Notes under the pieces: model-generated
Seen by the model: the letters and a program-made list of their open reading frames with translations, nothing else
What the model was told of the DNA's origin: nothing
Databases searched by the model: none
In this document: positions 1 through 64,000 of the stretch, one piece after another
How positions within the stretch are numbered: the stretch's first letter is position 1
Layout of the letters: each line of letters starts with the position of its first letter
Source of the DNA: Alphaproteobacteria bacterium
GTDB lineage: Bacteria > Pseudomonadota > Alphaproteobacteria > Bin95
Direction of reading: 5' to 3'
Assembly (NCBI GenBank): GCA_963665325.3
Contig: CAXXWS020000004.1
Location: forward strand, 288,001-352,000
DNA length: 64,000 nt
Made by a program: the position numbers and the translations under genes

Positions 1-1329
<1,329 letters not shown>

Positions 1330-1335
1330 GTCCCC

Positions 1336-1893
1336 TCAAGCCCCTTTCATGGAGAGTTCGAGCCTGCGCAGCCGGGAGCCGAGCGAGCTGTCGAAGAGCC
1401 GCGAACCGAGCCTGACGACCAGTCCGCCGAGAATGTCGGAATCGACCCTGAGGTCGATGGAAACCTTGCCGCCCGCGATGCCGCCGAGCGCCGTTTCGAG
1501 CGAGCGGAGCTGCGCGTCGTCGAGCGCATGGGCCACGGTGACTTCCGCCGTGACCTCCCCGCGGCGCTCGGCGAGCACGGCGAGGAACCGCTCGGCTATC
1601 GCCTGGAGCGCGAACAGCCGGCCGTGGCGCGCAACGACACCGATGAAATTGCGCGTCATGTCCGCGAATCCGGCCCGCTCCGCCACCGCCTGCATGGCGC
1701 GGGCGCGCTCCTCGCGGGCGATCAACGGCGAGCGCACGACATGCGAAAGCTCGGGGTTTTCCGCCAGCAGCGCCTTCAGCGCCTCGAGGTCTTCCGCGAC
1801 CCGGTCGAGCGCCTTCTCTTCCTCGGCCAGTTCCAGCAGAGCGGTCGCATAGCGCTCGGCGAGTGCGGAAACGGGTCCTGCCTGAGAAGCCAC
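1336..1893 (-). CDS. atpH: F1Fo ATP synthase subunit delta
   Basis: LAERYATALLELA...VDSDILGGLVVRLGSRLFDSSL; probable GTG start at 1893 (ORF is open to 1935). Confidence 0.95.
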   Translation of the reverse strand: MASQAGPVSALAERYATALLELAEEEKALDRVAEDLEALKALLAENPELSHVVRSPLIAREERARAMQAVAERAGFADMTRNFIGVVARHGRLFALQAIAERFLAVLAERRGEVTAEVTVAHALDDAQLRSLETALGGIAGGKVSIDLRVDSDILGGLVVRLGSRLFDSSLGSRLRRLELSMKGA

Positions 1894-2160
1894 GAAATAA
1901 TGTCCCCGAAATGCGTGCCGCTTCCGATCCGCCACCGCTCGAATGCCCCGGCGAACAGGACGGCTACGGGCCGAACGAAACGGGCGCGAGCCCGAGAGCG
2001 CCGCGCGGGCTTCGTGCTATCACAGCCGTAATCGGAGCCGCAACCGAACCCCCCGCGACATATTGGCTAAGCGCCGTAATGTAGTGTCGATGCGGTGTTG
2101 AATTGAAACGCCGCCGATCTTACTCTCCACGATGGAATCAGGCAGCGAATGGAGGCCGCA

Positions 2161-2427
2161 ATGGAAGTCGCCATACGCGAGGCTAAAGCGCGCCTTTCCG
2201 AACTGGTCGCCGCCGCCCGGAACGGCGAGCGCGTCGTTATCACCAGGCACGGACGCCCGGCGGCCGAACTCGTCGCTTGCGAAGCGCGCGGCGGCATCGA
2301 CTTCGACAAGCTGGACCGGATACGGCGACGCCTCGGCATTGTCGGGGACGGGGAGCGCTGGCCGGAGGAGTGGAACGATCCGGCCTTCAGCCGGCAGGTG
2401 CTGGGGCTGGAAGACGAAGACGGATAG
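2161..2427 (+). CDS. Phd/YefM-family antitoxin
   Basis: MEVAIREAKARLSELVAAARNGERVVITRHGRPAAEL is the typical Phd N-terminus; precedes a PIN toxin. Confidence 0.9.
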   Translation: MEVAIREAKARLSELVAAARNGERVVITRHGRPAAELVACEARGGIDFDKLDRIRRRLGIVGDGERWPEEWNDPAFSRQVLGLEDEDG

Positions 2428-2431
2428 CGGG

Positions 2432-2839
2432 GTGCGAATCCTCCTCGACACCCACTGGCTCTATGACTTGATGGAGGCTCCGGGAAAGCTGCCGGCAATC
2501 GAGCAGCGGTTGCTGGCCGACCGGAATACGCAGCTGTTTTCGAGCGCCGTGTCGATCTGGGAAATGCGGCTCAAATTTCACGCCCGCCATCGGGACGGCG
2601 CGCGCAAGAGCCGCTTCAACCCGAACGACGTACTGGCGGCGCTGGAGGATCTGGCCATTCCGGTGCTTGCAATGACCCCGGCGCATGCGGCGCAGCCGCT
2701 CGAGGTGCCGCTTGCCCACCGCGACCCGTTCGACGAATTGCTGCTCGTCCAGGCACAGGAGGAAGGACTGAAGCTCCTGACCCACGACCGGCTTCTCACC
2801 GGCCATCCGCTGGCGGTCTCGCCGGGCGCGCCGGCATAG
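2432..2839 (+). CDS. VapC-family PIN-domain toxin
   Basis: GTG 2432: RILLDTH...SAVSIWEM...HRDPFDELLLVQA...LLTHD, the PIN motifs. Confidence 0.9.
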   Translation: MRILLDTHWLYDLMEAPGKLPAIEQRLLADRNTQLFSSAVSIWEMRLKFHARHRDGARKSRFNPNDVLAALEDLAIPVLAMTPAHAAQPLEVPLAHRDPFDELLLVQAQEEGLKLLTHDRLLTGHPLAVSPGAPA

Positions 2840-2879
2840 CTCAACGCCCTCGCCCCGAGCCTTCGGGGCTTTGTCCCCG

Positions 2880-3989
2880 TCAGTCCAGCCCTTCCTTCAG
2901 CCGGTCCCAGACCTCCGTCCCCCAAAGCGGTCTATTTTCGTGAGCTGCATCCCACGGTGTCTTGCCGTCCCGATCTCTCGCCTTCGGGTCCGCCCCGGCT
3001 TCCAGAAAAGCCTCGACGACAGCCGGATTCGGGTTGTGCGCCGCCGCCCAATACAGTGGCGTCTGGCCGCGGGCGTCGCGTGCATCCGTTTCGGCCCCGG
3101 CGGTGAGCAGCGCCATGATGATGGCAGGGTTCTCGCTGTGTGACGCTGCGGTGTGAAGCGGCGTCCGCCCGTCGTAGCGCCTCAGATTCGGGTCGGCCCC
3201 AGCAGCGAGGATCGCCTGAATCGAGGCCGGATCGCTGTAACTTGCAGCCCAGTGGACCGGCGTCCCGTCATATTCGTTCCGCGCATTCGGGTTCGCGCCG
3301 GCTGCAAGAAGCGCCCGGACCTTGTCGGGGTTTTCGTGCCGCCACAGCGCGTAGTGCAATGGCGTCTCCCGCTCGATGTCCATTGCGTTCGGTCTGGCGC
3401 CGGCGGCGAGAAGCTTTTCCACGACGGCAGGATTGCCGTTGAACCACGCCGCGAAGTGCAGCGGCGTGCGTCCCTCTCCGGTGCGTGCATCCACGCGCGC
3501 GCCGGCAGCCAGAAGCGCCGCCGCGACGCCGGGGTCCTCGTTCAGCCGCGCCGCGAGGTGGAGCGGCGTCAGGCCCTCCTCGTCCCGGGCGCCGGCGTCG
3601 GCCCCAGCCGCAAGAAGCGCCTTGACCGCAGCGCGGTTTTCCTCGTCTTTCGCCGCCCGGTGCAGCGGGGTCCAGCGCAGAAAGTCCCGCGCATCGGGGT
3701 CCGCGCCGGCTTCGAGCAGCACTGCAACTGCTGCCGGGTTCCTGCCCGCCGCCGCGTGGTGCAGGGGCGTCCATCCCTCCCCGTCTCTCGCGTTCGGGTC
3801 CGCCCGGGCGGCGAGGCAGGCGCGGATATCGGCCCCGGTCGCGGCCCGGAAGAAAGTCGTCTTGTTCCACTTCCCGCAATCGGCGGCCATTGCCGCGACA
3901 GGAAGCAAGGCAGCAAGCAAGGTCAGAATGGCTGTAAGCGAGCGAATCATGGCGGCTGTTCGGGTCACGATGCGGAGAAACGCAAACAT
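2880..3989 (-). CDS. Secreted ankyrin-repeat protein
   Basis: About 9 G-x-TPLH-x-AA repeats; signal peptide ending AMA-ADC; start 3989 or 3950. Confidence 0.9.
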   Translation of the reverse strand: MFAFLRIVTRTAAMIRSLTAILTLLAALLPVAAMAADCGKWNKTTFFRAATGADIRACLAARADPNARDGEGWTPLHHAAAGRNPAAVAVLLEAGADPDARDFLRWTPLHRAAKDEENRAAVKALLAAGADAGARDEEGLTPLHLAARLNEDPGVAAALLAAGARVDARTGEGRTPLHFAAWFNGNPAVVEKLLAAGARPNAMDIERETPLHYALWRHENPDKVRALLAAGANPNARNEYDGTPVHWAASYSDPASIQAILAAGADPNLRRYDGRTPLHTAASHSENPAIIMALLTAGAETDARDARGQTPLYWAAAHNPNPAVVEAFLEAGADPKARDRDGKTPWDAAHENRPLWGTEVWDRLKEGLD

Positions 3990-4030
3990 TCGATCGGAGC
4001 CCCCATCCATGCAAGCCAGGCTACCGGCCC

Positions 4031-5458
4031 TCAATCGCGTCCGTCCCGGAGCCGCCGGTAGGCGTCGGTTCCCTTCAACTCCTCCCGCCCTTCGGCAAGG
4101 TCCCACGGGGTCTTGTCGAACGCGGTGCGCGCCTTCGGGTCCGCACCGGCGTCCAGCAGCGCTTCGATGGCCGCAGCGTCGGCGAACTCGGCCGCCCTGT
4201 GCAACGGCGTCGCATCCGCCCGGTCCCGCGCCCCGATATCCGCCCCGGCCTCCACGAGCGCTTCGACGACCGCCGGACTCGTCTCCGTCGCTCGGGCATA
4301 CACATACAGCAATCCTTCGCTTGGCGGGCCGGATACTGCGGTATGCAGCGGCGTGCCGTCCGTCCCGTCCCGCGCTTCGAGGTTGGCCCCGCGTTCGACA
4401 AGGAGCCTGACGGCGGCGACATTCCCGATTGCCGCCGCGGCATGCAGGGACGTGCGGAGGTCCGCATCGGCCGCCTCGATATCGGCGCCGGCATCGAGCA
4501 GCGCAGCAATCGTCGCGATGCCCGCCTCCGCCCTGGTGTCGAAGGCCGTTCCTTGCTCACGCAATCTAGCAATCCACGCCGGGTCCCGGGGAACCGACGC
4601 AATATGCAGCGGCGTAAGGTCGGCCAGCGCTTTCGCCCCGGTATCCGCGCCGGCTTCGGCAAGCATGGTTGTCAACGCAACGTTTCCGATAAGCGCCGCC
4701 AGATGCAGCGCAGCGAAGCCGGTCTTGGGTTCCCGGGCTTCGATGTCCGCGCCGCCCGCCAGCAGCGCCGCGACGGAGGCCCCGTCCCCGACCGTAACCG
4801 CCGCCATGAGCGGCGCGGTGCCATCTTCCTTCCGCGCTTCGAGGTCGGCCCCGGCGTCTGCAAGCGTCGCGATGGCGGCCGCGTTCCCGAAATCCGCCGC
4901 CAGATATACGGCCGTCCTGCCCAGCGCGTCGCGCGCATCGATGTCGGCGCCGGCCTCGACAAGCGCCGCGACTGCGGAGGTGCCGTTGTTTTTCGCCGCC
5001 TGGTGCAACGGCGCGAGGTCGCGGCCGGCGCGGGCGTCTATATCGGCTCCGGCGGCGACGAGCACGGCGATTGTGGCCGGGTTTCCGCTCCAGGCCGCGA
5101 TATGCAGAGGCGTCCTGCCGCGAGAGGCCAGCGCCTCCGGGTCCGCCCCTGCTTCGAGCAGCACGGTAAGCGCCGAGGCATTTCCGGCGCCGGCTGCCAA
5201 GTGCGCCGGCGTGAAATCGTATTCGCTCAGTGCATTGGGGTCCGCCCCGGCGGCGAGGCAGGCCCGGACATCGGCCACCACCGCCTCGGCGAAGAACGCC
5301 TCCGTATTCCATTGCCCCCCGCAATCGGCGGCCCCGGCTGCGGCGGGGAAGGCCGTGGCGAGCAGGACGAGGAAAGCAGAGAGAAAGCGAGGTATGGCGG
5401 CGGCTTCGATCAGGGGGCGGGAGCAGCAAATGTTCCACGATACGGCGCACCCGTCCAC
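4031..5458 (-). CDS. Secreted ankyrin-repeat protein
   Basis: About 11 TPLH/TPAH/APLH ankyrin repeats; hydrophobic signal ending AGA-ADC; exact start uncertain. Confidence 0.9.
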   Translation of the reverse strand: MDGCAVSWNICCSRPLIEAAAIPRFLSAFLVLLATAFPAAAGAADCGGQWNTEAFFAEAVVADVRACLAAGADPNALSEYDFTPAHLAAGAGNASALTVLLEAGADPEALASRGRTPLHIAAWSGNPATIAVLVAAGADIDARAGRDLAPLHQAAKNNGTSAVAALVEAGADIDARDALGRTAVYLAADFGNAAAIATLADAGADLEARKEDGTAPLMAAVTVGDGASVAALLAGGADIEAREPKTGFAALHLAALIGNVALTTMLAEAGADTGAKALADLTPLHIASVPRDPAWIARLREQGTAFDTRAEAGIATIAALLDAGADIEAADADLRTSLHAAAAIGNVAAVRLLVERGANLEARDGTDGTPLHTAVSGPPSEGLLYVYARATETSPAVVEALVEAGADIGARDRADATPLHRAAEFADAAAIEALLDAGADPKARTAFDKTPWDLAEGREELKGTDAYRRLRDGRD

Positions 5459-5476
5459 GCCGCGGCTACCAGCCCC

Positions 5477-7639
5477 TCACATGAAGCTGTAGGGGTCCAC
5501 GTCTATCTGGAGGGAGACGTTGGCGGGCAGGCGGACGGCGCCCAGCCAGGCGCGCAGGATCGGCTGCACCGGGCGGTCGCGCGGGGCCTTCAGCAGGAGG
5601 CGCCAGCGGTGGCGGCCGCGGAGCAGGGAGAGCGGCGCGGGCGCGGGGCCGAGCACGTCCGCTTCCCCGCCCTGGGGCGCGGCGCGGGCGAGCGCGCGGG
5701 CCGCCGCCTCCACCGCCGCCGCATCGCGCGAGGCCAGCACCAAAGCCGCGAGCCGGCCGTAAGGCGGCATGCCGGCCGCGCGGCGCCCCTCCCGCTCGGC
5801 TGCCAGGAACGCCTCCCGGTCGCCCGAGGCCAGCGCCTGCATCACCGGGTTCTCCGGCTGCCATGTCTGCACCAGCACGCGCCCCGGCCGCTCCGCCCGC
5901 CCGGCGCGGCCGGCCACCTGGGTCAGCAGTTGATGGGTGCGCTCGGAGGCGCGCAGGTCGCCGCCAGCAAGCCCGAGGTCGCCGTCCACCACGCCGACGG
6001 CCGTCAGCCAGGGAAAATGATGTCCCTTGGCAGCAAGCTGCGTACCGATGATGAGGTCGATCTCGCGCGCCTCAACTCTCTCGACGAATTCCGCGGCGGC
6101 GCGGGGCCCGCGCACGCTGTCGCTAGAAAACATGCCGAGCCGCGCTTCGGGGAAAAGCGCCGCCGCCGCCTCGGCGATGCGTTCCACGCCGGGCCCGCAG
6201 GCGGCCAGGCTCTCTTCCGCCCCGCAGGCCGGACATTCTGCCGGCGGCGGGCCGGCGAAGCCGCAATGGTGGCATTGCAACCGCCCCGCCAGCCGGTGCT
6301 CCACGAGCCAGGCGCTGCAATGGCGGCACTCGATCCGGTGCCCGCAGGCGCGGCAGAGCGTCAGCGGCGCATAGCCCCGCCGGTTGAGGAACAGCAGCGC
6401 CTGCTCGCCGGCATCGAGGGCCGTGCGGAGCGCCGCCTCCAGGGGCGCGGCGAGCCATTCTCCGCGCGGCGGCGGATTCTGGCGCAAGTCGATCACAGAC
6501 ACGTCCGGCAGCGCCGCCCGCCTGTAGCGCTCCGCCAGCCTGAGCCGCCGGTATCGCCCGGCCCTCGCGTTCTCCTCGCTTTCGAGCGAGGGCGTGGCCG
6601 AGGCGAGCACGACCGGCACATCCTCCAGCCGGGCGCGCAGCACGGCCATGTCGCGTGCGTGGTAGGCGACGCCGTCCTCCTGCTTGAAGGCCGGCTCATG
6701 CTCCTCGTCCACCACCACGACCCCGAGCGCCGGGAACGGCAGGAACAGCGCCGAGCGTGCACCGACGACAACCTGCGCCTCGCCCTCCGCAATGGCCCGC
6801 CAGCCGGTGCGCCGCTCGCCGGCCGGCAGGTCCGAGTGCCAGGCTAGCGGCCGCGCGCCGAACCTGGCCTCGAAGCGCTGCATCCACTGCGCCGTCAGCG
6901 CGATTTCCGGCAGCAGGATAAGCGCCTGCCGGCCGCGCCGGAGCGCAGCCGCGACCGCCTCGAAATAGACCTCCGTCTTGCCCGCCCCGGCAACGCCTTC
7001 CAGCAGCGAAACCGAGAACCCGGTTCCGCCGAGCCCGGAGGCGGCTTCGGCCTGTTCGTCGGTGAGCGCAACCCGGCTGCCGTCCGGATCCGGCGGAAGG
7101 AAGACGGGCCGCGGCGGCAATGCGACCGGCCGAATCGCACCCAGCGCCGCGAGACCCTTGAGAACGCTTGGCCCCACACCGGTCTCCCGGGCGATTTCGG
7201 CCCCGGTCAGCGCGCCCCCGCCCGCCAGCGCCTCCAGCACCGCCAGACGCTGCGGGGTGGCGCGCATGGCCGGCGGCGCGGCATCGGCCAGCCGCCAGGC
7301 GGGGCGCGGCTTCGGCGGCTCCAGCGCCGCCGGAACGCTCAGCGCCATGCGCAGCACCGACCCCGGTGGCGAGAGCGTGTAGTTCGCTACCCGGGCGACG
7401 AAGCGGCGAAGGGCCGGGCGCATCGGCGGCACCTCGAACCGGCGGGCCACGGGCTTCAGGCGGCTCGCCTCGACACCGCCCGGCCCGTTGTCCCACACGA
7501 CGCCGCGGACAAGGCGCCGTCCTAGCGGCACTTCCACGATGTCGCCCGGCGCCAGTGCCTCGCCGAGATAGTCGTAGGGCCCGGGCAGCGGCAAAGGCAG
7601 CAGCACCGGCACGGTTATGGCGCGGCTTGAGGCGGACAT
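5477..7639 (-). CDS. priA: Primosomal protein N'
   Basis: [20 protein letters not shown], four CxxC zinc ligands, C-terminal IDVDPYSFM; start about 7639. Confidence 0.96.
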
Positions 7640-7684
7640 GTATAGAGTCATAGCGGTTCGGACTGACGATAAGGGCGGGTTGCC

Positions 7685-8362
7685 ATGAAATTCTTTGTCG
7701 ATACCGCCGACCTGGCGGAAATCCGCGACATGGCCGAGACCGGCATGGTCGACGGCGTCACCACCAACCCCTCGCTGATCGCCAAGAGCGGCCGCCCGCT
7801 GCTGGAAGCGATCGCCGAGATCTGCGACGTGGTGGACGGGCCGGTGAGCGCGGAAGTGACCGCGACGGACCATGCCACCATGCTGGCGGAGGGCCGGCGC
7901 CTCGCCGCCATCGCGCCCAATGTGGCGGTCAAGGTGCCGCTCACGGTGGACGGGCTGCGCACTTGCCGGGCGCTCGCCGACGAGGGCCGGACGGTCAATG
8001 TCACCCTCTGCTTCTCGCCCCAGCAGGCCCTGCTGGCGGCCCGGGCCGGAGCCGGGTTCATATCGCCCTTCGTAGGGCGGCTCGACGATCTCGGGTTGGA
8101 CGGCATGGCCCTGGTGCGCGACATCTGCGAAATCTACCGCGCCTATGACGGCATCCGCACCGAGGTGCTGGCGGCATCGGTACGCGGCCCCCTGCATGTG
8201 GTCGAAGCCGCCCGCTGCGGCGCCCACGCGGCCACGGTGCCGCCGCAGACCCTGAGGCAGCTCTACCGCCATCCGCTGACCGACGCGGGGCTCGAAGCCT
8301 TCCTTGCCGACTGGCGCAAGACCGGCCAGTCGATCCTCGACCTGCCCGACGCCGCGGAATAG
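7685..8362 (+). CDS. fsa: Transaldolase / fructose-6-phosphate aldolase (TalC/Fsa type)
   Basis: MKFFVDTAD...GVTTNPSLI...VKVP...NVTLCFS...[10 protein letters not shown]. Confidence 0.93.
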
Positions 8363-8366
8363 TCCG

Positions 8367-9059
8367 TTGTCCGAGCCTGTGTCCGAGCCTGCGCCGGACG
8401 ATGTTGCAGACTATCTCCGCCGCAACCCGGACTTCCTGCGCCGCCACCCGGAACTGCTGACCGTGCTTGCGCCGCCGGGGCGCGACGAAGGCGGCGTGGT
8501 GGACCTGCAGCGCGTCATGGTCGAGCGCGAGCGGCAGAACAACAGCGAGCTGCGCGAGGCGTTGCAGCAACTGCTCGATCTCGGGGCGAACAACCAGACC
8601 AGCATGTCGCGCATCCACGATGCAGCGCTCGGCGTGGTCGGACTGCGCCGTTTCGGGGACCTCGCCGCCGTAATCTCCGACGACTGGCCGGAACTGCTCG
8701 GCTGCGACGGGGCGGCGCTCGCCTTCGAGACGCGCGCCGAGGCGCTGCCGGCCGCTCCGGGCCTTGTTGCGCTGGCGCCGGGCCGCGTGGACGCCCTGAT
8801 CGGCAAAGGCGCCGCCCGGCTCGAAGGCGGGCTCAAGCGGGGTCCGACGGACATCTTCGGCGGGGCCGCGAATATGGTTGCAAGCCAGGCCCTGCTGCGC
8901 CTCACCCCCGGACCGCGCGACCCGCCCGGCCTGCTGGCGCTCTCTTCGCGTGAGCCGGAGCATTTCGAGGCCGGACAGGGGACCGAATTGCTGGCCTTCC
9001 TCGCGCGCACCGTCTCCGCGCAGCTTCCGGCGCTGATCGACCCCCCGGAATCGCTATGA
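8367..9059 (+). CDS. DUF484 family protein
   Basis: [19 protein letters not shown]...[11 protein letters not shown]; conserved position upstream of xerC. Confidence 0.88.
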
Positions 9060-9958
9060 CGCCGGAGACCGCCCGGTTTCTGGAGGACTGGCACGGCTGG
9101 CTCGCGCACGAGCGCGGTTTTTCCGAGCACACCGTCTCCGGCTACCTGCGGGATGTGGCGGACTTCCTAGGCTTTCTCGAAGGCTATACGGGCGAGCCGG
9201 TCTCGGCGGCGGTCCTGGCGAAGGTCGAGCCGCGCGACATCCGCGCCTGGCTCGCCGAACGCGCACGCGGCGGGATGGGCGCCGCGTCCCGCGCCCGGGG
9301 CCTCTCCGCGCTGCGCAATTGGTTGCGCTGGCTGGCGCAGAAGGGCGTCGGCGATGCGGCGGCGCTCACCGGCATCCGCACGCCGAAACTGCCGCGCCCG
9401 GTGCCGAAGGCGCTCGCGCACGACGAGACCGACCGCCTGCTCGCCGCGCCGGGCGAGGACTGGCAGGACCGCCGCGACCTGGCGCTGTTTTCGCTCCTGT
9501 ACGGGGCCGGGCTTCGGATCGGCGAGGCGCTCGCGCTGGACACGGGCGCGTTCGGTGCCGGCGACACCCTGCGGGTCATCGGCAAGGGGCGGAAGGAGCG
9601 GGTCGTGCCGCTGCTGCCGGCCGTGCGGGAGGCGGCATCCGCATACCGGAAGACCTGTCCCCATACGCTACTGCCCGGCGGGCCGTTCTTCCTCGGTGCG
9701 CGCGGCGGGCGCCTGCAGGCGGGCGTCGCGCAACTCAGGCTCCGCCGCCTGCGCGCCCGGCTGAACCTGCCGGAAAGCACGACGCCGCACGCCCTGCGCC
9801 ACAGTTTCGCCACCCACCTGCTGGGCGCCGGCGCGGACTTGCGCAGCATCCAGGAACTGCTGGGCCACGCCTCGCTGGGGACCACGCAGCGATACACCGC
9901 CGTCGATGTCGCCCACCTCGAAAAGGTGTTCCGCGCCGCCCATCCAAGGGCACGATAG
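9056..9958 (+). CDS. xerC: Tyrosine recombinase XerC
   Basis: LYGAGLRIGE, GKGRKER, TPHALRHSFATHLL, LLGHASLGTTQRY; overlaps the DUF484 stop (ATGA). Confidence 0.93.
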   Translation: MTPETARFLEDWHGWLAHERGFSEHTVSGYLRDVADFLGFLEGYTGEPVSAAVLAKVEPRDIRAWLAERARGGMGAASRARGLSALRNWLRWLAQKGVGDAAALTGIRTPKLPRPVPKALAHDETDRLLAAPGEDWQDRRDLALFSLLYGAGLRIGEALALDTGAFGAGDTLRVIGKGRKERVVPLLPAVREAASAYRKTCPHTLLPGGPFFLGARGGRLQAGVAQLRLRRLRARLNLPESTTPHALRHSFATHLLGAGADLRSIQELLGHASLGTTQRYTAVDVAHLEKVFRAAHPRAR

Positions 9959-10026
9959 TCCTTGGCAACGGCATGCTTCTGTTATAGTCCCGCGATTCGA
10001 CGTTGGTGGAGCCCAATATCGTGACG

Positions 10027-10788
10027 ATGCCTTTGGTCGGAATTTCGGCCTGTACAAAGACCTTCCATAACTTTCCGGTCCATTCGGTGCACTCGCGTTT
10101 CGCCGAAGTCATGGTGGAGGTCGTCGGCGCTGCGCCCCTGCTGATCCCGCCGGTCGGCGAGCATATCGACATTCCGGATCTGGTCTCGCGCTTCGACGGC
10201 ATCGTCACCACCGGCAGCCCGTCCAATGTCCAGCCGCATCTCTACGGCCAGGAAATCGACCCCGAGAACACCAACTTCGACCCCGGACGCGATGCCACCA
10301 CCCTGCCCGTGCTCCGGGAAGCCGCCCGTCAGGGCGTGCCGGTGCTGGCGATCTGCCGGGGCATCCAGGAACTCAATGTGGCGTTCGGCGGCACGCTCCA
10401 CCAGTTCGTCCACAAGGTGCCGGGCTGCCAGGACCACCGCTCCATGAAAACCCGGCCGATGGGCGGGCGGGCAGCGCTGCGCCATTCCGTGATGCTGGCG
10501 GAAGGAGGCCTCCTGCGCCGTATCGCTGAGGGCCGAAGCATCGAGATGGTGAACTCCCTCCATGCCGAGGGCCTGGACCGGGTGGCCGACGGGTTCATGG
10601 TCGAGGCCCTTTCGCCCGACGGGGTGGTCGAGGCGATTTCGCGCCCGGCCGGCGCCTTCTGTCTCGGCGTTCAGTGGCACCCGGAGACGCTTTACCAGAC
10701 CAATGCGTTCGCGCGCGCCATCTTCGCCGCCTTCGGAGAGGCGGTAGAGGCCCATATGCTGGGTGTCGGGGCCGTGCGAGCGGCATGA
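10027..10788 (+). CDS. Gamma-glutamyl-GABA hydrolase family (peptidase C26, PuuD-like)
   Basis: LAICRGIQELNVAFGGTL, VNSLH, GVQWHPE. Confidence 0.88.
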   Translation: MPLVGISACTKTFHNFPVHSVHSRFAEVMVEVVGAAPLLIPPVGEHIDIPDLVSRFDGIVTTGSPSNVQPHLYGQEIDPENTNFDPGRDATTLPVLREAARQGVPVLAICRGIQELNVAFGGTLHQFVHKVPGCQDHRSMKTRPMGGRAALRHSVMLAEGGLLRRIAEGRSIEMVNSLHAEGLDRVADGFMVEALSPDGVVEAISRPAGAFCLGVQWHPETLYQTNAFARAIFAAFGEAVEAHMLGVGAVRAA

Positions 10789-11720
10789 CGGGCGGGGCGG
10801 CACGACCGCCGTCGCTTCCCGAACCGTTCGCCGAAAGGTCGGTCGTCGCTGCGGATGACGGCCTTGAGCTGAGTCTCTACCGGCTGCGGGAGGGGAAGGA
10901 CGGCGCGCCCGCCCTTCTATGGGGCCACGCCAACGGTTTCCCTGCGGGAGGCTACGCGCCGCTGCTGCGCCTGCTCGCGAGCGACTTCCGCGTCTACGCC
11001 TACGATGCGCGCGGACATGGCGGGTCCGGCCTGCCGGACGACAAACCAGGTTTCGACCGCTATGCCGCCGACCTCGACCTCGTCTGCCGGGCGGTCCGGG
11101 CGGATGCGGACGGAGCGCCGCTCTTCTATGCCTCGCACAGCTTTTGCGGCGTGGCCGGGCTCCGGCTCGCCGGCGTCTTCGGGCGCGAACCCTGGGAGGC
11201 CTTCACCGCCTTCGAGCCGCCGGTCTCGCCGCCGCTCGACCATCCGGCGAGAGGCCATTCCGAGACAGCGTCGCGGGAGCTTTCCGGCATGGCGCTCAGG
11301 CGCCGGCCGCGCTGGGCCGATCCCGAGGCCTTTCGCCAGGCCCTCGCCGGGCGCACCGCTTATGAAGGCTTCGAACCCGAGTCGCTGGCAGGCCATTGCC
11401 GGGGTTCGCTGCATCCGACGGGCGACGGCGACTGGCAGCTTGCCTGTCCCGGGCCGCTGGAAGCGCACAATTACGAGGCGGCGCTGGACTCCTCGACCTT
11501 CGAGGGTCTCGCCCACATCGCCCGCCCTGTGACTTTCGTGGCCAGCGTGGACGGCGGCGAATCCGGCAATCCGAGTTGGGCGGCGACAGTGCAGGCCGCC
11601 TGCGCCGCGCGGGTGCCGAACGGACGGTTGGCGACATTTTCGGGCGCGGGCCATCTGGTGCCTTTCGAGGACCCGCCGCGCTGCGCCTCGCTTGTGTGCG
11701 AGATGCTCGCTGGAGACTGA
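10785..11720 (+). CDS. Alpha/beta hydrolase
   Basis: HANGF, YDARGHGGS, SHSFCG, GAGHLVPFE. Confidence 0.82.
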   Translation: MTGGAARPPSLPEPFAERSVVAADDGLELSLYRLREGKDGAPALLWGHANGFPAGGYAPLLRLLASDFRVYAYDARGHGGSGLPDDKPGFDRYAADLDLVCRAVRADADGAPLFYASHSFCGVAGLRLAGVFGREPWEAFTAFEPPVSPPLDHPARGHSETASRELSGMALRRRPRWADPEAFRQALAGRTAYEGFEPESLAGHCRGSLHPTGDGDWQLACPGPLEAHNYEAALDSSTFEGLAHIARPVTFVASVDGGESGNPSWAATVQAACAARVPNGRLATFSGAGHLVPFEDPPRCASLVCEMLAGD

Positions 11721-11932
11721 CTTTTTTTTGCGGAAATTACATTTCCGGACTTGTCAGGCGCGACAATCCGTCCTATTTTCATACCCAAAGGCTGCATGCG
11801 GCTTTTTCGCCGCGTTGGGACTCCCCCTCTCGTCCCGCAGTCTTCGACGCCCTGAAGCGCCCGGTCTCCCCCCGACCGGGCGCTTCTCCGTTTAGCGCGA
11901 CAGAAAGGCCTGAACCGGTATAAGGTGAGATC

Positions 11933-12583
11933 ATGGCTGAGATTCTCGTCGTCAATCCGAACAGCACCGAGGCCGTGACGGAGGCCATCGACCGGGCGGC
12001 AGAGCCCTTCCGGGTAGCGGGCGGGCCGCAAATCCGGGCGGCGACTAACCGCGCCGGCCCTCCCGGCATTCAGAGCCAGGGCGATGCCGACGGGGTCGTT
12101 CCGCAATTGCGCGAGATGGCGTCGGAAAGCGGTGCGGACGCGCTGGTGCTCGCGTGCTTTTCGGACCCCGGCCTGCATGTCCTGCGCGAGGATACCGGCA
12201 AGCCCGTGGTCGGCATCGCCGAGGCGGGGCTGCTGACGGCGCTCACGCTCGGCGAACGGGTCGGCGTGCTCGCCATCCTTGCGCGCTCGGTGCCGCGCCA
12301 CCTTCGCTATGTCCGCCAGATGGGCCTCGATGCACGGTTCGCCGGCGACCGGCCGGTGGACCTCGAAGTGGTCGAGCTGGCGGACCCGGTGCGCACCCGC
12401 GCCCGCCTGCTGGAGACCGGCCGCGAACTGCGCGACCGGGACGGCGCGGATGTGCTGGTGCTCGGCTGCGCCGGCATGGCCGACCAGCGCCCCGCGCTGG
12501 CCCAGGCTCTCGGCATGCCGATCGTCGAACCAGTCCAGGCCGCCATCGGCATGGCCGTGTCCTCGGTCACGCGGGGCTGGTGA
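11933..12583 (+). CDS. Asp/Glu/hydantoin racemase family protein
   Basis: ILVVNPNS, LACFSDPGL, VLGCAGM. Confidence 0.88.
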   Translation: MAEILVVNPNSTEAVTEAIDRAAEPFRVAGGPQIRAATNRAGPPGIQSQGDADGVVPQLREMASESGADALVLACFSDPGLHVLREDTGKPVVGIAEAGLLTALTLGERVGVLAILARSVPRHLRYVRQMGLDARFAGDRPVDLEVVELADPVRTRARLLETGRELRDRDGADVLVLGCAGMADQRPALAQALGMPIVEPVQAAIGMAVSSVTRGW

Positions 12584-12645
12584 GGCCGGCGCGAGCGGAA
12601 CCGGAGTACAGCAGGCCGCATCGCACGGGAAGGCGCGCAACGGGG

Positions 12646-12803
12646 ACTTGACGTACCGAAGGGCGTAGTAAGTTGAGAGCAGAGGAAGGGCGGCTTCGGA
12701 AGCCGCCTTTTCGATTCCGGAGGACGAAGGAGCCTGAGAGGCGTGTCAAAAGCGGCTGGCGGAAGCACGAGGCCTCATGGCAAGACATGACCGGTTCATG
12801 ACA
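12646..12803 (+). repeat. Short copy (C) of dispersed promoter-hairpin-CATGAC element
   Basis: TTGACG 12648, TAAGTT 12669, hairpin AAGGGCGGCTT-CGG-AAGCCGCCTTT, then CATGGC/CATGAC/CATGAC at 12776/12786/12797; matches both ends of the copies at 26.3 and 43.4-43.9 kb. Confidence 0.6.
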
Positions 12804-12940
12804 TGTTTCCCGGCTGCAATCCCGCGGACTCCGGACGGGAACGCCGCGCCCGCTCTCCCGGCGTCCGTTCGAGCGACCGCTCTTTCCCGCCTCGCCGATG
12901 CCTTGCGCCCGGAGCGGCGGGGCGGGTATGTTGGCGGTGT

Positions 12941-13017
12941 CGGAGCGTAGCGCAGTCTGGTAGCGCATCACACTGGGGGTGTGGGGGTCGCAGGTTCGAA
13001 TCCTGCCGCTCCGACCA
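12941..13017 (+). tRNA. tRNA-Pro(GGG)
   Basis: CGGAGCGTAGCGCAGTCTGGTAGCGCA...loop CTGGGGG...GGTTCGAATCC...CTCCGACCA. Confidence 0.96.
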
Positions 13018-13048
13018 GGCGCGGAGCCGGCTCCCGGAGAGCGTATCC

Positions 13049-13792
13049 ATGGAGCCGCTGACGCTTGCCGTCGCCATTGCCGGCCTGTTCCTCGGCGGTC
13101 TCATCAAGGGCGCCATCGGGCTCGGCATGCCGCTCGTCATGATCTCCGTGCTCGCCATCGTCATGCCGCTCCGCGAGGCGCTGCCGCTGATCGCGGTGTC
13201 GCTTATCGCCGCGAATGTCTGGCAGGTCTGGGCGACCTGGCGCAACCGGCCGGGCCTCAGGCAATTGCTGAGCCTCGTCCTGCCGCTGATGGCAGCTATC
13301 TGGATCTCGTCCGGCTTCATTGCCGAGGGAGACCCGGACCTGCTGAATGCCGTCGTCGGCCTCATCGTCATCGGCTATGTCGTAGTTTCCTGGACACGCT
13401 GGGAACCCCGCCTGCCGGAGCGCCTGGAGCCGGCCGTCACACCTCTGGTCGGCACGGCGGTCGGCGCCGTGGGCGGCGTTACCGGCGTGTTCGGCCCGCA
13501 ACTCGGCGTCTATCTGCTCGCGCTGCGCATGGAGCCGGGCGCCATGGTCGGCCTGCTCGGCTGGACCCTGCTTGCCGGCTCGTCGACGCTTGCGGTGGCG
13601 CTTGCCGGCCACGGCCTGCTCGCGACCGCCGGGGATTGGGCGCTTTCGGCCGCGGCTTTCCTGCCGGCGCTTGCCGGTCTCGTTGCGGGCGGCAGGCTGC
13701 GCGAGGCCATGCCGGTTGGGCGGTTCCGCACGCTCGTCATGGCGGGCCTGCTCGCGCTCGGCATTGCCAACCTGCGCGGTCTCGTGACATGA
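13049..13792 (+). CDS. TauE/SafE-family (sulfite exporter) membrane protein
   Basis: GGLIKGAIGLGMPL, GGVTGVFGP, multiple TM segments. Confidence 0.85.
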   Translation: MEPLTLAVAIAGLFLGGLIKGAIGLGMPLVMISVLAIVMPLREALPLIAVSLIAANVWQVWATWRNRPGLRQLLSLVLPLMAAIWISSGFIAEGDPDLLNAVVGLIVIGYVVVSWTRWEPRLPERLEPAVTPLVGTAVGAVGGVTGVFGPQLGVYLLALRMEPGAMVGLLGWTLLAGSSTLAVALAGHGLLATAGDWALSAAAFLPALAGLVAGGRLREAMPVGRFRTLVMAGLLALGIANLRGLVT

Positions 13793-14142
13793 AGGCCGCC
13801 ATGTCCCGCCCCTGCCTCCTCTACATGACGGCCGGCGACCGCGAAGAAGCGCTGGCGCTCGCGCGCATGCTGGTGGTCGAGCGGCTCGCCGCCTGCGCCA
13901 ACGTGCTGGGCGCGGCCACTTCCGTCTATCGCTGGGAAGGCGCGGTGCAGGAGGAGGGCGAGGTCGTGCTGGTGGCGAAGACCGTGGAGGACCGGGTAGA
14001 GGCGGCTGCGAGCCGGGTGCGCGAGGCGCACAGCTATGACAGCCCCTGCGTCGTGGCGCTGCCGATCTCCGGCGGCGATGCGGAGTTTCTTTCCTGGGTG
14101 CAGGAGGAGGTGCTGGCTCCGGAAGCGCAGGAGACGCGATGA
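13789..14142 (+). CDS. cutA: Divalent-cation tolerance protein CutA
   Basis: LVVERLAACAN...SVYRWEG...HSYDSPCVVALPI. Confidence 0.92.
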   Translation: MKAAMSRPCLLYMTAGDREEALALARMLVVERLAACANVLGAATSVYRWEGAVQEEGEVVLVAKTVEDRVEAAASRVREAHSYDSPCVVALPISGGDAEFLSWVQEEVLAPEAQETR

Positions 14143-15389
14143 GAACCGGCCCCTTTCTCTTCCTCTGCGTCGGCCACAGCATCGACCATATCTTCATGCT
14201 GATGTTCATGGCCGTGATCGGCTTCACGGTCGCGCCTTTCTGGGGGCTGACCTACGGCGAACTGGCGCTCCTGTTCACGCCGGCTACCATCATGTTCGGG
14301 CTCGGCAGCCCGCTCGCCGGCTGGCTTGCCGACCGCTGGTCCGGACCCGGCATGATGACGGTGTATTTCGTCGGCATCGGGATCTCCTCCGTATTGACCG
14401 GCTTCGCGGACGGTCCGGTCATGCTGGGCGCCGGCCTGTTCCTTGTCGGCATTTTCGCCTCGATCTACCACCCGGTCGGCATCCCGCTGATCGTGCGCGG
14501 CGCGGGCGACCGCCGCGGGCGTCTGCTCGGCATTAACGGCGTGTTCGGCAGCGCCGGCATGGCGGTGACGCCGATCATCATGAGCGGCCTGCTGGCTGTC
14601 GGCGGCTGGCGGGCGGTGTTCATCGTGCCGGGCCTGGTGGCGATCCTGATCGGCATCGTTTTCCATATGCGGTTCAGGGAAAGCCTGCCGCTGCGCAGGT
14701 CAACGCGGGCCCGGACACCAGCTCCGCAATCGGGGCGCGCGGCGCTCATGGAGATGTGGCGGTCGCAGCCGGAAGCGGAGCGGCGCGATTTTGTGCGCGC
14801 CATGGTCATCCTCGGCATCATCACCGTGGCCACGGGGCTGATCTTCCAGGCGCTTACCAACGGCGTGCCGAAGATCGTCAACCATCGCGTCACCACGTTC
14901 GGCGACGACATCTTCCTGCTTTCGGCGACGGCGTCGGGCATTCTCGTGGTCAGCGGGCTGGCGCAGTTGATCGGCGGCGAGCTGGCCGACCGCTTCCCGC
15001 TGCGCCGGCTCTTCATCGCCGTTTATGCGGGCCTGCCGCCCGCCCTCGCAGCCGCGGCTTTCGCCTATGACATGCCGATGATCGCGGTCTTCACGCTCGC
15101 CACTGCAATCGTTGTCGGCAACCAGCCGATCTCGGACCTGCTGTTCGCGCGCTACATGCCGGAGCAGTGGCTTTCGACGGCCTACGGCATCCGGTTTGCG
15201 CTCTCGCTCGGCAGCGGTGTCGTGGCACTGCCCCTGCTGGGACTCGGGTTCGACTACACCGGCGATTTCGCGCTCCTGTTCTATGCGATGGCGGCGGTGG
15301 CGGTGGTGGTGGTGCTGGCGGCGATGAAGCTGCCGGCAGACGCGAAGGCGGACGCCGCCGCAACGGTTCGGGCGGCGCCGGGCGAATAG
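14139..15389 (+). CDS. MFS transporter
   Basis: GWLADRW motif A, ASIYHPVG, about 12 TM segments. Confidence 0.88.
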   Translation: MRTGPFLFLCVGHSIDHIFMLMFMAVIGFTVAPFWGLTYGELALLFTPATIMFGLGSPLAGWLADRWSGPGMMTVYFVGIGISSVLTGFADGPVMLGAGLFLVGIFASIYHPVGIPLIVRGAGDRRGRLLGINGVFGSAGMAVTPIIMSGLLAVGGWRAVFIVPGLVAILIGIVFHMRFRESLPLRRSTRARTPAPQSGRAALMEMWRSQPEAERRDFVRAMVILGIITVATGLIFQALTNGVPKIVNHRVTTFGDDIFLLSATASGILVVSGLAQLIGGELADRFPLRRLFIAVYAGLPPALAAAAFAYDMPMIAVFTLATAIVVGNQPISDLLFARYMPEQWLSTAYGIRFALSLGSGVVALPLLGLGFDYTGDFALLFYAMAAVAVVVVLAAMKLPADAKADAAATVRAAPGE

Positions 15390-15394
15390 CGGCC

Positions 15395-16561
15395 GTGGAG
15401 CGCACGCAAGTCGGGATCGTCGGCGCCGGCCCTGCCGGCCTGATGCTCTCCCACCTGCTCGCTCGTGCCGGCATCGAAAGCGTCATTCTGGAGCGCCGCT
15501 CGCGCGACTGGATCGAGGCGCGGGTGCGCGCCGGCCTGCTGGAACAGGGCAGCGTGGACCTGCTCAACCGCACGGGCCTCGGCGCGCGGATGGCGAAACT
15601 GGCGCTCCGCCATCGAGGTATCGAGATTTCGACCGGCGGGCGGCGTCACCATATCGACTTCATGGACATCACCGGCGGCAAGGGCGTCACCGTCTATGCC
15701 CAGCATGAGGTGGTGAAGGACCTGGTGGCGGCGCGTTTGGAGGCCGGGGGCGACCTGCGCTTCGAGGTCGAGGGCGTCGGGCTCGAAGGCATCGGCGGGC
15801 CGGAGCCGCGCCTCGCCTGGCCGGGTGGCACAATCGCCTGCGACTTCATCGCCGGCTGCGACGGCTATCACGGCGTCTCGCGCGCTGCGATCCCGCCCGA
15901 CGCGCTGACGCTCTTCCACCGCGAGTTCCCCTATGCCTGGCTCGGCCTGCTCGGCGAGGCGCCGCCCTTCCAGGACGAGCTCGTCTATGCCCGCCACGAG
16001 GCCGGATTCGCGCTGTTCAGCATGCGCTCGCCCGAGCTGACGCGCGCCTATGTGCAATGCCGGGCGGACGAGGACCCGGAAAAGTGGACGGCCGAAGAGC
16101 TCTGGGACGAGCTCGACCGGCGGCTGGCGGTGCAACTCAACCGGGGGCCGCTGCTGCTGAAGTCGGTGACGCCGATGCGCGCCTTCGTGGCCGAGCCGAT
16201 GCGCTATGGGCGGCTCTTCCTCGCGGGCGACGCCGCCCACATCGTGCCGCCGACAGGGGCCAAGGGCATGAACCTGGCCTTCGCCGATGTGGTGGCGCTG
16301 GCCCGGGCGCTCGTCCATTACTACCGGGAAGGCGACGAGGCGGGCCTCACCGCCTATTCGGAAACCTGCCTTGCGCGCGTCTGGAAGGTGCAGCGCTTCT
16401 CCATGTGGATGACGCGCCTGTTGCACCGCGACCCCGCGCATGACGAATTCGAGCGCCGCCTGCAGGGCGCCGAGCTCGAATACATGCTCGGCTCCGACGC
16501 CGCCCGGCAAAGCCTTGCCGAGAACTACACCGGCCTGCCCCTCGATCTTGAGGGCGTGTAG
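15395..16561 (+). CDS. pobA: 4-hydroxybenzoate 3-monooxygenase
   Basis: TQVGIVGAGPAGL, RVRAGLLEQG, CDFIAGCDGYHG, GDAAHIVPPTGAKGMN, AENYTGLP. Confidence 0.93.
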   Translation: MERTQVGIVGAGPAGLMLSHLLARAGIESVILERRSRDWIEARVRAGLLEQGSVDLLNRTGLGARMAKLALRHRGIEISTGGRRHHIDFMDITGGKGVTVYAQHEVVKDLVAARLEAGGDLRFEVEGVGLEGIGGPEPRLAWPGGTIACDFIAGCDGYHGVSRAAIPPDALTLFHREFPYAWLGLLGEAPPFQDELVYARHEAGFALFSMRSPELTRAYVQCRADEDPEKWTAEELWDELDRRLAVQLNRGPLLLKSVTPMRAFVAEPMRYGRLFLAGDAAHIVPPTGAKGMNLAFADVVALARALVHYYREGDEAGLTAYSETCLARVWKVQRFSMWMTRLLHRDPAHDEFERRLQGAELEYMLGSDAARQSLAENYTGLPLDLEGV

Positions 16562-16630
16562 AGGCGGGTAATCCTTGCCCGCGGCGGCCCGGAACGCCAT
16601 AATTCCGTTGACTTCGACAGGAGGCCGCCC

Positions 16631-16984
16631 GTGGCCGCCGACAGTTCCGACGCGCCGCTCAGCGCCGCCGAAATACAGGAATTCCGCCGGCTGATCGCCG
16701 ACGGGCGGCGCTCCGGCCAGGGCTTTCACCCTTTGGCGACCACCCTGGTCGGCGTATTCGCCGCGGGCTTCCTCGCCCTGTTCGGATGGATGGCCTTCCA
16801 GACGCACGCCAGCAGCGCAGCCATCGCCGTGCTGCAAACCGAGGTCGCCGCGCTGCAGGTCGACGTGAAGGAGCTGAAGGCCGGGCAGGAGGAATTGAAG
16901 GCCGGGCAAGCGGAACTGCGGGCCGAAATGCGAGCCGGGCTGCAGGAACTGAAGGCCCTGATTCTGGAACAGCGGCGGGGATAG
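16631..16984 (+). CDS. Small single-TM protein with heptad coiled-coil tail
   Basis: RBS AGGAGG before GTG; TM LVGVFAAGFLALFGWMAF; VKELKAGQEELKAGQAELRAEMRAGLQELK. Confidence 0.7.
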   Translation: MAADSSDAPLSAAEIQEFRRLIADGRRSGQGFHPLATTLVGVFAAGFLALFGWMAFQTHASSAAIAVLQTEVAALQVDVKELKAGQEELKAGQAELRAEMRAGLQELKALILEQRRG

Positions 16985-17160
16985 CGCGGGATAGCCTTGC
17001 GAAGGCTTCGCTGCCCCGTCGACGCAGGCGGCCGCTCCAAACGGGCTGCCCCTGTCGCCGGCTGCATATCGAGGGGCGGTCCTTCGATAGGCCCGCCTCC
17101 GACGCGCTGCTCGGGACGAGGGATGGGGAGGCGTGGACGGGCGGTCCGCGCGCAAGACAC

Positions 17161-17270
17161 CCTTACCCTGAGTAGCCGCCCAGCGGCGTATCGAAGGGCC
17201 GCCTGAAGCTGCCGGCAGGGCGGCCCTTCGATACGCGCCCGCTGGCGCGGTCGCTACTCAGGATGAGGGG
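17161..17270. repeat. Alphaproteobacterial REP-like palindromic element (degenerate second copy about 17060-17130)
   Basis: CCTTACCCTGAGTAGC...CGTATCGAAGGGCCGCC / GGCGGCCCTTCGATACG...GCTACTCAGGATGAGG, nested inverted repeats between convergent genes. Confidence 0.75.
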
Positions 17271-17473
17271 ACTGAGGGCCCGGCCGCCGGGCAGGCCGAA
17301 CTGAAGGCCAACCCGATGGAGCAGCGGCGACGTCAAAAAGCTACGTCGAACACTCCAACGATCGACAGCGCCGGATACGGAGAAGATGTTCCTGCGCTGT
17401 AACGTGATACAGAAACCGTCGTAGTCGTTGGAAGCGCCCGAGGTCGAAGGGCGGGCGACCACCCGCCCCCGCA

Positions 17474-18088
17474 CTACTCCGCGTAGAGCCAGGGGCGGGC
17501 TATGCGGTCGGCGGATTCGAAGCTGTCGATGCTCTTCGCGCGCTCCATGGTCATCCCGATATCGTCGAGGCCGTTCAGCAGGCAGTGCTTGCGGAAGGGA
17601 TCGACCTCGAAGGCGATCTCCTCGCCGTCGGGGCGGGTGATGACCTGGTTCTCCAGATCGACGGTGATGCGCGCGTTCTCGCCCCGCTGCGCATCTTCCA
17701 TCAGCTTGTCGCGGTCTTCCGCGGGCAGCTTGATCGGCAGGAGGCCGTTCTTGAAGCTGTTATTGTAGAAGATGTCGGCGAAATCCGTGCCCAGAATGGC
17801 GCGCACGCCGTAGTCGGCCAGCGCCCAGGGAGCGTGCTCGCGCGAGGACCCGCAGCCAAAATTGTCGCCCACCACCAGGATGCCGGCGCCGCGCCAGGCT
17901 GGCTGGTTCAGCACGAAGTCCGGGTTCTCGTTGCCTTCGCCGTCGAAGCGCATGTCGTTGAAAAGGTGCCGGCCGAGGCCCGAGCGCTCGATGGTCCTGA
18001 GGAAGCGCGCGGGGATGATCTTGTCCGTGTCGATATTGATCTGCGGCAGCGGCGCGCCGACGCTGGTCACGGTCTCGTATTTGCGCAT
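17474..18088 (-). CDS. leuD: 3-isopropylmalate dehydratase small subunit
   Basis: [37 protein letters not shown]. Confidence 0.97.
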
Positions 18089-18105
18089 GGGAACGGTCCC
18101 TTCGT

Positions 18106-19521
18106 CTATCGGTCCAGGTCGCGCAGGTCGGCGAGATGCCCTGCAACGGCGGCGGCGGCGGCCATGGCGGGGCTCACCAGATGGGTGCGTCCGCCCGGAC
18201 CCTGCCGGCCCTCGAAATTGCGGTTGGATGTCGACGCGCTGCGCTCGCCGGGAGCCAGCCTGTCGTCGTTCATCGCAAGGCACATCGAACAGCCCGCGTC
18301 GCGCCACTCGAAACCGGCCTCGACCAAAATGCGGTCGAGCCCCTCTTCCTCCGCCTGCACCTTGACTAGGCCGGAGCCCGGCACCACCAGGGCTCGCACG
18401 CCGTCGGCCACCTTGCGCCCCTGGGCAACGGCCGCTGCGGCGCGGATGTCTTCGATGCGCCCGTTGGTGCAGGAGCCGATGAACACCGTGTCAACGGCGA
18501 TTTCCTGGAGCGGCTGGCCCGCCCGGAGGCCCATATAGTCGATGGACCGTTGCACCGCCTGGCGCCGGTCCTCGTCGTCGATCTCTGCGGGGTCCGGCAC
18601 GCTTGCCGTGATCGGCAGCGCATCCTGCGGGCTGGTGCCCCAGGTGACATAGGGCGCGATCTCGTCGGCGCGAATGCGCACCACCTTGTCATAGACCGCG
18701 CCCGGGTCGGAGGGCAGGCGCTTCCAGACCGCGACCGCAGCATCCCATGCCGCACCCTTGGGCGCATGCGGGCGGCCCTTGAGATAGCCGAAGGTCGTGT
18801 CGTCCGGTGCGATCAGGCCGGCGCGGGCGCCCGCTTCGATCGACATGTTGCAGACGGTCATGCGGCCTTCCATGGAAAGCTCGCGGATCGCCTGCCCGGT
18901 ATATTCGATCACATGGCCGGTGCCGCCGGCGGTGCCGATGCGCCCGATAATGGCGAGGATCAGGTCCTTGGCGGTGCAGCCCGGCGGCAGCGAGCCCTCG
19001 ATATCGACCTGCATGTTGCGCGCCGGGCGCTGGATCAGCGTCTGCGTCGCCAGCACATGCTCGACCTCGGAGGTGCCGATGCCGAAGGCAAGTGCCCCGA
19101 AGGCGCCGTGCGTCGAGGTGTGGCTGTCGCCGCAAACGACCGTCGTGCCCGGCTGGGTCATGCCCTGCTCAGGGCCGATTATGTGCACGATGCCCTGGCG
19201 GACATCGTCTATCGGGTAGTAGGGCACGCCGAACTCGACGACATTGCGCTCCAGTGTCTCGACCTGGATGCGCGATTCCTCGTTCTCGATCACGCCCGCC
19301 CGGGCGCCCGGCACGGTCGGGATGTTGTGGTCGGCAACCGCAATGGTGGCGTCCGGCCGGCGCACGCCGCGCCCGGCGGCGCGAAGTCCGGCAAAGGCCT
19401 GCGGGCTCGTGACCTCATGCACCAGATGGCGGTCGATGTAGATCAGGCAGGTGCCGTCTTCCTGGGTGTCGACCAGATGGTTCGCCCAGATCTTGTCGAA
19501 TAGGGTGCGCGGTTCAGTCAT
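18106..19521 (-). CDS. leuC: 3-isopropylmalate dehydratase large subunit
   Basis: [55 protein letters not shown]. Confidence 0.98.
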
Positions 19522-19924
19522 CGCCGTCGGTCCCGTTCTTCCGTTTCGTCCGTCTCACGACGCCGCGGGTGCGTTCGGCGATACGCGCCGACCGACCGCG
19601 CCGCTCGCGCAGATAGTAGAGCTTGGCCCGGCGCACCCGCCCGCGCCGTATCACCTCGATGCCGGCGATATTGGGCGAGTAGAGCGGGAAGATGCGCTCC
19701 ACGCCCTCGCCGGAGGAAATCTTCCGCACAACGAAGGACGCGTTGAGGTTCTTGCCGCCGCGTTTCGCGATCACCACGCCCTCATAGGCCTGGATGCGCT
19801 CGCGGGTGCCCTCGACCACCTTGTAGTTGACCCGCACGGTATCGCCCGGACGGAAATCCGGAATCTCGCGGCTCTCGGTGAGCCGCGAGATCTGTTCGCG
19901 CTCCAGCGTCTCGATGATGTTCAT
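19514..19924 (-). CDS. rplS: 50S ribosomal protein L19
   Basis: [11 protein letters not shown]...GEGVERIFP...[14 protein letters not shown]. Confidence 0.97.
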
Positions 19925-20625
19925 CGGCCTTCGTCCTCATTTTCCGCCCGGCGCGCCCAGAGGTCCGGCCGCCGCGTCCGCGTTATGTCTTCCGCCCGCT
20001 CCTGACGCCAGGCGCGGATATTGCAATGATGGCCCGAAAGCAAGACTTCCGGTGCCGCACGCCCGGACCAGACGGCCGGCCGCGTATAGTGCGGGTATTC
20101 CAGCAACCCGCCCTGGAAACTCTCCTCGCGGACCGACTCCGCCTTGCCCGCAACGCCCGGCAGCAGGCGCACACAGGCATCCAGCAGGGCGATGGCCGCC
20201 GGCTCACCGCCGGACAGCACGAAGTCCCCGAGGCTCACCTCCTCCGGCGCCCAAGCGTCGAGGAGGCGCTGGTCGATCCCCTCATAACGCCCGCAGAGCA
20301 GGGTCGGCCCCGCGCCCGCAGCCAGCGCCGCCGCCCGGCGCTGCGTGAGCGGCCGGCCTCGCGGCGAGAGGTGGATCAACGGCCCCCGCCGGTCCCATCC
20401 GGCGTGGATCGCTTCCGACACCACATCGGCCCGCATGACCATGCCGGCGCCCCCGCCGAACGGCGTGTCGTCCACGGTGGCGTGCTTATCGCGCGCAAAG
20501 GCGCGAATGTCCACCACCTCCAGCCGCCAGATGTCCGTTTGGAGCGCCCGCCCGGCGAGCGAATGGCCGAGCGGCCCCGGAAACATCTCCGGGAAGAGCG
20601 TCAGCACTGTTGCGCTCCAGCTCAC
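19921..20625 (-). CDS. trmD: tRNA (guanine37-N1)-methyltransferase
   Basis: [43 protein letters not shown]. Confidence 0.97.
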
Positions 20626-21128
20626 AACCCCTCCGGCGGGTCGATGGTGACGGCGCCTGCGGCCAGGTCGATGTCGGGCACGGTCTCGCGCGTGAAGGGG
20701 AAGACGCGCGGCTGGCCGCCTTCGTCCGGCAGCACCTCGATCAGGTCTCCGGCGCCGAAATCGTGCAGCGCGCGCACCGTGCCCAGCCGGTTGCCGTTCG
20801 TGTCGACCGCGGCAAGGCCGACAAGGTCCGCATGGTAGAACTCTTCCTCGTCCTCCGCCGGAGGCAGCGCCCCCCGGTCGAGGAACAGTTCGACGCCCTT
20901 GAGCGCCTCCGCCCCGTTCCGGTCCCCCACGCCCTTGATGTGCACGAGCGCCACACCCTTCTCGACCCTGATCAGGCGAAGCGCGAAGCGCCGGGCGTCG
21001 GCGGCATCCTTGAGCGGCCCGTACTCGGCAATCGCTTCCGGCGCGGCAGTGAAGGTCTTGACCCGCACCGCTCCTCGCAGCCCGTGCGCCCCGGCAATGA
21101 CGCCGAGGCAGAGGCGGGACGCGTGCAT
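20622..21128 (-). CDS. rimM: 16S rRNA processing protein RimM
   Basis: [28 protein letters not shown]; between rpsP and trmD. Confidence 0.95.
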
Positions 21129-21152
21129 CCTTCGGCTCCGTCCTGCCCGGCT

Positions 21153-21500
21153 CTATTCCGCAGCGGCAGCCTCGGCCTTGGCCTTCATGCGCTCCTGCGC
21201 CTTGGCCTTGGGCAGATGCTGTTTGGTCTGCTGCGGCAATTCGGGCGGGGCGACGATGCCGGCCGCGCCGAGGAACCGGGCCACGCGCTCCGATGGCGTC
21301 GCGCCTACCGAGAGCCAGTGCCGGATGCGCTCTTCCTTGAGTCGCAGCCGGTCTTCGTGGTCCTTTGGTACCATCGGGTTGTAGAAACCGAGGATCTCGA
21401 TGAAACGTCCGTCGCGGGGCGCGGAGCCCTCGGCGACGACGATGCGGTAGAAGGGCCGGCGCTTGGCGCCGCCGCGGGTAAGACGAATCCTGAGTGCCAT
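21153..21500 (-). CDS. rpsP: 30S ribosomal protein S16
   Basis: [23 protein letters not shown]...PRDGRFIE. Confidence 0.97.
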
Positions 21501-21536
21501 GAGCTTTCCGTAGGGTGGGAGAGGGAGTAGTCGGGA

Positions 21537-22892
21537 TCAGCGCCGGGCGAGCAGGGAATCGAGCCCCCGGCCCGCCAGGCCGCCGCGTTTCTCCAGCTTG
21601 CCGACGCGCTTCATCATCGTCTGCATCTGCTGGAATTGCTTGAGCATCCGGTTCACTTCCGGGACCGTGGCGCCGGCCCCGGCCGCGATGCGCCGCTTGC
21701 GCGACGCCTTGACGATTTCAGGCCGGGCGCGCTCGCGGGGCGTCATCGAGAGGATGATGGCTTCCTGGCGCACGAGCCAGCGCTCGTCGATCTTCGCCTT
21801 CGCCATCTCGGCCTTCATCCGGCCGACCTGCGGCAGCATTCCCATCAGCCCGTCGAGCCCGCCCATCTTCTTCATCTGGCGAAGCTGTGTCAGCAGGTCG
21901 TTCAGGTCCATGCGGCCGCGGCTGAGGCGCGCGGCCAGCTTCTCGGCCTCTTCCTGCTCGATAGTCTCGGCGGCGCGCTCCACCAGGCCGACCACATCGC
22001 CCATGCCGAGAATTCGCGACGCGATCCGGTCGGGATGGAAGGCCTCGATGCGGTCGAGCTGCTCGCCTGTGCCGACGAACTTGATCGGCCGGCCGGTGAC
22101 ATGGCGCATGGAAAGCGCCGCGCCGCCGCGTGCGTCGCCGTCGATCCGGGTCAGCACGATGCCGGTGACGCCGACCTGCTCGTGAAAGGCGGTGGCGGTG
22201 TTCACCGCGTCCTGGCCGGTCATCGCATCGGCGACCAGCAGCGACTCGACCGGTTTTACCAGGTCGCGCAGCGCGGCCGCCTCTTCCATCATTTCCCGGT
22301 CAATGGACAGCCGCCCGGCGGTATCGAGGAATACGATGTCGTAGCCTTCGCGCGCGGCGATGCGCATGGCACGTTTGGCGATAGCCGCCGGCCGTTCGCC
22401 GAATACGATGGGCAGGGTGTCGATCCCCGCCTGCTTGCCGAGCAGTTCGAGCTGCTGCTGGGCCGCGGGGCGATAGACGTCCACCGAGGCCATGAGCACC
22501 TTCTTGCCGTCGCGGTCGCGCAGGCGGCAGGCGAGCTTGGCGGTGGTTGTCGTCTTGCCCGAGCCCTGCAGGCCCAGCATGAGCATGGCAAGCGGCGGGT
22601 TACCGCCGAGCTTGAGGTCCTCGGCCTCACCGCCCAGCATCTCGACCATCCGGTCGTGGACGATCTTTACGACCTGCTGGCCGGGCGTGACCGAGCGCAG
22701 CACGTCGTGCCCGACGGCCTGTTCCTTGACCGCGTCGAGCAGCGCGCGCACCGCCGGCAGCGCCGCATCGGCTTCCAGCAGGGCCACGCGCACTTCCCGC
22801 AGCGCCGCCTCGACATCGCCCACGGAGAGCGAGCCGCGCCGGGTAAGGCGCCCGAAAACCTCGCCGAGCCGCTCCGTCAGTCCTTCGAACAT
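21537..22892 (-). CDS. ffh: Signal recognition particle protein
   Basis: [42 protein letters not shown]. Confidence 0.97.
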
Positions 22893-23054
22893 GCCTGCCT
22901 CATCCTCCCGCCGGTCAAACGCCAAACGCGCCGATGCGCGAATACTCGCGGACCGGCGGACCTCCTCGGAGGCAGAGCGTGCAACGCTGTGGCGAAACGC
23001 GGCGCAACCTAGTCCCGCGCCCGCGCCCCGTCAACGCCCGGTTCCAACTCCGGG

Positions 23055-23576
23055 CTAGGGAACGTGGCGCTTGAGGAGGAACTGGTTCTTGAACATGCCG
23101 ATTCGGGTCATGACCTCGACATGGGCAATGTCGGAGCGGCCGTGGATGTGTTCGTTGAGAAAGGTCTCGAGCTCTGTTTCCTCGTCGCACACGACCTCGA
23201 CCAGCAGGTCGAAACGACCGCTGACCCACATGATGTAAACGACGGCGGAGCAAGGATTGAGGCGCTGCGCCAGCGCACCGGGCGTGATCCCGGGCGCGGC
23301 CTTGATGCCCAGCATCGCGTCCGCCTCGTAGTCGACCGCCACCGGATCGACCACGGCCACGATGCGCAACATGCCGGCCTCGCGCATCCGGGAAACCCGA
23401 TTGCGGACCGTCCCACCGGACACGCCCAGTTTCTGCCCGATCTCATCATAGGCCGCGCGGCCGTCGGCCTGCAGCAGGCGGATGATCTGCCGGTTGAGAT
23501 CATCGCTCGGAGAGGACAGCAGCGGGATATCCCCGGCGATGGCGGCAGGTTGATGCTGGGTCGTGGCTTGAGGCAT
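23055..23576 (-). CDS. Lrp/AsnC-family transcriptional regulator
   Basis: DDLNRQIIRLLQADGRAAYDEIGQKLGVSGGTVRNRV; VSGRFDL. Confidence 0.9.
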   Translation of the reverse strand: MPQATTQHQPAAIAGDIPLLSSPSDDLNRQIIRLLQADGRAAYDEIGQKLGVSGGTVRNRVSRMREAGMLRIVAVVDPVAVDYEADAMLGIKAAPGITPGALAQRLNPCSAVVYIMWVSGRFDLLVEVVCDEETELETFLNEHIHGRSDIAHVEVMTRIGMFKNQFLLKRHVP

Positions 23577-23720
23577 GAACTCATTTTACCGATTTCTAAG
23601 TCGGAATTCCATATATTTTGAAATACGCAAATTATTCTGCCAAATTTGGATTAAGAATGATAGAATAACAATTACATGCAGGAACACTATCGAAAATCAA
23701 TTTCGGCGAAGCAAGGAGAC
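23577..23720. promoter_or_regulatory. AT-rich divergent promoter region, probable Lrp target
   Basis: Markedly AT-rich stretch between the divergent Lrp regulator and GS-like gene. Confidence 0.5.
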
Positions 23721-23727
23721 GCGACCG

Positions 23728-25146
23728 ATGACACCGACACCGAACGATATGGCCGGGGCGTTGCCCGATATCGAGCGTGTCCGCGAGGCGCGGGCGAGGC
23801 TTGCCGAGTCAGGAGTCCGTTACGTGTTCTCCTGCTGGATCGACCTGTTCGGGATGCCGAAGACGAAACCGGTGCCGCTCAGCGATTTCGAGAACCTGTG
23901 CATGGGCAAGGGTCCACAGTTCGCCGTGCATTCCATCTCGTTCGTGCCCGAACTGTCGCCGGCCGACTCCGACCAGATCCCGGTTCCCGATCTCGACACC
24001 CTGGTCATATGTCCCTGGGACCGCAGCTGCGCGTGGATGTTTGCGGATCTCTGGTGGGAGGACGCGCCTTACAAGCTGTGTCCCCGCCACGCGCTCAAGC
24101 GCACCGTCGCGGATGTCGCGGACAAGGGCTTCGCAGGCTTCGCAGGCATCGAGCCGGAGTTCATCGCCATGCGCTGGCGCGATGGCCGGCCCGTCAAGGC
24201 GTTCGACGACGACCCGCCTGTCGGCGAGGGGATGCGCCCGCGGCGGCAGGCGTTCGGTTACGACGTCGATTTCTCCACCGATTCGATGGGATTCCTCGGT
24301 GAACTCATCGACATCCTCGGGGAACTGGGCTGGGGGCTGAAGGATGTGGTCGCCGAGGGCGGATATTCGCAGTTCGAGCTCGATTTCAGTTACACCGACG
24401 TCCTGCAGATGGCGGACCGGCTGGTGTTTCTGCGCGTGCTGCTGAAGCAGGTCGCCAAGAAGCAGGGCATGTTCATCACCTTCATGCCCAAGCCCACCAT
24501 CGGCGACTGGCGTTCGGGCGCGCACATCAACTACTCGATGCAGCGCGCCGATGCCCCTGGCGAGAACCTCTTCGAGGCTCCCGGAGGCGGCTGGAGCGAC
24601 GTTGCCTACAACGCCGTCGGGGGCCTGCTTCGGCACGGCGGTGCGCTCACCGCCATCGCCTGCTCGACGGTCAACTCCTACAACGGGCTGGTGCCCCGGG
24701 TCGGCGGGTTCGAGGGCGGCACCGTGACCTGGGCCCCCACGCACATGACCTATGGCGACAACAACCGCTCATGCATGCTGCGCCTGCCCCAGAACCGGTT
24801 CTGCATCGAGAACCGCGCCGCCGACATGTGCATGAACCCGTACCTGTCGCTGGCGTTGACGACCGCGGCAGCAGTTGCCGGAGCGGTCGAAGGCATCGAC
24901 CCCGGACCGCCGTTGAACAAGGACCTCTATGGGCTTTCGGACGAGGAAATCGGCGCCGCCGGCGGCGAGCGCCTGCCGAGAAACCTGCTCGAGGCTACCG
25001 AAATCCTGAGGCGCGACCCGCTGGCGGCCGAAGTGCTGGGCCCGTCGATGCTGGATTCCTGGCTGCGCTACAAGACCGACGAGTGGGAGCGCTACCACCA
25101 GGCGGTGACCGACTGGGAGGTCGAGGAGTATCTGCGGCTCTACTAA
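23728..25146 (+). CDS. Glutamine synthetase-like protein (GlnT/gamma-glutamylamide synthetase type)
   Basis: GIEPEF, QFELDF, TFMPKP, SGAH, TVNSY, NNRSCMLR, ENRAADMCMNPY. Confidence 0.85.
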   Translation: MTPTPNDMAGALPDIERVREARARLAESGVRYVFSCWIDLFGMPKTKPVPLSDFENLCMGKGPQFAVHSISFVPELSPADSDQIPVPDLDTLVICPWDRSCAWMFADLWWEDAPYKLCPRHALKRTVADVADKGFAGFAGIEPEFIAMRWRDGRPVKAFDDDPPVGEGMRPRRQAFGYDVDFSTDSMGFLGELIDILGELGWGLKDVVAEGGYSQFELDFSYTDVLQMADRLVFLRVLLKQVAKKQGMFITFMPKPTIGDWRSGAHINYSMQRADAPGENLFEAPGGGWSDVAYNAVGGLLRHGGALTAIACSTVNSYNGLVPRVGGFEGGTVTWAPTHMTYGDNNRSCMLRLPQNRFCIENRAADMCMNPYLSLALTTAAAVAGAVEGIDPGPPLNKDLYGLSDEEIGAAGGERLPRNLLEATEILRRDPLAAEVLGPSMLDSWLRYKTDEWERYHQAVTDWEVEEYLRLY

Positions 25147-25167
25147 GCGAAGCGTGCGCAAGGGCGA

Positions 25168-26202
25168 ATGCGGAGTTGTATCGAAGTGGCGGCAGGTCAA
25201 GATAGTTTCGACCTCGGGGAGGTGGCGCTCCAGTCGGGCGCCGTGCTGCCGAACGCCCGCCTGGCTTACAAGACCTGGGGCTCGCTCAATGCGGAGGGCG
25301 ACAATGCGATCCTCATGCCCACCTTCTACACGGGCACGCATGTCCGCAACGAAGCCTATATCCAGAGGGTGCCGTCCCTCGATCCGTCGCGTTTTTTCAT
25401 CGTCTCCATCGACATGTTCGGCAACGGACTGTCATCCTCGCCGAGCAATATGCCGCCGCCGTTCGACGGCCCGCGGTTCCCCGCCGTCACGCTCTACGAC
25501 AATGTCCGCTGCCAGCACCGGCTGCTCACCGAAGTCCTCGGCGTAAAACGCCTTGCCCTCGTGCTCGGATGGTCCATGGCGGGCTGTCAGTCCTATCAAT
25601 GGGGCGCGCAGTTTCCGGACATGGTCGCCGCCATCCTGCCCTTCTGCGCCTCGGCGCGGACTTCGGCGCACAACAATGTGTTTCTCGAGGGGGTGAAGGC
25701 GGCGCTCCTGGCCGACAGCGCGTTTGCCGGCGGCGACTACCGGGCGCCGCCCGAGGCCGGGCTCCGGGCGTTCGGGCGGGTCTATGCGGGTTGGGCATTC
25801 TCGCAGACCTTCTATCGCGAGCGATTGCACCGCGAACTCGGCTTCGAGACCTGGGAGGAACTGCTGCTCGACTGGGAACGCGACCATCTCGAGTGGGACG
25901 CGAACGACCTGCTGGCCAAGCTCCGGACCTGGCAGCTCGGCGACATCGGCGCCAACGAGCATTATCGCGGCGACTTCAAACGCGCGCTGGGCGCTATACG
26001 GGCCCACGCGATCCTCGTTCCCTGCACCACGGACCTCTATTTTCCGCCCGAAGACAACGCCATCGAAGCCCGGCACATGCCGAATGCCGAGCTTCGGCCC
26101 TACGCCTCCGACTGGGGCCACTGCGCCGCCACGCCGAGCCGCAAGGACGGCAGCTTCATGCGTTTTCTGGACGGCTGCGTATCGGAGCTATTGTCCCGCT
26201 GA
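25168..26202 (+). CDS. Homoserine O-acetyltransferase-like alpha/beta hydrolase
   Basis: LAYKTWGSLNAEGDNAIL, DMFGNGLSSSPS, GWSMAG, TDLYFPP, WGH. Confidence 0.8.
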   Translation: MRSCIEVAAGQDSFDLGEVALQSGAVLPNARLAYKTWGSLNAEGDNAILMPTFYTGTHVRNEAYIQRVPSLDPSRFFIVSIDMFGNGLSSSPSNMPPPFDGPRFPAVTLYDNVRCQHRLLTEVLGVKRLALVLGWSMAGCQSYQWGAQFPDMVAAILPFCASARTSAHNNVFLEGVKAALLADSAFAGGDYRAPPEAGLRAFGRVYAGWAFSQTFYRERLHRELGFETWEELLLDWERDHLEWDANDLLAKLRTWQLGDIGANEHYRGDFKRALGAIRAHAILVPCTTDLYFPPEDNAIEARHMPNAELRPYASDWGHCAATPSRKDGSFMRFLDGCVSELLSR

Positions 26203-26247
26203 TACCAACGGTCGTGGATCGGAATCGGGGCAAGATTCAAGAAATTG

Positions 26248-26693
26248 CGGTAATAATTCCCAGAATCTTTAGATCCGAAAAATTCCATGCTAGAATGATA
26301 CAGAAGGAAGCGGCATCCGGAGGCCGCTCCGCCTTCCGCGTCGGCGCCGACGCGGAAAAATCCCCTTGGAACCCACGGGAGACGTGCGCCTTGCGTTTGC
26401 TTTGCGCGCGCAGGCGCAATCAGGCGCGCGAACCGCGCCGGCGCCAACGGGCGCCCGCGCTCGCGCGCGATACGCGCGACTTAGGGTTCCGCCGCAGCGG
26501 GGCCGGCGGAAGGAAGACCGGAACGAAAGAGAACAAAATGGGATGAGGATACGACGGGCCGGATGCAGACAGACGCAAGAGTCGCGGTGGCCCGGCGACG
26601 AACGAGGTGAGGGCAGCCTTATGCCGGAAAACGCCGCGGCACATGCGCCCTGTGCATGCGGGTGGACATGACAAAACATGACACATCATGACA
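26248..26693 (+). repeat. Dispersed structured element copy A (candidate ncRNA / mobile leader)
   Basis: Homologous to the reverse complement of 43423-43943; 32/32 identity between 26413-26444 and 43744-43775; CATGAC at 26667/26677/26687. Confidence 0.8.
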
Positions 26694-26816
26694 TCTCGCT
26701 GGAGTGGGCCCCAGACCGGCCGCCGGTTTGGGGGCGCGGCATCCCGAACAACGGCTGCAATACCGGCGGAAAATCCGGGTCTATACTCCGGCGGTTTCCC
26801 AATCCTTGGAGTTTCC

Positions 26817-27836
26817 ATGCAAGACGCCGTGCTCGATGTCCTGGCCGTCGGCAACGCCATGCTGGACGTGCTGGTCCATGTGGACGATGCCTGGCTGGCC
26901 GAAAACGGTATCGATAAGGGAATCATGACCCTGATCGACGAGCCGCAGGCAGCCATGCTTCACGCGAAGGTCGAGCCCGCGGCCGAGGCGTCGGGCGGTT
27001 CGGCGGGCAACACCGCCGCGGGCCTCGCCTCCCTCGGGGCCCGGACCGGTTATATCGGCCGGGTGCGCAACGACGATGCAGGTGACGCCTTCCGCCGGGA
27101 TATCCGCGAGGCAGGCGTGCGGTTCGACACACCATCGGCGACGACCGGCGCCGCTACCGGTCGCTGTCTTGTCTTCGTCACGCCCGACGCGGAGCGCAGC
27201 ATGCTCACCATGCTCGGAGCCGCTGCGGAGATCGAACCGGCCGACATCGACGAGGCGGCGGCGGCCGCGGCGGCCGTCACCTATCTGGAAGGCTATCTGT
27301 GGGATGCGCCCGCGGCCAAGGCGGCGATGGTGAAGCTCGCGGACGCCGCCCGCGCCGCCGGGCGCAAGGTTGCGCTCACCCTGTCCGACCCGTTTTGCGT
27401 GGCGAGGCACCGGGAGACCTTCCTCGAACTGATCGCCGAACGGGTGGACGTGCTTTTCGCGAACGAGGAGGAGATCGTTTCTCTCACCAGGGCGACCGAC
27501 CTCCGGGAAGCCGCCGGGGCGGTTGCCGGGATGGTCGAGACGGCGGCGCTCACCCGCAGCGCAGAGGGCTCGCTGGTCGTGTCCGGCGGCGAGCTGCATG
27601 AGGTGCCGGCGGCCCGGTTCGCCGCGCTTACGGATACCACCGGGGCGGGCGATCTCTACGCCGCCGGCTTCCTGCACGCCTATACCAGGCTCCTCCCGCT
27701 TGCGGAGTGCGCATGGCTGGGTGGGCTCGCCGCCGCCCGGATCATCCAGCAGATGGGAGCGCGGCCCATCGGTTCGCTTGCCGGCCTGCCTGCCGATGCT
27801 TCGGCTGGCATCGGGAACCCATGCGCGGCCGCGTAA
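26817..27836 (+). CDS. Adenosine kinase / PfkB-family kinase
   Basis: VGNAMLD, SGGSAGNT, YLEGYLWD, FANEEE, DTTGAGDLYAAGFL. Confidence 0.9.
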   Translation: MQDAVLDVLAVGNAMLDVLVHVDDAWLAENGIDKGIMTLIDEPQAAMLHAKVEPAAEASGGSAGNTAAGLASLGARTGYIGRVRNDDAGDAFRRDIREAGVRFDTPSATTGAATGRCLVFVTPDAERSMLTMLGAAAEIEPADIDEAAAAAAAVTYLEGYLWDAPAAKAAMVKLADAARAAGRKVALTLSDPFCVARHRETFLELIAERVDVLFANEEEIVSLTRATDLREAAGAVAGMVETAALTRSAEGSLVVSGGELHEVPAARFAALTDTTGAGDLYAAGFLHAYTRLLPLAECAWLGGLAAARIIQQMGARPIGSLAGLPADASAGIGNPCAAA

Positions 27837-29485
27837 TACAGCAGCTCCGGCTGTGGAGCGGCGTCGTCCTGTTCGCCTATGTCACCGGCCACCTGCTGAA
27901 CCATACATTCGGCCTCGCCTCGGTGGAGGCAATGGAGGCCGGGCGGCGCGTCTTTTCCGCCGTCTGGCGCAGCCCGCCCGGCACGGTGCTGCTCGTCGGA
28001 AGCTTCGCCGTCCACGGCGCGCTCTCGATAGCGCGCCTCTTCCGCAAGCGCGACCTGAGGATGCCGGTCTGGGAGGCGGCGCAGCAGCTTCTGGGCCTCG
28101 CAATCCCCTTCCTGCTCTGCCTGCACATGCTGGGCACGCTCGGGCTCTCGCTGCAGTTCGGCATGGACCCGAGCTATCCCTTCGTCCTCTGGGCGACCTG
28201 GAGCGACCCTCTGCAACAGATCGCGCTAATGGCTGCCGCCTGGACGCATGGGTGTATCGGCATGCACTTCTGGCTGAGGCTCCAGCCTTGGTACCGAAGC
28301 TGCCTGCCGGTCTTCTTCGCGGCGGCGCTGCTGTTGCCGGCGCTCGCGCTCGCGGGCTTTGCGGTCGGCGGGCGGGACGTGCTGGCGCTGGCGGCAGCCG
28401 ATGCGGGCTGGGTCGGCGCCATGCTGGAGCAGATCCGCTTCCCCGGACGCGCGGGCGTCGAGTGGGTTCAGGGCATCGAGGCGCGGATGAGCGCCATGAC
28501 CGGCATGGCGATAGCTGCGCTGATCGCCTGGCGGCTGGTACGCGCGCTTCGGGCGCGGCGGCAGCGGCCGGTCCGCATCACCTATCCCGACGGGCGCATG
28601 GTGCGCGCCGAGCCCGGCGCCACGCTGCTGGAGGTGAGCCGCGCCGCCGGCATTCCCCATGCTTCGGTCTGCGGCGGCAGGGGGCGGTGTTCCACCTGCC
28701 GGGTGCATGTATCGCACGGATTCGACACGCTGCCGCCGGCGGATGAAGGCGAGCGCGCGCTGTTGACCCGCATAGGCGCGCCGGCGCGCGTTCGGCTCGC
28801 CTGCCGGACGGTCCCCGCCGGCGATGTGACGCTGACCCCCCTTCTCCCGGCAACGGCCGGGCCCGTCGAGGCGCGGGCGCGGACGAGCAGCCAGCAGGGC
28901 GCCGAACGCGAGATCGCCATCCTGTTCGCCGACCTGCGTGCCTTCACGAAACTGTCCGAAGACAAGCTGCCCTATGACGTGGTGTTCCTGCTGAACCGCT
29001 ATTTCCTCGCCATGGGCCGCGCGGTCGAGGAGGCGGGCGGCCATGTGGACAAGTTCATCGGCGACGGGGTGATGGCGCTGTTCGGCATCGACGGCGAGCC
29101 CCGCGAGGGCTGCCGGAGCGCGCTGGAGGCGGTGCGCGCCATGGCGGCGGCGCTCGGCGATCTCAACGCCGCGCTCGGCGAGGAGCTTGCCGAGCCATTG
29201 CGCATCGGGGTCGGCCTCCATGCCGGACCGGTAATCGTGGGCGAGATGGGATACAGCCGCGCCACCTCGGTCACCGCCATCGGCGATGCCGTCAATGTCG
29301 CGAGCCGGCTGGAGCCGATGACCAAGGAATTCGCCTGCCAGGCCGTGATCTCGCAGCGGGTCGTACGCCTCGCCGGGGCCGATTTCTCGGATTTTCCGTC
29401 CCGGCTGGTCGATATCCGCGGACGCGAGCGCCCGCTCAGCGTCTATGCCGTGGTCGACGGCGGCGACATCCCCCTGCCGGCTTGA
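27821..29485 (+). CDS. Membrane-bound class III adenylate/guanylate cyclase with 2Fe-2S ferredoxin domain
   Basis: N-terminal TMs with His residues, CGGRGRCSTC...RLAC, ILFADLRAFT, DKFIGDGVMALF, GDAVNVASRLE. Confidence 0.9.
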   Translation: MRGRVIQQLRLWSGVVLFAYVTGHLLNHTFGLASVEAMEAGRRVFSAVWRSPPGTVLLVGSFAVHGALSIARLFRKRDLRMPVWEAAQQLLGLAIPFLLCLHMLGTLGLSLQFGMDPSYPFVLWATWSDPLQQIALMAAAWTHGCIGMHFWLRLQPWYRSCLPVFFAAALLLPALALAGFAVGGRDVLALAAADAGWVGAMLEQIRFPGRAGVEWVQGIEARMSAMTGMAIAALIAWRLVRALRARRQRPVRITYPDGRMVRAEPGATLLEVSRAAGIPHASVCGGRGRCSTCRVHVSHGFDTLPPADEGERALLTRIGAPARVRLACRTVPAGDVTLTPLLPATAGPVEARARTSSQQGAEREIAILFADLRAFTKLSEDKLPYDVVFLLNRYFLAMGRAVEEAGGHVDKFIGDGVMALFGIDGEPREGCRSALEAVRAMAAALGDLNAALGEELAEPLRIGVGLHAGPVIVGEMGYSRATSVTAIGDAVNVASRLEPMTKEFACQAVISQRVVRLAGADFSDFPSRLVDIRGRERPLSVYAVVDGGDIPLPA

Positions 29486-29499
29486 GGAGAAGCGCCGGC

Positions 29500-30846
29500 A
29501 TGAAAACGCAGCCTCCCGGTCTCGGGGGCAACCGGCTGCGCCGCGCGGCGGCGGCGTTCCGGAGCCGGCGCGTCGCCATGATGTTGGCGCTCGGCTTCTC
29601 CAGCGGGCTGCCGCTGATGCTGACCGTCGATGTGATGAGCGCGCGGCTCTACGAGTCGGGTGTGGACCTGACCAGCATCGGCCTGTTCTCGCTCGTCACG
29701 GCGATCTATGGCCTGAAATTCCTTTGGGCGCCGTTTATCGACCGGCTCCGGCTGCCCTGGCTGACGCGCCGGTTCGGCCGGCGCCGGGGCTGGATGCTGG
29801 CCACCCATTTCGTCTGCATGGCGGCAATCGTGGGCCTCGGGCTCTCCGATCCGGCCGCCGACCTCGCGGCGGTTGCCCTGTTCGGCTGCCTGGTGGCGTT
29901 CGTGTCCGCGAGCCAGGACGTCGTCATCGACGCCTACCGCATCGAAATACTGGACGAGGGCCAGTACGGCCCCGGCGCAGCTTTCTTCGTCCAGGGTTTC
30001 CGCATCGGCATGTATGTTTCCGCAGCCGGCGGTCTTGTGCTCGCGGAGGCGTTCGGCTGGGCCGGCGCGCACGCCGTCATGGCCGCGTTGCTGCTTGTCG
30101 GCGTCACCGTCACGCTGTTCGCGCCGGAGCCTGCCCGCGCCTCGGACCCGGAGGCCGATGCGCAGGAGCGCCGGCTCGCCGGTAGGGCGGCAGCCTGGGG
30201 CGGGGCCGCTGCCGCCCGGTTCGCGAGCGCCGTGCTTGCGCCGCTCGCCGAGTTCGCTGCCCGGCCCGGATGGGGCGCCGTGCTGGCGTTCATCCTGCTC
30301 TATAAGCTCGGCGACGCCGCGCTCGGCGCCATGGCAATCCCGTTCTATGTCGAGCTCGGCTTCTCCAAGTCGGAGATCGCAGCGGCGGTCAAGACCGGCG
30401 GCTTCATCGCGTCGCTTGCGGGCATTCTCGCCGGCGGCCTCGCGGTGCATGGGCTGGGCCTGCTGCCGAGCCTGCTCGTGGCGGGCATCCTGCAGGCGCT
30501 CTCCAATCTCCTCTTCATCCCGCTAAACGAGGCGGGGAACGACATTGTCTGGCTCGCCGGGGTGGCGGCGCTGGAGGGATTCACCGCCGGGCTCGGCACT
30601 ACGGCCTTCCTCGCTTACCTGATGAGCCTCTGCAACATCTCCTACACGATGATGCAATTTGCGCTGCTCTCCTCGCTCATGGCGTCGGCCCGGATCATGC
30701 TCTCGGCGCCGTCGGGCTGGATCGTGGACAGCCTGGACGGAGACTGGAACGCGTTCTTCGTGCTGACGGTGCTCGCCTGCCTGCCGGGCCTGCTGCTGCT
30801 GCGCCCGCTCTGGAACCGGCAGAAACGAGGGGAGGTTCCGCCATGA
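29500..30846 (+). CDS. ampG: AmpG muropeptide MFS permease
   Basis: [45 protein letters not shown]. Confidence 0.92.
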
Positions 30847-31331
30847 TCGAGCTCTTCCGCGGAGACATCACGACGCTTGAGGTGGACGCTATCGTCAACG
30901 CCGCCAAGGAAAGCCTGCTCGGCGGCGGCGGGGTGGACGGGGCCATCCACCGGGCTGCCGGCCCCGAACTGCTGGCCGAATGCCGCACACTCGGCGGCTG
31001 CCCGACCGGCGAGGCGCGCATCACCGCCGGCTACCGGCTGCCGGCGCGCCATGTCATCCACACGGTCGGTCCTGTCTGGCGCGGCGCCGGCGACGAAGAC
31101 GCGCTGCTTGCCGCCTGCTACCGCAATTGCTTCGCGCTCGCGCGGGAGCATGGCCTCGGCTCCATCGCCTTCCCGGCAATCTCCACGGGCGTCTACGGCT
31201 TCCCGCCGGACCGCGCGGCCCGCATTGCCGTTGCCGGCGCGCGGGCCCACGGCGCCGGCTTCGCGCGCATCGTCTTCACCTGTTTCGACCCCGCTACGGA
31301 AGCGCTCTACCGCGAGGAGCTGTGCGCCTGA
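30843..31331 (+). CDS. Macro-domain O-acetyl-ADP-ribose deacetylase (YmdB-like)
   Basis: [45 protein letters not shown]. Confidence 0.93.
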
Positions 31332-31337
31332 ATGGCT

Positions 31338-31910
31338 TCAGGGCCAGAGGGCGTCGAGGGGGAACGAGACCGCTTCGAACGGGGGGACGGAAACCGTGTC
31401 GTTGTCACGGAGGGCGGCGATGAGCACCCACGCGCTGTCGCGCAGTTCGAAGGCTTCAAGGTCGCGCGCCGCCGGATCGACGAACCAGAGATGGCGCACG
31501 CCCTCGCGCGCATAGACCGGACGCTTGCCGTGGCGGTCGAGGTCCCGAGTCGAGGGCGACAGCACTTCGCAGACCCAGTCCGGAGCGAGGGCGAAATAGG
31601 CAGTGTCGGGAAACTCCGGCATCCGCTCCCGCCGCCAGCCGGCAAGATCGGGCACGAGAACGTCGTCGCCCAGGTGGAGTTCCGGTTCATCGAGGATCCA
31701 CCAGCCGCCGGGGCCGCCGCCATAGCTGAAAGGATCACCGATCTTGGCGCCGAGTGCGGAACTGGCGTGCGCATGGCGCGGCGCCGGGCGCGGATGGGTG
31801 TGGAGCGTCCCGGCGACGAGTTCAGCCACCAGGTGCGGCGGGGCCTCTAGCACATCCCGGTAGGTCGCGCGGCGTCTTGGAGCGTCGAGAACCGCCTGTT
31901 GCCGCTTCAT
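31338..31910 (-). CDS. Uma2-family putative endonuclease
   Basis: AELVAG, EPEL, VPDLAGW, APDWVCEVLSPST, KRPVYAREGVRHLWFVDP. Confidence 0.9.
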   Translation of the reverse strand: MKRQQAVLDAPRRRATYRDVLEAPPHLVAELVAGTLHTHPRPAPRHAHASSALGAKIGDPFSYGGGPGGWWILDEPELHLGDDVLVPDLAGWRRERMPEFPDTAYFALAPDWVCEVLSPSTRDLDRHGKRPVYAREGVRHLWFVDPAARDLEAFELRDSAWVLIAALRDNDTVSVPPFEAVSFPLDALWP

Positions 31911-32003
31911 ATCGAAAACCTCCCGCAGACCGGGGCCGCGAGCATAGCATGGCGGCTCGCGCCCAAACAGGAAGGACGGTGCTTCGACCGAGTCCGCGAC
32001 CCA

Positions 32004-32942
32004 CTATGTGTCCAGCCCCAGTAGCCGGAAGGCGCTTCTCAGCAGGGGCGGCGCCGGCGCCTCGACTTCGAGCCGGCCCCAGCCGCGAGGATGCTCCAGC
32101 GCGATGGCGCGGGCGTGCAGGTGCAAGCGCCGCTCGAGGCCGATGCCTTCGAGGAAGGCTGCCCTGCCTCCGTATTTGCCGTCGCCCAGGATCGGGCACC
32201 CGACCGCCGCCATATGCGCGCGGAGCTGGTGCGTGCGCCCGGTCAACGGGCGGAGAGCGAGGCGGGCAGCACGCTTGCCCGCGTGCGCGAGCGTCTCATA
32301 GTCGGTCACGGCCCGCTTACCGTCCGCATCGACGCCAACCCGTTCGCCACCCGGCCGCCCGCGTTTCGCAAGCGGGAGGGCGATGCGCCCGGATGGCGGC
32401 TCAGGCGCGCCGGCGGTCAGCGCCCAGTAGAGCTTCTCCGCCTCGCGCGCCCGGAAGGCTGCCGTCAGCCGCGCCGCGTCGGCTGCGCTCCGCGCCAGCA
32501 GCAAAACGCCGCTGGTGTCCTTGTCCAGACGGTGCACGAGGCGCGGGCGCTCCGACGCATCGAAGCGCAGCGCCTCCAGCATCCCGTCCAGATGGCGCCC
32601 CGTGCCGCGCCCGCCCTGGACGGCAAGGCCCGCGGGCTTGTCGAGCGCGATCACCGCCTCGTCGAGATACAGCACCCAGCCGCGCACCTCTTCCACCAAG
32701 CTTTCCGATAGCGCGGCGGGCCGGGGTTCCGGCGGCGGGCCGAAGGGCGGCAAGCGCACCACGGCGCCGGCCTCCAGCCGGTCGCCGGCGCGGGCGCGGC
32801 GCCCGTCCACGCGCACCCGTCCCGTGCGCAGGAGCTTCTGCAACCGGCCCTGCGGCAGGTCCGGCCGCCGGCGCGCGACCCAGCGGTCCAGCCGCAGGCC
32901 GGCCTCGTCCGGCCCGACTTCCTCCAGCCGGACGCCTGTCAC
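32004..32942 (-). CDS. RluA-family pseudouridine synthase (RluC-like)
   Basis: S4 domain RLDRW, DKPAGLAVQGG, VHRLDKDTSG, TGRTHQLRAH, ILGDGKY. Confidence 0.92.
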   Translation of the reverse strand: MTGVRLEEVGPDEAGLRLDRWVARRRPDLPQGRLQKLLRTGRVRVDGRRARAGDRLEAGAVVRLPPFGPPPEPRPAALSESLVEEVRGWVLYLDEAVIALDKPAGLAVQGGRGTGRHLDGMLEALRFDASERPRLVHRLDKDTSGVLLLARSAADAARLTAAFRAREAEKLYWALTAGAPEPPSGRIALPLAKRGRPGGERVGVDADGKRAVTDYETLAHAGKRAARLALRPLTGRTHQLRAHMAAVGCPILGDGKYGGRAAFLEGIGLERRLHLHARAIALEHPRGWGRLEVEAPAPPLLRSAFRLLGLDT

Positions 32943-33316
32943 AGCAGCACGCGCGCGATCCGGGCGCCAGCAAGGAATGCCAGCACGCCGAGCGCAACCG
33001 AGCCCGCGGTATAGAACGCCGCCCCGGCCCACTCGCCCCGCCCCGCCAGTCCAACCGCGTCCAGCGTGTAGGCGGAGAAGGTGGTGAAGCCGCCGAGAAA
33101 GCCGACGGTAAGGAACGTCCGGAGCTCCGCCGAAAGCGAGAGTCCCTGCGCCAGCAGAGCCGCCACCAACCCCATCGCCAGCGAGCCCAGAACGTTCACG
33201 ACCATCGTGCCTACCGGGAAGCCCGCGCCGAGCAGCCGCGTCACCTGAACCACCATGAGCCAGCGTGCGAGCGCGCCCAGCGCCCCGCCCGCGGCGACCG
33301 CCAGCCAGAGGCTCAT
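32939..33316 (-). CDS. crcB: Fluoride efflux channel CrcB/FluC
   Basis: GGALGALAR, FPVGTMVVNVLGS, GFLGGFTTFS. Confidence 0.95.
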   Translation of the reverse strand: MSLWLAVAAGGALGALARWLMVVQVTRLLGAGFPVGTMVVNVLGSLAMGLVAALLAQGLSLSAELRTFLTVGFLGGFTTFSAYTLDAVGLAGRGEWAGAAFYTAGSVALGVLAFLAGARIARVLL

Positions 33317-34602
33317 CCCTGCCGTCTCCGGTCCCATGCGGCCAGACGCTCCGCGATGTCGGCCTCCGCGCCGCGGCCGTCGGGGCGGTAGAACTGTTGC
33401 CGTGCCATACCGTCCGGGAAGTAGTTGTGGCCGGCGAAGGCGTCTGGGGCGTTGTGGTCGTAGGAGTAGCCCTCGCCGTAGCCGAGGTCCTTCATCAGCC
33501 GGGTCGGCGCGTTCAGGCTGTGCATCGGCGGGGTGAGCGAGCCGGTCTCCCGTGCGGCGCGCATGGCCTCGCCAAAGGCTGCATAGGCAGCGTTCGACTT
33601 GGGCGCCGTCGCCAGATGCAGCACGGTCTGGGCGAGCGCGAGTTCGCCTTCCGGGCTGCCGAGGCGCTCATATGCTTCCCAGCCGGCAAGCGCTGAGGGC
33701 AAGGCCGCCGGGTCAGCCAGGCCCACATCCTCCGAAGCGAAGCGGACCAGCCGGCGCGCGATGTAGCGGGGGTCCTCGCCGCCGTCGAGCATCCGCGCGA
33801 GCCAGTAGAGCGCGGCATCCGGGTCCGACCCGCGCAGCGATTTGTGCAGCGCGCTGATGAGGTTGTAGTGGCCCTCGCGGTCCTTGTCGTAAACCGGCGC
33901 GCGCCGCTGGGCGACGCGGGCGAGGCCGGCCGTGTCGAGAACAGGCCCGCCGGCGATTTCGTCGGCGAGGTTGAGCAGGTAGCGCCCGTCGCCGTCGGCC
34001 AGCGCCTTGAGCGCCGTGCGCGCGCCTTCGTCAAGCGGCATCGGTGCGCCGAGTTCAGCCTCCGCGCGCTGCAACAGGGTCTCCAGGCCGTCCTCGTCCA
34101 GCCGGCGCAGCACCAGCACCTGGGCTCGGGAGAGCAATGCCGCATTCAACTCGAAGGAGGGGTTCTCTGTCGTGGCGCCGACCAGTACCACCGTGCCGGT
34201 CTCGACCCAGGGCAGGAAGCCGTCCTGCTGGGCGCGGTTGAAGCGGTGGATTTCGTCCACGAACAGCAGGGTGCCCCGGCCCGTCTCCCGCCGCTGCTCG
34301 GCCTCGGCGAAGATCTTGCGCAGGTCGGCCACGCCCGAGAAGACGGCCGAAAGCGCGGTGAAATGCAGGTTCGCTGCACCGGACAGCAGGCGCGCAATCG
34401 TCGTCTTGCCGCAGCCGGGAGGGCCCCAGAAGACGAGCGAGGCGAGCCGTCCGGCCGCCAGCATCCGTCCGACCGGGCCGTCCGGCCCAAGCACATGGTC
34501 CTGGCCGACGACCTCATCCAGCGACGCCGGGCGGAGCCGGTCGGCCAAAGGCCGGGGCGCCTCGTCGGTGAGCCCTGCCGCCTGGAAAAGCGAATCGGTC
34601 AT
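33313..34602 (-). CDS. rarA: Replication-associated recombination protein A
   Basis: PLADRLRP, WGPPGCGKTT, FVDEIHRFN, ATTENPSF, ISALHKSLRGSD, APKSN. Confidence 0.96.
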   Translation of the reverse strand: MTDSLFQAAGLTDEAPRPLADRLRPASLDEVVGQDHVLGPDGPVGRMLAAGRLASLVFWGPPGCGKTTIARLLSGAANLHFTALSAVFSGVADLRKIFAEAEQRRETGRGTLLFVDEIHRFNRAQQDGFLPWVETGTVVLVGATTENPSFELNAALLSRAQVLVLRRLDEDGLETLLQRAEAELGAPMPLDEGARTALKALADGDGRYLLNLADEIAGGPVLDTAGLARVAQRRAPVYDKDREGHYNLISALHKSLRGSDPDAALYWLARMLDGGEDPRYIARRLVRFASEDVGLADPAALPSALAGWEAYERLGSPEGELALAQTVLHLATAPKSNAAYAAFGEAMRAARETGSLTPPMHSLNAPTRLMKDLGYGEGYSYDHNAPDAFAGHNYFPDGMARQQFYRPDGRGAEADIAERLAAWDRRRQG

Positions 34603-36017
34603 CTGAACACCGTGGTCAGCGAACGGCCGTTGCGCCAGATCGAGATGCGCCAGGGACGCTCGCCGGCCTGCAGAACGGCCTCCGCATCGGCCGTACTCCG
34701 CGGTTCATGCCTGTCTATGCTGCGGAGCAGGTCCCCCGGCCGGAAGCCGTGGCGTGCGGCCGGCGAGCCGTGCACGATATCGACGATCGCCACGCCGGCA
34801 TCGGGCCCGTTGAAGCCGAATTCCTCAATGACCGCCGGGGACAGGTTGACGATCTCGGCTCCGGCGAGCGGGTGCCGTCCCGTCAGCCGTTTCAGATCGC
34901 GCGGCGGTTTCTCCGGCGGCAACTCCACCGGGACGGAAAGGGTCGTCTCCTCGCCGCGTCGGAGGATGCCGAACCCGGCCTTGCCTCCCGGCCCGAGCGT
35001 GGTCATGCGGAAGCGCAGTGCCGCCCTGTCGAGCACCGGGTGCCCGTCTATTGACAGGATCACATCGCCCCGGGCCCCGCCGGCGCGTGCAAACGGTCCG
35101 TCGGCGCGCATGCTCTTGACCAGCAGTCCGCCCGGCCGGGAAAGGCCGAGTGCCTCGGCGAGGTCGGTCGTCACGGGCTGGCTCTCGATGCCGAGCCAGG
35201 GGCGAACCACGCGTCCGCCGTGCCGGGCGCTTTCGACCATGACACGCACCAGGTTGGACGGGATGGCGAAGCCGACGCCGTGCGAACCGCCGCTGCGTGA
35301 GAAGATTGCCGTGTTCACGCCGATCACCTCGCCGCTGAGATTGACCAGCGCGCCGCCGGAATTGCCGGGATTGATCGCGGCGTCCGTCTGGATGAAATAG
35401 CCGGGGCCGCGGACCGAGGGACCCGTGCGCGCGAGCGCCGAGACGATGCCGGAAGTGACCGTCTGGCCGACGCCGAAGGGATTGCCGATCGCCAGCACGA
35501 GATCGCCGACCTCGAGGTCGTCGGAATCTCCCAGAACCGCCGGCGGGAGCGTTTCGCCGTCAAGCCCGGCCCGGAGCAGGGCCAAATCGCTGCGCTCGTC
35601 CGACACCAGCACCTGCGCCGGAAACTCGCGCCGGTCGGCCAGCACGACCTTGATCGCGCCGGCATTCTCGACGACGTGATGGTTGGTCACGATCAGGCCG
35701 TCCGCACCGACGACCACGCCGGAGCCGAGCGAGTTCTGCGCCCGCTGCCGCCGCCGGTCGCCGAAATCGAAGAAACGGCGGAAAAACGGGTCGTCGAGGA
35801 ACGGAAAGCCGGAAAAGGGAGTCCTGCGCTCTACACGCCGTCCGGAAGCGAAGATATTGACAACCGCCGGCCGAACGGAGCGCACCACCGGAGCGAAGGA
35901 GAGCCGCACCTGCCCGGCCGAGTCCGGCACGGCGACCGGGGGCTCGTGCGCGTTTGCCGGCTGGACGGCCAGCAGCATCGCCGCCAGAACCCATGGCATG
36001 AACGTCGGACGGCGCAT
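34599..36017 (-). CDS. Do/DegQ-family serine endoprotease with two PDZ domains
   Basis: SLGSGVVV, TNHHV, IGNPFGVG, IQTDAAINPGNSGG; signal peptide from ATG 36017. Confidence 0.93.
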   Translation of the reverse strand: MRRPTFMPWVLAAMLLAVQPANAHEPPVAVPDSAGQVRLSFAPVVRSVRPAVVNIFASGRRVERRTPFSGFPFLDDPFFRRFFDFGDRRRQRAQNSLGSGVVVGADGLIVTNHHVVENAGAIKVVLADRREFPAQVLVSDERSDLALLRAGLDGETLPPAVLGDSDDLEVGDLVLAIGNPFGVGQTVTSGIVSALARTGPSVRGPGYFIQTDAAINPGNSGGALVNLSGEVIGVNTAIFSRSGGSHGVGFAIPSNLVRVMVESARHGGRVVRPWLGIESQPVTTDLAEALGLSRPGGLLVKSMRADGPFARAGGARGDVILSIDGHPVLDRAALRFRMTTLGPGGKAGFGILRRGEETTLSVPVELPPEKPPRDLKRLTGRHPLAGAEIVNLSPAVIEEFGFNGPDAGVAIVDIVHGSPAARHGFRPGDLLRSIDRHEPRSTADAEAVLQAGERPWRISIWRNGRSLTTVFR

Positions 36018-36022
36018 ACGGG

Positions 36023-36244
36023 CTATTGCAGCGCGTGCAATTCCTCGTCGGTGGGAAAGCGCCCCAAAGCCTTCTTGGAGAACAGCATCGCGCCGTCCCG
36101 CCGGATTTCGAAAACGCCGCCTCCGCCCTTGACCAGTTCGACGGCAAGGCCTGTATTCGCCTGCAATATGTCCCTCGCACGGAGGGCGCGCGGCTCGTAG
36201 TTTCAAGCCACGCAATATTCGATGGACAGCGTCCGCTCGGACAT
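36023..36244 (-). CDS. SelW/SelT/Rdx-family selenoprotein (in-frame TGA at 36203-36205 read as Sec)
   Basis: [75 protein letters not shown]; Rdx motifs on both sides of the TGA. Confidence 0.85.
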
Positions 36245-36279
36245 GGGGGTTGCGCCTCCTCGCGAGGGATGTGCCGGCA

Positions 36280-36354
36280 TGGTGACCCCAACGGGGATCG
36301 AACCCGTGTCTCCACCTTGAAAGGGTGGTGTCCTAACCTCTAGACGATGGGGTC
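36280..36354 (-). tRNA. tRNA-Glu(TTC)
   Basis: Reverse complement GACCCCATCGTCTAGAGGTTAGGACACCACCCTTTCAAGGTGG...GGTTCGATCCC...GGGGTCACCA. Confidence 0.96.
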
Positions 36355-36538
36355 TCGCCAAGGCGGGCGGGATACCCCGTCCCGCCCGCCTTGGCAAGCG
36401 CGCTCGACTCCCCGGCGGAGTGGAGCCTTGGGGGCCGACCGTTCGCTACAAATGATTCGACCAGGACCGGGCCGAGGATTGGACGGTGCGTCCGCTTCGT
36501 GCCATGAGGAGGATGGAACAGGCAAGGAGTTGCACCGC

Positions 36539-37321
36539 ATGGCCCTGATCGCCAACCGCACCAAGGAGAAGCTCGCGGCAGGGGAGCTTGCGCTCGGTCT
36601 CGGCCTGCGCCTCGCCCGCATGCCGGAGATCGCGAAGATCGCCGCGGTCTGCGGCTACGATTGGCTGTTCGTGGATCTGGAGCATGGCGCGTTCTCGATC
36701 GATACAGCGGCCCAGATCTGCGCGGCGGCGCTGGACGCGGGCATTTCGCCGATTCCGCGCGCATCGGCGCATGAGCATTTCCACGCGACCCGGCTTTTGG
36801 ATGCCGGCGCGCAGGGCATCGTCGTGCCGCATGTGGACAATGTTGCCCAGGCCGAGGCCGTGCGCGACAACTGCCTCTACCCGCCGGTCGGCAAGCGCTC
36901 TGTCGCCGGCGGCATGGCGCAGCTCGAATATGAAGCCCTGCCGACGGGCGAGGCCGCGCGGCTCATCAACGGCGCAACGCTCACCGTGGTGATGATCGAG
37001 ACGGCGGAGGCGGTTGCCGCAGCGGACGCCATCGCGGCCGTCGAGGGCATCGACGCCCTGCTGATCGGCACCAACGACCTCTGCGCCACGATGGGCATAC
37101 CCGGGCAATTCGGGCATGACCGCGTCACCGATGCCTACGACCGGGTGGTCTCGGCGGCGCGCAACAACGGCAAGCATGCCGGCATGGGCGGCGTCTATGA
37201 CGAGGAGCTGGCGGGGCGCTATATCGGCATGGGCGCGCGGCTGGTGCTTGCCGGCAACGATCTGCCGTTGCTCATGGGCGCCGCCAGGGCGCGGTCGGAC
37301 TTTCTGCGCCGGCTGGTCTGA
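36539..37321 (+). CDS. HpcH/HpaI aldolase family protein
   Basis: YDWLFVDLEHG, LLDAGAQGIVVPHV, YPPVGKRS, VMIET, IGTNDL. Confidence 0.9.
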   Translation: MALIANRTKEKLAAGELALGLGLRLARMPEIAKIAAVCGYDWLFVDLEHGAFSIDTAAQICAAALDAGISPIPRASAHEHFHATRLLDAGAQGIVVPHVDNVAQAEAVRDNCLYPPVGKRSVAGGMAQLEYEALPTGEAARLINGATLTVVMIETAEAVAAADAIAAVEGIDALLIGTNDLCATMGIPGQFGHDRVTDAYDRVVSAARNNGKHAGMGGVYDEELAGRYIGMGARLVLAGNDLPLLMGAARARSDFLRRLV

Positions 37322-37337
37322 CGGGCGCCGGGCGGCG

Positions 37338-37805
37338 TCAGTCGAAGCTCGTGCCCGTGGCGCCGCCCCGGCCGAGCTTGTAGGTGACGACGCCGCGGGC
37401 GATCTTGCGCCCGTCATCGTCCGTCACCAGCACGTCCACGACGGTGAGCGACCCGCCCCGTCGCAGCACGACCGCCTCCGCCGCCAGGCCGCGGCCCTTC
37501 AGCCCCGGCGAGAGGTAGTTGACGGTGAAGCCGACGGTTGCCCCCTTGGTCGCCTCGACCACGGACGGGCTCGTCCAGGCGGCCGCGGTGGCGGCCGTGT
37601 CGATCAGGGACGCCGTCGCGCCGCCGTGATAGATGCCGGCGCCGTTGCCGAGTTCGGGCTGCCAGGGCAGACGGACGACGGCGCGGTCTGGTTCGAGGAC
37701 CGCCAGTTCCATGCCGAGATACACGCCGTACGGCCCGCGCACGATAGCGTCGCGGATGCGCTGCTCGCCGACCGGGCTAGGGCCTTCTTGCGCGGTACCG
37801 CTCAC
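37338..37805 (-). CDS. PaaI-family thioesterase
   Basis: NGAGIYHGGATASLIDTA, TVNYLSP. Confidence 0.85.
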   Translation of the reverse strand: MSGTAQEGPSPVGEQRIRDAIVRGPYGVYLGMELAVLEPDRAVVRLPWQPELGNGAGIYHGGATASLIDTAATAAAWTSPSVVEATKGATVGFTVNYLSPGLKGRGLAAEAVVLRRGGSLTVVDVLVTDDDGRKIARGVVTYKLGRGGATGTSFD

Positions 37806-38506
37806 CAGGGTTCCCCGAAGGGCCGGATTTCGACATTGAACGACCAGGTCGACCGGTCCTGGTGGGCGATGCGGAAGACCTCTTCGCCGATGGCGTCCGG
37901 CTTGATGTAGAAATCGTCCGGCTTGCCCGGATGGCGCCGCCGGGTCCAGCGCAGGTCGATCACCGCGTCGATGACGATATAGGCGACATGCACGCCTTTC
38001 GGCCCGAGTTCGCGCGCCATCGATTCGGCCAGGATGCGCTGCGCCGCCTTGGTCGGCGCAAAGCCGGAGAAGCGTGGAATGCCCCGCCAGGTCGATGTGT
38101 TGCCGGTCACCATGAGCGCGCCCTCGCCGCGTGCGATCATCGCGGGCGCGGTCAGTTGCGCCAGATAGAGCAGACTCATCGTGTTGACCTGGAAATTGGC
38201 CTGGATATCCGCCGGGTCCATCTCGAGGAAGCTGTCCCAGCTCCCCCGCGCGGCATTGTGGACGACGACATGCGGATCGTCCCCGAGTTCTGTCCGGACG
38301 CGCTCCAGCGTGCTCGCAAGCGCCTCCGGATCGGTAATGTCGCAGGGAAATGCCGACGTGCCGGGGACCGTTTCCTCGAATTCCCGCAGCCGCGATTCGG
38401 AACGCGCGAGCATCGCCACGCGGTAGCCGCCGGCTGCGAACCGCCTGACCGTGGAACCGCCGGTGCCGCGCCCGACACCCGCCACCAATGCGATCTTTTC
38501 TGCCAT
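37802..38506 (-). CDS. Short-chain dehydrogenase/reductase
   Basis: ALVAGVGRGTG, VHNAA, KAAQRILAESMARELGPKGVHVAY. Confidence 0.9.
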   Translation of the reverse strand: MAEKIALVAGVGRGTGGSTVRRFAAGGYRVAMLARSESRLREFEETVPGTSAFPCDITDPEALASTLERVRTELGDDPHVVVHNAARGSWDSFLEMDPADIQANFQVNTMSLLYLAQLTAPAMIARGEGALMVTGNTSTWRGIPRFSGFAPTKAAQRILAESMARELGPKGVHVAYIVIDAVIDLRWTRRRHPGKPDDFYIKPDAIGEEVFRIAHQDRSTWSFNVEIRPFGEPW

Positions 38507-38535
38507 CCATATCCCTCCCTTGAGTCCCTTGTCGT

Positions 38536-39771
38536 TCAGGCCGTCCGGACCAGCGCAGGCGCCGCGCCCCCCGCCCTGCGCATGGCCGCCGCGCGGCGCA
38601 GCAGGAACGCCGCAATTGCCAGATGCGCGATGTTGACCGCGACCGCGCCGAGAAAGGCAACCCGGTAACTGCCGGTGAGATCGTGTATCGCGCCTGCGAG
38701 CCAGGCCCCCACAGCCATGCCGAGCATGGTGAACAGCAGCGTCAGCCCGATACGTCCGCCTGCCTGTCGGGCTGGAAAATACTCCCGGACAATGATTGCA
38801 TAAGACGGCACGATACCGCCCTGCGACAGGCCGAACAGCGCCGCGACGACCAGGAGCGCGATACGCCCGTCGGCCGGCAGGAACAGCAGCAGCGCCACCG
38901 TCTGGCCGGCCGAGCCGAGTGCCAGAATACGCAACCCGCCGATGCGGTCCGATATCCAGCCGGAGGCGAGCCGGCTCACAATGCCGAACCCGTACATCAG
39001 CGACAGCATCAGCGCGCCGTCGGCCGGGCGGAGGCCGATATCGTCCGCCATGGCAACCGCGTGGACCTGCGGGGCGGCCATCGCGATGCAGCAGCCCAGC
39101 CCGGCGCAGCACAGAAGCGCCTGTAGCACCGGCGCCCGCATTCCGAGCGGCCGGGCCGACCCTGCCGCCGCCAGCGGCCCCGTCAACACGGTGCGGGGCG
39201 CAGGACGGTGCAGCACGAGCGCCAGCAGCGGCAGCGTAACCAATGTCAGGGCCCCGAGGGCGAGATACATGTCGCGCCACCCATAGGCGTGCACCACGGC
39301 TTCGAGCGTCGGCGGCCAGACCATGCCGGAGACGTATGCCCCGCTGATGACCATGCCGACCGCAAGGCCGCGCCGCCGCTCAAACCAGAGCGAAACATCG
39401 GCGACCATCGGCCCCATGGTGGTCGAGGCGCCCATCAGGCCGATCAGCAGCCCGTGGGCCACGACCGCCTGCCATAGTTCGACAGCGTGCCCGGCAATCC
39501 AGAAACCGAGGCCGATCGTGAGTCCGCCGGCAAACGCGACCCGCATCGCGCCCAGCCGGTCGGCGAAGCGGCCCATCCAGAAGCTGCCGAGGCCGAACCC
39601 GACCATGAACCCCATGTAGGGCAGCGTCGCCGCGCCCCGCGAGACGTCGAACGCCTCCTGCATGGGCTTGAGGGCGACCGTGCCGGCGAACATGCCCGCG
39701 GTGCCGACGACCATGATGAGGAAAGCCGCCGCCGCCCGGACCGCGGGATAATAGGACGCGCTGCCCGCCAT
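38536..39771 (-). CDS. MFS transporter
   Basis: GRFADRLG, WFERRRGLAVG, GWISDRIGG. Confidence 0.88.
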   Translation of the reverse strand: MAGSASYYPAVRAAAAFLIMVVGTAGMFAGTVALKPMQEAFDVSRGAATLPYMGFMVGFGLGSFWMGRFADRLGAMRVAFAGGLTIGLGFWIAGHAVELWQAVVAHGLLIGLMGASTTMGPMVADVSLWFERRRGLAVGMVISGAYVSGMVWPPTLEAVVHAYGWRDMYLALGALTLVTLPLLALVLHRPAPRTVLTGPLAAAGSARPLGMRAPVLQALLCCAGLGCCIAMAAPQVHAVAMADDIGLRPADGALMLSLMYGFGIVSRLASGWISDRIGGLRILALGSAGQTVALLLFLPADGRIALLVVAALFGLSQGGIVPSYAIIVREYFPARQAGGRIGLTLLFTMLGMAVGAWLAGAIHDLTGSYRVAFLGAVAVNIAHLAIAAFLLRRAAAMRRAGGAAPALVRTA

Positions 39772-39808
39772 GCCGCCGCTCCGCGTGGCCCCCCGCCGTT
39801 CCCGTGCC

Positions 39809-41116
39809 TCAGGCCGGCCTGCTGCGAGCGGCCTTCGCATCCTGGCGGCGAAAGCGCAGCAGCATGGCGCGGGCGATCGGCACGGCCAGGCGGTTCGCCG
39901 GCACCGAATGCGGCCGGCGCAGCGCCGTCGGCACGGGATCGTCGGCCTGCAACCCTTCGAGACAGCGCCCGGCCAGCAGACGGCCCATCGCCGTGGCCAG
40001 CGCGACGCCGCGCCCGTTATAGCCGAGCGCAGTCCAGACGCCCGGCCCGAGCTCCATGGCGCGCGGCAGGCGGTCCACGGTCATCGCGACCTTGCCGTCC
40101 CACACGAACTCGAATTCGGCCTCGCCGAGCTCCGGGAAGGCGGCCTGCAGGCGCCGCCGCGCGACCGCTTCCGTGCGTCCGCGCGCACGCCAGGGCAGCA
40201 CGATGTCGCCGCCCATGACCATGCGGCCCTCCCGGTCCCAGCGGAAGGCCCAGAGGAGCGTGCGGCTGTCCGAGACGCTGCAGTCGCCGGGCAGGATCTG
40301 CCGGCGCACATTGCCGCCCTGCGGCGCCGTGGCGGCAAGAAACAGCCGGAACGGGACGACCGCCCGCCGCAATCCCGGCCAGAGCCCGCCGGTGTAGCCG
40401 TTGGTCGCCAGCACAACCTGGTCCGCCGTTACCGCGCCGCCGGGCGTCTCGATGCGCCAGCGCCCGCCCGACCGCGAGAGAGCCGTTGCGGGCGAGCGGG
40501 CATGGACCGCCGCGCCGGCGTCGATGGCCGCCTTTGCCAGGCCGCGTGCATAGGCGAGGGGCTGGATATTGCCGCCCCAGGCGTGATGGAGTGCGCCCTG
40601 CCAGTAGCGGCTGCCGGTCATGGCTTCGGTCTCGTCCCGCTCCAGGTAGCGAACCGGCATGCCGCGCGCCGCCCAAGCCTCGGCGCGCGCCCGCACCATG
40701 CCGTCGCGCGCCGGGCTGTCCACCGGCAGCAGCCAGCCGACCGGCCGCGCATCGCAGTCGATGTCGAGGCGGTCGATCAGTTCGAACACGAGCCGCGCCG
40801 ACTCGGCCACGAACCGGTTGAACCGCTCGCCCTCCTCGGGGCCGAACCGCGCAATCGTCTCTTCCGGCCCGTAGCGGGACAGCATCGGCACCACCTGGCC
40901 GTGGTTGCGTCCGGAAGCCCCGAAACCCGGGTCCTCGGCCTCCAGCACCACGGTGCGCGCGCCCGCCTCCGCCAGATGCAGGGCGGTGGAAAGGCCGGTA
41001 AAGCCGCCGCCGACGACACAGACATCCGCCTCGTATTCGCCTTCCAGCATGGGCGTCGGCGGCGCCGGCGGAGCCGTTGCCTGCCAGAGGACGGAAGCAG
41101 GATCGGATGTGTTCAT
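39809..41116 (-). CDS. FAD-dependent oxidoreductase (DAO/PuuB-like)
   Basis: VVGGGFTGLSTALHLAE, GASGRNHG, LATNGY, GYNGRGVA. Confidence 0.9.
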   Translation of the reverse strand: MNTSDPASVLWQATAPPAPPTPMLEGEYEADVCVVGGGFTGLSTALHLAEAGARTVVLEAEDPGFGASGRNHGQVVPMLSRYGPEETIARFGPEEGERFNRFVAESARLVFELIDRLDIDCDARPVGWLLPVDSPARDGMVRARAEAWAARGMPVRYLERDETEAMTGSRYWQGALHHAWGGNIQPLAYARGLAKAAIDAGAAVHARSPATALSRSGGRWRIETPGGAVTADQVVLATNGYTGGLWPGLRRAVVPFRLFLAATAPQGGNVRRQILPGDCSVSDSRTLLWAFRWDREGRMVMGGDIVLPWRARGRTEAVARRRLQAAFPELGEAEFEFVWDGKVAMTVDRLPRAMELGPGVWTALGYNGRGVALATAMGRLLAGRCLEGLQADDPVPTALRRPHSVPANRLAVPIARAMLLRFRRQDAKAARSRPA

Positions 41117-41128
41117 TGCGCCTGTCCT

Positions 41129-42133
41129 TCAGCAACGCGGTCCGGCGGCAAGCGCGCGGGGCAGCGCCTCTTCCGCGAACAGGCGCATCGACCTCTCGAC
41201 GGCATCGGGCGCAAGACCGCCGAAATTTTGCAACGTCAACACATGGCCAAGGCCCCAGCCGGCGAGCATGCGCAGCTTCTCCGCCACGGTTTTGACCGAG
41301 CCCATGAGCGAGAGGCCGGACGCCATGATGTCGTCCCAGGTCTGCCGGCGCGCATAGAGCCTGGTCGCGACATAGAGCTCGAACGCCTCGGCCGCCATCT
41401 CCTGGGCTTCCTCGTCGGTTTCCGCAACGAAAGTGTGGAAAGCGAAGGCCGCCGCATCCCCCGCAGCATCCAGCCCCGCTTCCGCCCTCCCCTCGGCAAA
41501 GGACCGGAACAGGGTGCCGACATCGTCCATGCCGGCGACGGATGCGTAGGGCACGCAGAATATGGAGTTCCCGGCCTTCCCCACATGCCAGGCAGCCTCC
41601 GGGCGCAGCACCGCCACATGGATCGGCACCGGGCGCTGCACCGGCGCAACATTCAGCGCGACGCCGTCGATCTTGTGGTAGCGCCCGTCAAAGTCGACCG
41701 GCTCGCCCGAGAGCGCCAGCCGCAGCACCTCGAGCGCCTCGTCGAAGCGGTCGCGCTTCTCCTGCGGAAGGACGCCGAATCCTTCGAATTCGTGCGCGAG
41801 ATAGCCGGAGCCCACGCCCAGCACCAACCGTCCGCCGGAGAGCATGTCGACCATGGCGTAGCTCTCTGCGACCGTCAGCGGATTGCGGAACGGCAGCACC
41901 GAGATCGCCGTGCCGAGCCGGATGCGGGACGTCTTTGCGGCCATGGCGGTCAGCAGGACGGCCGGGTCCGGCACAGCGCCATATTCGTGGAAGTGATGCT
42001 CGGCGGTGAAAAATGCCTCATAGCCGAGGTTTTCCGCGAGCACGCACTGGCCGATGACTTCGTCATAGAGACCGGCGACCGAGCGCGGGCGGCCCGGATA
42101 GTGGTCGCCTATGGAGAGGATCGAGTAGCGCAT
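41129..42133 (-). CDS. LLM-class (luciferase-like) flavin-dependent monooxygenase
   Basis: AEHHF, TSRIRLGTA, DMLSGGRLVLGVGSGY. Confidence 0.9.
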   Translation of the reverse strand: MRYSILSIGDHYPGRPRSVAGLYDEVIGQCVLAENLGYEAFFTAEHHFHEYGAVPDPAVLLTAMAAKTSRIRLGTAISVLPFRNPLTVAESYAMVDMLSGGRLVLGVGSGYLAHEFEGFGVLPQEKRDRFDEALEVLRLALSGEPVDFDGRYHKIDGVALNVAPVQRPVPIHVAVLRPEAAWHVGKAGNSIFCVPYASVAGMDDVGTLFRSFAEGRAEAGLDAAGDAAAFAFHTFVAETDEEAQEMAAEAFELYVATRLYARRQTWDDIMASGLSLMGSVKTVAEKLRMLAGWGLGHVLTLQNFGGLAPDAVERSMRLFAEEALPRALAAGPRC

Positions 42134-42717
42134 GGCGCGCGAGTATAAGCAGCCCAGGCCGCGCCGTCGTCAACGTCCGCCAGCCGGTCGGCGAGCGCCG
42201 CAGGGAACGGCAGCTGCGCCAGCGCATCGGCGAGCGTCTCGGGATGCGACCAGCGAACCGGGCCGGCGAAAAGGCGCGTGCGCCGCCTGACGCCGACGAG
42301 CCAGAAACCGCCGTCCTCCGCGGGGCCGAACACAGCCCGCGCCCCGCAGAGCCGGCGGAAGGCGCGCGCGACATGCCGCGCTCGCAGGCCGGGAATGTCG
42401 CTGCCGACCAGCACCGCCGGCAGGGCGACGCGGGCGAGCGCCCGATCCATCCGCGCCCCGATGTCACCGCTGCCCTGCCCGAAGCGCCCGAGCTTTCGCG
42501 GCCAGGGGCCGCGTGCGCGGTCGGGCGTTACCGCGAGCACCACCCGCCAGCGCCTGTCCACCGCCAGCCGGCGCAATTGTTCCGCTGTCGTGCGCCGGTA
42601 GAAGGCGGCGGCGCGCGCGGGCCCGATGGCGGCCGCCAGCCGCGTCTTGACGGCGCCGAGCCGGGCCTCGCGCACCATCACGACCACTGTGCCGCGCCGC
42701 ATCCCGCAGGACCTCAT
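42109..42717 (-). CDS. DUF2064 / TIGR04282-family glycosyltransferase-like protein
   Basis: GAVKTRLA, QGSGDIGARM, LVGSDIP, GPAEDGGFWLVG, LADVD. Confidence 0.85.
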   Translation of the reverse strand: MRSCGMRRGTVVVMVREARLGAVKTRLAAAIGPARAAAFYRRTTAEQLRRLAVDRRWRVVLAVTPDRARGPWPRKLGRFGQGSGDIGARMDRALARVALPAVLVGSDIPGLRARHVARAFRRLCGARAVFGPAEDGGFWLVGVRRRTRLFAGPVRWSHPETLADALAQLPFPAALADRLADVDDGAAWAAYTRAPCATRSSP

Positions 42718-43367
42718 TCGTATAGCCTCTGGATGCGCTCCGGCGCCATGCCGGCCAGGAACAGCGAGAGGCAGGCGAGATTGCGCAGCGGCCGGCGCCA
42801 GTAACCGTCGCGGCGATAGCGGATGGCCGACGTCACGACCTCCGCGTCGAGTTCGTCCAGCCGGCGTCGGCCGATGCGGCGGACCAGGTCCACATCCTCC
42901 ATCAGCGGCATGTCGCGATAGCCGCCGACCGCGTCGTAGAGCGCGCGCGGCAGGACCAGCCCCTGGTCGCCGTAAGGCAGGCCGAAACGCCGGGCGCGCC
43001 AGTTCGCAAGCCGCTCGATGCGCCGCGCCGCCGGTGCGGGATCGTCGAGGCGCAGGCGGAACCAGCCGGCGCGCCCGTCCATCGGGAGCGCTACCGGCCA
43101 GTCCGGCCCGAGACGGGAATCGGCATGAAGCACCAGCAGCCACGGCGCGCTAGCGGCCGCCACGCCGGCGCGCAACTGGTGGCCGCGCCCTCTCGGCGCC
43201 TCGATCAGACGCACGCCGGTCGCCTCTGCGATTTCCACTGTCCCGTCGGTCGAGCCGCCGTCCGCGACCACAATTTCCTCGATCCGGTCTCGCCCCGGCG
43301 CCAGCGAGTCCAGCGCGGCCGGCAGGCCGGCGGCAGCATTCAGGGTCGGGATCACGACCGCAAGCAT
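42714..43367 (-). CDS. GT2 glycosyltransferase, TIGR04283 family
   Basis: VVIPTLN, DGGSTDGT, LHADS, PYGDQGL, PLMEDV, TSAIRY. Confidence 0.88.
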   Translation of the reverse strand: MLAVVIPTLNAAAGLPAALDSLAPGRDRIEEIVVADGGSTDGTVEIAEATGVRLIEAPRGRGHQLRAGVAAASAPWLLVLHADSRLGPDWPVALPMDGRAGWFRLRLDDPAPAARRIERLANWRARRFGLPYGDQGLVLPRALYDAVGGYRDMPLMEDVDLVRRIGRRRLDELDAEVVTSAIRYRRDGYWRRPLRNLACLSLFLAGMAPERIQRLYE

Positions 43368-43422
43368 GGCCTCCGCCTATAGCCGCGCCCGCCCGCGCCG
43401 TCCACGGCCAGCCCAGCGGGAC

Positions 43423-43943
43423 TGTCATGAAGTGTCATGTTTTGTCATGAGGCGCCGCCCGTCCGCCGGCCTCTTCCCGGCCTGGGCAAGGAGAGGACCC
43501 CTGCGATGCGTCATGAGATGTGATGATCTGTATGCGCACGGCGTATCGACGGTGGCCCGTGCCGGCATGAAGCAGCGGTTTCGGGCGGGGACTCAGGGTA
43601 TTTCGCCCGGTTTCTCCGACTTATCATCTTTGGCATGGGTTGCTCCGTCTGATCCGGTTATGTTCCATTCGTGCCGACGACGGCTCGCCGTGCAGCGGGT
43701 CCCTAGTTTCGCGCGTATCGCGTGCGGGCGCGGGCGGGTGTCAGCGCCGGCGCGGTTCGCGCGCCTGATTGCGCCCGCGCGCAAGGCAAGTGCGGGGCGC
43801 ACTTATCCCGTGCGTTCCGTTGGGGTTTTTTCGCGCCGGCGCAAGGCAACAGGCGAAGCGGCCCGCGGATACCGCTTCCTCCTGACCCATCATACCACAG
43901 TTTCTCTGAGGTCAAGTTGTTCCTGGTAATTTTTCTTAATTGC
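43423..43943 (-). repeat. Dispersed structured element copy B
   Basis: Reverse complement aligns with 26248-26693; TTGACC (43915-43910) and TG-n-TATGAT (43897-43889) at the head; GTCATG at 43424/43434/43444 at the tail. Confidence 0.8.
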
Positions 43944-43964
43944 CCGAACGAGGCGCAATTACCG

Positions 43965-44170
43965 CTAGAGCGGAATCCGTTCGAATTGAACCGAAACTGG
44001 AACCGAATCCAAGACCGTCACCCCGGCCCCCGAGCCGGGGTCCAGAACCGCTTTCGAAACCTGGTCAAGCCCCGGTAGACTGGACCCCGGATCTCCGCTC
44101 CGCTCCGTCCGGGATGACAACCGGAGTTGCATATCCGGTCCCGGTTCAGCTCGAACGGACCGTGCTCTAG
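43965..44170. mobile_element. MITE-like element with CTAGAGC termini and internal REP-like palindrome
   Basis: Imperfect ~37-bp terminal inverted repeats CTAGAGCGGAATCCGTTCGAATTGAACCG / CGGTTCAGCTCGAACGGACCGTGCTCTAG; inner GTCACCCCGG...CCGGGATGAC element about 44017-44119. Confidence 0.7.
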
Positions 44171-44856
44171 AAACTGTATCTCAGCGAAAGGACCGTCTTC
44201 GTTTCCTCGATGTCCAGGAAACTTGCGCCGTCGAGAGACACCCGGGCCTTCGCATGGTTGAGGCCGAGATTCGCCGACAGTCCCCGCGCGATATCGTATT
44301 GAGCGCCCAGCGCGGCGGACGCCTCGTCCTTGCCCTCGATACGGCCGGCCTGGCCTTCGAGCGAGAGTGTCAGTGCGCCCGTTTTCGTGCGCACGCCGGA
44401 GGAGACATACCAGCGGTCCGTGTCGGGTCCCTTCGTCGAAAAATGCTCATAGCCGGCGCCTGCATCGACCGTGGTGCTGCCGTAGATGACTTCGCCGACA
44501 ACGCCGAAACCCCTGGTATCGAACCTCGGCCCGCCGGCCGGGGTATAGGCGCCTTCCGCCGCCCGCAGGGTCGCCCGCCAGTCCCTGGTGCCCGCCGGGC
44601 GCTGGAAGGTCGCGCCGAGGTCCAGGTCTCCTTCCTCGTCGACCGCCGCGCCGACCACCCATGGGCCGAAGCGTCCTGTGTATCCGGCGCTCGTTTCCTC
44701 GAGCTCGCCCAGGAAGCCGTCGAAGGCCAGCACGGCATTGCCGGCTCCGCGCGTGCGGCGCGTCAGTTCGCGCACGGCGCCCGAAACATTGCCGCCCAGC
44801 ACGGTGCCCCAATAGCTGGCGACCGACAGCGCCGCGTTGTCGGTGTGGACCTTCAA
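44167..44856 (-). pseudogene. C-terminal part of an outer-membrane beta-barrel (porin-like) protein
   Basis: Amphipathic strands ending in LSLRYSF; no signal peptide; 5' end abuts an AT-rich tract. Confidence 0.6.
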
Positions 44857-45231
44857 TAGAAGGATCTCAAGTTCGGACTATCTGACGCAGGGTCGCTTTC
44901 CCTCCCTGATAAGTCCTTTGAATAGAATGCCTTGATGGCATTGTCAAGGATATATTTTGAAGACACTGAGGACAACAATTATCGAAGCTGTGTGGCCGAT
45001 TTATGGTATCCGGGGAACTGGACAGTGTGGATAGAGGTGGGATCGAAGTGGTCTGGATGACATGCTGTCGCTGATTTTTTCTGGACCATAGGTAACGACG
45101 TATGTACGATGCGCCAGTGGGATGGGAGAAGCTCGCATGCGGACCGAAACAGGAGATTTATCATTAGTTATCTCATACAAGGATAGCCGTGTGTTGCGGA
45201 GTGGGGGCTCCGTTTCATGCCGGAGGCGTCC

Positions 45232-45603
45232 ATGAGCGACGGGGAGGAAGGGCGTCGCCAGCGCGCGGTGATGGCGACCGACGAGGAATGGGAGCGCGTC
45301 GGGCGCAGGGCCGCGGCGAGCGGCATGGAGCTCTCGCGCTTCGTGATCCATCGCGCGCTTGCGACGGACATGCTGCCGCCGGAAGTCCTGCGCCGGGCGG
45401 TGCGCCAGGCGCTGGCGATGTCGCTGCTGGAGGAGCGGCGGCTGCGCGAGGCGGGCCTGGGCGCTGTCTGGGAGGACGCCTGCGACACGGTGGACGAGTG
45501 GATCGACCGGGAGGGCATGCTGGACCGCCTGACCGATCCCGGCGCGGCCAACCGCTGGAAGGCGGTGGGGCGGGAGCCGGAGGACGAGGAGGAGGAGTCG
45601 TGA
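45232..45603 (+). CDS. Ribbon-helix-helix (MobC/NikA-like) protein 1
   Basis: RQRAVMATDEEWERVGRRAAASGMELSRFVIHRAL; RBS GGAGG. Confidence 0.65.
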   Translation: MSDGEEGRRQRAVMATDEEWERVGRRAAASGMELSRFVIHRALATDMLPPEVLRRAVRQALAMSLLEERRLREAGLGAVWEDACDTVDEWIDREGMLDRLTDPGAANRWKAVGREPEDEEEES

Positions 45604-45911
45604 CGGAAGAGGCGGCGCGTCCGCTCAGGCGCCAGCGGAGCCTGCATTGCACGCCGGCGGAGCAGGCGATGATCCGGGAGAAGGCGGCGGAGGCCGGCAA
45701 GCCGGTGTCGCGCCATGTGCTCGACCTTGCGCTTGCCGACGACCCGGACCGCCACCCCCTGGTGCTGACGGAGGAGGAGCAGCGGGAGCTGCTTGACGGC
45801 ATTCGCGAGGTGGGGGCGTTCGTGCTGGCGCTGAGGCGCGAGCTTCCGGGCGGCAGCGGGCTCAGCCTGCTGGGGGCGATCTCCCTGCTGGCAGGGGAGT
45901 GGAGCCGATGA
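45600..45911 (+). CDS. Ribbon-helix-helix (MobC/NikA-like) protein 2
   Basis: RQRSLHCTPAEQAMIREKAAEAGKPVSRHVLDLAL; GTGA overlap with the previous gene. Confidence 0.65.
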   Translation: MTEEAARPLRRQRSLHCTPAEQAMIREKAAEAGKPVSRHVLDLALADDPDRHPLVLTEEEQRELLDGIREVGAFVLALRRELPGGSGLSLLGAISLLAGEWSR

Positions 45912-46363
45912 GGCAGGCCAGGCGGGGCCGCAGGGCGAGGCCGTCCTCGAAGCATATCTCGATCTCGGCGTGGGACAGCGAGTGGGAGACGGTGCGCCGG
46001 CATGCGGACCGGCGGGGGCTGTCGATCGCGCGCTACCTTGTGGGTCTGGTGGAGCGCGGCGGCCCGGAGGAGATCGCGGGACCGGTTCTTGCGCTCGATG
46101 CGGCCGAGCAGCGGGAACTGCTGGCAGCGGTGCGGGAGGTCCGGTCGCTGATGCTGGAGGGAGCGGATGCGGCGCCTCTCGTGCGGGACATGCAGGAGCG
46201 GGTCGCGGTGCAGTTCGCGTCCTGGATGTCGGCCATGGCCAGCGCAGGCCGCGGGAAGGAGTTGCACGCCGCACTCGCCTCGGTGCTCGGCGAGGCCCGC
46301 GCCCGGCTTGTCGCCGCCCCGGTCATGCCGGCTGCCGCCGGGACGGCGGACCCGCCGTCGTGA
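45908..46363 (+). CDS. Ribbon-helix-helix (MobC/NikA-like) protein 3
   Basis: KHISISAWDSEWETVRRHADRRGLSIARYLVGLV; ATGA overlap. Confidence 0.6.
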   Translation: MRQARRGRRARPSSKHISISAWDSEWETVRRHADRRGLSIARYLVGLVERGGPEEIAGPVLALDAAEQRELLAAVREVRSLMLEGADAAPLVRDMQERVAVQFASWMSAMASAGRGKELHAALASVLGEARARLVAAPVMPAAAGTADPPS

Positions 46364-47024
46364 CGGCCCCGGCGTTCCGGGCGTTTCGCGCCACGCCGGC
46401 GCCGTTGCCACGGACGCCGGATAACGGCGGCGGTACGGACGGTTCGATAGCCGGTCATACAGCCGCGAGGTACGGCATGCGGGTTGTCATTGCACTATAT
46501 ATTGAACACATGAATATCGTTCATATGTCTTCGATAACACATTTCATGAAAAAGATTAAATGGATAGAAAGATTATATAGCGCCCACATAACACCGCTAT
46601 CGAGCGCATGCGATTTCGCCTGCCCGGGCGAGAGGGTGAAACGGCCGCTCGCGAAGAATGCGCCGCGGCGCGCGGCGCGCGGCGCGTGCCATCGCCACGA
46701 AGATTATGTGGCGATTACATGGTCGATCATGCAGTCGGCGGATGCGGCATGGGCGGCTTGCTCCGCTCATGCATGTTTCGCAGAAGTGTCGTTCCTGTGT
46801 CTTGCGGCCGGCCACGAGATTACAGGGATTTCGGGCATGCGTATGTCGCCGGTATGTGGCACGGAGTCTCTATCGTGGCGCGGTCTTCGCCGGACCGTAC
46901 GGGACGGAGAGAGGCCATGTTCATCCAGGAAGCGGCGGCATGGAACGGTGAGTTCGACATCCAGGGGCCGGATTGTCACCAACGATGCCGGGCGCCCGGC
47001 GATGAAGAGGAGATTGAGGGAACG

Positions 47025-47708
47025 ATGACGACGGGACATGACGACACCGGCCGGCGGGACGGCGGGCGGAACCTCCTGGCGCCTCTTCCGGGGGACCGGG
47101 CGGCGCCGGGCCGCGATCCGGCCGGGTCCGAGGCGCTGCTGACGGCGGTGCTGGAGATGCGGGAGGAACAGGCCAGGTTTCGGAAGGAGGTGCGGGAAGA
47201 GCTGGCGGGGCTGCGGAACGAGGCGCAGGCGGATCGACCCGAGCCGGTCACGGGCGACGCGCTGGACGCCTGGAGCGGGGCGTTGCTGGAGAAGATCGGC
47301 GAGATGGTTCCGAAGGAGACCGAAGCCGGCGACGCCATGACGGAGCATGCCGGAAGGATGGAGGCGGCGGCCGAACGGATCGACGCGGGGCTGGAGCGGA
47401 CCGCGAAGCGCTTCTCGGCGGACGTTGCGGGGATGGAGAAGTGGCTTGCGGAGGACCGTTCGGCGATCCGGGCATCGATGAGCGGGATCGAGAGCGCCGC
47501 GGCGCGCATTGAGGCCGGGCTCGGCGAATTCCACAAACGGGCCGACAGCCGGTTCAACGATATCGCCTCGGTCGCTTCCGACACGCTGCGTAAGGTCCGG
47601 ACGTTGCAAATCAAGTGGCAGGCATTGCTCTCGCCCTGGGCGGCTGTTGTCTTCATTATGGGCATCGTCTTTGCCAACACCCTCAAACTGGTCGATCGGC
47701 TGTTATGA
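47025..47708 (+). CDS. Coiled-coil protein with C-terminal membrane anchor (putative mobilization accessory)
   Basis: RBS GAGGG before ATG 47025; helical charged body; terminal WAAVVFIMGIVFA. Confidence 0.65.
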   Translation: MTTGHDDTGRRDGGRNLLAPLPGDRAAPGRDPAGSEALLTAVLEMREEQARFRKEVREELAGLRNEAQADRPEPVTGDALDAWSGALLEKIGEMVPKETEAGDAMTEHAGRMEAAAERIDAGLERTAKRFSADVAGMEKWLAEDRSAIRASMSGIESAAARIEAGLGEFHKRADSRFNDIASVASDTLRKVRTLQIKWQALLSPWAAVVFIMGIVFANTLKLVDRLL

Positions 47709-47770
47709 GGCCATTGCCCGCTTGCCGTTGCCTGCCGCCGCCGCCGTCGGCTGCGTGTTAGGCCGGCCGC

Positions 47771-50700
47771 ATGGTCGCGACGTTCGTCGAGCTCCGTTCC
47801 TCCGCGGTGACGGTGTCCTATTTCGAGCGGGACGGCTACTACGCGAGGAACGACCCGGAGCACCGGCAGGCGAGTTTCTGGCACGGGGGCGCGGCTGAGG
47901 CGCTGGGGCTCGGGGGCCATGTGCGCCCGAAGCGGTTCGAGTCGGTTCTGGCGGGGTTCGTGCCGGGGACGGACATCCGGCTCGGTCGGATGCGCGAGGG
48001 CGAGCGCGTTCACCGGCCCGGCTGGGACCTCACCTTCTCGGCGCCGAAGTCTGTGTCGATCGAGGCTCTGGTGATGGGCGACCGGCGGGTGATCCGGGCG
48101 CATGACGAGGCAGTGCGCGCGACGCTCGACTGGGTGGAACGGGACCTGTTGCAGACGCGGGGGTGGGATGCGGTGACGCGGCGGCGCCCGCGGGTGAAGG
48201 CCGGCGGCATGGTCGCGGCCGGGTTCCGGCACCTGACCAGCCGCGACCGGGACCCGACGCTGCACACGCACTGCGTGCTGGCCAACATGACGCGCAATGC
48301 GGACGGCCAGTGGCGCAGCGTCGAGCCGACGGCCATCAAGTGGAACAAGAAGCTGATCGGGTCCTATTACCGCAACGAGCTGGCGCGGCGGCTGGAGGCG
48401 CTCGGCATGGCGGTCGCGCCGCGGCTGGTCGGACGCATCCCGGGCTTCGAGCTTGCGGGCTACTCGCGCGACTTCGTCGAGGCGTTCTCGGCCCGGCGGC
48501 TGGCGATCGAGGCCGACCTGAAGCGCAACAAGCTGCCATACACGGCGAAGAATGCGCAGGCGGCGGCGCTGCGCACCCGCAGGCGCAAGAGCGAGGAGAG
48601 CCTGGCGGACCTCGTGCCGGAATGGCGCGCGCGGGTCCGCGAGCTGGGCCTCGTGCGCGAGAAGGCGGCGCTGGCGCCGCCCCGGCCGCTGGACCCGCTG
48701 ACGGGAGAGCGGACGGCGCGGCCATGCATGCCGGCGCTCGATGCGACGGCGAACGAGCTGAGGCGGCAGAGGCGCGCGCCGGCCCTGCCGAAGCTGGTGC
48801 GCGACGGGGCGGCGGTCCGGGCGGACAAGGCGTCCCTGCGGCTGGCGCGCTCGACGGCGCGGGCGGAACTCTCATATGAGCCGGCGCCAGGCCTGCTGGA
48901 AGCGGTGGCGCGCGCGGTGGCGCATGTCGAGGAACGGCGGGTGCGCATCCCGGAGGCGGAGATAAGGGCCGTCGCGCTCGGCCATGCGCCGGGGCGCTAC
49001 ACGCTGGCAGAGGTCGATACCGCCACCGCACGCCTGGTGCGGAGCGGCGAGCTGGTCGAGACCGATAGCCGGGGCGCTGACCGGGCCTTCATCACCGACC
49101 GCGCGGTCAAGACCGAGCGGCGCATGCTGGCGGCGATGCGCGCGGCGCGCGGCGAGGGGCGGGCCGAAGCGGACCCGGACACGGTCGCCGCACGGCTCCG
49201 GCAAAGCGGCCTCACAAGCGGCCAGCAGCAGGCGGTGCGCACGGTCCTGCTCTCCCGCGACCGGATCGTGGGCGTGCAGGGCCATGCCGGCAGCGGCAAG
49301 ACCACCATGCTGCGCACGGTTAAGGAGTTGCTGGACGGCAGGACGATCATGGGCCTTGCGCCCTCGGCGTCGGCGGCCAGGGTTCTGGCAAGGGAGGCGG
49401 ACATCCCGTCCCGGACACTGCAATGGTTCCTCACCCGCCACGGGGACCTATCCGATCCCGCGCGGCTCGCCCGGGCGCGGGCCGAGTTCGGGCGCGCGGT
49501 GCTGGCGGTGGATGAGGCCTCGATGATCGACACGGTGCGCATGGAGGCGCTGCTCCGGATCGCGCGCAATCTCGGCGTGGCCCGCATTGTCCTTGTCGGC
49601 GACACGGCGCAGCTGCGCGCCGTCGATGCGGGCCAGCCCTTCCGGGTGCTGCAGAAGGCCGGCATGGCGACGGCGGTCATGGACGAGGTGCTGCGCCAGA
49701 AGGACCCGGAACTGAAGACGGCGGCGGGCCGCGCCCGGGAAGGCGAGCCGGGGGCGGCGATCCGGGAACTCGGCCCGCGTGTGCATGAACATTCCCGCGA
49801 GGAGCTCGGCCCGGATGCGGGCCGGCGCTGGCTGGCGCTATCGCCGGAGGAGCGCGCCGACGCCCTCATCCTGGCGCCGACCCATGCGATCCGCCGGCAG
49901 GTGAACGAGACCGTGCGCGAGGGGCTGGAGGCGGAGGGGCTGCTGCACGGGCGCGCGCTGGCGATCGACCGCCTTGTGGACCGCCGCCTGACGCGCGCGC
50001 AGGCCTCCGACATACGCAGCTACGAGCCGGGCGACACGGTGGTCTTCCATCGTGATGTGTTCGGCTGCCGGGCGGGCGACGTCTGCATGGTGACGGGCAA
50101 GGATGAGGGGCATGTGGCGATGGCCGGTCCGGACGGCGGCGAGCGCCGGTTCCGGCCCTCGGGCAATGCGGCGGCATATCTCGGGCTCTACGACACCGAG
50201 CGGATCGAGGTCATGACGGGCGACCGTATCCGCTGGACCCGCAACCGCAAGGCGCCGCCCGCAAGGTTCGGCCACCCGCGCCAGCCGGACCTGGTAAACG
50301 GCGGCGAGGCGGAGATCGTGGAGATTGACCGCCAGCGGGTGCTGTTCCGCGACGATGCGGGGCGGACGTTCCCGCTCCGGCGCAAGGACCCCCAGCTTCG
50401 CCACCTGGACCACGCGTATTGCTCCACCGTGCATGGCGCGCAGGGCCGCACCGCGCGCGCCGTCATCGCGGTGCTGGACGCGCATGGCGCCGTCGACCAG
50501 GCGATGTTCCATGTCGAGGTCAGCCGGGCCTCGGAGTCGTTCCAGCTGCTGACCGACGACCGCGAGGCGCTGGTGGAGATGCTGGAGGCGCGCCCCGACC
50601 GCGAGGACGGCGCGCTGGAGGCGCTGGGCCTCGACCCGGCCGCGCTTCCCGTCGTCGAGCCGGAACTGTTCGAGGCGCTGGCGGCGGACTGGCGCACCCT

Positions 50701-52528
50701 GCAACGGCAGGGCGAGGAGACGGATACGCCGCCGTTCCTGCTTCCGGGCGCAGACGAGGTCATGGCGCGCGCGGTCGCGCTCTCCCTCGTCGAGGACCTG
50801 CCGGCGGACATGCGGGTATTCCTCGACGGCATGCTGAATGAACACGAACGGCATATCGCGCATGAGCAGGAGGTGCGGGGCCTGGCCGACCGCCTCCGCG
50901 CGCACTGGCGGCGCTGGCCGGAACTCGGCTGGATCGCCTCGGCGCGGGGCTGCGCGCGGCAGGACCTGCCGGAACGTGCGGCGTGGCGCGAGGAAGGCGA
51001 GGCGCTGCTGGACGAGGCATGCGGCCTGGACGTGATACCGGACATTGCCGCCGGGCTTGAAGGCGAGATGGCGGCGGTGGAGCGCATGCGGCTGCGTGAC
51101 GATGCCGAACGATTCCGGCGCGACCGGACGGCGCTCGGCGCGGGCGCCGTCCGCGAGGGCGTGCCGGAGCTGCATATGGAGGGCTGCGCCGAACTTGCCG
51201 CACTGGCCGGACGGCTCGCGCAAGCCGAGGGCCTCGACCCGGCCGACCGGCGCCTGGTGGACGAGTGGCTGACGGTCCATGACAGGCAGACGGCGCTTGC
51301 CGGTGCGGTCCGCTCGCTGCCGAGCCGGGCGGAGGCATGGCGGGCGCGCAGGGAGACGGACCTGCCGCTTGACAGGCATGGCGGGGCCGACCCGGTCGAT
51401 CCCGCCTGCCGCGCCTGGCGCGAGGAGGGCGAGGCGCTCCGGGAAGAGGCCGCCGGCATGTTGGAGGGGACAAGCCCGCACGGTCCTCACATGGGCGCCG
51501 TGCCGGGAGCACGGGAGGCGGTCGCCGCGGCGCTGGCGGAGATCGACGCCGCGGTCTTCGAGGACCGCTTTCAGCGGTTCGCCTGGCTGACGCGGCATAT
51601 CACCGGCCAGGCGAAGGAGGCAGGAACCGTATGGTACTATGCGCCCCGCTACCCGGAGACGGTCGCCCATGTCCGTTCGCTCTTCGGGGAAGAAAGCCTC
51701 GATGAAGACCGGAGGCGGGCCGTCGGAGACTGGCTCCGGTATGACGACCGGTGCGAACGGCTCCGCCGGGAGATCCGGGACTGGCCGGCGCGCGCCGATG
51801 CGCTCCTCGGCGAGCGGCCCGGGCCGGGGAAGGACCTGGGGCCGATGCGGCGCTGGCGCGCCAGGGCGGAGCCGATGCTGACCGAGGGCCGCGCGATGCA
51901 GGCGAAGGAAAGCCCGCATGCGCCCCACCTTGCCGCCATGCCGGACGAATGCAGGGCGCTGGCCGAAACGGCCGGCCGGCTCGAAAACGCACTGGCCGAA
52001 ATCGAGACGGCGGAGGTCGACCGCCTTCTGAAGATTGCCGGACTGGCCTCCGAACGGACCGGCGGCATCGCGTCCGACACGGCCGAACATGCCGATCCGA
52101 CGCGACACGAGCGCCTGGCAAGGGACCGGGCCCGCGTCGAGGCGTTCCTCGATCTGGCGCGCAAGCAGCTGGACGAGCGCGACCGCATGGACGGCCTTCC
52201 TCGCGAGGTCCGGGCGATGGCGGGGCTGCCGCTCACGCCGGAGGCATGGAAGCAGGACGCCGATGCGGTGCTTGCCGAGGCAAACGCGCTCGGGCGGGAC
52301 ATCCCGGCGGGGGAACTCAAGGCCCATCTCGCCGCCGCCGGCGCCGGGCCCGATGCGATCGATGAGAATGCCGCGAAAATTGCCGAACGGCTGCGCGAGG
52401 ACGAGGAAGCCCGTGCCGCCGAGCGGCAACGGCAGGCGGAGCAACAGGCGCAGGCCCGGGAGGCCGAACGCCTGAAGCTCGAAGAGGAACGGGAACAGAG
52501 CGAGGGCGGCGGGATGTCGATGTCGTAG
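47771..52528 (+). CDS. MOBF (TrwC/TraI-like) relaxase-helicase with repetitive C-terminal extension
   Basis: N-terminal YF...GYY, DLTFSAPKSVS, HLTSRDRDPTLHTH (3H), helicase GHAGSGKTT, VDEASM, LVGDTAQL, HAYCSTVHGAQGRT. Confidence 0.93.
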   Translation: MVATFVELRSSAVTVSYFERDGYYARNDPEHRQASFWHGGAAEALGLGGHVRPKRFESVLAGFVPGTDIRLGRMREGERVHRPGWDLTFSAPKSVSIEALVMGDRRVIRAHDEAVRATLDWVERDLLQTRGWDAVTRRRPRVKAGGMVAAGFRHLTSRDRDPTLHTHCVLANMTRNADGQWRSVEPTAIKWNKKLIGSYYRNELARRLEALGMAVAPRLVGRIPGFELAGYSRDFVEAFSARRLAIEADLKRNKLPYTAKNAQAAALRTRRRKSEESLADLVPEWRARVRELGLVREKAALAPPRPLDPLTGERTARPCMPALDATANELRRQRRAPALPKLVRDGAAVRADKASLRLARSTARAELSYEPAPGLLEAVARAVAHVEERRVRIPEAEIRAVALGHAPGRYTLAEVDTATARLVRSGELVETDSRGADRAFITDRAVKTERRMLAAMRAARGEGRAEADPDTVAARLRQSGLTSGQQQAVRTVLLSRDRIVGVQGHAGSGKTTMLRTVKELLDGRTIMGLAPSASAARVLAREADIPSRTLQWFLTRHGDLSDPARLARARAEFGRAVLAVDEASMIDTVRMEALLRIARNLGVARIVLVGDTAQLRAVDAGQPFRVLQKAGMATAVMDEVLRQKDPELKTAAGRAREGEPGAAIRELGPRVHEHSREELGPDAGRRWLALSPEERADALILAPTHAIRRQVNETVREGLEAEGLLHGRALAIDRLVDRRLTRAQASDIRSYEPGDTVVFHRDVFGCRAGDVCMVTGKDEGHVAMAGPDGGERRFRPSGNAAAYLGLYDTERIEVMTGDRIRWTRNRKAPPARFGHPRQPDLVNGGEAEIVEIDRQRVLFRDDAGRTFPLRRKDPQLRHLDHAYCSTVHGAQGRTARAVIAVLDAHGAVDQAMFHVEVSRASESFQLLTDDREALVEMLEARPDREDGALEALGLDPAALPVVEPELFEALAADWRTLQRQGEETDTPPFLLPGADEVMARAVALSLVEDLPADMRVFLDGMLNEHERHIAHEQEVRGLADRLRAHWRRWPELGWIASARGCARQDLPERAAWREEGEALLDEACGLDVIPDIAAGLEGEMAAVERMRLRDDAERFRRDRTALGAGAVREGVPELHMEGCAELAALAGRLAQAEGLDPADRRLVDEWLTVHDRQTALAGAVRSLPSRAEAWRARRETDLPLDRHGGADPVDPACRAWREEGEALREEAAGMLEGTSPHGPHMGAVPGAREAVAAALAEIDAAVFEDRFQRFAWLTRHITGQAKEAGTVWYYAPRYPETVAHVRSLFGEESLDEDRRRAVGDWLRYDDRCERLRREIRDWPARADALLGERPGPGKDLGPMRRWRARAEPMLTEGRAMQAKESPHAPHLAAMPDECRALAETAGRLENALAEIETAEVDRLLKIAGLASERTGGIASDTAEHADPTRHERLARDRARVEAFLDLARKQLDERDRMDGLPREVRAMAGLPLTPEAWKQDADAVLAEANALGRDIPAGELKAHLAAAGAGPDAIDENAAKIAERLREDEEARAAERQRQAEQQAQAREAERLKLEEEREQSEGGGMSMS

Positions 52529-52651
52529 AGCGCGAGCGCGCGTCCGGCGCGCGGCACACAGTCGCCAACCCCGTCAACGCCTCAAGAACCCGAACCGGCA
52601 AGCCCGATAGACCGATGGACGACGACAGCGCAGGCTGCGACACTGGCATGG

Positions 52652-52897
52652 GACGAAAGCGGTCTCTACGGTGCCACCGTGGCGGCCAAGGTCCACCGCG
52701 AACCGAGACGGGCAGGAGGCGTTCGCCCGCCGCGCGAATTCGTGCTGATGGACCGCGCCGCCGTCGGCCTCGGCTCCGTCTTCATGCGGCTGCGTGCCGA
52801 AATCAACTGGCATCGCCTCTTCCATGGCCTGATCGACGGTTTCGAGATCGAGGCGCTCGCCGCGCGGCAACGATCCGCGCTTGAGGCCGCTGGTCTG
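52652..52897 (+). pseudogene. C-terminal fragment of AarF/ABC1/UbiB-family kinase
   Basis: VHRE...PPREFVLMDRAAVGLGSVFMRLRAEINWHRLF...ARQRSALEAAGL resembles alphaproteobacterial ABC1 kinase C-termini; no N-terminal part. Confidence 0.6.
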
Positions 52898-53123
52898 CGC
52901 CAGGTTACGCTGGGCCCAGGGTTGTCCCCGACGACGCCGACCGGTGCGGCATTATTGCTTGCCGCCCGGCTGCTATCCGGTGCACGGTTATATTCGATTC
53001 GTCGATTCAACGGCGTTGTCGCGCTCCCGAAACACGGGGACGGAGCGCGTCTGTTGCGCCTGCCGATGAACAGGCAGGACTTCAAGGAGGCCCCCTCGCG
53101 GCAGCGGATAAGGAGACGACGTC

Positions 53124-54758
53124 ATGGCAGGGAACCGACCTGAGACCCTCGTGGCGGAAAGGGGGCTGATGAAGGGCCTTCACTCCGGCATGGGATTCGC
53201 GGCGAAAGGCATGGTGGCCGCTTTTGTCGTGTTCACCGTGCTGAATGTCGAGTTCGCCAACGGCATCTACTCGGCGGTCCGGGACTGGATCCAAGTGTCC
53301 CTGGCTTGGTACTACATTCTCATCGTCGTCTTCCTGGTGTTCGTCTGCCTCTACCTGCTGTGTTCGCGGCACGGATCGGTCCGCCTCGGGGACGACGATT
53401 CGCGGCCGGAGTTCAGTAATTTCTCCTGGTTCGCAATGCTGTTCTCCGCCGGCGTCGGCATCGGCATCCTGTTCTTCGGCGTGGCGGAGCCGATCTTCTA
53501 TTTCGACAACTCCGGCGCCTTCGGCTATCCGAACAACCCCCATGCCGATGCAGTCGGCGTCACCGACATGGACATGAACCGCGCTGTCCATGCCATGCGC
53601 GTGACCTATTTCCACTGGGGATTCCACGGCTGGGCGATCTACGTGATCATCGGGCTCTGCCTGGCCTATTTCGGTTTCCGGAAGAAGCTGCCGCTTACCA
53701 TGCGCTCGGCGCTCTACCCGATTATCGGCGACCGCATCTACGGCCCCATCGGGCACGGCGTGGACCTGCTCGCGGTGTTCGGCACCGTGTTCGGTGTCGC
53801 CACCTCGCTCGGCCTCGGCGTGACCCAGATGGCGACGGGCATGAATGTGCTGTTCGGCCTCGATCCCGGCATCGCAACGCAACTCGTGCTGATCGTGGTC
53901 ATCTCGATCGTTGCGACGATCTCGGCCGTTTCGGGAGTCGGCAACGGGATCCGCATCATCTCGGAGTGGAATATCTGGCTCTCGGTGGTGCTGCTGGCGT
54001 TCTTCCTGTTCTTCGGGCCGTTCAAATGGCTGATGGGGTTCTTCGTGACCTCCATCGGCGACTACATCTGGAACGTGATCCCGATGGGCTTTTGGACCGC
54101 TGGCACCGATGCGGAGATCGCCTGGCAGGGCGGCTGGACCATCTTCTACTGGGGCTGGTGGATTTCCTGGGCGCCCTTCGTCGGCATGTTCATCGCCCGC
54201 ATCAGCCGTGGGAGGACGATCCGCCAGTTCATGGTGGGCGTGCTGTTCGTGCCGACCACCATCGCCTTCTTCTGGCTGTGCATGTTCGGCGGCAACGCCA
54301 TGTACATGGAGCTCATGGCAGAGGGCGGCGTCGGCACGGCCGGCATCGTCGATCTGGTCCGCGCGTGGGATCTGCCATCGGCGCTTTACGGCACCATCGA
54401 CCGGTTGACCGAACTCGCGTTCCTGCAATGGATCATGGCGGCGCTGGCAACGCTGCTGCTGGCGACCTGGTTCATCACCTCGTCCGACTCCGGCACACTG
54501 GTCATCACCACCATGCTGTCCATGGGCGACGACAACCCGCCGCAACGCTTCCGTATCGTCTGGGGCCTGGGCGAAGGCTTCGTTGCCGGCGTTCTGCTGC
54601 TGGCCGGCGGCCTCAAGGCGCTTCAGACGGCTTCCATCGCAGCGGCGCTGCCGATCTCGGTCATCATGCTGTTCATGACCTACGGCCTGATAAAGTCGCT
54701 GTCGGAGGACAGTTCGGCCGTGCCGGCCGAGGGGAAGGCCGAGGCGGCGCCTGCCTGA
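53124..54758 (+). CDS. BCCT-family (betaine/choline/carnitine) transporter
   Basis: SWFAMLFSAGVGIG, FHWGFHGWAIY, WTIFYWGWWISWAPFVGMFIARISRGRTIR, TSSDSG. Confidence 0.95.
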   Translation: MAGNRPETLVAERGLMKGLHSGMGFAAKGMVAAFVVFTVLNVEFANGIYSAVRDWIQVSLAWYYILIVVFLVFVCLYLLCSRHGSVRLGDDDSRPEFSNFSWFAMLFSAGVGIGILFFGVAEPIFYFDNSGAFGYPNNPHADAVGVTDMDMNRAVHAMRVTYFHWGFHGWAIYVIIGLCLAYFGFRKKLPLTMRSALYPIIGDRIYGPIGHGVDLLAVFGTVFGVATSLGLGVTQMATGMNVLFGLDPGIATQLVLIVVISIVATISAVSGVGNGIRIISEWNIWLSVVLLAFFLFFGPFKWLMGFFVTSIGDYIWNVIPMGFWTAGTDAEIAWQGGWTIFYWGWWISWAPFVGMFIARISRGRTIRQFMVGVLFVPTTIAFFWLCMFGGNAMYMELMAEGGVGTAGIVDLVRAWDLPSALYGTIDRLTELAFLQWIMAALATLLLATWFITSSDSGTLVITTMLSMGDDNPPQRFRIVWGLGEGFVAGVLLLAGGLKALQTASIAAALPISVIMLFMTYGLIKSLSEDSSAVPAEGKAEAAPA

Positions 54759-54939
54759 ACGGTCCCGGGCCGCCGAGTTCGCGTTTCAGCTCGACTCGGC
54801 GTTCGGGTATCCGGCGGTGCTGGGCCGGCCCCAGGCCGGGCCGGCTTCGCTCACCCGGTTGCGTCAGCGAGCAGGCAGGCGTCGGCGAGCGGCACGACCG
54901 GGCTCAGGTGTCAACGGCGGAGCGCTGGCAACGGCGGAG

Positions 54940-55029
54940 CGCTGGCCCATCTTCGATATCTTGCCCAGCCGCGGCTTGCCGCCGGCTGTGTGCTGGCGCG
55001 ACACCAGGCCGAGCCAAGCCGCGTACCGG
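54940..55029 (-). mobile_element. IS110-family transposase fragment
   Basis: RYAAWLGLVSRQHTAGGKPRLGKISKMGQR matches the IS110 C-terminal motif; only about 30 codons. Confidence 0.7.
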
Positions 55030-55285
55030 GCATCACCCTCAACTCCGTCGCCTTCATCAGCGCGCGCCAGGTGCCCGTCTTGCCGTAGCCGTTGCGCTCG
55101 GCGTGATGGGAGCCGTCGATCACGACGCAAGCCTTCGTCGCCGCGTGCTTCGCGCGCTCGATAAGCGCCTCGGTCACGATCGCGTCCGCCCCCGGTGCGA
55201 TGAGGAGGCAGGTCTCTCCTGCCTCTCTGATGTGTGCGGCGATATGTGCGGCAATATCCTCGCTGGTGAGCCGGGTTCCGAGCAT
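55030..55285 (-). pseudogene. N-terminal fragment of an unidentified protein, cut by the IS110 remnant
   Basis: RBS GAGAG and ATG 55285; MLGTRLTSEDIAAHIAAHIREAGETCLLIAPG...VVIDG...GYG runs into IS110 sequence. Confidence 0.35.
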
Positions 55286-55332
55286 GTTGGCGGTCTCTCT
55301 GGACTTGCGCGGGCTACACGCACCACCTCACA

Positions 55333-56384
55333 CTAGAGCGTGATGATTTAATTGAGAATCGCAAGGGGATTCCGGTTTCAGGCTTGAGCTGATTCACTGT
55401 TGTTTTTCCGACAGTGGAGGCTTGGGCGATGAGCCGTGCAATTTCGATGGACTTGCGCGAACGCGCGATGGTCCGGTTGGCCGAGGGACAGAGCGTCCGT
55501 CAGGTGGCGTCGGCGCTCGCTGTGGCGCCGTCGAGTATAGTGAAGTGGTCGCAGCGTCTGCGGGCGACCGGCAGTTGCGCGCCGGCGAAGATCGGCGGGC
55601 GGCGTCCACGCAAGATCGTCGGGGCGTATGAGGACTGGCTTCTGGAGCGGATCGAAACCCCGTTCACCCTGCGTGGTCTGGTGAGCGAGTTGGCCGCGCG
55701 CGGCCTCCGGGTGGATTACCGCACGGTCTGGTCGGCGGTGCATCGGGCGGGCTACTCGTTCAAAAAAAACCGCGCTGGCCAGCGAGCAATGCCGCCCGGA
55801 CGTCGCGCGCCGACGGACGCGCTGGAAACGCCACCAGAAACGGGTTGATCCGCGCCGGCTGGTCTTCATCGACGAGACTTGGGCCAAAACCAACATGGCT
55901 CCGCTGCGCGGCTGGGCGCCGAAGGGCAAACGCCTGATCGGGCGCGCGCCGCACGGCCACTGGCGCACCATGACCTTCATTGCCGCACTGCGCGTCGACC
56001 GGATCGACGCGCCTTGCGTCCTCGACGGACCGGTCAACGCCAAGGCCTTCCAAACCTATGTCGAACACTTCCTCGTCCCCACGCTGACCCCAAGCGATGT
56101 GGTCGTTATGGACAATCTTGCCAGCCACAAAAACGCAACCGTCAGAAAGGCCATCCGAAATGCCGGCGCCCACTTGCTGTTCCTGCCGCCATACAGTCCC
56201 GACCTGAACCCGATCGAGCAGGTCTTCGCCAAACTCAAACATCTGTTGCGAGACGCCGCCGAACGAACCACCGAAACCACATGGCAGCGTATCGGCACCC
56301 TCCTCGACCGCTTCTCACCCCAGGAATGTGCCAACTACATCCAAAACGCTGGATACGCTTCCGTATGAAATCATCACGCTCTAG
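55333..56384 (+). mobile_element. IS630-family insertion sequence (complete)
   Basis: Perfect 17-bp inverted repeats CTAGAGCGTGATGATTT (55333-55349) / AAATCATCACGCTCTAG (56368-56384). Confidence 0.93.
55429..56368 (+). CDS. IS630 transposase, two frames joined at an A8 run
   Basis: orfA HTH MSRAISMDLRER...YSFKK; +1 frame after 55762-55769 gives LVFIDETW...VMDNL...LPPYSPDLNPIE. Confidence 0.9.
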
Positions 56385-56533
56385 TTCGGGTTTCGGCGCT
56401 GTGGTATCCCGCGCCCAGGCACAGATTGTCCGAAGCCGTGGGCATGCTGTCAGCCGGCTGCCCGGCGGCGCATTCAGAGGGTAATCGCCGGAGCGTCTCC
56501 GCCCCTTCGCAGGCCAGCGCAATCTGAAGGCGA

Positions 56534-56992
56534 TCATTTCCCTGACTGCCAGTCCTGGCTCGATGCGGTCGTCAACGAGGCCCAGTCGTCGGGCGGATTT
56601 CCCCGCATGAGCATCCTGGCGAAGACCGTGTACGGATCGTTTCTGCTCCCCGAGGAGCGCAGCGTGGATTGGTCATTGACCCACGCGTAGACGATCGCCC
56701 TCGCCCTGGCATCGTACCGGAAGAACAATCGAAACCGTCTGCCGATCCTGGCGCGCCGCCAATGGCGGTAGCGCGGGCCGAGCGTGCTGCCCTGGCGGTA
56801 CTCGTCCCGGGATGGATCCTGCGGGATGACTTCCAGCATCAGCCGGCTCAATGTTTGGAACAGCTTGACGTTCGCATTGGATCCGAATCCCGTCGGATCG
56901 CTTCGTTGCGCGCGCTGGACTGCATCGTGGAGCTTGCGCAGCTGATAGATGAGGCAATCGTGGAAAAGCAGCGTCCACCCGTGGCGCTGCAT
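56534..56992 (-). CDS. yhaV: YhaV-family toxin
   Basis: GWTLLFH, IPQDP...YRQG.TLG, WRRA, RFRLFFRY, AWVND..TLR..GS..DPY.VF..ML.RGNPPDDW. Confidence 0.9.
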   Translation of the reverse strand: MQRHGWTLLFHDCLIYQLRKLHDAVQRAQRSDPTGFGSNANVKLFQTLSRLMLEVIPQDPSRDEYRQGSTLGPRYRHWRRARIGRRFRLFFRYDARARAIVYAWVNDQSTLRSSGSRNDPYTVFARMLMRGNPPDDWASLTTASSQDWQSGK

Positions 56993-57312
56993 CAGAGGTC
57001 GACGTCGCCGTCGATGTCCTCGTCCGGTCCCGGTTCACGCTCGGCATGTTCGAGCATGTCCTGTGCCAGATCGTCGGGGATCGTCCGAACATGCCGCCCG
57101 GCCTGGATATCGCCGGCGAGCAGATCGAGAAACGCAGCGATGGCCGGATCTTCATGCTCGGTGTCGGCACGGCTGACCACGATCTGTCCATCCTCGTGCA
57201 GTTCGAACGCCACCTTGGCGCCGACATCGACCCCCAGCGCCTGACGGACCGTCTTGGGCAGGGTGATCTGGCCCTTCGCGGTCATCGTGGCGACTTCGTG
57301 GATGATCGACAT
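56992..57312 (-). CDS. prlF: PrlF-family (AbrB-fold) antitoxin
   Basis: ATMTAKGQITLPKTVRQALG, HEDPAIAAFLDLL; upstream of yhaV. Confidence 0.9.
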   Translation of the reverse strand: MSIIHEVATMTAKGQITLPKTVRQALGVDVGAKVAFELHEDGQIVVSRADTEHEDPAIAAFLDLLAGDIQAGRHVRTIPDDLAQDMLEHAEREPGPDEDIDGDVDL

Positions 57313-57342
57313 GATCGGCGCTCCTTCTGTGCCGTGCGCGAC

Positions 57343-57362
57343 GGTAAGGATTATTCCTTACC
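57343..57362. promoter_or_regulatory. Palindromic operator upstream of prlF
   Basis: GGTAAGGA-TTAT-TCCTTACC about 30 bp upstream of the prlF start; autoregulation inferred. Confidence 0.6.
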
Positions 57363-57586
57363 TGGTCAACGCCATGCGGAGGTTGTGTCGGTGACCAGGA
57401 TACCTGGCCTCGGAACCCCGCATTGTTGCCCGCGCGTTGAGCGCGATCCCGTCGTTCATGGCCGAGGTGCGCCGCCCCTCGCTCAGTCGTCCAGGTCCTT
57501 GCGCAGGTACCGCAGGCCTCACTGAAGAGGATATGTGAGCCGGCCCCAACCCGTGATGCAGGCCAGCCGAAGCAATATGGGGATCA

Positions 57587-57905
57587 AGGCTTCGCTGGGC
57601 GGAAGAATGGGCGGCGAAGACGGGCGGCGTCGACTTCGATGCGCCGGAGCATGACGAACTGATCGAGCGCGGGCGCTCCCTCGACGCCCGGCCCGACCTC
57701 CCGGACAATCTGCGCGAGGCCGTTCCCGGTCATCTCCAACGCCATGATCGCCTGGAGAAGAACCGCACCGATGTCAAAGCGTTCCTCAACAGGGCCGGCC
57801 GGTTGCTGCGCGACCGCCACAGACCCGCCAGGTCCGCCCCGGAAGACCGGGCGCAGGCAGGCCTGCCGCTCACATGGGAGGCGTGGAAGCAGAACGCAGA
57901 CGCGC
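57587..57905 (+). pseudogene. Remnant paralogous to the last C-terminal repeat of the relaxase
   Basis: KTGGVDFDAPEH...RHDRLEKNRTDVKAFL...AGLPLTWEAWKQNADA versus relaxase RTGGIASDTAEH...RHERLARDRARVEAFL...AGLPLTPEAWKQDADA. Confidence 0.75.
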
Positions 57906-58024
57906 CGCGCTGCTCGCCGACGCGGAAGACAATCCCGACTGACCAAAAAACCAGGCGCCCGGAGCCATGCTCAAGGCCGGCCGGAACTTATTGAAATACC
58001 CGGCCGGAATCTCTGAAATACGCA

Positions 58025-58123
58025 GGCCACGACGCCGACGCGGTCGAGGCGCTGTTCGTCGATCTCTTCCTCGACGCCCATGAGCGCGTGCCGGAGCAAC
58101 TGGTGTTCGACCTCGACGCCAAT
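58025..58123 (+). mobile_element. IS1380-family transposase fragment
   Basis: GHDADAVEALFVDLFLDAHERVPEQLVFDLDA resembles the IS1380 segment around the first catalytic Asp. Confidence 0.65.
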
Positions 58124-58203
58124 CGTGGAGTTGCGGCAACTCCCTGCGGGCACGCGGTTTTCGCAACCCGCTGTCCGGCTTCGAAGGCCGCACATTGGGG
58201 ATT

Positions 58204-59268
58204 ATGAGAAAAACCCTGCTTGCGACCTCTGCGCTGGCCTTTGCCGGCGCGCTGGCGGCCGGGCCGGCCTCGGCGGCCGACATGCTGAGCGTTGGCGTCG
58301 GCGGCTATATGCAGCAATGGTTCGGTGTATCCAGCGTCGAGGATACGGCGAACCCGGCCACCGAGGGCGGCGTCGCCCAGCAGTCCGACAGCGAAATCCA
58401 TTTCAGGGGCAAGCTGGAATCCGACAACGGCCTGACCTTCTCGGTCAAGGTCGAGATCGAAGGCAATACCCATAGCAGCCCGGTTGACGAGTCGCAGCTC
58501 ACGGTGGGCGGCGAGTTCGGCCAGATCACGCTCGGCGCGGAGGACGGCGCTTCGGTGCTGACCCATCACGGCGTGCGCGATGCGGGTTTCGGCATGGTCT
58601 GCGGCGATTTCGCGTCTTGGATCAACGGCATCAAGGGGTGCGGACCGGGCGGCATGGGCACTGCCGGCCACGGCCTCGGGGACAAGAACAACGTCACCTA
58701 CTTCTCGCCGCGCGTGAGCGGCGTGCAATTCGGCGTGACCTACATTCCGAACATCGGGCAGGAAGCCCAGACCGCTCCCCTGACGGACAATGACAACGAC
58801 GCCTGGTCGGTCGGCGGCAACTACAAGGGCGATTTCGGCGGCGCCAATGTCGCGGTCTCGCTCGGCCACTACGAGAGAGCCACCGACTACACCTATTCCA
58901 ACTTCGGCCTCAATGTCGGCACGGGCGCGTTCAGCTTCGATGTCGCCTATGCGGTGGAAGACGACGGCATGGATGCGGACACCGGAAAGGACACCGACGT
59001 GATGACCGCCGGTGCGATGTACACGGATGGCCCGATGTCGATCAGCCTCAGCCACACCGTGGCCGATGCCGACGATGGCGACGAGCAGTCGGGGACGTTG
59101 CTTTCCGTCGGTTACACGCTGGCGCCGGGTGTTGCCTGGAGAAGCTCGCTCTTCGCCGCCGAAAGGGACCGCGGCATGACTGCCGTGCAAGGCGATGACG
59201 ACGAGAACATTGCCGGCAGCAGCGTCGAGGGCAACGGCTTCGTGACCGGCATCACGATCGGCTTCTGA
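58204..59268 (+). CDS. Alphaproteobacterial general porin
   Basis: MRKTLLATSAL signal, DSEIHF, DNGLTF, GEFGQITLG, TYFSPR, terminal GITIGF. Confidence 0.9.
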   Translation: MRKTLLATSALAFAGALAAGPASAADMLSVGVGGYMQQWFGVSSVEDTANPATEGGVAQQSDSEIHFRGKLESDNGLTFSVKVEIEGNTHSSPVDESQLTVGGEFGQITLGAEDGASVLTHHGVRDAGFGMVCGDFASWINGIKGCGPGGMGTAGHGLGDKNNVTYFSPRVSGVQFGVTYIPNIGQEAQTAPLTDNDNDAWSVGGNYKGDFGGANVAVSLGHYERATDYTYSNFGLNVGTGAFSFDVAYAVEDDGMDADTGKDTDVMTAGAMYTDGPMSISLSHTVADADDGDEQSGTLLSVGYTLAPGVAWRSSLFAAERDRGMTAVQGDDDENIAGSSVEGNGFVTGITIGF

Positions 59269-59357
59269 GCCTGCGCGGCAATCGACATCACGAAGGAACG
59301 ATCAAGACAATTTGCCCGGCTGGCGCGGCCGGCCCGGGTTGAAAGGAGAGAGGTTCG

Positions 59358-60875
59358 ATGAGAACCATGAAACATTGGGCTATCGCGGCGATGACCGCTA
59401 CGGCCTTGGCGCTTGCAGGTTGCGGAGGCGGCGGAAGTTCGCCGCAGTCGGCAACGGACGGCGCGACACAGGTAGAGCAGATCGCCACGCTTCAAGGGCA
59501 GATCAACGCGCTGCGGGCGGAGCTTGGGCTGGATCCGATCGACATCGACAACCTGACCGGCAGCGTGTCCGATCTGGAGGGGCAGGTGTCCGCTCTGCGG
59601 GGGCAGATCGTCGACCGTGACAAAGAGATCGCCGACGCCGCGCGAGCGGCCATGACGGCACAGGGCAAGGCCGTCTTCGGCGTGCTCGACCCGTTGGGCG
59701 ATGCGACCACCGCTGCAGATTCAACGATTGCCGCAGCCGCGCCGACTGTATCGGCGAGGCACGGGGCGACGACACGGGTGACCGCCGCCAATCAAATGAC
59801 GTGGGTCAACACTCTTACCGCCGCCGGGATCGACACAACGGCCAACACTGCCTTCACGAGCGCGCAGGCCGGAACATCGGTGAGCCTTGCCGCGAACAAT
59901 GGCTTTTCGGGAACGATGCTGACCTGGGAGGACGCGACCAGGGCCGACACGATGTTCGTCTACACCGACATCGCAGCGCCGCGTAGCAGGCTGTTCTCGG
60001 AGCAGTATGGCGGCAACGATCAGGTGCTGGCCTTGTCAACCACCGCGCATAGTGGCGTTGCGGGCACGGCCTTCAACGGGCGCGAAGGCGGCACGGTCGA
60101 GCACGAGCCGAACGTCAGTGCGACTCCGGGTGCGCCCCCGACTATCGTGAGGCTGCCCGGCACCTATCAAGGCGCCGCCGGGTCCTACCAGTGCACCGGG
60201 GCCGACTGCTCCTCGTCGGTGAATGCCAATGGCACCATCACGTTCGGGGGCGGCGGCGGCTGGATGTTCACCGCCAACACCGGAGCGATGGTCTCGCTCG
60301 CAGATAGCGCCTACATGTCCTTCGGGTGGTGGATGAGGGACGACAAGACGTCCTCCAATCTGCTCGACAACGTCGCGGTGTTCCACGGACCGCAGGGGGG
60401 CACCGCCGTGGGCGCTGTCACCGATCTGACCGGCACGGCAGATTATGAAGGCGCCGCCGCCGGCAAGTATGCCTGGCGGGACCGGGTCGCGGACACCGCC
60501 CATGGCGGCCACTTCACGGCGAAGGCTGCGCTGTCGGCAAACTTCGATACCGACATGATGAATGGCTCGGTCTCCGCCTTCCGGATCGGCGATGACGGCG
60601 CGGACCCGGACTGGACCGTGACGCTGTCGCAAACTGCCATCGACACCAGCGACGGCTCGGTAGCGAGAACCGGTACCACCACCCAATGGGCCGTCGGATC
60701 GAGCAAGGCCGACAGGGCGGGCGGTTGGCAAGCGCAGCTTTCCACCACCGGCGCGAGCCGTAACGACGATCTGCCCACCGGCGTTTCGGGCGCGTTCGAT
60801 GCCCAGTTCGGCGAGCAGGGCCGGATGCTCGGCGCGTTCGGCGCCAATATCACGAACCCGAACCCGCCGAACTGA
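59358..60875 (+). CDS. Surface lipoprotein with TbpB-like C-terminal barrel
   Basis: Lipobox LALAGC plus GGGGSS, coiled coil, YMSFGWW, GTADYEGAAAGKY, LSANF, GRMLGAFGA. Confidence 0.8.
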   Translation: MRTMKHWAIAAMTATALALAGCGGGGSSPQSATDGATQVEQIATLQGQINALRAELGLDPIDIDNLTGSVSDLEGQVSALRGQIVDRDKEIADAARAAMTAQGKAVFGVLDPLGDATTAADSTIAAAAPTVSARHGATTRVTAANQMTWVNTLTAAGIDTTANTAFTSAQAGTSVSLAANNGFSGTMLTWEDATRADTMFVYTDIAAPRSRLFSEQYGGNDQVLALSTTAHSGVAGTAFNGREGGTVEHEPNVSATPGAPPTIVRLPGTYQGAAGSYQCTGADCSSSVNANGTITFGGGGGWMFTANTGAMVSLADSAYMSFGWWMRDDKTSSNLLDNVAVFHGPQGGTAVGAVTDLTGTADYEGAAAGKYAWRDRVADTAHGGHFTAKAALSANFDTDMMNGSVSAFRIGDDGADPDWTVTLSQTAIDTSDGSVARTGTTTQWAVGSSKADRAGGWQAQLSTTGASRNDDLPTGVSGAFDAQFGEQGRMLGAFGANITNPNPPN

Positions 60876-60934
60876 CGGCGTTGTTCGGACCTTTACCCCG
60901 GCCGCTCCGGCGGCCGGGGCGCGGGGGACTACCC

Positions 60935-60970
60935 AGGCCCGCGGGGCACCGCCCCCGTGGGCCTCTTTCA
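60935..60970 (+). terminator. Putative intrinsic terminator/attenuator between lipoprotein and Slam
   Basis: AGGCCCGCGGGG...CCCCGTGGGCCT hairpin followed by CTTTC; a second hairpin lies at about 60896-60919. Confidence 0.5.
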
Positions 60971-60991
60971 TTCGAGTCAGCGGAACGTGAT

Positions 60992-62290
60992 TTGCGCTTC
61001 TTGATCCTCATCATCGTCGCCTGCCTTCTCATCCTCGTCACTGCAACGCTCGCCTATGCCGGTCCGGACGCGGCGAATGTTGCGAAAGGCGGCGATGGCG
61101 CCGCCGAGGCCACCGACCGGCGCTTCCGGGCCGGCATGGGGGCGCTCGCGGCCGCCCATGCCGCGTCGGACCGCGACGCCCGCGACGAGAAGCTCGACGT
61201 GGCCATCGCCGCCTTCCGCGCCATTCTGGTGGACCGCCCGGAGCTTGTGCGGGTGCGTCTGGAACTTGCCCGCGCTTTCTTCCTGAAAGAGGAGGACACG
61301 CTTGCCCGAAGGCATTTCGAGCAGGTGCTGGCCGGCAGACCGCCGCCCCCGGTGGTCGCCAATATCGTCCGCTTCCTGCGCACCATGCGCTCGCGGCGGC
61401 GCTGGGAGGCGCATTTCGGCGCGGCCATAGCCCCCGACAGCAACCTGAACGCCGCGTCGGGCGAGCGCACGATCTTCCTCGACACGCCCTTCGGACGGCT
61501 GCCCTTCACTCGCCAGGGCGACATCACGCCGAAGTCCGGCCTCGGCCTCTCGGTCTGGGGTGGCGGCGAATACCAGTATCCGCTTTCACAGACTATCCGG
61601 CTGCGCTCCGGGGCCAACGCCAGCATCCGGGAATACAAGGGCGGGACCTTCGACCGCCACTCTGTCTCGGCGCATCTGGGTCCGCGCCGGCTGATCGACG
61701 CGCGCACCGAGGCGAGCCTGCTGGCGACGGTGGACCGGCAATGGGCCGCCGGCAGGCCCGAGACCGACCGCTTCGGCCTGCGGCTGGAGGGTGAACACCA
61801 GCTGACGCCGCGCCTCGCGATGTTCGGGCGGGCAAGCGCCGTTCGGCGCAACTGCCGCGACTGCAACCATCTCGACGGCCCGGAGGGGATGGTGTCGCTC
61901 GGGGCCACATGGGCCGCACTGCCGATCTTGCGACTCAGCGGCAATGCCGGCTGGAACTGGAGCCGCACCAACTCCGAGCATTGGCGCTCAAGCGGCCCGC
62001 AGGCCAGCCTGAGCGCGTCGCTGGCGCTGCCGCTTGGCTTCACCGTCGGCCTGCGTGCTTCCATGCAGCGCACCGAATACGAGGGCCGGGGCTTCGCCCA
62101 CAACACCATCGACCGCGAGCCGCGCGAGGACGAGACGCGGACGCTCTCGCTCTCGGTCCACAACCGCGCGGTGACGGTGCTCGGCTTCAGCCCCCGCATC
62201 AGCCTCGTCCGCGAGGAGCGCGACACCAACGCCCAGGCCCTCGACTACAAGCGAAACCGCGCCGAGCTCTCCTTCGTTAGGCAATTCTGA
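60992..62290 (+). CDS. Slam-family (DUF560) surface lipoprotein assembly modulator / type XI secretion outer-membrane protein
   Basis: Signal peptide, TPR-like RVRLELARAFF...ARRHFEQVL, APDSNLN, barrel ending LSFVRQF; TTG start about 60992. Confidence 0.85.
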   Translation: MRFLILIIVACLLILVTATLAYAGPDAANVAKGGDGAAEATDRRFRAGMGALAAAHAASDRDARDEKLDVAIAAFRAILVDRPELVRVRLELARAFFLKEEDTLARRHFEQVLAGRPPPPVVANIVRFLRTMRSRRRWEAHFGAAIAPDSNLNAASGERTIFLDTPFGRLPFTRQGDITPKSGLGLSVWGGGEYQYPLSQTIRLRSGANASIREYKGGTFDRHSVSAHLGPRRLIDARTEASLLATVDRQWAAGRPETDRFGLRLEGEHQLTPRLAMFGRASAVRRNCRDCNHLDGPEGMVSLGATWAALPILRLSGNAGWNWSRTNSEHWRSSGPQASLSASLALPLGFTVGLRASMQRTEYEGRGFAHNTIDREPREDETRTLSLSVHNRAVTVLGFSPRISLVREERDTNAQALDYKRNRAELSFVRQF

Positions 62291-62381
62291 CTGAGCAGCC
62301 GGACAGAGCAGGATGCACCGTAGACCGGTTACATAGTTCGCCTGCGCTGCGCCCGCCGCCCGTGCCGTTCAGGCCGAGGGC

Positions 62382-63209
62382 GTGCTCAGTGTCGACGTGC
62401 GGATCCCTGACGGCGGGACCCGGACCCTCAATACCGTCCGCGACACCGAATGGACGTCGGGGCTGTTCCTCCCGCGTCCCGTCCAACCCGGTCATTCCAG
62501 CCGCGAATGGATACTGGCGGACAACCACTATGACGGCCGGGTGTTCTTTTACGCCCTCGTCTCGTGGGACAACGCCGACCCGACGGACTACCTCGCGGCG
62601 GGATGGTGGCTGACCTCCCCGCCGGATGTCCCCATTCGGGCGTTCGGGGCCGCCGCCCGCGGGGTCTTTCTCGATGGCCCGGAACTTGATCCGGCCCGCC
62701 CGCCCGACCTCCCTCTCGCGGGCAGGGCCACCTATGTCGGCGCAATGGGCGGTCACTACACGTACAACTACGGACGGGCATGGGGCGAGTTGGTCGGGCT
62801 CACCGAGGTCACGGAATTTTCGGGACCTGTCTCGTTGACCGCCGATTTCGACCGGAACCGCCTCACCGTGTGCCTCGGGTGTCCGGGGCCAATCGAAACC
62901 GCACCCGGTCGCCATCTCGCTCCCGCCATGCCGTGGGGAGCGGACGATCCCGCGGCGTTGCCCGCCGACTACGATGTGCGCTTCGAAGCCTCGATTGACG
63001 CAAGCGGAGCGTTCGAGAGTACCGCCATCACCGTGGCGCATCCCGACCGCGCCATCGTGAAGAACGCCGGGACGTGGCAGAAACAGTTCTCGAACATGCC
63101 GGATGTGGATGGCAGTCCCCGGCGCGCGGTCGGCTCGACCGACGTGCTGTTCGCCGAAGACGACGGCTCGCATGGACGCTTTACGCGCATCTCCTCCAGC
63201 CACTTGTAG
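62382..63209 (+). pseudogene. Truncated TbpB-like barrel protein
   Basis: DYLAAGWWL, FLDGPEL, LPLAGRATYVG, LTADF; no lipobox; C-terminus breaks just before IS4. Confidence 0.6.
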
Positions 63210-63221
63210 ACCATCACCAGA

Positions 63222-64000
63222 CCTTTCAATTACCCACAACGTCGATTTGCGCAGTTGCGCCGAGGGTAATGTCATTGAGGCGGGCGAGGCCGCGCCACAA
63301 GACGATGTTTCCAGGCGGCGGGTCCTTGGTTCGGGCGAGATAGCCGCCGAGCCGCGCGATCTTCGTGAGGTAGTCGGACAGGGTTTTCGGCGTCGATGGG
63401 CCGGGACCCCGGTCAGGGATCAGGTGATCGAGCAGCTTGATTTCGATTTCGGTGAGCACGAGGCCCGGTTCAAGGTCCGGTTCGGTCCGGTTGAGCATCG
63501 TCAACCAGAAGACGCGCCAGCTCAAAATGCAGAAGACCGCGATCAGCCTGACGAGCCTCTCGGCGGTCCGCAGGCGAGCCTGTTCGGCGCGGCAGCCCGA
63601 TTTCAGGATCTTGTGGAAGACCTCGATCTTCCAGCGCATGGCATACCAGCGGAGCTTCTCCACCGCGTCGTCGTGGCTGTCGACCGGCAGGTCGGTGATC
63701 AGCTTCCAGTCGATGCGGGGTCGTCCGACCGGCTCTTCCGGCTCTCGGGCGTGCAACACCGTAAGCGTGAGCGACGGATAGCGCTTTCGTTTGCCGAGCG
63801 GCGGCCGGATGGTCATGTGCTGGTAGTAAAGTTCGACCTGAGTGGAGCCCAGCCTGCCCTTGTCGTCACGAACCGCGATCCGGTGCAGCCCGCGAACCTT
63901 CGCCTCCGCCATGACCGACGCCACTGTACGGGAGCCGTCCTCGGCATATCTGTCGGAAAAGCGCCTGATGAGAAAGTGGGTATCGAGTTCCCGAGCGAGG
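63222..64000 (-). mobile_element. IS4-family (IS50/Tn5-like) transposase, partial (runs off window)
   Basis: WKLITDLPV, YAMRWKIEVFHKILKSGC (YREK), IARLGGYLARTKDPPPG.VLWRGL; frame open to window end, stop at 63226. Confidence 0.92.

Follow-up and report, generated by a model that had tools for sequence, protein, structure and literature searches.

Candidate promoter-leader cassettes dispersed as mobile elements across an uncultured sponge-associated bacterial genus

Two related elements and the family around them

What lies between the genes of this stretch? The window, by which we mean the whole 64,000-nt stretch of DNA analysed here, holds two related intergenic elements on opposite strands: copy A at about 26207-26712 on the forward strand, and copy B at about 43964-43412 on the reverse strand. 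Directly downstream of each lies a co-oriented gene, a PfkB-family sugar kinase in the case of A (26817-27836, +) and a family-2 glycosyltransferase in the case of B (42714-43367, -). The alignment that had drawn attention to the pair in an earlier, sequence-only reading was reproduced over about 250 nt, with 26248-26495 (+) pairing with the reverse complement of 43690-43943, and the block at 26413-26444 is identical in the two copies at 32 of 32 positions. That reading had described two diverged full copies and had suggested collecting all others; the alignment stands, the number does not. An iterated nhmmer search of the genome (G000; 5.58 Mb in five contigs, 67% G+C) gave a family of dozens, with 72 matches on all five contigs, 63 of them near-full, A and B included. 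A covariance model, R1, built from two seeds (copy B and the nearest paralogue of B), recovers all 63 near-full copies.

The earlier judgement that this is no known RNA family was borne out by Rfam: in the whole window only two tRNA genes (12941-13014, +; 36283-36354, -) reach a gathering score, and five matches found between 26100 and 26900 at E-values up to 10 stay at 9-17 bits where the gathering scores are 40-80. The element was likewise unmatched in a plasmid collection, searched in near and distant modes, and in a phage collection, searched in DNA mode, and the literature that we searched holds no account of such a cassette family. Among the 16 other species of the genus, 13 carry the family, with 22 to at least 70 R1 matches per genome, and R1 matched none of 20 genomes from two sister genera of the same order (37 genomes searched, those of the genus included); a DNA search of the relatives agrees with this distribution. 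The three species of the genus in which the family is missing have small genomes (3.4-3.8 Mb) that are 100% complete.

Individual cassettes range from 380 to 1400 bp and are built, in order, of an A/T-rich upstream region, an extended -10 promoter, some 200 nt of multi-hairpin leader, a ribosome-binding site followed by an ORF or by what is left of one, three copies of CATGACA and a G-rich tail. Directly upstream of copy B lies a separate 202-nt repeat (43965-44166) with TCTAG at both borders; a contig from one public run joins 43964 to 44167 without it, five letters fitting either side, and further copies of the repeat occur in G013 and G008 and in front of cassette copy L088.

The promoter and the folded leader

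Similarity of copy A to its nearest paralogue begins at about 26207, and the left end that follows (26207-26297, +) comprises A/T-rich upstream boxes, a -35-like TTTAGA (26268-26273) and an extended -10 element at 26288-26296, with TG at 26288-26289 and TAGAAT at 26291-26296. The left end of copy B (43889-43964, -) has a TCGTTC box near 43950, TTGACC at 43915-43910, a 15-nt spacer and an extended -10 element at 43897-43889, with TG at 43897-43896 and TATGAT at 43894-43889. Both extended -10 elements had been proposed before and were located as described, together with a -35-like hexamer 15 nt upstream, a distance recognised as short. The latter holds for B and for the family, where a 15-nt spacer, short for sigma-70, is the commonest (39 of 62 scored copies, against 16 nt in 11 and 17-18 nt in 10); for A, the scan tool favours TTTAGA-17-TAGAAT instead. 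Alignment of 63 left ends brings out a conserved TTTGTTC box, a GAAATAATTCC box, CTTGAC and TGnTAnnAT, and the columns of the last two reach a conservation of 0.7-0.9 while the spacer between them varies. TTGAC(C/T/A) is found in 43 of the 62 scored copies and TG in 42. A fixed -35, TG and -10 beside a drifting spacer are, as far as sequence can tell, the mark of a working promoter, which we predict to be of the sigma-70 type with an extended -10. Two public RNA runs contain the flanking genes only, at depth 1-7 and in the form of contigs, which cannot show absence. Upstream of the -35, GTTC-N7-GTTC is exact in only two of the 63 copies (L077, L087), a relaxed pattern adding L081 and L083, and in at least two copies, L051 and L063 (about 2105-2125 of L217), the TTTGTTC box is inverted to GAACAAA.

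Behind the promoter, the structured leader takes up 26298-26490 (+) in copy A, which scores 147.6 bits against R1, and 43698-43887 (-) in copy B, whose 233 bits are those of an R1 seed. Its hairpins in A are P1, P2, P4, P5 (GGCGCG-CGAAC-CGCGCC), P6 and P7. Only comparative evidence counts for this fold, since folding of single sequences is uninformative at such a G+C content: A goes beyond its shuffles with a z of -2.99 (-1.93 for the opposite strand), B is no better than its shuffles (z -0.10), and the lone folds of the two disagree. RNAalifold on a plain MAFFT alignment, in which the variable hairpins did not line up properly, yielded for that reason 14 pairs only and zero double changes; it was replaced by a structure set by eye on B, with all 63 copies realigned to the covariance model. 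In this model-fitted alignment, 90.6% of the cells are paired, double changes occur at 23 of 45 pairs, and 138 double-changed cells stand against 47.3 +/- 6.3 after shuffling (0 of 500 shuffles as high) and 13-39 in a control with partners slid by 1-3 columns. These figures are inflated by the fitting of the alignment to the structure and by the kinship of the copies, and the cells are non-independent. Most double changes lie in P1, outer and inner, and in P2. P4 varies in length and has C or U opposite G, P6 and P7 give a weak signal, and the invariant P5 and most of P4-P7, which hardly vary, are uninformative on covariation. The claim that the stems keep pairing despite substitutions is therefore upheld by the counts over 63 copies and not by single-sequence folding, where A alone departs moderately from shuffles.

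Is it the RNA or the DNA that is kept in this way? G-U cells outnumber A-C cells by 153 to 90 (about 1.7 to 1), or by 70 to 34 in P1 and P2 together, an excess that speaks mildly for selection acting on promoter-strand RNA. Overall, the comparison supports folded-RNA behaviour of the roughly 200 nt after the promoter, and with hundreds of copies over 14 genomes the leader is a candidate for a new class of structured RNA. As to where its transcripts would end, a consensus terminator scan was negative for the element strand in both A and B. A looser script placed sites on 22 of 59 elements, mostly in the first ~55 nt scanned (P1/P2), seven copies having sites further 3' and none at the scaffold end. 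In L046, L057, L060, L075, L076, L079, L086 and L093, P1 is followed immediately by a T-rich run (..GCCGCCTTTTCGCTTTTCTGC..), and in this subfamily the arrangement resembles a terminator or attenuator placed early, some 35 nt inside the leader.

Since most copies have no terminator-like site between the scaffold end and the terminal box, transcription would continue into the neighbouring gene, and A and B probably read into theirs. With a crude GC3-based gene caller and the next gene taken within 400 nt, the downstream gene is co-oriented at 39 copies and convergent at 18 (binomial p 0.0075), and the upstream gene is on the same strand at 30 and divergent at 8. As 18 of 57 copies face a convergent gene, promoter donation is not the whole story.

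The terminal array and the cargo gene

Between leader and array, copy A contains a variable hairpin, P8, and a mosaic middle (together 26491-26666, +) with short non-conserved ORFs only. In copy B, a 41-codon ORF (MPKM..., 43511-43636, -) is preceded by a GGAG site, and its frame is lost between copies. As the reading frame of this module shifts from copy to copy, the ORF is probably a remnant, and small ORFs of the MPK... type were rejected as real genes on the same ground. Across the family, the middle segment is a mosaic of modules common to subsets of copies, among them short ORFs, a tandem repeat of about 50 nt and inserted foreign repeats; in L038, L054, L059 and L072 of G000, the ~50-nt unit (..GCCGCCATCTGCAATGTTCGCCGCGTTCGGCGC..) stands head to tail, one to four times, between leader and box. 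A guide-like role, as had been entertained for the variable segment, finds no footing in modules that several copies hold in common, and the comparison with phage and plasmid sequences proposed along with it matched nothing in either collection.

The right end of the unit, missed by the MAFFT alignment, is a box of three CATGACA with a 10-nt period. In A it spans 26667-26693 (+; repeats at 26667, 26677 and 26687), with a G-rich tail up to 26712, and in B 43449-43423 (-; repeats at 43449, 43439 and 43429), with a short tail down to 43412. Such an array closes the unit in 59 of 63 copies, so that the earlier picture of a scaffold followed by a more variable segment is correct in its mosaic part and wrong in leaving the end free. 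Genome-wide, 65 of 84 double-box clusters have a leader on their own strand no more than 1.8 kb upstream. The 10-nt period puts ATG and TGA into all three frames, and G-rich sequence resembling a ribosome-binding site fills the 8-34 nt after the array; a box ATG is in frame with the next gene, with no stop between, in 18 of 39 cases, by a rough estimate about chance at such G+C. At the left end, CATGAC is not enriched as a partner of the box (8 CATGAC and 8 GTCATG in 63 upstream regions, about 5 expected).

What did these cassettes originally carry? For A and B, a lack of any credible shared ORF had been remarked; in five copies of the family (C1, C3, C5) an intact ORF of 326 codons stands behind the scaffold. 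Between the five intact units, homology sets in about 55 nt ahead of the scaffold start and reaches to about 1320 nt beyond that start, halting just past the array, the first heptamers of which overlap the 3' end of the ORF (..HD[R/K/I][T/S]-stop). The encoded protein matches Pfam Terminase_2 at residues 11-80 (48.1 bits against a cut-off of 26.1, E 2.4e-12) as well as phrog_51, and by tblastn its residues 10-127 match the annotated terS genes of 55 phage records. An AlphaFold model is confident at residues 11-110 and 146-199, a helix-turn-helix and long helices having pLDDT values of 82-91, and the C-terminal two thirds, with a long acidic/basic tail, are mostly predicted disorder. The top rows of a Foldseek search are small terminases of the SF6/SPP1 type, with weak E-values (0.03-0.17), an effect of the disorder that prevails in the model, and with a TM of 0.82 and an rmsd of 0.8-1.3 A for the DNA-binding domain. 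We predict from sequence and model that the first ~125 residues form the DNA-binding and oligomerisation module of a phage small terminase. Among the five intact copies, pairwise dN/dS values of 0.16-0.31, falling to 0.06 or less in the helix-turn-helix, indicate that the protein is in use, under purifying selection. A second cargo family, of 150-190 aa, has no Pfam match and shows weak colinear similarity to the tail of the 326-aa protein.

These five cassettes account for all Terminase_2 matches of the genome. Beside the cassettes, no large terminase, portal or capsid genes were found; the only large terminase of the genome (Terminase_6N) sits in a Mu-like prophage far from all of them, and a GTA-type terminase was not found in the genome. 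The head module of the Mu-like prophage (L210, G000:C1:469000-488000) comprises large terminase, Mu portal, Mu F, protease I, gpT capsid and lysozyme genes, and its Mu-F-like protein of 717 aa has a C-terminal ADP-ribosyltransferase-like domain.

Just before the ribosome-binding site of the cargo, at +258 to +285, an exact GAAC-N7-GAAC occurs in L040, L045, L047, L050 and L062, that is, in four of the five intact terS copies and in L045, a degraded one. L066, the fifth intact copy, has by eye only a degenerate GAAT-N7-GAAT, and A and B have a degenerate LexA half-box at most. The exact motif has 119 sites in the genome; it is present in the lexA promoter, and recA has GTTC-N7-ATTC. By the criterion of this box, the cargo gene is a putative member of the LexA (SOS) regulon. 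Cargo homologues in distant MAGs (38-57% identity) have a promoter, the GAAC-N7-GAAC box and a ribosome-binding site directly upstream, and the 200-nt scaffold is absent in front of them, R1 giving no match there. Phased NTGAC repeats end 20 of 26 terS-like ORFs of other genomes, including genera without the leader; of the six ORFs lacking this ending, two are truncated, one is interrupted by the end of the locus and three are the most distant in the set. Distant homologues with array and without scaffold imply that the gene-plus-array unit predates the scaffold, which on this comparison was added at the level of the genus and stands between promoter and LexA box. The literature searched holds no account of a LexA-boxed small-terminase-like gene with phased 3' repeats; kept across genera, this combination is a testable handle on how the cassettes spread.

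The cargo also bears on a first alternative, namely that the family consists of multicopy genes for a stand-alone small RNA, in which a structured RNA of ~200 nt would act in trans with the variable tail as its target or guide part. Such RNAs would explain the conserved promoter, the covarying P1 and P2 hairpins and a 32-nt core that is near-invariant, as for a protein- or RNA-binding site, and in one subfamily P1 with its T-run could end a short transcript. However, the scaffold end has no terminator-like site, the 22 flagged elements of 59 having theirs mostly within P1/P2; intact members continue into a ribosome-binding site and ORF; and the variable parts are shared modules unmatched in the phage and plasmid collections. 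Moreover, at 50 of 79 related loci R1 lies directly upstream of a terS-like gene on the same strand, a position that makes the scaffold a 5' leader. We therefore hold stand-alone RNA genes to be unlikely, and the self-transcribed ~200-nt RNA of the sequence-only reading is replaced by a unit that runs on into a ribosome-binding site, an ORF or remnant and the terminal box.

Insertion, decay and relation to known elements

The cassette family is mobile, as is apparent from copy L080, a 406-nt insertion (positions 1993-2398 of L215) with GCCC on both sides in G000. In G011, G006, G008 and G012 the flanks abut at a single GCCC, and abutting matches indicate an empty site in further species too. 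This clean insertion with its 4-bp duplication, missing from related species, vindicates the non-autonomous element that had been listed among the earlier options. Other sites are polymorphic as well: that of L063 is empty in G008, G016 and G003, that of L069 is empty in G011, G006, G008, G009 and G003 and filled in G010, G004 and G013, that of L058 is empty in G003, and that of copy B is empty in G013. Beyond the 4 bp at L080, duplications amount to about 4 bp at L058 and perhaps 6 bp at L044, and no clear target-site duplication was seen at L063 or copy B. The ends are ragged, with left junctions 0-32 nt ahead of the TTTGTTC box and right ones 8-34 nt past the last CATGACA. Such ends, combined with duplications of 4 to perhaps 6 bp, agree with no known transposase. 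A search for terminal inverted repeats found none in the family, as had been remarked for the pair, and no dedicated enzyme for mobility was found inside any copy. An autonomous master copy was considered and rejected, the four copies with a box 2-3 kb away holding foreign IS110- and IS1595-like genes (by eye) or host genes. At its left end, L080 carries a piece of the REP-like palindrome found next to a related copy, suggesting that copying of the element took in donor flank as well. This palindrome (CCGTCATGCCCG .. CGGGCATGACGG), a perfect one, lies beside L044 (L216, 2440-2500; G000:C1) and also in G008 (L254), there at the matching site without a cassette.

Copy A is old, judging from the copy that precedes the matching PfkB gene in G011, G016 and G005. 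Its leader is 95.4% identical to that of the G011 orthologue, with flanking genes at 87.5-92.8%, and another copy is 80% identical to its orthologue between flanks at 96%, so that orthologous copies have evolved unevenly.

Mobility of this kind invites a second alternative, in which the family is a DNA-level repeat of the REP/BIME or MITE type, with hairpins that matter as DNA, in recombination, in supercoiling or as transposase sites, and a merely incidental promoter. High copy number, intergenic position, mosaic structure and insertion polymorphism with short duplications would suit such a repeat, as would several synteny breaks between G000 and G011 that coincide with copies, and A-C mismatches, at 90 cells, are not rare. 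We nevertheless regard it as quite improbable, given that terminal inverted repeats were not found, that -35, TG and -10 are conserved despite a drifting spacer, that G-U exceeds A-C on the promoter strand, that the downstream gene is co-oriented at 39 copies versus 18, and that intact members carry a gene under selection.

Our analysis instead makes it likely that A and B belong to a genus-wide family of small mobile promoter-leader expression cassettes, most of them internally decayed. The family is an undescribed promoter-bearing mobile cassette and not a two-copy stand-alone RNA gene; what persists of the first interpretation, which started from a real feature that chance does not explain, is the promoter-headed folded RNA and the non-autonomous element. 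The ancestral unit was probably a DNA-damage-inducible gene, as indicated by the LexA box before the cargo start. Most copies, A and B among them, look like products of internal decay that have retained both ends. We infer that transcription starts from the cassette's own promoter and that the leader works at the RNA level, a regulatory 5' leader being its likeliest role; the decayed copies would then amount to movable promoters equipped with a stop/restart module. Provided that these promoters are active, the genome would contain some 65 strong ones reading outward, many of them right before host genes and each with a conserved leader and a stop/restart box, and the family would be a major shaper of expression and of genome rearrangement in this uncultured sponge-associated genus.

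A third alternative, a self-propagating module in which the array is the recognition site of the cassette's own TerS-like protein, spread, or movement of flanking DNA, proceeds by phage- or GTA-type packaging after SOS induction and short copies are dispersed pac-like sites, would agree with the overlap of array and last terS-like codons at 20 of 26 loci, genera without the leader included, with the LexA box before the gene, with ragged ends unlike those of any transposase and with the SPP1 pac site, where direct repeats surround the small terminase gene start (PMC4737164), but it is very doubtful, as the sole large terminase belongs to the Mu-like prophage, a GTA-type terminase was not found, disorder is predicted for most of the C-terminal two thirds of the protein, the SF6 study (PMC4737164) ascribes little repeat specificity to that DNA-binding domain, and binding and packaging are hypothetical here. 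Similarly speculative, and given little chance by us, is the idea that TerS-like protein and CATGACA arrays constitute a new mobile unit: after DNA damage the arrays would be marked, cassettes and perhaps host DNA beside the ~65 arrays would be mobilised by packaging or cleavage and re-inserted by microhomology, and the leader RNA would provide genus-specific control.

How do the proposed expression cassettes compare with known elements? Correia elements are 100-155 bp long and have inverted-repeat ends and a TA duplication, with promoters that arise at the ends. Unlike these, the cassettes measure 380-1400 bp, have no terminal inverted repeats, contain one internal, oriented and complete promoter with a 200-nt leader, end in a direct-repeat box and include coding members. 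Pneumococcal BOX elements and enterobacterial BIMEs are intergenic mosaics of reusable sub-blocks with stable predicted RNA hairpins and are not known to have a promoter of their own or coding members; the cassettes are likewise modular, intergenic and hairpin-rich, but their modules are ordered as promoter, leader, cargo and box. Compared with REP/BIME sequences, the repeated entity is an ordered series of hairpins of ~200 nt behind a promoter, not a palindrome of 20-40 bp, and some copies adjoin a separate REP-like palindrome. Compared with MITEs and Correia elements, insertion polymorphism between related genomes is present, whereas terminal inverted repeats were not found. The likeness to the Correia elements of Neisseria, as one study portrays them (PMC2649163), lies in being short, high-copy, intergenic and mobile, with promoters beside host genes and transcripts that fold, in the cassettes by prediction.

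The N-terminal ~125 residues of the cargo resemble the small terminase of pac-type phages (SPP1/SF6 G1P; PDB 3zqq, 4zc3, 2cmp) in sequence and fold, and direct repeats at the gene edge are a further common trait, located 3' in the cassettes and not 5' as in SPP1 (PMC4737164). Unlike in pac-type phages, the gene has no neighbouring large terminase, portal or capsid gene and is present in five or more dispersed copies per genome, and its product has a long acidic/basic tail predicted to be disordered. TerS-encoding satellites of the PICI type are several kb in size, carry integrase, replication and repressor genes and use one attachment site. With them the cassettes share a chromosomal small-terminase homologue without a full phage and putative SOS-linked control, here deduced from the LexA box; unlike them, the unit consists of one 1.4-kb gene found at many sites.

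Two further observations concern the surrounding genomes. Stretches of about 1.6 kb in G000, at 9226-10870 of L211 and 15813-17434 of L213, are absent from the otherwise colinear G011 and are probably other insertion elements. Around 2020-2503 of L216, two genes overlap in seven species (TTGA start/stop, by eye; G005, G009, G015 and G014 compared), and in G000 and relatives they are set about 480 nt or more apart by inserted repeats, the downstream gene starting at a new ATG (MSGL..).
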